A stretch of 32,000 nucleotides of DNA, from the NCBI RefSeq assembly GCF_007625075.1, contig NZ_QMIE01000002.1:155873-187872 (forward strand). Reading direction: 5' to 3'. The position numbers and the translations under genes are program-made. The stretch comes from Oceanidesulfovibrio indonesiensis. Lineage in GTDB: Bacteria > Desulfobacterota > Desulfovibrionia > Desulfovibrionales > Desulfovibrionaceae. Shown here piece after piece: positions 1 through 32,000 of this stretch; the stretch's first letter is position 1, and each line of letters begins with the position of its first letter. The notes beneath the pieces are model-generated. The model worked only from the letters and a program-made list of their open reading frames with translations. It searched no databases and had not been told where the DNA came from.

Positions 1-1
1 C

Positions 2-208
2 ACGCTGGATACTTTCGAGGTAGCCGTCTCGTCGGAGATGGATGCATCGGTACTCTCGCGCTGCATGCTCGAAAAGGCCGGCGATCCTCAGGAGCGTCTG
101 AACAGTTGGCTGGACTCAATGCAGGGACGTGTCCGCGTAGGCGTGGTGCCCAACGCGAACGCCACCTATTTTTCCCTCGCGGCCGGAGATGTCTCCGGCA
201 ACTCATAA
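2..208 (+). CDS. 3' end of an unidentified CDS entering from upstream of the window
   Basis: Frame is open from the window edge to TAA 206-208 (...VGVVPNANATYFSLAAGDVSGNS*). Third positions are mostly G/C. No start lies in the window, so it is absent from the ORF track. No family recognised by eye. Confidence 0.35.
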   Translation, partial: TLDTFEVAVSSEMDASVLSRCMLEKAGDPQERLNSWLDSMQGRVRVGVVPNANATYFSLAAGDVSGNS

Positions 209-246
209 CGCGCAGGAATTTTACAGGAACTACACAAACGGAGGTC

Positions 247-528
247 ATGATGATTCAATTTCTCGTTCACGAGAAAGCCGACTCGGTCGGCGTGGCCACG
301 GTGGACATCAAGGCCGGCGAAACAGCCAAAGGCCTGTACATGGACACTCAGGAGCCTGTTGAGGTGAAGGCCAACGACGACATTCCTCTCGGTCACAAGA
401 TCGCCATGGTCGACCACGCTGTGGACGACGCCGTGATCAAGTACGGGCATGACATCGGCCGCGTCGTTGCCGGGATCAAGAAGGGCGACCACGTGCACGT
501 GCAAAATCTCAAGACCAAGAGGTGGTAA
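247..528 (+). CDS. SAF-domain small subunit of a split UxaA-family enzyme (altronate-dehydratase family; SuyA-like, possible (2R)-sulfolactate sulfo-lyase alpha subunit)
   Basis: Internal ATG 247 (or 250) of ORF 106..528, just after GGAGG 240-244. [17 protein letters not shown]...IPLGHKIA...[14 protein letters not shown] matches the small-subunit/SAF pattern of this family. The large subunit starts 4 nt after its stop. Confidence 0.8.
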
Positions 529-532
529 AACG

Positions 533-1696
533 ATGAGCCTTGGAAAAGTGAAAGGATACAGGCGCGAAAATGGCCGGGTGGGCATCCGCAACCACGTTGC
601 GATCCTGCCCCTGGACGACCTCTCCAACGCAGCCAGCGAGGCCGTGGGCAACAACATCCACGGCACCCTCGCCTTGCCCCACGCATACGGCCGCCTGCAG
701 TTTGGCGAGGACCTCATGCTCCTCTTCCGGACTCTCATCGGCATCGGCTCCAACCCCAACGTCGCCGCCGTGGTCGTCATCGGCATCGAGCCCGAATGGA
801 CCTCCATCGTGGTGGACGGCATTGCCGAGACAGGCAAGCCAGTGACCGGTTTCGCCATCGAGCGCAACGGCGACCACAAGACCATCATGGAAGCGTCCAA
901 AAAGGCCAAGGAGTATGTCCATTGGGCCTCCGAGCTGCAGATGGAGGACGTGGATCTCTCCGAGATCTGGGTCAGCGTGAAGTGCGGCGAGTCCGACACC
1001 ACCTCGGGCCTGGCCTCCAACCCCACGGTGGGCGCTGCCATCGACAAGCTCGTGGAAGCCGGCGCAACCTGCTGCTTCGGTGAGACCTCCGAGATCACCG
1101 GCGCCGAGATGGTTGCCAAAGAACGCGCGGCTACCCCTGAAGTGGGCGAGGCGTTCTATAAGATGTGGAAGGATTACAACGACTTCATCAACGAGTACAA
1201 GACCGACGACCTCTCCGGCTCCCAGCCCACCAAGGGCAACATCAAGGGCGGCCTGACCACTATCGAGGAAAAGGCCTTCGGCAACCTCCAGAAGATCGGC
1301 AAGAAGTCCAACTACGTGGGCGTTCTTGAACCGGCCGAGGCTCCTTCCGGCCCCGGCCTGTGGTTCATGGATTCCTCGTCCGCGGCCGCCGAGATGGTGA
1401 CCCTGTGCGCAGCCGCAGGTTTCGTGGCCCATCTGTTCCCCACGGGCCAGGGCAACATCATCGGCAACCCCATCGAGCCGGTCATCAAGCTGACGGCCAA
1501 CCCGAGGACCGCCCAGGACATGAGCGAGCACATCGACTACGATTGTTCCGCCATTCTCCGTGGCGAGATGACCCTGGAGGAGTCCGGCGACAACTTGCTG
1601 GACATGCTGCGCCGTACTTGCAACGGGCGTCTTACTGCACAGGAAGTGCTCAAGCATCGCGAATTCATCATGACAAAGCTCTACCGGAGCGCGTAA
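533..1696 (+). CDS. Large subunit of a split UxaA-family enzyme (altronate-dehydratase-family C-terminal domain; SuyB-like)
   Basis: ATG 533 within ORF 449..1696, GAGGTGG about 10 nt upstream. N-terminus [26 protein letters not shown] is typical of UxaA C-terminal-domain proteins. 387 aa, the size of SuyB-type large subunits. Confidence 0.85.
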
Positions 1697-1707
1697 GCCA
1701 GTGGTAT

Positions 1708-1740
1708 CGTTCCCCCTGGTCGGCATGGCCGGGGGGAACG
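1708..1740 (+). promoter_or_regulatory. Intercistronic stem-loop between the dehydratase large subunit and tctC
   Basis: CGTTCCCCC (1708-1716) pairs with GGGGGAACG (1732-1740): a 9-bp GC-rich stem with a 15-nt loop. No U-tract follows, so it is more likely an mRNA processing or stability element than a terminator. Confidence 0.45.
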
Positions 1741-1796
1741 CGCCGCTGTTCGGAATCACACGGAATCGCCGTAAACTCTAGCCCAAGGAGCGGACC

Positions 1797-2747
1797 ATGA
1801 AAAAGTTGATCACCATGGCCCTGGCGTTCTCACTGGTGCTCGGTCTGGGTCTTGTCGCCCAGGCGGAGGATTATCCCTCCGAACCGATTACCTACTCGAT
1901 TCCTTTTAACCCGGGCGGTCAGTCGGACCTCGAGGCACGACGCCAGCAGCCCATGCTGGAGGACATCCTCGGCGTCAGCGTCATCATCCAATACAAACCC
2001 GGAGGCGGCGGCTCCGTTGGCTGGGCCGAGCTTGTTCGGGCCAAGCCGAACGGATACTTCATCACTGGCATCAACGTCCCTCACATCGTTCTCCAACCCC
2101 TGGCGCGCGGCAACGCCGGTTTCGAAACCGAGCAGATCAAGCCCATCGCCTTTTTCCAGGCCACGCCCATCGGACTGGCAGTGCTCAAGGATTCCCAGTT
2201 CCAGACTCTGGAAGACCTCGTCGAATTCGCCAAAGCCAACCCCGGCGCAATCACTGCCGGCGGCTCCGGCACATGGTCCGGCCACCACATCGCAAACCTG
2301 CAACTGCAGGAAAAGGCCGGCATCGAGCTGACTTACGTACCCCACAAGGGCGCTGCGCCTTCCGTGGCTGCGTTCCTGGGCGGCCATGTCCAGGCGTTGT
2401 GGGCCAACTCCAACGACCTCTACCAGCACAGGGATAAGATTCGCGTGCTCGGTTTCGGAACCAAGGAGCCTTTCGAGCCCATGCCCGAGGTCCCCACGTT
2501 CGAGGCGCAAGGCTATGACCTGTATGCGTCCATCGACCGCGGCGCCGGGGCTCCTCCCGGAACTCCTGATGAAAAGATCAAGGTGCTTGAGGACGCGTTC
2601 CTGAAGATCGCCAACGATCCCAAGATCAAGGAGCAGATGCTCAACGATGGTTTCGTGCCCCTTTCCATGGGGGCCGAAGAATCCGCGAAGTACATCCAGG
2701 AAAAGATCGAAGACTGGAAGCCTGTCGTGGAAAAGTTCCAGCAGTAA
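1797..2747 (+). CDS. tctC: Tripartite tricarboxylate transporter (TTT) periplasmic substrate-binding protein, TctC/Bug family
   Basis: AAGGAG 6 nt upstream of ATG 1797. Signal peptide MKKLITMALAFSLVLGLGLVAQA. Bug-family hallmarks: YPSEPI...IPFNPGGQSD...YKPGGGGSVG. Confidence 0.9.
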   Translation: MKKLITMALAFSLVLGLGLVAQAEDYPSEPITYSIPFNPGGQSDLEARRQQPMLEDILGVSVIIQYKPGGGGSVGWAELVRAKPNGYFITGINVPHIVLQPLARGNAGFETEQIKPIAFFQATPIGLAVLKDSQFQTLEDLVEFAKANPGAITAGGSGTWSGHHIANLQLQEKAGIELTYVPHKGAAPSVAAFLGGHVQALWANSNDLYQHRDKIRVLGFGTKEPFEPMPEVPTFEAQGYDLYASIDRGAGAPPGTPDEKIKVLEDAFLKIANDPKIKEQMLNDGFVPLSMGAEESAKYIQEKIEDWKPVVEKFQQ

Positions 2748-2768
2748 GACACCTGGTCGATACAGCCG

Positions 2769-2796
2769 GCAGGGGGCCGTTCCCGCGGCTCCCTGC
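2769..2796 (+). promoter_or_regulatory. Stem-loop downstream of the SBP gene tctC
   Basis: GCAGGG (2769-2774) pairs with CCCTGC (2791-2796) and can extend with a bulge. It sits in the 94-nt tctC-tctA gap. Confidence 0.35.
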
Positions 2797-2841
2797 TGCA
2801 CAACAGCGAGGGAAGTGTGAACCGCACTTCCGGGAGGTCTC

Positions 2842-4392
2842 ATGTTCGATCTCGCCGTCGCAGGTCTGGAGCACGTGCTCGTTCCGGCCAACCTGCTCTT
2901 CCTGTTCATCGGTGTGTTCGCGGGCATCGTGTTCGGCGCCCTGCCCGGCTTGACCGCGACAATGGGACTCGCGCTGCTGGTGCCTTTCACCTTCACCATG
3001 GCTCCGGCTGCAGGTCTCATAATGCTTGCCGGCATCTATGTCGGCGCCATGTACGGCGACGCGGTCCCCGCCATCCTCATCAACACGCCTGGAACACCGG
3101 CGGCTATTGCAACGAGTTTCGACGGTTTCGCATTAACCCAGAAAGGCATGGCCCAGCACGGCCTGGTGGCCGCGGCCGTGGCTTCTTGTTTCGGCAGCCT
3201 GGTGGCCAACATCGTGCTGCTCACCGCAGCGCCGCCCCTGGCCGAAGCCTCCCTCAAGTTCGGGCCCCCCGAGTACTTCTGGCTCGGCGTATTCGGCCTG
3301 ACGATCATCGCGACCCTGTCCACGGGCTCCGTGCTCAAGGGCTTTCTCGCCGGCGCGCTGGGGCTGCTGCTTTCCACCATCGGCATGGCGCCCATCGGCG
3401 GCGACGTGCGCCTCACCTTCGGATTTCCCGAGATGCAGGCGGGCATCGAGCTCATCGTGGCGCTCATCGGCTTCTTCTGTCTGCCCGAGATTCTGGAAAG
3501 CGTCATCGGCAGGCGTCAGGCCAAATACACGTCCAAGAACGTGAAACCCAACTTTTCGGTTGTCTGGGAAGTCATCCGCGACTTGTTCAAACGGCCGGTG
3601 CTCATGTTCCGCTCCGCGATCATCGGCACGGTCGTCGGCTTCGCTCCGGGCGCAGGCGGCAACATAGCCAGTATGGTCTCATACAACGAAGCGTGTCGAT
3701 GGGACAAGCATCCCGAAGAATTCGGCAAGGGCACCATCAAGGGAGTCGCCGCCAGCGAGGCGGCCAACAGCGCCATGGCGCCCGGTTCTCTGGTGCCGTT
3801 GCTCACGCTGGGCATTCCGGGTTCGCCGCCGGCCGCGGTCATCCTCGGCGCGCTCATGCTCCACGGCATGCGCCCAGGCGGCGAGTTGTTCACCGTGCAC
3901 GGGCAGGTGGTGTACGCCTTCATGATGGCGCTGCTTCTCGCCGCGTTCCTCGTCACCATCATCGGCTCTTTCGGCTCCTTTGTCTTTGCGCGGATCATCA
4001 ACATTCCATCGCGCTTTCTGGCTCCGGTCATCATCTTCATGACCGTGCTCGGCTCCTACGCCATCCGCAACAATATGCTCGACGTCTGGATCATGCTGAT
4101 ATTCGGCGTGGTCGGCTTCGTGTCCAACAAGCTCAAGTTCCACCCGGCGCCCATCGTCCTTGGGTTGATTCTCGGGCCGTTCGTGGAAGAGGGGCTCGTA
4201 CAGTCCATGCTGGCAGGGCGCGCGGCAGGCGGCGTGGTGCAGTACATGGTGTTCCGGCCCATCAGCGGCGTGCTCATCACCCTCTCGGTGCTGTCCGCGC
4301 TGTGGCCCGTGTACGCGGCCTGGAAGCACAAGAGAAAGCAACGCCTTGAAGGCTGCGCCTGCGACATCGAGGAGGGACCGAAGAATGCTTAA
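2842..4392 (+). CDS. tctA: TTT large permease, TctA family
   Basis: GGGAGG upstream of ATG 2842. 516-aa polytopic membrane protein. N-terminus ...FIGVFAGIVFGALPGLTATMGLALLVPFTF and GIPGSPPAAVILGAL are TctA-typical. Confidence 0.92.
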   Translation: MFDLAVAGLEHVLVPANLLFLFIGVFAGIVFGALPGLTATMGLALLVPFTFTMAPAAGLIMLAGIYVGAMYGDAVPAILINTPGTPAAIATSFDGFALTQKGMAQHGLVAAAVASCFGSLVANIVLLTAAPPLAEASLKFGPPEYFWLGVFGLTIIATLSTGSVLKGFLAGALGLLLSTIGMAPIGGDVRLTFGFPEMQAGIELIVALIGFFCLPEILESVIGRRQAKYTSKNVKPNFSVVWEVIRDLFKRPVLMFRSAIIGTVVGFAPGAGGNIASMVSYNEACRWDKHPEEFGKGTIKGVAASEAANSAMAPGSLVPLLTLGIPGSPPAAVILGALMLHGMRPGGELFTVHGQVVYAFMMALLLAAFLVTIIGSFGSFVFARIINIPSRFLAPVIIFMTVLGSYAIRNNMLDVWIMLIFGVVGFVSNKLKFHPAPIVLGLILGPFVEEGLVQSMLAGRAAGGVVQYMVFRPISGVLITLSVLSALWPVYAAWKHKRKQRLEGCACDIEEGPKNA

Positions 4393-4837
4393 CTCAGACA
4401 TCTTCATCAGCATCTTCTCGCTGATCGTCGCGGCCATCATCTACTTTGCAACACGCGACCTGAGCAAGTTCGGCGGCGTCTTCGTCAACTATTGCCTTAC
4501 CGTGTTCGTGGTCCTGGCTGTGCTCGTGTTCATCAAAGGACTCGTCAAGCCAGAGCGTGTCCGGTTCTTCGCATCGGTGGCAGAGCGGAACAATGTGCTT
4601 GTGGGCTTGGTTATCCTCATCATTTACCTGGCGATCATGCCGTTTGTCGGCTTCTTGCCGTCAAGCTTCCTCTTCTTCACGGTAATGACGCTCTATCTGG
4701 GCGATGAGGGCCTGACCACGCGGAACATCCTCATAAGCGTGGGGCTGGCAGTGGTCGTGGTTACGGTTTTCTACCTCGTGTTCAAACAGGTTCTGATGGT
4801 GCCGCTGCCGAAAGGCTCTCTGTTCGAGGCTGCCTGA
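4385..4837 (+). CDS. tctB: TTT small permease, TctB family
   Basis: Internal ATG 4385 of ORF 4346..4837, overlapping the tctA end by 8 nt. 150 aa with four hydrophobic segments (MLNSDIFISIFSLIVAAIIYFATRDL...). Confidence 0.75.
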   Translation: MLNSDIFISIFSLIVAAIIYFATRDLSKFGGVFVNYCLTVFVVLAVLVFIKGLVKPERVRFFASVAERNNVLVGLVILIIYLAIMPFVGFLPSSFLFFTVMTLYLGDEGLTTRNILISVGLAVVVVTVFYLVFKQVLMVPLPKGSLFEAA

Positions 4838-5601
4838 TGGGACTCGTCGGTCTGTCGAAACTGCGCGAGGCGGCGGGGCCGGGCAGGGCATTCGGATGCT
4901 TTGCCGTACAGGACCTCGGCTGCATGGAGGCGATCCTCGCCGCCGCGCAGGACCTCGAACTGCCGACGGCGCTGTGCATCGGCCAGTCCTCCTGGACCAG
5001 CCTGGCGCCGCTGGTATCCGCATGTCGCACCGCCGCGAGCAAAGCCCAGGTGCCCGTGGCGGTGCACTTCAATCACGGCAAATCCCTGGGGAGCGTGCTC
5101 GCGGCCATCGACGCGGGCTGCACGTCCGTGATGTATGACGGCTCCGGCCTTGATCTCGAGCAGAACATCCGGAATACCCGCGAATGCGTATTGGTGGCTC
5201 ATGCGCGGGCAGTGGAGATCGAAGGGGAGATAGGCCCCCTCGGGACATTCACCCTGGACGAGGCCAGAGGGTTTGCCGAACGCACTGTGGTGGACTGGCT
5301 GGCCGTGTCCGTTTTCAGGGACTGGTCTTTCGACGAACACTTCATTAAAGAGCTTGCGGCCATCGGTCCGGGGCTGGTGCTCCACGGCGCCAGCAAGCTT
5401 GAGCCGGAAGAGCGCGCCAGGGCCATCCGCGCCGGCGTCGTCAAGATCAATGCACACTCGGAAATCGAGCGGGCCATGGCCTCCGGTTTAGAATATGCTG
5501 CCAATCATGCGCGCGCCTTCGATTCCGACTCTCTGCGCCATGCCTGCGACTGCGTGCGGCAGACCGTGAGCGATCTCATGAGGTCTTACGCACTGCTCTG
5601 A
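4837..5601 (+). CDS. Class II (metal-dependent) fructose/tagatose-bisphosphate aldolase-family protein, short and with degenerate active-site motifs
   Basis: ATG 4837 overlaps the tctB stop (TGATG). It aligns by eye to GatY/KbaY blocks: VAVHFNHG (vs HLDHH), SVMYDGS (vs SVMIDAS), VEIEGEIGPLG (vs VEAELGQLGG), LVLHGAS, VVKINAHSE (vs ICKINVATE). The AIGTAHG block is replaced by SVFRDWS. Confidence 0.7.
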   Translation: MGLVGLSKLREAAGPGRAFGCFAVQDLGCMEAILAAAQDLELPTALCIGQSSWTSLAPLVSACRTAASKAQVPVAVHFNHGKSLGSVLAAIDAGCTSVMYDGSGLDLEQNIRNTRECVLVAHARAVEIEGEIGPLGTFTLDEARGFAERTVVDWLAVSVFRDWSFDEHFIKELAAIGPGLVLHGASKLEPEERARAIRAGVVKINAHSEIERAMASGLEYAANHARAFDSDSLRHACDCVRQTVSDLMRSYALL

Positions 5602-5981
5602 TTCGTCTTCCCAGCTACTGAACGAGCCGGCGAATCCCGCCGAGACTCCTACATTCCATCCCTCCCACGTTTGCGAAGGGCCGCCGGCAGTGTAACCGGC
5701 CGGCTCGCGCTTGTGTCGTAAAGACTGCCCCGCCGGATGCCGCGGCTGTCTTTACGCGTCAGTTCGCGCAGCGTGGCCGTGCCGGTTGTCTCCTGCCGGC
5801 AACATGGGCGCGAGCATATGACGTCATGAGAGCGAGCATCCTCGTACCCTTCGTGTGAGCGAACCGGATGGCGGGTGTTCCGGGGTCCCGATGTGCTTTG
5901 GGCCGTAACTTCCTGATGACGTTGTATTGTTTGTTTTGTGGGCAGGTGGCGTTCAGTAATCAGTGAAATCGAGAAGTATAG

Positions 5982-5994
5982 TTTTGTCACAAAA
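5982..5994. promoter_or_regulatory. Perfect palindrome TTTTGT-C-ACAAAA (candidate activator/UAS site)
   Basis: 6-bp arms around one central base, inside the AT-rich stretch. It lies about 130 bp upstream of the sigma54-like element at 6120-6135. Confidence 0.25.
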
Positions 5995-6119
5995 ATGTTA
6001 TATGGCCAGTAAAAGAAATGACAAAATATGGAAAACATAACGAGAGGGGAGATTTTGGGTATGGGTGCGCTGAATATAACACGCTGTTTCAAAAAAATAA
6101 AATGCAAATTGAAATTTCC

Positions 6120-6135
6120 AGGAACGCTTTTTGCT
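6120..6135 (+). promoter_or_regulatory. Candidate sigma54 (-24/-12) promoter for the TRAP-eut genes
   Basis: aGGaACGctttTTGCt against the consensus TGGCACG-N4-TTGCW. GG (6121-6122) and GC (6133-6134) have the canonical spacing. 10 of 12 specified positions match. Confidence 0.4.
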
Positions 6136-6275
6136 CAGGTGTTGAGTATGGTTTGCCGGTAGTCTTCTGGCGGATAATAATTGGCCGGATTTTTAGTTGA
6201 AAATTCTTTCGACTAAGGCTTGGGCAGGCCAGGTGGGGTTTGGGCGGTTGTCTGCTGTTGGTTGGTTAAAATTAC

Positions 6276-6291
6276 TTCTCAAAATTGAGAA
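6276..6291. promoter_or_regulatory. Inverted repeat TTCTCAA-AA-TTGAGAA (candidate operator) upstream of dctP
   Basis: Perfect 7-bp arms with a 2-nt spacer, 63-78 nt upstream of ATG 6354. Confidence 0.3.
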
Positions 6292-6353
6292 TAACAACGG
6301 CGGATTTGTTTCACGATCGTAAACACAGCATCTGTGCAAAGGAGTGGATTACA

Positions 6354-7412
6354 ATGAAACGCAGAGATTTCTTGAAAAAAGCCAGTGTCGGCGCCACTGC
6401 GGCCGCAGCAGCCACAACCGTTGCCGCGCCGTTCGTGCATGCGTCCAAGAAAACGCCCATCCGCTGGCGCCTGCAGACATATGCCGGGCCGGCCCTGGCC
6501 GAGCACGTGATCAAGCCCCAGATCGAGGCCTTCAACAAGATCGCCAATGGCGACATGGTCATCGAGCTCTACAACGCCGACCAGCTCGTGCCCACGCCCG
6601 AGCTCTTCCGCGCCATGCAGCGGGGCACCATCGACGCGGTGCAGAGCGACGACGACTCCATTGCCGCTCCTGTGGACGTCTCGGTCTTTGCCGCCTACTT
6701 CCCCTTTGCCACCCGCTACTCACTGGACGTGCCCACCCTGTTCAACCACTACGGGCTCAAGGAGATATGGGAGGAGGCATACAGCGAAGTGGACGGCGTG
6801 ACCTGGCTTGCCGCCGGTCCGTGGGACCCGTGCAACTTCGCCACCAAGTCGCCCATCAACACCCTGGACGACCTCAAGGGCAAGCGAGTCTTCACATTCC
6901 CCACCGGCGGCAAGTTCCTCCAGCGCTTCGGCGTGGTCCCGGTGACACTGCCGTGGGAAGACGTGGAAGTGGCGTTGCAGACAGGCGAGCTCGACGGAAT
7001 CGCGTGGTCCGGCATTACTGAAGACTACACCGTGGGCTGGGCGGACGTGACCGACTACTATCTGACCAACAACATTTCCGGCGCCTGGGTCGGCTCCTAC
7101 TTCGCCAACTCGGACAAATGGGAGGCCGTGCCCGATCATCTCAAGGAACTCTTCCGCGTCACCATCGACAGCTCCAACTACTACCGCATGCATTGGTACT
7201 GGTGGGGCGAGGCGCACTACCGCGTGAACGGCGGCAAGCTCAAGCTCACCACCATTCCCGAAAGCGAGTGGGACAAGGTGGAGCAGGAAGCGATGAAGTA
7301 CTGGGATGAAATTGCGGAGAAGAGCCCCCGCAACGCCAAGGTGGTGCAGATTCTCAAGGACTACGCCACGACCATGAAGAAGGCGGGCAAACCCTACAGG
7401 TACACCGACTAG
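6354..7412 (+). CDS. dctP: TRAP transporter periplasmic substrate-binding protein (DctP-type) with a twin-arginine signal
   Basis: AAAGGAG upstream of ATG 6354 (internal to ORF 6285..7412). Tat motif MKRRDFLKKASVGATAAAAATTVAAPFVHA. Followed by ...WRLQTYAGPALAEHV...; 352 aa. By recollection it resembles the TRAP SBP subfamily annotated as mannitol/chloroaromatic-type. Confidence 0.85.
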   Translation: MKRRDFLKKASVGATAAAAATTVAAPFVHASKKTPIRWRLQTYAGPALAEHVIKPQIEAFNKIANGDMVIELYNADQLVPTPELFRAMQRGTIDAVQSDDDSIAAPVDVSVFAAYFPFATRYSLDVPTLFNHYGLKEIWEEAYSEVDGVTWLAAGPWDPCNFATKSPINTLDDLKGKRVFTFPTGGKFLQRFGVVPVTLPWEDVEVALQTGELDGIAWSGITEDYTVGWADVTDYYLTNNISGAWVGSYFANSDKWEAVPDHLKELFRVTIDSSNYYRMHWYWWGEAHYRVNGGKLKLTTIPESEWDKVEQEAMKYWDEIAEKSPRNAKVVQILKDYATTMKKAGKPYRYTD

Positions 7413-7457
7413 AAAACCTGCTGCGGCTCGCTTCCGAACGCGCATTGCAACGCCATC

Positions 7458-7491
7458 CCTTCCCCGGTTCCGCCGCATGGGCCGGGGAAGG
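7458..7491 (+). promoter_or_regulatory. Stem-loop downstream of the SBP gene dctP
   Basis: CCTTCCCCGG (7458-7467) pairs with CCGGGGAAGG (7482-7491): a 10-bp stem with a 14-nt loop, inside the 179-nt dctP-dctQ gap. Confidence 0.45.
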
Positions 7492-7591
7492 CCACTTCCG
7501 ACAGCCGGCGCGGTGATCCGTACGCCGGAAGGGGAGGGGTGCGTTCTCGGAAGCGTTCCGTGCTCGGGCATGTACCTTTCCGATCACCGGG

Positions 7592-8173
7592 TTGCATGCA
7601 TGGGGCCCGGCAAACGCTGCCCGATCGAGGTGGAATTTGTTCAAAGCAATAGTGACATTCGTTCGATACGTGGACGCCGTGAACCGCCTGGTGGGCAGGA
7701 TGGTGATGTATCTGGTGTTCCTGATGATGGCGATCCTGCTGTACGCGTCGTTGTCCAGAACAGTGCTCGACTCCCCGGTCGTCTGGGCCGTGGAGATGGC
7801 CCAGTTCACCATGGCCGCCTACTACCTGCTGGGCGGCGGCTACTCCATGATTCTCAGAGGCCACGTCCGCATGGACGTTCTCTACAGCAAGTGGTCGACC
7901 AGGAAGAGGGCGGTCGTGGATTCGTTCACCAATATCCTCCTTCTCGTTTACCTGGTCATGCTGCTGTACGGCGGCATATCCAGCACAGCCTACTCCCTCC
8001 AGTACGGTCAGACCAACTACTCCGCCTGGGCGCCGCCGCTGGCGCCGATCAAAATCATCATGGTCATCGGCATCGTGTTGATGCTGCTGCAGACAATCTC
8101 ACGCGCCATCAAGGACATCTGCAGGGCGCGAGGCGTTGATGTGGCTGAAACGTTTGGAGATTACCTGCCATGA
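7592..8173 (+). CDS. dctQ: TRAP transporter small permease (DctQ-type)
   Basis: 193-aa ORF with four hydrophobic segments (...VNRLVGRMVMYLVFLMMAILLYASL...). Its stop overlaps the dctM start (ATGA). The exact start is uncertain. Confidence 0.8.
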   Translation: MHAWGPANAARSRWNLFKAIVTFVRYVDAVNRLVGRMVMYLVFLMMAILLYASLSRTVLDSPVVWAVEMAQFTMAAYYLLGGGYSMILRGHVRMDVLYSKWSTRKRAVVDSFTNILLLVYLVMLLYGGISSTAYSLQYGQTNYSAWAPPLAPIKIIMVIGIVLMLLQTISRAIKDICRARGVDVAETFGDYLP

Positions 8174-9495
8174 GCTACGAAATGATCGCCCTGATGATGT
8201 TCTCCAGCCTGTTGCTTCTGCTTCTTACCGGGCAGCGGGTTTTCGGCGTCGTCGGATTCGTCGGAGCAATGGCCTCCCTGTTCCTGTGGGGGGACGGTGG
8301 CGCGGAGATGCCGTTCAACGCGAGCATCGTGCTCCTCAACTGGTTTCCTCTGCTGACGCTGCCCTTGTTCATCTTCATGGGCTACATGCTGTCGGAATCA
8401 GGAATCGCTAACGATCTCTACAAGATGCTGCACGTGTGGATGGGGCCGTTGAACGGCGGGCTGGCCATCGGCACGGTTGTGCTCATGGTGGCCATTTCGG
8501 CCATGAACGGTCTGAGCGTGGCGGGCATGGCCATAGGCACCAGCATAGCCCTGCCGGAGATGCTCAAGCGCGGGTACGACAAACGCATGGTCACCGGAGT
8601 CATCCAGGCCGGCAGCTCGCTTGGCATCATGGTGCCGCCCAGCATCGTGCTCGTGCTCTACGGCATGATCGCCAGGCAGCCCGTGAGCCAGCTGTGGCTC
8701 GCCGGCGTCCTTCCCGGCCTGCTGTTCGCCGGCATGTTCGTCGGCTACATCGTCATCCGCTGTTTCCTTCAGAAGGATCTCGGTCCGGCGCTGACGGTCG
8801 AGGAGCGCCAGGAGATTTCCAATCGCGAAAAATACAGGCTGTTGCGCGCCGGCATTCTGCCGCTTGCCATCGTCTTCACGGTAACCGGTCTGTTCATGAT
8901 GGGCGTGACCAGCCTGGTGGAGAGCTCGGCCGTGGGCGCCGCCGCCGCGACCCTGGCTGCCGTGGCCAAGAGGCGCCTTACCTTCAAGGTGCTGGACAAT
9001 GCGCTGCACAAGACGCTCTCGGTGAGCTGCATGTTCATGTGGATCATTCTGGCGGCGCTCTGCTTCGGCGCGGTGTTCGACGGCCTCGGCGCGGTGCACG
9101 CCATCAAGGTGCTGTTTCTGGACCAGTGGGGCCTCAGCCCGTGGGGCGTGCTCATCATGATGCAGATCACGTACATCATCATGGGCATGTTCCTGGACGA
9201 CACGGCCATGCTCGTCATCGTGGCGCCGCTGTACATTCCGCTGATCATCTCGCTGGGCTTCAACCCGGTATGGTACGGCGTTCTGTACACGGTCACCTGC
9301 CAGATCGCATATATGACCCCGCCATTCGGCTACAACCTGTTCCTGATGAAGGCCATGGCCCCCAAGGAGGTGACGCTGGTGGACATCTACCGATCCATCG
9401 TCCCATTCGTCATACTCATGATCATCGGCCTCGGCCTCGTCATGGCGTTCCCCCAGATCGCTCTGTATCTGCCGGAACTCTACTACGGGAACTGA
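8170..9495 (+). CDS. dctM: TRAP transporter large permease (DctM-type)
   Basis: 441-aa polytopic protein with DctM-like blocks (GGLAIGTVVLMVAISAMNG, PPSIVLVLYG, YMTPPFGYNLF). Confidence 0.92.
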   Translation: MSYEMIALMMFSSLLLLLLTGQRVFGVVGFVGAMASLFLWGDGGAEMPFNASIVLLNWFPLLTLPLFIFMGYMLSESGIANDLYKMLHVWMGPLNGGLAIGTVVLMVAISAMNGLSVAGMAIGTSIALPEMLKRGYDKRMVTGVIQAGSSLGIMVPPSIVLVLYGMIARQPVSQLWLAGVLPGLLFAGMFVGYIVIRCFLQKDLGPALTVEERQEISNREKYRLLRAGILPLAIVFTVTGLFMMGVTSLVESSAVGAAAATLAAVAKRRLTFKVLDNALHKTLSVSCMFMWIILAALCFGAVFDGLGAVHAIKVLFLDQWGLSPWGVLIMMQITYIIMGMFLDDTAMLVIVAPLYIPLIISLGFNPVWYGVLYTVTCQIAYMTPPFGYNLFLMKAMAPKEVTLVDIYRSIVPFVILMIIGLGLVMAFPQIALYLPELYYGN

Positions 9496-9513
9496 TCGCA
9501 AAGACCTGCCTGA

Positions 9514-9554
9514 CGCTTCCGCATCCGCTACGCCTCTGCCCGGATGCGGAAGCG
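9514..9554 (+). promoter_or_regulatory. Perfect 14-bp stem-loop between dctM and eutB
   Basis: CGCTTCCGCATCCG (9514-9527) pairs with CGGATGCGGAAGCG (9541-9554), with a 13-nt loop. It starts 19 nt after the dctM stop and no U-tract follows. Confidence 0.5.
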
Positions 9555-9628
9555 CCACAGGCGAAATGTCCATACTGCGGGACCGGCGCCCCGGAAAAGG
9601 AGCGCGGGTTCAGGGGAGAACGGATACA

Positions 9629-10978
9629 ATGAGCTTGCGCGAACTCATGGCCAAGGCAACGCCGTTGCGATCCGGCGACGTGCTGGCCGGCGTGGCCGCG
9701 GCGACGGAAGAGGAGCGGGTGAAGGCTCAGATGCGGCTGGCGGATGTGCCGTTGAAGAGATTTCTCAACGAATGCGTCATCCCGTACGAGGAGGACGAGG
9801 TTACCAGGCTCATCATCGACGAACACGACGCCGAAGCCTTTGCGTCGGTAAGCAGCTTTACCGTAGGCCAACTGCGGGACTGGCTGCTCACGGACCAGGC
9901 GTGCCCCGACACTCTGGAAGCGTTGGCTGCTGGACTCACCCCGGAGATGGTCGCCGCCGTGAGCAAGCTGATGCGTGTGCAGGATCTCATTCTGGTGGCG
10001 TCCAAATGCCGCGTGGTCACGCGGTTTCGGAACACCATCGGGCTGCCGGGGCGCTTCTCCGTGCGTCTGCAGCCCAACCACCCCACGGACGACCTCAAGG
10101 GCATAGCCGCCTCCACCCTGGACGGCCTGTGCTACGGCTGCGGGGACGCCGTCATCGGCATCAACCCGGCCACGGACAACCTGGAGAACATTTCGCGGCT
10201 TCTGTGGATGCTGGACTCCATCATCCAACGGTACGAAATACCCACGCAGAGCTGCGTGCTGACCCACGTGACCACCACGGTGGAGGCCATAGGGCAGGGC
10301 GTGCCCGTGGACTTGTGCTTTCAATCCATTGCCGGCGCGGAGAAGGCCAATTCGAGCTTCGGCATCAACCTGGCCATGCTCCAGGAGGCGTACGAGGCAA
10401 CTCTCTCGCAAAAGCGCGGCACGGTGGGCGAAAACGTCATGTACTTCGAAACGGGGCAAGGCAGCGCGCTTTCGGCCAACGCACATGGCGGCGTGGATCA
10501 GCAGACCCTGGAGGCGCGAGCCTATGCAGTGGCCCGCAAATACAAGCCCCTGCTCGTGAACACGGTAGTGGGCTTCATCGGGCCGGAATACCTGTTCAAC
10601 GGCAAGCAGATCCTGCGCGCCGGGCTGGAGGACCATTTCTGCGGCAAGCTCCTGGGGCTGCCCATGGGCGTGGACGTCTGCTACACCAACCACGCCGAGG
10701 CCGACCAGGACGACATGGACACGCTGCTGACCCTGCTGGGCGCCGCAGGATGCAACTTCGTGATGGGCATTCCCGGAGCCGACGACATCATGCTCAACTA
10801 CCAGTCCACCTCCTTCCACGACGCCGCCTATCTGCGCAAGCTATTGGGATTGAAACCTGCCCCTGAGTTTTCGGAGTGGCTGGAACAGGTCGGTGTGCTC
10901 GATGCGCAAGGAGGGCTGCGGTCCATCGAAGGCGGCAATGCGCTGCTCGCGCTCCCCAGGTATCTGGAAACCACATGA
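9629..10978 (+). CDS. eutB: Ethanolamine ammonia-lyase large subunit
   Basis: Internal ATG 9629 of ORF 9566..10978. Strong identity by eye to E. coli EutB across the whole length (LRSGDVLAGVAAA, RLQPN, GDAVIGINPA, YFETGQGSALSA, VNTVVGFIGPEYL, IRAGLEDHF, CYTNHA, DDIMLNYQ). Confidence 0.95.
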   Translation: MSLRELMAKATPLRSGDVLAGVAAATEEERVKAQMRLADVPLKRFLNECVIPYEEDEVTRLIIDEHDAEAFASVSSFTVGQLRDWLLTDQACPDTLEALAAGLTPEMVAAVSKLMRVQDLILVASKCRVVTRFRNTIGLPGRFSVRLQPNHPTDDLKGIAASTLDGLCYGCGDAVIGINPATDNLENISRLLWMLDSIIQRYEIPTQSCVLTHVTTTVEAIGQGVPVDLCFQSIAGAEKANSSFGINLAMLQEAYEATLSQKRGTVGENVMYFETGQGSALSANAHGGVDQQTLEARAYAVARKYKPLLVNTVVGFIGPEYLFNGKQILRAGLEDHFCGKLLGLPMGVDVCYTNHAEADQDDMDTLLTLLGAAGCNFVMGIPGADDIMLNYQSTSFHDAAYLRKLLGLKPAPEFSEWLEQVGVLDAQGGLRSIEGGNALLALPRYLETT

Positions 10979-11790
10979 CCAAGCCGGCAGAGAACGCCAT
11001 GAAAAAGAAACAGTCACCAGTCACACCGGATGGGTGGAGCGAGCTGAAACAATTCACGGATGCGCGGATAAGCCTGGGCCGATGCGGCTCCAGCCTGCCG
11101 CTCTCCGAGGCCCTTTCGTTCCGGCTGGCTCATGCCCGGGCCAGAGACGCAGTGTGGAGCCCATTCAATGCGGAAGGACTGTCCGCTGATATCGAGGCGC
11201 TGGGGTGTCGCTGCCTGCGTCTTGCAAGCAGCGTGACGGATCGCAGTGAATACCTCACCCGACCGGACAAGGGCCGCCGGCTCGGCGAGGAATCCCGCGC
11301 GCTGCTCGAAAAAGAATCGACGGGCTATGATTTGTGCCTCGTGGTGAGCGACGGGCTATCCTCCCGCGCTATCAACGAGAATGCCGTGCCGTTTCTGGAG
11401 CGCTTTCTGCCACTGACTCGCGCGGCAGGCCTGACCGTGGCTCCAGTCTGCCTGGTGGAAAACGGCAGGGTGGCCATTGCCGACGAGGTAGCGTCAATTC
11501 TGGAAGCCAAGCTTACGGCAATCCTCATTGGCGAGAGGCCAGGCCTGAGCTCGCCCAACTCCATGGGCATTTACATGACCTACGCACCCAGGCAGGGCGC
11601 AACTGACGAAGCTCGCAACTGCATATCCAACGTGCGCCAAGGCGGCATGACCATCGAGGCCGGGGTGCAGAAGCTCGCGTATCTCATGGAAACGGCGTTT
11701 CGGATGCAAACGTCGGGCGTAGCGCTCAAGGATAAAATGTCGCCGGACTACCTGCCGTTCGGCGGATTGGACGCGGCACTGGGTCGGTAG
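10975..11790 (+). CDS. eutC: Ethanolamine ammonia-lyase small subunit (no long N-terminal extension)
   Basis: ATG 10975 overlaps the eutB stop (ATGA). EutC blocks are present: YLTRPDKGRRL, VVSDGLSSRAI, LIGERPGLSSP, CISNVRQGG. It is 271 aa against 295 aa in E. coli and lacks the N-terminal microcompartment-targeting region. Confidence 0.93.
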   Translation: MTKPAENAMKKKQSPVTPDGWSELKQFTDARISLGRCGSSLPLSEALSFRLAHARARDAVWSPFNAEGLSADIEALGCRCLRLASSVTDRSEYLTRPDKGRRLGEESRALLEKESTGYDLCLVVSDGLSSRAINENAVPFLERFLPLTRAAGLTVAPVCLVENGRVAIADEVASILEAKLTAILIGERPGLSSPNSMGIYMTYAPRQGATDEARNCISNVRQGGMTIEAGVQKLAYLMETAFRMQTSGVALKDKMSPDYLPFGGLDAALGR

Positions 11791-12014
11791 CTGGCGGCTC
11801 CACTTTTTCTGGGGCATCCTTCCGGAAAAGGTCAACCCCTAGCATGTTTCTATGATGCGAATGGGTTACTGAGTTTTCCTGCTCCTTGGCGCGCGGTTCG
11901 GAACAGCACGCGAGATAGCTTTGAAGCCAGGCCGTTGGCGTTGTTGCGATGCGTCGTCCTGAGGAGGGCAGGGCGGCGCTTTCCGGTTCCGGAGTTGGGT
12001 ATCGGCCATGGATA

Positions 12015-12803
12015 TCAACGCGCTGTGGCCTCCTCCAGCTCCACGGCATCAGGTGATGGTGCGTGCATTCGCGACAGGAGCGCGACGGCTTCGTTGGCGT
12101 TGCGGGGCCATTGGCGTTTAAAGGCACGCTCGGCCAGGGGGAGGAACGCGGCCACCATGTCCGGGTCGAGCTGGCTGCCGGCTGCGGAGCGCAACTCGTC
12201 CAGGGCGAGCTCTATGGACATGCCGGAGCGGTAGGGCCTGTCCTGAACCATGGCGGAGAGCGCATCCGCCACGGCGAGAACGCGCGCCCCAGGCGGGATT
12301 TTACGGGCGCGCAGACCGTGCGGGTAGCCGCCGCCGTCCCAGCGTTCGTGATGGTGCAGAATCATGGCGGCAATGCCGGAATCCCCGTTGAGGGCTTTGA
12401 CAGGCGCGACGATCTGGGCGCCTATCTCCGGATGCCTGCGTACGGCGGCCCACTCCTCTTCAGTCAGGCGCCCGGGCTTGCTCAGAATGCAATCGGGCAG
12501 GCCGATCTTACCGATGTCGTGCAGATGGCCGGCTATATGGATGTCGCCGGCCCTGCGGGGTGAGAACCCGACTTCCAGAGCAAGGCAGTGGGCGATGACG
12601 GCCACTTGTTCGGAGTGGTCCTGTGTGCAGTGGTCCTTGGCGTCCATGGCGTTCCCCAGGGACTCCGCGAACTGGTGGATGGAGTGGCACAATGGGCTGC
12701 ACGGTGGAATGACCGGGTGTTCGGGCGCGCAGCGCTCGCACAGGTCGCCGCGCGATGCGGGTGCAGATCTTTCGGCCTGCGTGTCGAAGCAGTAATCTCC
12801 CAT
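12015..12803 (-). CDS. HD-GYP domain protein (putative c-di-GMP phosphodiesterase) with a Cys-rich N-terminus
   Basis: HLHDIGKIG...HHHERWDGGGYPHGL... are HD-GYP hallmarks. The N-terminal 40 aa carry 5 Cys (CFDT...CERC...CSPLC). Confidence 0.88.
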   Translation of the reverse strand: MGDYCFDTQAERSAPASRGDLCERCAPEHPVIPPCSPLCHSIHQFAESLGNAMDAKDHCTQDHSEQVAVIAHCLALEVGFSPRRAGDIHIAGHLHDIGKIGLPDCILSKPGRLTEEEWAAVRRHPEIGAQIVAPVKALNGDSGIAAMILHHHERWDGGGYPHGLRARKIPPGARVLAVADALSAMVQDRPYRSGMSIELALDELRSAAGSQLDPDMVAAFLPLAERAFKRQWPRNANEAVALLSRMHAPSPDAVELEEATAR

Positions 12804-13009
12804 GGCGAGCCTTTCTGGATAATCTTCACCAAACTGGTAGCAAAGTATTTTGAAAAAAAGGACCCGTTGTCAGATGACGTCCGGGGTCTTTATGTATTGA
12901 AAACGAGAATCAGAGTCAAGCAGTAGCTTTCTGCTGGGGAAATTCTGATTCAGGCATGGGGGGCTGAAGCTCCCGGGGAACCTGAGTGGAAAGAAAGTGA
13001 AAAACATGG

Positions 13010-13039
13010 TTGACAATGATTCTCAATCCCATTTATACC
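13010..13039 (+). promoter_or_regulatory. Candidate sigma70 promoter for the DUF2325 gene
   Basis: TTGACA (13010-13015), an 18-nt spacer, then TATACC (13034-13039). It would give a leader of about 175 nt before ATG 13222. Confidence 0.3.
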
Positions 13040-13221
13040 AGCACTACACGGTGGGCGCGCCAATGCGTCGGCCGTGTACGCCGCTCGGGGCGGCGGTCTC
13101 CGCCAGGGCCGCATCAGCCGGCAGGTGTGCGAACACCCGGGAAGTACGGGAGACCTCATCCGGTAGCGCAAACCGTTCGCGCCGCCCCGTGAAAAATCTT
13201 TACGTCGCAGGAGTTTCAGCC

Positions 13222-14502
13222 ATGTTGATGGACCCGCAACGAACCAACACGCAGACAGTCGCCAAGCGTAAACGAATTTGGGAACTCGTCGATCTCCAGT
13301 GCCCGATCATCGGCACCTGCCTGACTCTCGGCGAGTTGCGAAAAATTGCCCGCCAATCGGATGTGGAGTTTCCGGACAACGTCTCGGAGTTCGACATCCA
13401 CAGCTACTTCGTTTCCTGTTGCAAGGAGCCGTCCCGCATTGCCCGCCTCGTGACAAAAAAGCTGGACAGGAAGTATGCAGCGAAGCTCCGCCGTTACGGC
13501 TCCTGCAAGGACGACGACGCGATTCGAACTCTCTGGGTGGAGGACAGGGAACACGGCGACATCCCGGGACCGTTCTGGGCTGTCATCTCACACGCGCATA
13601 CCTCCACGCGGCTGCGCACCGAAGTCTTCGGCGAGGTGCACATGCTGTCCCATCTGGTCGGCTCGGCCAATCGCGCGGACATCCGCAGGCTCTCCGACCT
13701 TGAAGCCGAGCAGGAGCGACTGACCCACGCCATGCAGCGGATGAAAACCGTTTTCGCCGATCGCGTTCGCGCGTTGCAAGGCGAGCGGAACGCCATGGCC
13801 GACCAGGTGGATGCGCTCAAACGCGAGATGCACTTTCTCTCGACGCGCAAGGAGGACGCCGTGCCGCCCGAAAACAAAACCGGCGAAACGCTTCAGGAAC
13901 TGGAGGCGGAGATGCTCCGCCGCGAGTTGGACGAGGCGTGGCGCGAACGGAACGAAGTGTTCAAACTGCTGGAGGCCGAATCGCGGCGCCTTGAATACCT
14001 GGAGTCCGAGAACCGCGAACTCGCCGCCGAAAACAGGGTGCTCGAAGAGGAGATCGCCAGGCTGCTGGAGAAATCGTACGCGAAGTGCCCGGACGGCTGC
14101 GCAGGAAAGTGCCCCTGTCCGGATCTGTGCGGCATGTGCGTGCTCTACGTGGGCGGCCGCACCGGCCTGGTGCCGCAGTACCGCGCTCTGGTGGAATCCC
14201 GCGGGGGCACGCTCATCCACCACGACGGCGGCATGGAGGAAGCGCCCAAGCGTCTGGAAAGCGTCCTCGCCCAGGCGGACGCCGTGGTTTGCCCGGTGGA
14301 TTGTGTGAGCCACGAGGCGTGCACCATCGTGAAATCGTATTGCAAACGCGCTCTGAAACCCTGCTTCATGATGCGTACGGCCGGCATTTCCTCCCTGGCC
14401 AAAACCGTTTCCAGCCTGCCGGAGCAGTCGTGCCCCCCCAACTCGCACGCTGTATCCATCATCGGCGCCCAGGCGTCATCTACAACCGTGCAGCAGTCTT
14501 AA
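13222..14502 (+). CDS. Cys-rich DUF2325-domain protein with a central coiled coil
   Basis: Internal ATG 13222 of ORF 12997..14502, with GCAGGAG 8 nt upstream. The C-terminus VLYVGGRTG...LIHHDGG...ADAVVCPVDCVSHEA...K matches my recollection of DUF2325. The central part is a Glu/Arg/Leu-rich heptad-like region. There is a CPDGCAGKCPCPDLCGMC cluster. Confidence 0.75.
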   Translation: MLMDPQRTNTQTVAKRKRIWELVDLQCPIIGTCLTLGELRKIARQSDVEFPDNVSEFDIHSYFVSCCKEPSRIARLVTKKLDRKYAAKLRRYGSCKDDDAIRTLWVEDREHGDIPGPFWAVISHAHTSTRLRTEVFGEVHMLSHLVGSANRADIRRLSDLEAEQERLTHAMQRMKTVFADRVRALQGERNAMADQVDALKREMHFLSTRKEDAVPPENKTGETLQELEAEMLRRELDEAWRERNEVFKLLEAESRRLEYLESENRELAAENRVLEEEIARLLEKSYAKCPDGCAGKCPCPDLCGMCVLYVGGRTGLVPQYRALVESRGGTLIHHDGGMEEAPKRLESVLAQADAVVCPVDCVSHEACTIVKSYCKRALKPCFMMRTAGISSLAKTVSSLPEQSCPPNSHAVSIIGAQASSTTVQQS

Positions 14503-14513
14503 GGAGTTTAGCC

Positions 14514-14699
14514 ATGGTTATGCGTTCATCCATTTCGTCGGGCGGTTGCCTTCGAAAATTTTTCGACAAATCGTTGGCCGGACCGAGCACGGCGCAAACC
14601 CGAAAGGCTGCGCCGTCGGTCGGGGCGTCTTCGCAAGCCGCCTCTGCTCAGGCGCAGTGCAATGGTTGCGCGAAGTGCGTGCCTGAGCAATGCAGTTGA
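14514..14699 (+). CDS. 61-aa Cys-rich small protein, tightly coupled to the DUF2325 gene
   Basis: AAGGAG (14501-14506) 7 nt before ATG 14514, and 11 nt after the upstream stop. Sequence MVMRSSISSGGCLRKFFDKSLAGPSTAQTRKAAPSVGASSQAASAQAQCNGCAKCVPEQCS*. In the track it appears only as the tail of a longer shadow ORF (14085..14699). Confidence 0.5.
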   Translation: MVMRSSISSGGCLRKFFDKSLAGPSTAQTRKAAPSVGASSQAASAQAQCNGCAKCVPEQCS

Positions 14700-14985
14700 A
14701 CTGAGCAGGAACAGTCTTCCTCCGCAGCAAGTGCGGGTGGAATCGGCAGGGTGTGACGGTCCGCGGCAATGGTTGCTGACACTCCATGCATGAGCCGACA
14801 CTCCGGACCGTCGAAACGACGTCGCCTCCATGGGACGGGTCGTTTCAGGAACACACGGGCCGCCTGGCTCTCCCCGGGAAAGAAGTGGTTGCACGACGGG
14901 GAGACTCCGGGCGGCCCGCTTGTTTCGGCAGGCGAGCAGGGCAACGCTACGAAAGTCCGCGCGCAGCCTTGTTCTTATTGGTCAG

Positions 14986-15288
14986 CTAAATTTCGTAATC
15001 CACCACGCGGCGCTCCGCCGCCACGGCCTTCACGAACTCCACAACCTCCAGGTGCAGGGGATGCGTAGCGTACGCCTTCAGGTCTTCCCTGGAGTCGAAA
15101 ACGCTGTAGAGAATCGCATCCGTCTGAGGCGCGGATTCGAAAACCTCCACGCCCACTTCGAGTTCGCGGATCTGCGGGATCTTCCCGACCAGCGCTTCGA
15201 GCTTTTCTTTCATCGCGGCGGCGTTCTCCGCCGGGGTGCCCTTGTCCGAATCAGTCTTCAAAGTCCACATGACGATGTGTTTGATCAT
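14986..15288 (-). CDS. Dabb (stress-responsive alpha/beta-barrel) family protein
   Basis: 100 aa. MIKHIVMWTLK...LEALVGKIPQIRELEVG...DSREDLKAYATHPLHLEV is the typical Dabb pattern. Confidence 0.85.
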   Translation of the reverse strand: MIKHIVMWTLKTDSDKGTPAENAAAMKEKLEALVGKIPQIRELEVGVEVFESAPQTDAILYSVFDSREDLKAYATHPLHLEVVEFVKAVAAERRVVDYEI

Positions 15289-15492
15289 TGTAACCTCCGT
15301 GGCGTAGTGTAGGGAATGTTGCCGGAAATGGGAATGCCGGGCGGATCGTTTTCCCGGGCACCGAACGCCGGATGGGGATGTGATGTTCGACAGGCTTTCG
15401 GCAAGCCATGTCCGGCGAGTTGTTTTCGCGAATAACGTACAGGATCCTGGACGCAGTACGGCCAGGGCCTGACATCGACTCGTAATGCAAAT

Positions 15493-16140
15493 ATGAGTTC
15501 ACGCCAATTCTTCAAAGAGATGGCCGGGACGCTCGGCCGCGAAGTTCGCAAGGCCAAGGGCGCGATCCGGGAATATGCCGCGGGACCGCACACCATCGGC
15601 ATCGGCAATCGTGAGCTGACCCGCCTCGACTCGCGTCTGGCGTCCATCATATCGGACAAAGGAGTGGAGAATCTCAAAGTCCGGCTCAGACAGGATTCCA
15701 TGCACGTCACTGGTCGGTTCACTGCGCGGGTCGGCGGCGCATTCGATGTGGACCTCGTTCCGGACGGCATTATCTGGGAGGAAGGCAACCACGTGCTGTT
15801 CTTCAGGATCGCCAGACAGGACGTGGTAATGGATGGCAGGGTGATGAACGCCTTGCAGGTTGCGGTGTCCCGCACGTGCAACGCTCTGTTCGGAGACGCC
15901 TTCCTGAACGAGAAACTGGGCGTGGTGGACAAGGACGGTCGCCTGCGCATCCCGCTGGACGGTGAGGATTCCCGGCTGGACGCCATTATCGACTCCATGG
16001 AGTTGCATTCCCTGGAGTGTGTGGACGAGCGTTTGCGCATCACTTTTTCGCCCAGGCTGAAGCAGGCCATGACGCACGCGAAAACCGTATGGCGCTGGTG
16101 GCGGGAGCGTGGAAAGCAGGACGAAACCGGCAACGTTTGA
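15493..16140 (+). CDS. Hypothetical protein (215 aa), no family recognised
   Basis: Strong G/C third-position bias in this frame and a balanced amino-acid composition. The overlapping minus-strand ORFs are Ser/Arg/Pro-rich shadows. No visible SD. Confidence 0.6.
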   Translation: MSSRQFFKEMAGTLGREVRKAKGAIREYAAGPHTIGIGNRELTRLDSRLASIISDKGVENLKVRLRQDSMHVTGRFTARVGGAFDVDLVPDGIIWEEGNHVLFFRIARQDVVMDGRVMNALQVAVSRTCNALFGDAFLNEKLGVVDKDGRLRIPLDGEDSRLDAIIDSMELHSLECVDERLRITFSPRLKQAMTHAKTVWRWWRERGKQDETGNV

Positions 16141-16158
16141 TTCCGCATCACTGCGGAA
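16141..16158 (+). promoter_or_regulatory. Stem-loop immediately after the stop of the 215-aa gene
   Basis: TTCCGCA-tcac-TGCGGAA, a 7-bp stem starting 1 nt after TGA 16138-16140. It shares TTCCGCATC and TGCGGAAGC with the hairpin at 9514-9554. Confidence 0.4.
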
Positions 16159-16474
16159 GCCTCCAGGCCGTGCCGCGCCTGGAGCGGTGCCGTCCGGTCC
16201 TCTGCCATGCCGTGCGGGCGGCGACTTACTTGTTGCTGCGCACCGTGATCCACCCCGGAACTGGTATTGTTCGGCACGAGGGCGCCGGCCACGTGCTCAC
16301 GCGCCTTTCATCGTGCAGGCTCTTCGGAGTCGAGGACGTCCTTTGGACTGTAAAGCAAGGACGCAATAATTCTCTCCACAACTCCCGGACTTCGAACGCC
16401 GGAAGGCTGTCGCGACGGCTTTACAGAGCATCGGGGCAGGATTATGAAGAAAAAAACATACCCCGAATACGACC

Positions 16475-16639
16475 ATGCGTGAACTACAGAATTTCAAGGA
16501 CTTGCAGCACGATCTCCCAGCTCTGCCAGCTCGCGGTGCCGGAGGCTGTGAGTCTGCAGACGCCGCCCCCTGCTGAGGCCCGAAAACCGAGTCCGGTTTC
16601 GGGCTCCACGACAAGCCTGGCTATCGCATCGAGCCCTTT
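16475..16639 (+). CDS. Hypothetical N-terminal extension of HgcA requiring TGA 16574-16576 to be read as selenocysteine
   Basis: Same frame as hgcA. ATG 16475 gives MRELQNFKDLQHDLPALPARGAGGCESADAAPC-TGA-GPKTESGFGLHDKPGYRIEPF, then GTG 16640. No canonical start lies between the TGA and 16640. G/C at third positions is 16/21 after the TGA. See findings for counter-evidence. Confidence 0.35.
16577..16605 (+). promoter_or_regulatory. SECIS-like stem-loop directly 3' of the in-frame TGA
   Basis: GCCCGAAAACCG-AGUC-CGGUUUCGGGC: 11 bp with one bulged A (16583) and a 4-nt loop AGUC (16590-16593). It begins 1-2 nt after the TGA. In form it resembles the E. coli fdhF SECIS (bulged U, GGUC loop), but the loop is about 5 nt closer to the UGA. 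Confidence 0.4.
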
Positions 16640-17653
16640 GTGGATGGCTTCCACGAGACCGCCGCAGGGCCGGCGCCGAGAGTGCGCATACGGCCGGAAT
16701 CGAGCGCCGTATGGGGAACGATCAAGGCGCGGTGCGGTCTGCGGACCAACTACAAGGTGACGCCCGGCCTGTATTGCGCGGGCTCGCCCGGGCCGGATTC
16801 GCCGGCGCTCGTCACCTGTAATTACAAGCTCACTTTCGACCACCTCCGTTCGAAACTGGATGGCATCGACGCCTGGATCGTGGTCCTGGACACACATGGC
16901 GTCAACGTCTGGTGCGCGGCGGGCAAGGGGCTCTTCGGAACGGACGAGGCCGTGGAGCGGGTGCGCAGCTGCGGCCTGGACCAGGCTGCGCCGAACGCGC
17001 CGCTGGTGTTCCCGCAGATGGGCGCCACCGGCGTGACCGGCCTGGAGGTAGCCAAACGCACCGGCCGGAAGGTTCATTTCGGTCCGCTCCGCGCAGCCGA
17101 CATCCCCCGATATATCGAGAACGGTTTCAAAGCGGACGAGTCCATGCGCCGGGTGACGTTCTCTCTGGCGGAACGCGCCGTATTGGCTCCGGTGGAATTT
17201 CTGCTTCTGGCCAAACCGCTGGCCTTCGTCGCGCTCGCCATTTTCGCGCTTTCGGGGATCGGCCCCGGTTTCTTCTCGTTGAATGGCGCATGGACACGGG
17301 GGCTGGCCGGATTCGGCGCCACGCTGCTGGCGTGCATGGCCGGCGGGGTGGTCGCGCCCATCCTGCTGCCGTGGCTTCCGGGACGTGCGTTCAGCCTCAA
17401 AGGCGGGCTCACCGGCGCGGTCTCGGGGCTGGCGGCCGTGTGGCTGTGGGCCGGAGGATTAGCAAGCGGAACTGCGCTCCTGTTGTGGTCCATGGCGCTG
17501 AGTTCCTATCTGTGCATGAACTTCACCGGTTCCACGCCTTTCACATCGCCGTCCGGCGTGGAAAAGGAGATGCGGCGGTACATGCCGTGGCAGATCGGCG
17601 CGGCCGGGCTGGCGTGCGTGTTGTGGATAGCCGCGGCTTATCTGGAGAGATGA
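16640..17653 (+). CDS. hgcA: Mercury-methylation corrinoid protein HgcA (core from the first canonical start, GTG 16640; the true start may lie upstream)
   Basis: The diagnostic cap-helix motif GVNVWCAAGKG is present. Also PGLYCAGSPGPDSPALVTCNYKLTFD and a C-terminal domain with about five TM helices. It is followed by hgcB with overlapping stop/start. Confidence 0.93.
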   Translation: MDGFHETAAGPAPRVRIRPESSAVWGTIKARCGLRTNYKVTPGLYCAGSPGPDSPALVTCNYKLTFDHLRSKLDGIDAWIVVLDTHGVNVWCAAGKGLFGTDEAVERVRSCGLDQAAPNAPLVFPQMGATGVTGLEVAKRTGRKVHFGPLRAADIPRYIENGFKADESMRRVTFSLAERAVLAPVEFLLLAKPLAFVALAIFALSGIGPGFFSLNGAWTRGLAGFGATLLACMAGGVVAPILLPWLPGRAFSLKGGLTGAVSGLAAVWLWAGGLASGTALLLWSMALSSYLCMNFTGSTPFTSPSGVEKEMRRYMPWQIGAAGLACVLWIAAAYLER

Positions 17654-17940
17654 TGCGAGATTTCAGGCATTATGATGGCGTAGCCACGCTGAACCTGAAC
17701 GAGGACGCCTGCGTGGGCTGCGGATTGTGTCCGCAACTGTGTCCGCACGGCGTACTGGCGATGGACGGGCGCAAAGCGCACATCGTGGACCTGGACGGCT
17801 GCATGGAATGCGGCGCCTGCGCCAGGAACTGCCCGGCGCAGGCATTGTCCGTAAAGCCGGGCGTGGGATGCGCTGCGTACATCATTCAGGTCTGGCTGCG
17901 GGGCACCAGATACGCCGACGCGAAATTTTCCTGCTGCTGA
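17653..17940 (+). CDS. hgcB: Mercury-methylation ferredoxin HgcB (2x[4Fe-4S])
   Basis: GGAG 5 nt upstream of ATG 17653 (alternative ATG at 17650), overlapping the hgcA stop. Motifs CVGCGLCPQLCP and CMECGACARNCP, a conserved GVGC Cys at residue 73, and a C-terminal vicinal Cys94-Cys95 (..KFSCC*). This numbering equals what I remember for the ND132 protein. Confidence 0.93.
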   Translation: MRDFRHYDGVATLNLNEDACVGCGLCPQLCPHGVLAMDGRKAHIVDLDGCMECGACARNCPAQALSVKPGVGCAAYIIQVWLRGTRYADAKFSCC

Positions 17941-17990
17941 CAGGGGAGCCGTCTGGCAGCCGAAAACGGAAGTGTCTTTGATTTCAATAT

Positions 17991-18034
17991 AAACGCAAGA
18001 GGTTGCGAGTGCATGCTCACAATCCCTTGCGTTT
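17991..18034. terminator. Bidirectional terminator-like structure between convergent hgcB and arsC
   Basis: AAACGCAAG (17991-17999) pairs with CTTGCGTTT (18026-18034). Inner pairing is also possible (GGTTG/CAAtCC, GAG/CTC). It is flanked on both sides by T/A-rich TTTCAATAT. Confidence 0.45.
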
Positions 18035-18115
18035 CAATATGCGAATGCGGTGCTGCAATGAAGAGCAGGCGCCGCCTGCCTCTGCGCTGAACGCTCTGCC
18101 GGACCGCCCGCACCG

Positions 18116-18610
18116 TTATTCGGACGTCGCCCGACCTTTGATGTCCGCCGTGTTCCAGATGCTGTTGAGCCGCCCCTTGTTCGGGTCCTTGTACCAGGCG
18201 ACGAAGTCCTTCATGAGCGCCTTGATCTCGTCGCGTATCTCGCGGACCTTGGCGAGTTTTTCCTCGTGAGAGCCCTCAAGGGTTGACGGGTCCGGGAATG
18301 GCATGTGCAGGCGGTGCGTCATGCCCGGGAAGATGGGGCAACTGCCGCCTTCGGAATCGCTGCACACGGTGATTACGGCGCCGTAGGTATGGCCTTTCTT
18401 GAAGAGCTCGAACACGGACTGGGTCTTTTTGTCCGAAAGATCGACGCCTTCCTCCTCCATGGCCTCGACCACGAGCGGATTGATAACCCCGGGCTCGAAG
18501 CCGGCGCTCTCCGCCGTGATCTCGCCATTCGAGAGCAGTTTGACGTACTCTTCGGCCATCTGGCTGCGTGCGCTGTTGTGAACGCAGACGAACAACACGT
18601 CCTTTTTCAT
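18116..18610 (-). CDS. arsC: Arsenate reductase, LMW-PTP (thioredoxin-coupled) type
   Basis: Internal ATG (18610) of ORF 18116..18670. P-loop VLFVCVHNSARSQMAE and a downstream Cys pair VCSDSEGGSCP. Last gene of the arsR-acr3-arsC unit. Confidence 0.85.
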   Translation of the reverse strand: MKKDVLFVCVHNSARSQMAEEYVKLLSNGEITAESAGFEPGVINPLVVEAMEEEGVDLSDKKTQSVFELFKKGHTYGAVITVCSDSEGGSCPIFPGMTHRLHMPFPDPSTLEGSHEEKLAKVREIRDEIKALMKDFVAWYKDPNKGRLNSIWNTADIKGRATSE

Positions 18611-18635
18611 GCGAATACTCCGTAAGGTTGGTATG

Positions 18636-19742
18636 TCAGGTGGTTTCCGGGGCGGGTTTGCAGGCCACATGGCACACCCCGGCTGGCGTCTCCACGGCGT
18701 ACGGGAAGAACCGGCGCTTGAAGAACAGCGCCACGTTCACCAGCCCGATGAGCACCGGCACCTCCACGAGCGGACCGATGACCGCGGCGAAGGCCACGCC
18801 GGAATCGATGCCGAAGACCGCGATGGCCACGGCGATGGCCAGTTCGAAGTTGTTCGAAGCCGCCGTGAAGGAGAGCGTGGTGGACTGCTCGTAAGTCGCT
18901 CCTGCCTTCATCGAAAGGAAAAAGGAGATGAGGAACATGACGAGGAAGTAGATGCAGAGCGGCACGGCGATATGCAGCACATCGAAGGGCAGTTCCACCA
19001 CCTTGTCGCCCTTGAGCGAGAACATGACGAGGATGGTGAAGAGCAGGAACACGAGCGTGAGCGGACTAATCTTTGGGATGAAGACCTCTTCGTACCACTG
19101 CTGGCCCTTCACCCTGAGCCCGATGAACCGGGACGCCATGCCGGCGATGAAGGGGATGCCGAGATAGATGAACACGGACTCGGCGATCTGGCCCATGGAG
19201 ATGTCCACAACCACGCCTTCCAGGCCGAACCAGCCGGGCAGCACGGTGATGAAGACCCATGCATACACCGAGAAGAAGAGCACCTGGAATATGGAGTTGA
19301 AGGCCACAAGGCCAGCGCAGTATTCGCAGTCTCCCTTGGCAAGGTCGTTCCACACGATGACCATGGCGATGCAGCGGGCCAGGCCGATGAGGATGAGGCC
19401 CACCATGTACTCGTGCTGGCCGGAGAGGAAGGTGATGGCCAGAAGGAACATCAGCACCGGGCCGATGACCCAGTTCTGCACCAGCGAGAGCCCGAGCACC
19501 TTGGCGTTGCGGAAGACATGGCCGAGTCGCTCGTACTTCACCTTGGCCAGCGGCGGGTACATCATGAGAATGAGCCCGATGGCGATGGGGATGTTCGTGG
19601 CGCCCACCTGGAAAGCGTTTATCACGTCCTGTACGCCTGGGGCGAGATAGCCGATACCCACGCCCACGAACATGGCGAGGAAAATCCAGAGGGTCAGGAA
19701 CCGGTCGAGGAACGAAAGTTTTTTGATGACGTTTTCGGACAT
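18636..19742 (-). CDS. acr3: ACR3-family arsenite efflux permease
   Basis: 368 aa. [24 protein letters not shown]...[14 protein letters not shown]... is the typical ACR3 N-terminus, with 10 predicted hydrophobic segments. Confidence 0.9.
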
Positions 19743-19762
19743 TGTTGCTTCCTTTGATGGAA

Positions 19763-20128
19763 TTAATCACATTTCGCGGCGTCTTTCGTTTCGAAATGGT
19801 GACGAAGTCGCGATTCGTCTCCTCGGGCTTCAGGGAAATCGTGCAACGGCGAACCGGGGCCGGTGAGCATCTCCGCCACGCTGCCCGCCAAGTGGGAGTC
19901 CTGCTCGGCAAGGCGGTAGTACATCCACTTGCCGCCGCGCCGGCCGGCAACGAGTCCGGCATGCCGGAGCGTGGCGAGATGACGGGAGACGGTGGACTGC
20001 GGCATGTCCAGAGCGGCCATGATGTCGCAAACGCACAGCTCCCCGTGAGTCAGGCAGCGCAGAATGCGTAGCCTGGTGGGATCGGCCAGAGCCTTGAAGA
20101 AAAATGCGAGGGTTTCCATGTCGTTCAT
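19763..20128 (-). CDS. arsR: ArsR/SmtB-family metalloregulator with an ELCVCD As(III)-type site
   Basis: Internal ATG 20128 (or 20119) of ORF 19763..20284. [31 protein letters not shown]...[17 protein letters not shown]. Confidence 0.88.
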
Positions 20129-20256
20129 TATAGTATGCGCCTTCCGGGATGGTTCTCTGGAGCGTCGTGCGCTCAAGATGGGCGTGGCACCTGCCGTGGC
20201 TGCAGATACGTGTCCCGCCCACAAGCGCCCGGAGAAGTAAAGCCGTTTATCGCATG

Positions 20257-20284
20257 ATTGTATCCGCTTATGCGGATTTGTCAA
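20257..20284 (-). promoter_or_regulatory. Near-consensus sigma70 promoter with a palindrome in its spacer (candidate ars promoter and ArsR operator)
   Basis: The minus strand reads TTGACA-aATCCGCataaGCGGAt-TACAAT (16-nt spacer). The inverted repeat is ATCCGC-N4-GCGGAT at 20262-20277. It lies about 130-155 nt upstream of the arsR ATG. Confidence 0.5.
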
Positions 20285-20332
20285 TGGTGTGTGTAAAGAA
20301 AGACGGCCCTCTATGCGAACGCACTTATCGCC

Positions 20333-21226
20333 TCAGCCGACAAAATCTACCAGATACTTCAAAGCCGTAAGAATGACGACGGTGGCGAGCATCCACTTGA
20401 GCGCCTGAGCGGGTACGAACTTCTGGAGGCGGGCGCCGCAGTAGGTTCCGGCCAGCCCGCCGATGCCGAAAAGAAGCCCGAGGACCCAGTCCGGCGCTAC
20501 GGAGAGATGCGGATAGAACGGCGCCAGGGCTTGATAGAACGCCACCCCGGCCACGGACGTGGCGAAGGTCGCCATGAGCGTGACGCCGGCGATGGTGTGC
20601 ACCGGAAGACCGATAATGGCCACGAGGAACGGCGCCATGATCGCGCCGCCGCCGATGCCGTAGGTTCCTCCCAAGATTCCCACGACGAGGCTCAGGGCAA
20701 AGACCGTGCGCGGCGAGCAACTGTACTTTTGGCCCTGGTACTCGTACGCGATGCTCCGCATGCACGTCTGCAGGACGTGGACTCGCGCGGACCGCGCTCC
20801 AGTTTCTCCGGCGCTGTGCTGTCCGCGTCGTTCGGCAAGCAGATTGCGCACCATCCGAGCGCCGATGAGCAGCAAGACCAGAGCGGCGAACGCCTTGAAG
20901 GACGCAGCATCCGGCAGCAAGGCAACCCGGATGATTGCCCCCGCGAAAACTCCGGGCAACGTTCCGGCGAGAACGGTCCAGGCCAGGGGCCAGACCATGC
21001 GTCCTTCGCGCACGTACTGGTACACGCCGCCGGGCGTGGCGACCACGTTGAAGAGCTGGTTCGTGGCGCTTACGGAAGGAGCGGTGTAGCCTAGAACAGA
21101 CATCTGGAACGGCAGGAGCAGAAACGCCCCGGACACGCCGCCCATGGACGTGACCAGGGAGATGCCGAATGCGACGGCGACCGGAATCCAGGGCGCGACT
21201 TCGATGCCCGCGGCTGGGAAGTGCAT
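20333..21226 (-). CDS. TauE/SafE-family anion (sulfite-type) exporter
   Basis: 297-aa membrane protein. GISLVTSMGGVSGAFLLLPF...GGTYGIGGGAIMAPFLV... shows the duplicated TauE/SafE pattern. Confidence 0.8.
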   Translation of the reverse strand: MHFPAAGIEVAPWIPVAVAFGISLVTSMGGVSGAFLLLPFQMSVLGYTAPSVSATNQLFNVVATPGGVYQYVREGRMVWPLAWTVLAGTLPGVFAGAIIRVALLPDAASFKAFAALVLLLIGARMVRNLLAERRGQHSAGETGARSARVHVLQTCMRSIAYEYQGQKYSCSPRTVFALSLVVGILGGTYGIGGGAIMAPFLVAIIGLPVHTIAGVTLMATFATSVAGVAFYQALAPFYPHLSVAPDWVLGLLFGIGGLAGTYCGARLQKFVPAQALKWMLATVVILTALKYLVDFVG

Positions 21227-21418
21227 GCTGATTCTCTATACCTTGGTGGGGGGTATTTCAACCGGCAAAGCAATAGCCTGACGCCATAACGACTGCAGGT
21301 CGGACAGAACCTCGGTCGTACGGGAGCATGGAAGAAGCTTCAGGCAGGAAGATTGTACCGTCGCAGGAGAAGAGGAGTGAGGCGTTTGCCGCTCCAGCCA
21401 ATAGCAACGCAGTGCCCA

Positions 21419-21745
21419 TTAACGCCGCTTGGCGTGCAGGACCGTATCCACGCAATGGAAGAAGTTCAGAACGCACGGAAGCTTGAGGCGGTACCACGAC
21501 CATTTGCCGCGGCGCTCGTCTTCCACGATGCCGGCTTTCTTGAGCTGTGAAAGGTGCTTGGACACGGTGGAGATGTCCGCGCCGACAAGCTCGGTGAGGT
21601 CGCAGACGCACCGTTCGCCGCGCGATAACTCGTCCAGAATGAGCAAGCGGGAAGGATGGGCAAGCGCCTTCATGATGCGCGCGCGTTCCTCGAAAAAGGA
21701 TTTATCGGTCCGGGGAGTGAGGTCGAGCATGGGCATTCCTGGCAT
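21419..21745 (-). CDS. Second ArsR/SmtB-family regulator (CVCD site)
   Basis: Internal ATGs at 21745, 21736 and 21730 of ORF 21419..21874, so the start is uncertain. IMKALAHPSRLLILDELSRGERCVCDLTELV...STVSKHLSQLKKAGIV. Confidence 0.85.
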   Translation of the reverse strand: MPGMPMLDLTPRTDKSFFEERARIMKALAHPSRLLILDELSRGERCVCDLTELVGADISTVSKHLSQLKKAGIVEDERRGKWSWYRLKLPCVLNFFHCVDTVLHAKRR

Positions 21746-21764
21746 CTGTCGAAGGGATGGTTGC

Positions 21765-21793
21765 AATTTGCGCCAAATGTAAACGCGTGTCAA
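21765..21793 (-). promoter_or_regulatory. Candidate promoter and operator of the second arsR
   Basis: The minus strand reads TTGACA-N17-CAAATT. The inverted repeat ATTTG-GCG-CAAAT (21766-21778) overlaps the -10 element. Confidence 0.3.
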
Positions 21794-21891
21794 ACGTTCA
21801 GTTCCTTCCGCTCGAGTGTTGAAACTCCGTGCAGCATAACTGCTGCTCGTGGGCAGGATACGGATGGTTGCCACGGACAGTCGGGCTAATG

Positions 21892-23331
21892 CTACTCCGT
21901 TGCAGGCTTGGCCTTTTCATGTCGTTTGTCCAAAACATTGGACTCGCCCTCCCGGGCCGCCTCGGCGCGGTCCTCCTGTATCTGCTCGTCCAGAAACGTC
22001 TCGCGGCTCACGTCGGCGCGTCGGGCCGACGCAGCGATATCTTCGGGACGTTTAGGCATTTCGTGTTTTTCCTCGGTTGCGACATCTTCACGCAGCAGGT
22101 GTATGTCCTGACGCGGGGCCGGCATGGCTACGCCGGCCGCATCCAGCGCCTCCTTCACGATGCGGATTGCTTCGCTCTGCACCTTGAGAAATTCATGCGC
22201 GCGCTGGTCCACCCAGCCGTGGAAGCGCACGATCACGGCGAAGTCGCTCAGAGACTCCACGCGCATGAACGGTCCCGGATTGCCCATCACGCCAGGCAGC
22301 AATGCCAGGGCCCGGCAACCGATGCGCTGCACCTCGCTCAGGTCCTCGTCGCCGCCGATTCCAACGGTGAAACTGAATCCGCGCAACGGGTTTCGCGTAA
22401 AGTTGATGATTACGCTTTCAAAGACAAAGGCGTTCGGCAGGCGCAAGTGGTTGCCGTCCAGGGTCATCAGCACGAGCTCGCGGGAGTTCATGCGCACCAC
22501 GCTGCCGGCGTGGCCTCCCACGTCCACGAAGTCGTCCACGGTGAACGGAGAGCGCAACGAGAGCAATATGCCGGCCAGATAGTTTTCCATGATGTCGCGG
22601 AAAGCGAACCCCACCGTCAGACCGAATAGGCCGGCCGCGCCGAGCACGGCGCCGGCCACGGCGGTGAGTCCCAATACTTCCAGCGCGGCGAGCAAGCCAA
22701 GGGCGAACACGGCCAGACCGAGGATCCGATGCAGGGAGCTGGCGAGCAGCGGGTTCCTGGTGAACCGACGGCCCACCCCACGCGATCGGGCAAGACCGAC
22801 TGCGAGCAGGACAAAGAGCAGCAGCACGACAAGTGCGATGACCAGGGCCGGGATGACCGCGAGCGTGTTGGACCAGAGCTCGTTCAGCGTGCGCCACAGG
22901 AAGCTGATGCGCGTAGCTGCCGCGGTGTTCAGGGTCACTTCGTCCACCACATGGACAACCCCGTCCAGTTTACGGGCAACCTCGAGGGCGGTTTCGCGAG
23001 TCGCGGCGTCCTCCGCCTCGGCCGAGAGCCAGACAACGCCGTCCTGCACGCGAACAGCCACGGTGTCGACGCCATCCATGCCGGCAAGAATGCGTTCCAG
23101 CCTGGCGCGCAGCGCTTCGTCCTCGGCAGATGGCTCCGCAGGAGCGGAGGGGACGGCATTCGGGTCAGCTGGATCGTCCGTTACCTGCGCCGGAGTATCG
23201 TCAGGCGACTGCGGTTCTGACGGTGTTTGCGCGGCTGTCGCTCCGATACACAGCGTCAGCAGCAGGACCACGGCAAGGGCGAGAACGAGTCCGGAACTGC
23301 AGGGGAGAGGTGTGGTGGCGTGTAGTCGCAT
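21892..23331 (-). CDS. MscS-family mechanosensitive channel with an N-terminal signal and a periplasmic BON-like domain
   Basis: 479 aa. It has an N-terminal hydrophobic signal, a BON-like segment (GVDTVAVRVQDGVVWLSAEA...), TM helices, and an MscS beta-domain (VDVGGHAGSVVRMNSRELVLMTLDGNHLRLPN). Confidence 0.85.
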   Translation of the reverse strand: MRLHATTPLPCSSGLVLALAVVLLLTLCIGATAAQTPSEPQSPDDTPAQVTDDPADPNAVPSAPAEPSAEDEALRARLERILAGMDGVDTVAVRVQDGVVWLSAEAEDAATRETALEVARKLDGVVHVVDEVTLNTAAATRISFLWRTLNELWSNTLAVIPALVIALVVLLLFVLLAVGLARSRGVGRRFTRNPLLASSLHRILGLAVFALGLLAALEVLGLTAVAGAVLGAAGLFGLTVGFAFRDIMENYLAGILLSLRSPFTVDDFVDVGGHAGSVVRMNSRELVLMTLDGNHLRLPNAFVFESVIINFTRNPLRGFSFTVGIGGDEDLSEVQRIGCRALALLPGVMGNPGPFMRVESLSDFAVIVRFHGWVDQRAHEFLKVQSEAIRIVKEALDAAGVAMPAPRQDIHLLREDVATEEKHEMPKRPEDIAASARRADVSRETFLDEQIQEDRAEAAREGESNVLDKRHEKAKPATE

Positions 23332-23488
23332 GGTGGGCGCTCGCTGTAACGATGGAAAGATCGGGTACTGATACGCTGATTATTCTAGCGCATTTTCGAA
23401 CCCAGTGCGAGCTTGCACCGTGCATGCTCTTCCAGCTATAGACCGGGTGCCGCTTCGGCGGTGCAATTCCCTTTTGGAGCCGACGAAA

Positions 23489-24346
23489 ATGGATCTGAAG
23501 AACATCGCCAGACTCCGGGTGACCTGCCCGGACAAGCCCGGCATCATCGCCGCAGTCACCTCGTTTCTGCACCACCACGGCGCGAACATCACCGCTCTGG
23601 ACCAGCACGCCACCGAGCCCTACGGCGGCACGCTCTATCTGCGCCTGGAATTCCAGACTCCGAACCTGGACGTCTCCGGTCCGGCCTTGGAGCGTGCTTT
23701 TCAGGATGTGGTGGCGACGCCGTTCGACATGGCCTGGGACATAACCTACGGCCGAAACACGAAACGCATGGCCATTCTGGTCTCGCGGCAGGAGCACTGT
23801 CTCATGGAGCTGCTCTGGCGGTTCGCGCGCGGAGAGCTGCCCTGCGAGGTGACCATGGTGGTCTCCAACCACCCGGACCAGCGCGAGGCCGTGGAGAATT
23901 TCGGTATTCCGTACCACTACGTGCCCGTGGACGGCGACAAGCCTGCGGCCGAAGCGCGGATGCTTGAAATTCTGGACGGGCAGACCGATCTCGTGGTTCT
24001 TGCGCGGTACATGCAGATACTCTCCGAGTCCTTCGTGGGCCACTTTCCCAACCGCATCATCAACATACACCATTCGTTTCTGCCGGCCTTTGCCGGGGCG
24101 GACCCGTATCGGCAGGCGTACGAACGCGGGGTCAAGCTCATAGGCGCCACGGCGCATTACGTCACGCCTGAGCTGGACGCCGGGCCGATCATTGAGCAGG
24201 ACGTGACTCGCGTGTCCCACCGCCATTCCGTGGAGGAACTGCGCGCCATAGGCCGTGACCTGGAGCGGCAGGTGCTGGCCCGCGCCGTGGCGTGCCACCT
24301 GGACGACAAGATTATCGTGAGCGGCAACAAGACCTGGGTGTTCTAG
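23489..24346 (+). CDS. purU: Formyltetrahydrofolate deformylase
   Basis: Internal ATG 23489 of ORF 23405..24346. N-terminal ACT domain (RVTCPDKPGIIAAVTSFL) and a formyltransferase core (IINIHHSFLPAF.GA.PY.QA, GATAHYVT.ELDAGPII.Q). Confidence 0.92.
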   Translation: MDLKNIARLRVTCPDKPGIIAAVTSFLHHHGANITALDQHATEPYGGTLYLRLEFQTPNLDVSGPALERAFQDVVATPFDMAWDITYGRNTKRMAILVSRQEHCLMELLWRFARGELPCEVTMVVSNHPDQREAVENFGIPYHYVPVDGDKPAAEARMLEILDGQTDLVVLARYMQILSESFVGHFPNRIINIHHSFLPAFAGADPYRQAYERGVKLIGATAHYVTPELDAGPIIEQDVTRVSHRHSVEELRAIGRDLERQVLARAVACHLDDKIIVSGNKTWVF

Positions 24347-24482
24347 CCGCCGTCACATCGCAGTCATTGTCCTGCGGCGGCAGTTGCATGGCCGAGACTT
24401 CGCCATGCGGGGCCGGCGTTCCGAAGCGCGAGCTCACAGAGCCGGCGGTTTTGGGAAACGATAGGGATTCGGTGGTGTCGCC

Positions 24483-26666
24483 TCAGGCGGCTGTTGCGGC
24501 CAGACGCTCTGAAATGCGCTCCAACGCGGCTGCGAGCTCTTCCGCCTCCACGGGCTTGGCGAGGTAATCGTCCATGCCGGCTTGCTTGAACTCCTCCTCG
24601 TCGCCGGGCATGGCGTACGCCGTCATGGCGATGATGGGGATATCGGTGGGGAAGCCGCCTGTTGTATTCTCACGGATGGAACGAGTGGCTGACACGCCGT
24701 CGAGCTTGGGCATGTGGATGTCCATGAACACGGCGTCGAAGTGCTCAGTGGCGAGCAGCTGCAGGGCTTCTTCGCCGTCCATGGCTTCCCTGGCGTCGTG
24801 TCCGAGCTTTTGCAGCAGGCGGACGGCGTAGAAGCGGTTGACGGTTTCGTCCTCCACAACGAGGAGTTTGAGCGGCCGTTCCGACAGCTCCTGGGGTTGC
24901 GAGGGCTGATGTGCCGGGGCTGTTCGTTCGTCTTCAACCCGCTTCAGAAACACATTCACGTGGACGTCCGTGCCGCGTCCCGGCTCGCTGTCCATCACCA
25001 GCGAGCCGTCCATCATCTGCACAAGCCGTCTGACGATGGTCAGACCGAGCCCAACTCCGCCAAAACGCCGCGTGTAGGAACTGTCCGCCTGGGTGAAGGA
25101 GTCGAACACCTCGGCGAGCTTCTGGTCCGGAATGCCTATGCCCGTGTCGCTGATCATGAAATGGACAGGCACGCGCGCAGAGTCCGTGGCGAACGGCACG
25201 GAGATGTGCAGGACCACCTCGCCGGATTCGGTGTACTTCACTGCGTTGCCCACGAGATTGAAGAGCACCTGGCGCAGCCGGCCGGGATCGCCCTGGAGTA
25301 TTTTCGGTACATGCGTGTCAATCTCATACCGGAAATCCAGCCCCCTGATGGTTGCTTCCTTGCTGTAGGTGTCCACCACCGGCGCGACGACATCTGTCAG
25401 CTCGAACTCCTCGTCGGCCAACTCGAATTTGTTGGCCTCGATGCGAGAGATGTCGAGGATGTCGCTCAGGATGCGCAAGAGGTTCTGGCTGGAAATCATG
25501 GCCGTGGCGATGTACTGCCGCTGCTCTTCGTCCAGGGCCGTGGACTCCATGAGCTGGAGCATGCCCATGACGCCGTTGAGGGGGGTGCGCACTTCGTGGC
25601 TCATTGTGGCCAGGAATTCGTTTTTCACCTGATTGGCGATCTCGGCGGCGTCCTTGGCGGTGCGCAATGCCTCCTCTGCGCGTGAACGCTCGGTGAGGTC
25701 CACGCCCATGCAGGTGACCTCGACAATGCGGTCCTTGGAATCCCGGGAAAGCACATTGGACCACGCCACATTCAGTCTGGAGCCGGAGCGGGTGAGTATC
25801 TCGTTCTCGAAGGTTGATAGTTCGCCGAGCTCCTGGCGCGCCATGGTTGTTTCGAACACGTTGCGCACGGTGTCGCGGATGTCCTCGGGAATGAATGTTT
25901 CGATCCAGTCGCTTCCCAAAGCCTCTTTGCGGGTGTAGCCGGTGAGCTCAAGAAAGTAATCATTGGCGAAAGTAAGCTGGCATTTGGTGTCCAGCGAGAT
26001 GCCGATGAGCGGGATATTCTCCAGCACGTGGCGGAATTTGGATTCCGAGCGGGCCAGTGCCTCGGCCGAGCGCTTGCGTTCGGTAATGTCCCGGAAGCTG
26101 GCGAGAAGGTGGAGCTGGCCGTCGTGCCGCATGGGCGTGGCGCGATACTCGAAATGGATGGTGCGGCCGGAACCGACTCTGCCCGAGGTTTCGCCGAACA
26201 GTGCTTCCCCGTGTTGGGCCATGTCCCAGGCGTCCTGGTAGATCGAGTAGAAGGACGAACCGAAGATGTCTTTCGGCCTGGCCTGCAACACTTTTTCCAG
26301 AGGCAGTTGCAGCATCTCGCAGGCCATGGGGTTTGCGTACGCCACGGTGTCGCGGTCGGCGAATATGATCAGCGCGTCGGTGACGTTTTCCACGATGGTG
26401 CGATAGCGCTTTTCGGATTCTTCTTCGCGTTTGTGGGCTTCGACGATGTCGGACATCTGCCGGGCTGCCAGCATATAGATGAGCAGCGCCGAAAAGAGCA
26501 CGAAAAGGAGCCCCTTGAGCATCTGGTACCAGGCGATGGCCTGGGGGACGTCCGACAGCAGGTTGGCGAACAGGTCGGAGAAGATGATCCAGCAACTGCC
26601 CGCAACAGCGTAGAAGAGGGCGACCTTGAACGCGTTTCTGCGGTAAGTGTGGATCGTCATGGGCAA
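24483..26666 (-). CDS. Hybrid sensor histidine kinase/response regulator with two N-terminal TM segments and multiple PAS domains
   Basis: 727 aa. H-box FLATMSHEVRTPLNG. HATPase blocks (NLVGNAVKYT, DTGIGI, GGVGLGLTI). C-terminal receiver (LLVVEDETVN...DAVFMDIHMPKLDG). Repeated PAS-like segments lie between them. Confidence 0.9.
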   Translation of the reverse strand: MPMTIHTYRRNAFKVALFYAVAGSCWIIFSDLFANLLSDVPQAIAWYQMLKGLLFVLFSALLIYMLAARQMSDIVEAHKREEESEKRYRTIVENVTDALIIFADRDTVAYANPMACEMLQLPLEKVLQARPKDIFGSSFYSIYQDAWDMAQHGEALFGETSGRVGSGRTIHFEYRATPMRHDGQLHLLASFRDITERKRSAEALARSESKFRHVLENIPLIGISLDTKCQLTFANDYFLELTGYTRKEALGSDWIETFIPEDIRDTVRNVFETTMARQELGELSTFENEILTRSGSRLNVAWSNVLSRDSKDRIVEVTCMGVDLTERSRAEEALRTAKDAAEIANQVKNEFLATMSHEVRTPLNGVMGMLQLMESTALDEEQRQYIATAMISSQNLLRILSDILDISRIEANKFELADEEFELTDVVAPVVDTYSKEATIRGLDFRYEIDTHVPKILQGDPGRLRQVLFNLVGNAVKYTESGEVVLHISVPFATDSARVPVHFMISDTGIGIPDQKLAEVFDSFTQADSSYTRRFGGVGLGLTIVRRLVQMMDGSLVMDSEPGRGTDVHVNVFLKRVEDERTAPAHQPSQPQELSERPLKLLVVEDETVNRFYAVRLLQKLGHDAREAMDGEEALQLLATEHFDAVFMDIHMPKLDGVSATRSIRENTTGGFPTDIPIIAMTAYAMPGDEEEFKQAGMDDYLAKPVEAEELAAALERISERLAATAA

Positions 26667-26790
26667 TTTCGCCTGGAGTTAGGGCACTGTAAAGTACGCC
26701 ATACTCATGACTATACATGGAATAGGAGACGACGCAAAGCGAATTGGAATTTTCGTGTAGGCGAGGAGCGGATATTGTTCACAGGAATGG

Positions 26791-26817
26791 GAAAAAGCGG
26801 GGGTGGAGCCCCCCCGC
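26791..26817 (-). terminator. Rho-independent terminator of the pmp3/yqaE-like gene
   Basis: The minus strand reads GCGGGGG-gctcca-CCCCCGC followed by TTTTTCCCATT, 13 nt after the stop. Confidence 0.65.
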
Positions 26818-26829
26818 GAAATGCACTGA

Positions 26830-26991
26830 CTATTTCTTGGCAATGATCCAGATGGCGTGGACCAGCCCTGGAATGTAGCCGAGCAGGGTCAGCAGGATGT
26901 TGATCCAGAAGTGCTTGCCGATGCCCACCTGCAGGAAGACGCCAAGGGGCGGGATAATGACGGAAAGAACGATGCGGATGAAGTCAGCCAT
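26830..26991 (-). CDS. Pmp3/YqaE (UPF0057) family small membrane proteolipid, 53 aa (absent from the ORF track)
   Basis: My own translation of the minus strand gives MADFIRIVLSVIIPPLGVFLQVGIGKHFWINILLTLLGYIPGLVHAIWIIAKK*. AAGGAG lies upstream of the ATG (26991). The motif PPLGV...FWINILLTLLGYIPG..HA is characteristic of the family. Confidence 0.85.
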   Translation of the reverse strand: MADFIRIVLSVIIPPLGVFLQVGIGKHFWINILLTLLGYIPGLVHAIWIIAKK

Positions 26992-27201
26992 GGTCAGACT
27001 CCTTTGCTGGGATGATTATCGGGTGAACCCTGCAAGCATAGCACATCGGCGCGTAATGGAAAGGCGTTACGCCGTGCAGAACGGCGGGCAGCGCCATGCG
27101 CTGCGCCTGTCAGATCGCTCCTGCTCCCCATTGCCTGCTCCGAAGGGTTGACAAAGCATGGTGGATAAGCGCATGTGATACAAAACGTACGAGAAAGACG
27201 A

Positions 27202-27333
27202 ATGATGTTCCCGACCACGACCTGCCACCCGAACCGCCCCGCCGGCCTTCTGGCCGCGCTATCCGGCGTGCTCCTCGTAGTAGTAGTCGTAGTAGGCAAT
27301 GGTGCGTCGCGCCGTCGGGAAGCGTGTTCCTAG
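27202..27333 (+). CDS. Branched-chain amino-acid leader peptide (ilvB/ivbL-like)
   Basis: My own translation gives MMFPTTTCHPNRPAGLLAALSGVLLVVVVVVGNGASRRREACS*. There are six consecutive Val codons at 27277-27294, five of them GTA, which looks rare in this GC3-rich genome. The ..VVVVVVGN.. tail resembles the E. coli ilvB leader. Confidence 0.7.
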   Translation: MMFPTTTCHPNRPAGLLAALSGVLLVVVVVVGNGASRRREACS

Positions 27334-27357
27334 ATCGTTCTCACACACGGAATCAAC

Positions 27358-27397
27358 GAGCCCCCGTCGGTACGCGCCGGCGGGGGCTCTTTGTATT
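27358..27397 (+). terminator. Attenuator terminator downstream of the leader peptide
   Basis: GAGCCCCCG (27358-27366) pairs with CGGGGGCTC (27381-27389), extendable to about 13 bp via GUCGG/CCGGC. It is followed by TCTTTGTATT and lies 46 nt before the ALS ATG. Confidence 0.65.
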
Positions 27398-27442
27398 CCT
27401 CACCGGCGCATGCGGGAGCCAGACCAAGCCAGGAGGCGCCAC

Positions 27443-29206
27443 ATGCTGCACTCACCCAGTATCCGAGCGGAGGAATCGGCTGCCGCACACGCCGCCATCC
27501 ACAAACAAAGCGGAGCGGAATGCATCGTCCAAGCTCTTGAAGCGCACGGCGTGCGCACTGTTTTCGGCATTCCCGGAGGCTCCAACCTGCCTTTGTACGA
27601 AGCCCTGGGTAAGAGCGAGCGCGTACGCCACGTGCTGGTCCGGCACGAGCAGGCAGCCGGGTTCATGGCCCAGGGTGTGGCGCGGCTCACCGGCAGGCCC
27701 GGGGTGTGCATCGCCACGTCCGGCCCCGGCGCCACCAATCTGCTCACCGCCCTCGCGGACGCCGATGCCGACGGCGTTCCGGTGGTTGCCATCACAGGTC
27801 AGGTGCCGCGCGCGCTTCTCGGCACCAGGGCGTTTCAGGAGGCGGATATCACGGCCATGAGCCGGCCTGCGGTCAAAGCTTCGTGGACGGTCCGTTCCGC
27901 AGACGAACTCGTCGCATTGCTGGACAATGCTTTCGAGACGGCGGCATCGCCGCGGCCCGGTCCGGTCCTCATCGACGTGCCCAAGGACGTGCAGCTGGAA
28001 ATGACAACGAACACCCCACGCCGCGCGCACGAAAGCAGACTCGCAGACAATTGCGGACAGGCGCTGGATATGGACAGGGTCGCCCATGCAGCAGCGCAGT
28101 TGGCCGGGGCGTCCCGCCCCGTCATTCTTCTGGGGGCGGGGGCGGTGCGTTCCAACTCGGGAGACCTCGCCTGCCGACTGGCTGCGACTCTGGGAGCGCC
28201 CATGGCGGCCACGCTGCTGGGTCTGGGCGCCGTGTCGCGCGAGCATCCGGGCTTCCTGGGCATGTGCGGCATGCATGGCACGGCCGAGGCGAACAGGGCC
28301 GTTGCCGGATGCGATGTTCTGTTGAGCGTCGGCGCACGCCTGGGCGACAGGACCACCGGCCGACTCGAGGGCTTCTGCCCGCAAGCGCGCATCGTGCGCA
28401 TAGACGCCGACCCGCAGGCACGTCGATGCGACGAGGATATTTTCCTGGCCGGCGATGCCGGCGACGTGCTGGCCACGCTGTTGCCCATGCTGGAATCCAT
28501 CGGGCCACGCCGAAAACCTGGCTCGGCGTGCATCAACGGCGAGTCTGAGTTCGCGCGTAGCGGCAGCTGTCCCGATGCGGGCGACGGTCCGCGGAACGTC
28601 ATTCGCATGGCCGGCGAGATCATGGGACCGGACGCCATCGTCGTCACAGACGTGGGGCAGCACCAGATGTGGACGGCGCAGGCCTATCCGTTTGCCCGGA
28701 GCGGGCGTTGGCTCACGTCCGGCGGGTTGGGCACCATGGGGTTCGGTTTGCCGACGGCCATTGGCGCGGCCATGACCTGTCCGGGCGACAGGGTCCTGCT
28801 CGTGACGGGGGACGGCAGCCTGCTCATGAACCTGCAGGAACTGGCCACGCTGCGGGAGTCCGGGGCGGACATCGCCGTCCTGCTCATGGACAACGGCGGC
28901 CTTGGCCTTGTCCGGCAGCAACAGGACCTCTTCCACGGCGGGCGGGACGATTCTTCGGTCTTTCGCGCCGGCACGGACTTCGCAGCCGTGGCGCGGGGTT
29001 TCGGCATTCAGGCGTGGGATCTGGAAACCACATGCGACGGACCGGGAATGCTGGCTGAGGCGCTTTCGGCCCGTGGCCCCAGGCTCATTCGCGTGCCCGT
29101 GGACGAGCACGCCGCCGTCTGGCCCATGGTTCCTCCAGGAGAGGTGAACACCTGCATGCTCGATGCCGGCAAGGCAGAGGCGGCGCTCGGACAAAACCCT
29201 GCATAG
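27443..29206 (+). CDS. ilvB: Acetolactate synthase large subunit-type thiamine-diphosphate enzyme
   Basis: AGGAGG 6 nt upstream of the internal ATG 27443 (ORF 27299..29206). GIPGGSNLPLYEAL, HEQAAGFMAQG, SGPGATNL, AITGQV, FQEADI, and the ThDP motif GDGSLLMNLQELATL...DNGGLGLVRQQQ. Confidence 0.88.
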   Translation: MLHSPSIRAEESAAAHAAIHKQSGAECIVQALEAHGVRTVFGIPGGSNLPLYEALGKSERVRHVLVRHEQAAGFMAQGVARLTGRPGVCIATSGPGATNLLTALADADADGVPVVAITGQVPRALLGTRAFQEADITAMSRPAVKASWTVRSADELVALLDNAFETAASPRPGPVLIDVPKDVQLEMTTNTPRRAHESRLADNCGQALDMDRVAHAAAQLAGASRPVILLGAGAVRSNSGDLACRLAATLGAPMAATLLGLGAVSREHPGFLGMCGMHGTAEANRAVAGCDVLLSVGARLGDRTTGRLEGFCPQARIVRIDADPQARRCDEDIFLAGDAGDVLATLLPMLESIGPRRKPGSACINGESEFARSGSCPDAGDGPRNVIRMAGEIMGPDAIVVTDVGQHQMWTAQAYPFARSGRWLTSGGLGTMGFGLPTAIGAAMTCPGDRVLLVTGDGSLLMNLQELATLRESGADIAVLLMDNGGLGLVRQQQDLFHGGRDDSSVFRAGTDFAAVARGFGIQAWDLETTCDGPGMLAEALSARGPRLIRVPVDEHAAVWPMVPPGEVNTCMLDAGKAEAALGQNPA

Positions 29207-29262
29207 CGCGGCATGAAAGCGATTTCGCACGTTCATGAACGTGGACATTGGCGCCACAAGGA

Positions 29263-29293
29263 AAAGGCCGTGCCGACGTTCGGCACGGCCTTT
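29263..29293. terminator. Bidirectional rho-independent terminator between convergent ilvB-like and prx genes
   Basis: AAAGGCCGTGCCGA-cgt-TCGGCACGGCCTTT, a perfect 14-bp stem. T-runs follow on both strands (TTTCATTC on plus, TTTTCCTT on minus). Confidence 0.75.
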
Positions 29294-29321
29294 CATTCGC
29301 ATGGATCAGGCTGCCAGCCTC

Positions 29322-29972
29322 TTACTCTTCCAGTTTCTTGTGGCAGAACCACCAGTCGTAGCACTGGAACTGGCCTGGGCGCTCCTTGGCCGTCTTCACG
29401 TCCTGGGCTGGCGGCACGATGACGCCGTCCCCTATCAGCTCGTTGTTCGGCCAGTTGGCCGGCACGGCCACGCCGTAGCGGTCCGATACCTGGAGGGCGC
29501 GGAGCGCGCGCAGAATTTCGTCCATGCTCCGGCCGATCTCCTGCGGATAATAGATGGAGAGCCGCAGCACGCCTTCCGGGTCCACAATGAACACCGCGCG
29601 GACAGTGGAGCAGCCCTTGCCTGGGTGGAGCATGCCGAGTTCCATGCCGATGCGGCCCTGGTCGTCCGCGATGATGGGAAAGGTGATCTCTTTGCCGAGC
29701 TTTTCTTCGATCCATTCCACCCATTTGATGTGCGAGAAGACCTGGTCGATGGAAAGGCCGATGAGCTTGCAGTTGAGGGCTTCGAAATCCTTCACACGCT
29801 CCTGGAATGCGAAGAACTCCGTGGTGCACACCGGGGTGAAATCCGCCGGGTGGCTGAAAAGCACGAACCAACTGCCCTTGTAATCGCTCGGCAGCTTCAT
29901 CTTGCCAAAGGTGGTGTTGACTTTAAGTTTGGGGAACTTGTCGCCGAGCAACGGCATGCTGGGCTTGTCCAT
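29322..29972 (-). CDS. Peroxiredoxin, Prx6-like subfamily with an extra C-terminal Cys pair
   Basis: AAGGAGG upstream of the [17 protein letters not shown] peroxidatic motif. C-terminal ..QCYDWWFC.. 216 aa. Confidence 0.9.
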
Positions 29973-30009
29973 GGGATGCCTCCTTGCGCGCGAACGCGTG
30001 TGTTGTCAT

Positions 30010-30035
30010 GTTCGAAAAAAGTATGGTTCGAAAAA
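30010..30035. repeat. Tandem direct repeat GTTCGAAAAA x2 (16-nt period) in the prx-murJ divergent region
   Basis: GTTCGAAAAA occurs at 30010-30019 and 30026-30035. Each copy contains the self-complementary hexamer TTCGAA. They lie 38-63 nt upstream of the prx start codon. Confidence 0.4.
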
Positions 30036-30166
30036 CAGGGCCCGGAAGAGGTTTAGTCCGAGTATACGCGAGGAGTGCGAATAAGGGCAACGTCAATGCG
30101 GGAAATATGAGAAGTGGACCGAAAATCCGGCTTTACGCCGGGGGCCTCGCCGGTTAGGGAAAGCCC

Positions 30167-31759
30167 ATGATCGCCGGTCGTTCCTTTTCCCTGGGCCTGG
30201 CCTCCATGGTCATGGCCGGGTCCATCCTGCTCTCCCGCCTCATGGGTCTGGTGCGGGACAAGGTCATCGCCTACCATTTCGGCGCCACCCTGGAATCGGA
30301 CGTGTACTTCGCGGCCTTTGTGGTGCCGGATTTTATCAATTATCTGCTGGCCGGCGGCTACTTCGCCATCACGCTCATTCCGTTGCTCTCGGAACGGTTC
30401 ACGCTGGACGAGGAGGACGGGTGGCGATTCTTCTCGGCCGCGCTCACGTGGATAACCATCGCTATCGTGCTGCTTACGCTGATCGGCGAAATATTCGCGC
30501 CCCAGCTGGCCGAACTCGTCGCGCCGGGATTTTCGCCCGAAGCGCAGGACAAGCTCACGCTGTTTTTGCGCATCATCCTGCCCGCGCAGGTCTTTTTTCT
30601 CACGGGGTCATGCTTCACGGCGCTGCTGTATCTTCGAAAGCAGTTTCTGGTGCCGGCGCTCACGCCTCTTTTGTACAATGGCGGCATCATTCTCGGCGGG
30701 CTTGTCATGCTGGATCGCGGCATGGAGGGTTTCTGCTGGGGCGTGCTGGTCGGGTCGCTGGCAGGAAACCTGCTGCTGCCGCTGATCGCCGCAGCCGGAG
30801 GAAGCCGGCCCGAGCCGGGGGCGCCAGCAGGCATCCGCTTTGCGCCGCGACTGTCGCACCCTTCGCTTCGCACTTTCGTACTCCTGGCCCTGCCGCTCAT
30901 GATCGGCCAGTCCGTAGTAGTGCTCGACGAGCAGTTGCTGCGCATATTCGGTTCCCTGGCCGAGGAAGGCGCGGTGAGCTGGCTGAACTACGCACGCCGG
31001 ATAATGCTGGTTCCCGTGGGCGTGGTGGCCCAGGCCGCCGGCGTGGCGTCCTACCCGTTCCTTGCCGGTCTGGCTGCGCGGAAGGCGGATACGGAGTTCT
31101 CCCAGACGCTCGCCACGGCACTGCGCAACACGGCGGCGGTCATCGTGCCCGTCTCCCTGTGGATGCTCCTGGCGGCGCCGGAAACCGTTGGGCTCATCTT
31201 CATGCAGGGGCGGTTCGGCTCGGCCGATCTGTCCATCACCGCCTTCTGCCTGCGGGTGATGCTGCTGGGCGTGTTTCTCTGGGGCGTGCAGCAGGTGCTG
31301 GGTCGGGCGTTCTACGCGCGCAAGGACACCCTCACCCCATCGCTGGCAGGCACGGGTGCGACCCTGGCGGCGCTGCCTGTATACTGGCTGCTGGGGCGGT
31401 CATTCGGAGCGGCGGGCCTTGCCGCGGCCAGTCTGACTTCCGTCGGGTTGTATACGGCGGCAATGGCCGTGATCTGGCGCAGGCGGCACGGAGCCGCAGC
31501 GTTCTCCGGATTGCTCCGCACCCTGGGCGCTTCTGTGGCGGTAGCCCTGGCGAGTCTCGCGCCCGCGGCGTTCGCTCGCTGGGCAGTTGGACTGCTTGCA
31601 ATGCCGTATCATCTGGAGGCCTTCACGATGTTGTGCGCCAGCGGCGTGGTCTTCGTGGCTGTGTATATTCTTTTGGCGCGGAGGGTGGCTCCGCAGGCGG
31701 CCGCGCCGTTCGAAGCAGTGTTTCTCCGCATACGCTCCCGCGTAAGGCCGCGCGCGTAA
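30167..31759 (+). CDS. murJ: Lipid II flippase MurJ
   Basis: 530-aa polytopic protein. N-terminus SILLSRLMGLVRDKVIAYHFGA....DVYFAAF.VP.F is the MurJ/MviN signature. Confidence 0.9.
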   Translation: MIAGRSFSLGLASMVMAGSILLSRLMGLVRDKVIAYHFGATLESDVYFAAFVVPDFINYLLAGGYFAITLIPLLSERFTLDEEDGWRFFSAALTWITIAIVLLTLIGEIFAPQLAELVAPGFSPEAQDKLTLFLRIILPAQVFFLTGSCFTALLYLRKQFLVPALTPLLYNGGIILGGLVMLDRGMEGFCWGVLVGSLAGNLLLPLIAAAGGSRPEPGAPAGIRFAPRLSHPSLRTFVLLALPLMIGQSVVVLDEQLLRIFGSLAEEGAVSWLNYARRIMLVPVGVVAQAAGVASYPFLAGLAARKADTEFSQTLATALRNTAAVIVPVSLWMLLAAPETVGLIFMQGRFGSADLSITAFCLRVMLLGVFLWGVQQVLGRAFYARKDTLTPSLAGTGATLAALPVYWLLGRSFGAAGLAAASLTSVGLYTAAMAVIWRRRHGAAAFSGLLRTLGASVAVALASLAPAAFARWAVGLLAMPYHLEAFTMLCASGVVFVAVYILLARRVAPQAAAPFEAVFLRIRSRVRPRA

Positions 31760-31812
31760 CTCGCTTTCCGGGCGTCGGGCAGGGTTGACTTGAGGCGCCT
31801 GCCCAGTTCATG

Positions 31813-31834
31813 GCGCACGCATGGTGCGTTTTTT
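31813..31834 (+). terminator. Candidate rho-independent terminator after murJ
   Basis: (G)CGCAC-gcatg-GTGCG followed by TTTTTT (31829-31834). The stem is short at 5-6 bp. Confidence 0.5.
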
Positions 31835-32000
31835 CAGTCCCGCATATATTCCAGACAAATCATTGCGTGTAGCAACTGCAACAGGGGCTCCGCAAAGCGG
31901 ACCAAGGCGATAGGAAAACCGCATCCCTCAAAACAGGCAAGGCCCCAGGATGGGGCCGGTGCCTGCCGTCGTGTTCGGACGGCGGGGGAAGGGAGGGTTG

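Follow-up and report, generated by a model that had tools for sequence, protein, structure and literature searches.

The window analysed here, a stretch of 32,000 nucleotides from Oceanidesulfovibrio indonesiensis, carries an hgcA gene with hgcB directly downstream, and all features described below lie on the plus strand. HgcA scores 380.9 bits against the NCBIfam model NF040863 (cut-off 275), the match covering residues 69-388 of the 392-aa protein encoded by the full-length gene that we propose (16475-17653; 392 sense codons, stop TGA 17651-17653). The cap-helix motif NVWCAAGK is present, in agreement with the family motif N(V/I)WCA(A/G)GK that holds the Co-ligating Cys. The hgcB gene (17650-17940; 119 bits against NF040864, cut-off 99) is of the Cys form, with GVGC where some HgcB proteins carry Sec; its ATG and the stop of hgcA overlap (ATGA), and its translation ends in ...KFSCC. 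In GenBank, HgcA starts at GTG 16640-16642 and has 337 aa (TVM19312.1; locus tag DPQ33_02835), and the corresponding product of the window matches that entry exactly. Counted on the short protein the cap-helix Cys is residue 92, and on the long one, in which the GTG is codon Val-56, it is residue 147.

Upstream of this GTG the hgcA frame reads ...AAPC, TGA, GPKTESGFGLHDKPGYRIEPF and then GTG 16640. The 21 sense codons between the TGA and the database start (16577-16639), which we take as translated, include no ATG, GTG or TTG, and 16/21 of their third positions are G or C, vs 13/21 and 9/21 in the other two frames. Upstream of the TGA this signal is weak (19/33 in frame vs 25/33 in the +1 frame), and ATG 16475 is the first possible start past an in-frame stop at 16445. 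Read directly from the sequence, TGC and TGA (16571-16573 and 16574-16576) form a Cys-Sec codon pair (16571-16576) inside PCUGP, within the heptapeptide A-P-C-U-G-P-K (16565-16585), and the Sec would be codon 34. The stretch GPKTESGFGLHDKPGYR belongs to the proposed N-terminal extension and lies outside the short 337-aa HgcA. A preliminary description of this DNA had pointed out the TGC-TGA pair, the 21 codons devoid of starts and the upstream in-frame ATG, and all of them were reproduced from the sequence, as were its third-position counts (16/21, 13/21 and 9/21, and 19/33 upstream) and the 337-aa product with the cap-helix Cys at residue 92. We also confirmed its observation that no Shine-Dalgarno sequence is visible before either ATG 16475 or GTG 16640. 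A promoter scan of 16000-18200 gave no sigma-70-like sites and is uninformative on the transcription start. A uORF of 12 codons (MKKKTYPEYDHA; 16444-16482) overlaps ATG 16475, and it had been suggested that it could couple translation. The uORF does exist, in the window and in L001, but L003, L004, L030, L032 and L035 have none at the corresponding position. It is a lineage-specific element, and coupling, which is not conserved outside the species-level clade, was discarded as a conserved feature.

The strongest arguments for translation across the TGA come from the comparison with relatives. Nine distinct close relatives retain the TGA inside PCUGP. It is conserved in the loci L001-L005, L030-L032, L034 and L035, and the C-U pair is also found in loci of the Desulfonatronovibrio, Dethiosulfatarculus and Clostridium types. 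In a MAFFT alignment, the U column coincides with the second Cys of the CCG[SP] motif in Cys-form homologues of about 400 aa, and homology extends to both sides, with DDAP and KPGY..FV flanking the U; the latter motif is common to the 21-codon stretch and these long homologues. The alignment that the preliminary description had proposed as a check thus gave Cys at the U position and conserved KPGY..PF residues. 3' of the TGA, pairwise codon differences amount to 222 synonymous and 132 non-synonymous in the hgcA frame, vs 23/316 and 38/275 in the other two, and this stretch is, judging by the substitutions, under purifying selection at the protein level. A start codon is absent between the UGA and the equivalent of the GTG in 8/9 relatives. 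The upstream start is preceded by a GGAG(G) Shine-Dalgarno sequence in five of the seven relatives whose start context was examined (L003, L004, L005, L032 and L034), conservation extends to an N-terminus M[RQ]ELQxFKDLQ in L003 and L030, and in L030 the 33 codons before the UGA were independently predicted as a gene by a gene caller. The comparison with relatives puts the TGA, together with its coding context, far beyond chance.

The hgcA gene therefore very probably starts 55 codons upstream of the database start, with the UGA read as Sec to give a Cys-Sec pair. The P-C-U-G extension advanced in the preliminary description is supported by the conserved TGA, the alignment of U with Cys, the coding signature, the Shine-Dalgarno sequences of the relatives and the published PCUGP motif. 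We consider it highly probable, on this comparative basis, that O. indonesiensis hgcA is a selenoprotein gene of 392 codons with a candidate Sec insertion at the UGA, and GTG 16640 most likely encodes an internal Val. The 337-aa database protein would be an annotation truncation, because the UGA is read there as a stop.

The opposite reading is that HgcA starts only at GTG 16640, the UGA at 16574 being a true stop or part of an untranslated leader and the upstream similarity a relic. GenBank and the gene callers do give proteins of 319-341 aa for the clade, and the 337-aa form holds the entire NF040863 match. Also, ND132 HgcA cloned and expressed in E. coli supports methylation in lysates; this is relevant if, as we assume, the clone corresponds to the short gene model, in which case the N-terminal arm would not be strictly required for catalysis. 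On the other hand, the 21 codons before the GTG are strongly coding and share KPGY..PF with the long Cys-form proteins, GTG 16640 has no Shine-Dalgarno sequence, the gene callers choose differing internal starts in different relatives, and the TGA is conserved across lineages when a relic would decay. A short HgcA alone is, in our opinion, very unlikely. Even less credible is that the UGA is decoded as something other than Sec, either by near-cognate read-through as Trp or Cys or under a variant genetic code. The hgcA stop codon is itself a TGA, so TGA serves as an ordinary stop elsewhere in the genome and recoding would be local. Moreover, the UGA aligns specifically with Cys, and a hairpin accompanies it in Sec-form loci only.

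A further possibility is that two isoforms are made, the long Sec form together with a 337-aa form initiated internally at GTG 16640, as might happen when selenium is scarce. This reading is compatible with the selenoprotein gene favoured above. Bacterial UGA recoding is generally inefficient, and the Val codon is GTG in 9/9 close relatives. But GTG also encodes this Val in 4/4 Cys-form genes, where no alternative start is needed, and four other Sec-form genes use GTT, GTT, GTA and GTC, so GTG 16640 is not a start linked to the Sec form; the idea of a conserved, Sec-linked internal start was rejected on these grounds. Given that this GTG also lacks a Shine-Dalgarno sequence, we regard the production of two isoforms as improbable.

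A bacterial SECIS is a stem-loop located 3' of the UGA whose apical loop contains a G and lies some 16-37 nt from the UGA, the criterion used by bSECISearch. Two hairpins follow the hgcA UGA; they overlap and are mutually exclusive, and both have loops in that range. Hairpin A (16578-16604), the one described in the preliminary analysis, has 11 bp, a bulged A at 16586 and an AGUC loop at 16590-16593, that is, at +17 to +20 counted from the U of the UGA. Hairpin B (16589-16606; GAGUCCG-GUUU-CGGGCUC) has 7 bp, spans +16 to +33 and places its GUUU loop at +23 to +26. As free RNA in O. indonesiensis, hairpin A is the minimum-free-energy fold with -17.6 kcal/mol, 6.4 kcal/mol more stable than hairpin B (-11.2 kcal/mol). 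Compared with shuffled sequences, the 76-nt stretch has a folding energy of z = -1.1, with 29/200 shuffles folding at least as well, and the energies are not significant across stretches of 60-76 nt; thermodynamics alone cannot validate either hairpin.

Conservation separates the two hairpins. Every cell of hairpin B is paired in 9/9 distinct relatives (100%), and one of its pairs occurs as AU (7), CG (1) and UG (1) while two further pairs toggle with G-U; this covariation comes from two sequences, and the observed score was reached by 10/500 shuffles. Hairpin B forms the main helix of the RNAalifold consensus and ranks first among uninterrupted hairpins in each of the nine close Sec forms. 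For hairpin A, the structure noted previously was recovered, with its bulged A and its AGUC loop, and it is the minimum-free-energy fold. Most relatives break three of its pairs, and just 79.8% of the cells are paired, no better than in shuffles; it was rejected as a conserved SECIS on these pair counts. More generally, a hairpin follows the UGA in 20/20 Sec-form loci, with the loop starting at +20 to +28, vs none or a weak one at the same place in six Cys-form loci. Rfam 15 gave no match over the whole window at gathering thresholds, and between 16400 and 16750, with E up to 10, only snoRNA and miRNA matches at chance level; Rfam is not known to include a bacterial SECIS family, and this negative says little.

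The SECIS candidate favoured by the comparison is most likely hairpin B and not hairpin A. That SelB recognises hairpin A in O. indonesiensis is an unlikely alternative, though one with arguments of its own: this fold makes up essentially the whole ensemble, folds like it have the lowest energy in L030, L031 and L035 too, and nearly all relatives could form its apical CCG/CGG stem. Against it stand the 3/11 pairs broken in most relatives and the correlated changes at +17/+32 (A-U to C-G and to U-G, each altering amino acids), for which only hairpin B accounts. Hairpin A also starts at +5, and from what is generally known of the ribosome footprint its lower stem would lie inside the ribosome with the UGA in the A site; its loop, at +17, is about 5 nt closer to the UGA than that of fdhF, a point already made in the preliminary description. 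In folding calculations, the minimum-free-energy fold shifts to hairpin B only with the first 15 nt blocked and not with 9-13 nt, so that exposure of hairpin B by the ribosome is a step that we infer. Hairpin B resembles the SECIS of E. coli fdhF: each is a small coding-sequence stem-loop that directly follows the UGA, and in both the apical loop carries a G (here at +23) about 20 nt from the UGA. Unlike the fdhF element, hairpin B has no bulged U, and its loop has the form G-N-U-U, the second base being U, G, A or C across relatives, instead of GGUC. The SelB requirements of Desulfovibrionaceae may differ from those of E. coli.

HgcA with Sec was already described in 2022-2023, and the gene in the window is one more member of that group. 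The preliminary description knew of no such protein, which is mistaken: Haft & Gwadz (bioRxiv 10.1101/2022.07.06.499078; cited in a 2026 review as J Bacteriol 205:e0025922, 2023) reported that selenoproteins make up most of the HgcA family, with a PCUGP motif 5' of the annotated start, that the Sec form has an extended length of 363-400 aa and that all 20 species examined encode the Sec machinery. HgcA (NF040863) is listed as a CU selenoprotein in the 2026 review, and a 2024 paper still states that these proteins 'may be selenoproteins'; the papers found offered no 75Se labelling or mass-spectrometric demonstration of Sec in HgcA. The canonical length of ND132 HgcA had been held against an extension, but by the account of Haft & Gwadz that length results from the same annotation truncation. 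As in the window, the published Sec-HgcA of ND132 (DND132_1056) and Geobacter (GSU1440) have a single in-frame UGA upstream of the old start, and the PCUGP pentapeptide is identical. Around and after the UGA, ND132 reads ...DDAPCUGPRPDPRAGVFEKPGYAVEPFV, GSU1440 reads PCUGPKTPAVSG and the window reads ...ADAAPCUGPKTESGFGLHDKPGYRIEPFV. The 392 aa of the window protein fall within the published range, and Cys-Cys homologues exist for Sec-HgcA. Nothing essential differs from that description, the peculiarities of the window gene being the missing Shine-Dalgarno sequence at the upstream ATG, the 12-codon uORF and the stronger competing hairpin. The passages on HgcA consulted in the published account name no specific SECIS, and a conserved candidate is defined here.

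Taken as a sequence of events, translation would start at ATG 16475, and the UGA at 16574-16576 would be recoded to Sec by SelB and Sec-tRNA(Sec), bound to the small coding-sequence stem-loop just 3' of it, most likely hairpin B with its loop from +23. No tRNA gene was found in the 32-kb window, nor any sel gene (selA, selB, selC or selD) among the 20 larger ORFs scanned in it, and a literature search for Oceanidesulfovibrio and selenocysteine returned nothing. In the product, a flexible N-terminal arm would bear the Cys-Sec pair (PCUGP), with some 20 residues between the pair and the first strand of the corrinoid-binding domain. Both the Sec insertion itself and the function of the arm are what we infer from these data. 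The same arm architecture is found in the long Cys-form HgcA proteins (about 400 aa; P0013, P0113, L006, L007, L009 and L016), in which an M-x-[DE]-L start leads through a variable linker to CCG[SP], located where the Sec form has C-U, and on to [EDH][KR]PGY..FV; these differ in having Cys for Sec, often extra N-terminal Cys clusters (ECCxxxxC), and no hairpin or a weak one after the Cys codon. In the AlphaFold model of one of them (P0013), residues 1-41 have pLDDT <50, the CC lies at 39-40 and the first strand begins at 62.

The role of the arm would most likely be in soft-metal handling, with capture of Hg(II) and its hand-off towards the methyl-corrinoid and the C-terminal Cys-Cys of HgcB. 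MerA, which also handles Hg, has a C-terminal CC pair. SaoL, SaoB and SaoC, the MerT-family selenoproteins and the HgcB C-terminal CC resemble HgcA in that two vicinal residues, Cys-Sec or Cys-Cys, sit in a flexible stretch of a protein involved in handling Hg or organometallic compounds. None of them, MerA included, is homologous to the HgcA arm, whose function is putative. We tentatively propose, as a possible though doubtful extension, that the disordered Cys-Sec arm is a dedicated Hg(II) acceptor, in which Se would enhance the capture from cellular thiols for delivery to the methyl-corrinoid together with the HgcB Cys-Cys, and that in O. indonesiensis a putative ribosome-dependent switch between hairpin A (in free mRNA) and hairpin B (as SECIS) gates Sec insertion.

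The product of HgcA is methylmercury, a neurotoxin that bioaccumulates. Should native HgcA contain the Cys-Sec pair, biochemistry performed on short-model constructs omits a potential Hg-binding site, and the ND132 construct would be among them if, as we assume, it follows the short gene model. Catalogues of hgcA built from 5'-truncated gene calls would likewise miss the N-terminal arm. These consequences, the link to Hg-Se antagonism included, were already pointed out in 2022-2023. Our study makes a small addition by correcting the gene model of Oceanidesulfovibrio indonesiensis (GenBank TVM19312.1 being truncated), and a further one by providing a conserved SECIS candidate for hgcA of the Desulfovibrionaceae type. 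A Cys-Sec pair in HgcA would, if true, offer a direct molecular link for the well-known antagonism between Hg and Se, and, if the arm is an Hg(II) acceptor, selenium status would directly tune microbial methylmercury production.

The hgcA frame of the window reads ...ESADAAPC (TGC 16571-16573), TGA 16574-16576, GPKTESGFGLHDKPGYRIEPF and GTG 16640, the annotated start, and the 21 codons separating TGA from GTG include no ATG, GTG or TTG. Along these codons 16/21 third positions are G or C, compared with 13 and 9 when the other two frames are counted; upstream of the TGA the hgcA frame has 19/33, and the first start codon past the in-frame stop at 16445 is ATG 16475. The ORF scores 380.9 bits with NF040863 (HgcA; cut-off 275) and terminates in TGA. 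Its product from GTG 16640 has 337 aa, with the cap-helix Cys as residue 92, and is identical to TVM19312.1, 'hypothetical protein DPQ33_02835 [Oceanidesulfovibrio indonesiensis]'. All this agrees, on re-reading and recounting, with the layout, third-position counts and 337-aa product of the preliminary description. A 247-aa ORF (16017-16760, plus strand), in the +1 frame relative to hgcA, spans the intergenic region and the hgcA 5' end, and its third-position G+C over 16475-16573 (25/33) is above that of the hgcA frame; this is probably a chance reading frame in G+C-rich DNA.

When the protein sequence that begins directly behind the TGA was searched, the closest relatives had called lengths of 319-341 aa; many further homologues of about 400 aa (about 55% identity) matched over 99-100% of the query, the 21 extra residues included. 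The N-terminal arm of these longer proteins ends ...EVCCGSPPGPQSS.EKPGY..FV; one of them, P0113, reads DDAPCCGPPAGPASSIHEKPGYRLCRFVEKF where the window reads ADAAPC-U-GPKTESGFGLHDKPGYRIEPFVDGF. The preliminary description had proposed aligning homologues at the U position, and Cys is indeed found there: in a MAFFT alignment of 24 N-termini, the UGA shares its column with the second Cys of CCG[SP]. Long Cys-form HgcA (N-termini of P0010-P0047) also have another group of Cys residues close to the N-terminus, e.g. QNNECCSGDSC, similar to the 'Cys packing' of the literature and not shared by Sec forms from the Oceanidesulfovibrio clade.

DNA of relatives (hgcA loci, L numbers) was retrieved, and the region 5' of each called start was read in translation. 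TGC/TGT-TGA lies inside PCUGP, followed by [KRQ]T[EAV]SGFG, in 9/9 distinct members of the close clade (HgcA 66-96% identical). [PIV]CUGP occurs in distant L018, L020, L021, L028 and L029, including Desulfovermiculus, Desulfonatronovibrio, Desulfonatronospira and Dethiosulfatarculus; in clostridial loci the motif is [AS]CUTP, and L006, L007, L009 and L013-L016 carry Cys-Cys. The UGA as a nonsense relic is ruled out because it is retained across many lineages, and a variant genetic code because TGA also terminates hgcA itself. Downstream of the TGA, pairwise codon differences among the nine close sequences are 222 synonymous and 132 non-synonymous in the hgcA frame, versus 23/316 and 38/275 in the other two, and in 8/9 of them the interval from the TGA to the PFV valine is free of start codons. 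On this comparative evidence, the stretch up to PFV is translated, and the only way into it is through the UGA. With the UGA conserved, Cys-aligned, flanked by coding sequence and belonging to a published family, the earlier proposal that HgcA is extended through it held up, and UGA 16574 very probably encodes Sec in a 392-aa HgcA.

Homologous upstream starts were found in the window (MRELQNFKDLQ), L003 (MRELHQYEELQ), L030 (MQELQHFKDLQ), and L032 and L034 ((V)KDLNE). A GGAG(G) motif precedes this start at normal spacing in L003, L004, L005, L032 and L034; most relatives checked have such a Shine-Dalgarno, while the window clade does not. The 12-codon uORF claimed earlier is present (16444-16482, plus strand; MKKKTYPEYDHA), its stop overlapping the proposed hgcA start region, and is confined to the window and L001, a 97.8%-identical relative. 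In L030 (1462-1563), the gene caller made a separate 33-aa gene of the 33-codon ORF ending at the UGA, as is typical where annotation splits a selenoprotein gene.

The 11-bp hairpin noticed earlier after the UGA (hairpin A, 16578-16604; bulged A, AGUC loop) exists and is the minimum-free-energy fold, but it was rejected as a conserved element: across relatives 79.8% of cells are paired, 3/11 pairs are broken in most, and the pairing score is no better than that of shuffles. The region has an ordinary folding energy (z = -1.1; 29/200 shuffles fold as well). An overlapping 7-bp hairpin (hairpin B, 16589-16606, plus strand; GAGUCCG-GUUU-CGGGCUC) occupies +16 to +33, counted from the first base of the UGA, with its loop at +23 to +26, close to the loop position of E. 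coli fdhF (G23). Here 63/63 cells are paired. One pair is A-U (7), C-G (1) or U-G (1), the last two variants changing amino acids on both sides (E to A and L to C; E to V and L to R), and two more pairs switch between Watson-Crick and G-U; this covariation depends on two sequences, and 10/500 shuffles match the observed score. The RNAalifold consensus likewise has hairpin B as its main helix, and B is better supported than hairpin A as a candidate SECIS.

An unbiased scan for uninterrupted hairpins 3' of the site recovered hairpin B in 9/9 close sequences and a lineage-specific hairpin in every other Sec-form locus (loop start +20 to +28), most of these loops containing G (e.g. GGA, GUU, AGGUC, UGGAC, CGGGA); in six Cys-form loci the hairpin was absent or weak. 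Because of this distribution the hairpin may be read as a SECIS, its association with the UGA being the best evidence for the candidate. Rfam gave no match to the element. The free RNA of O. indonesiensis favours A (-17.6 vs -11.2 kcal/mol for B), and B is the minimum-free-energy fold only with the first 15 nt unavailable; a ribosome paused at the UGA may melt hairpin A and expose hairpin B.

Translation would thus begin at ATG 16475, and UGA-34 would be read as Sec via SelB bound to hairpin B, giving a 392-aa HgcA with a Cys33-Sec34 pair. For P0013, a Cys-form homologue, the AlphaFold model gives pLDDT <50 over residues 1-41, puts the CC pair at 39-40 and starts the first strand of the corrinoid-binding domain at residue 62, which places the Cys-Sec pair on a predicted flexible arm. 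The most economical idea, also proposed by Haft & Gwadz (bioRxiv 10.1101/2022.07.06.499078), is that the two residues would act as soft-metal ligands, capturing Hg(II) and passing it on. A 2024 PNAS paper describes ND132 HgcA cloned into E. coli as supporting methylation in lysates; we assume that this clone was built on the original short gene model, in which case the arm would be dispensable for chemistry.

The gene after hgcA encodes HgcB (17650-17940, plus strand; NF040864, 119 bits, cut-off 99), its ATG overlapping the hgcA stop (ATGA), with a C-terminal Cys-Cys and the Cys form (GVGC) at a position where Sec is reported for about 6% of HgcB proteins. Directly downstream, on the opposite strand, lies an arsenic-resistance-like cluster (18116-21226) of an LMW phosphatase/ArsC-like gene (18116-18670), an ACR3/SBF transporter (18636-19742), an ArsR/HTH_5 regulator (19763-20284) and a TauE-family gene (20333-21226). 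L030 carries an HTH_5 gene oriented divergently to hgcA, and ND132 reportedly has an ArsR-like regulator of hgcAB. Within region 9544-11790, EutC (ethanolamine ammonia-lyase light chain; 10876-11790, plus strand) is preceded by a 440-aa plus-strand ORF (9544-10866) with no Pfam match; the ORF overlapping it in another frame (9566-10978) may be the real EutB.

The preliminary description knew of no Sec-containing HgcA, but Haft & Gwadz (10.1101/2022.07.06.499078; also cited as J Bacteriol 205:e0025922) had already reported the PCUGP form. They lengthened 20 short HgcA genes, ND132 and GSU1440 among them, across one UGA to 363-400 aa, found Sec machinery in 20/20 species, concluded that most HgcA are selenoproteins, and supplied NCBI's PGAP with reference data for re-annotation. 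A 2026 review enters HgcA (NF040863) with a CU motif, and the 2024 PNAS paper says 'may be selenoproteins'; our literature search found no experimental confirmation of Sec in HgcA. PCUGP is described by Haft & Gwadz as perfectly conserved, whereas the motif varies more in the hgcA 5' regions of L017 and L021-L029: ICUGP (L021), VCUGP (L029), ACUTP (L022-L024, Clostridium), SCUTP (L025), SCUDV (L027), NCUVI (L017) and possibly C-D-U (L026), each with its own small hairpin after the motif. Judged by its sequence, the window hgcA agrees with Sec-form HgcA on every testable point of membership. The phenomenon had been described before, and the gene is an ordinary family member; added here are a corrected O. 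indonesiensis hgcA gene model, a conserved candidate SECIS other than the hairpin seen by eye, Sec-site variants beyond PCUGP from a wider sample, and the O. indonesiensis-specific absence of a Shine-Dalgarno, combined with a uORF.
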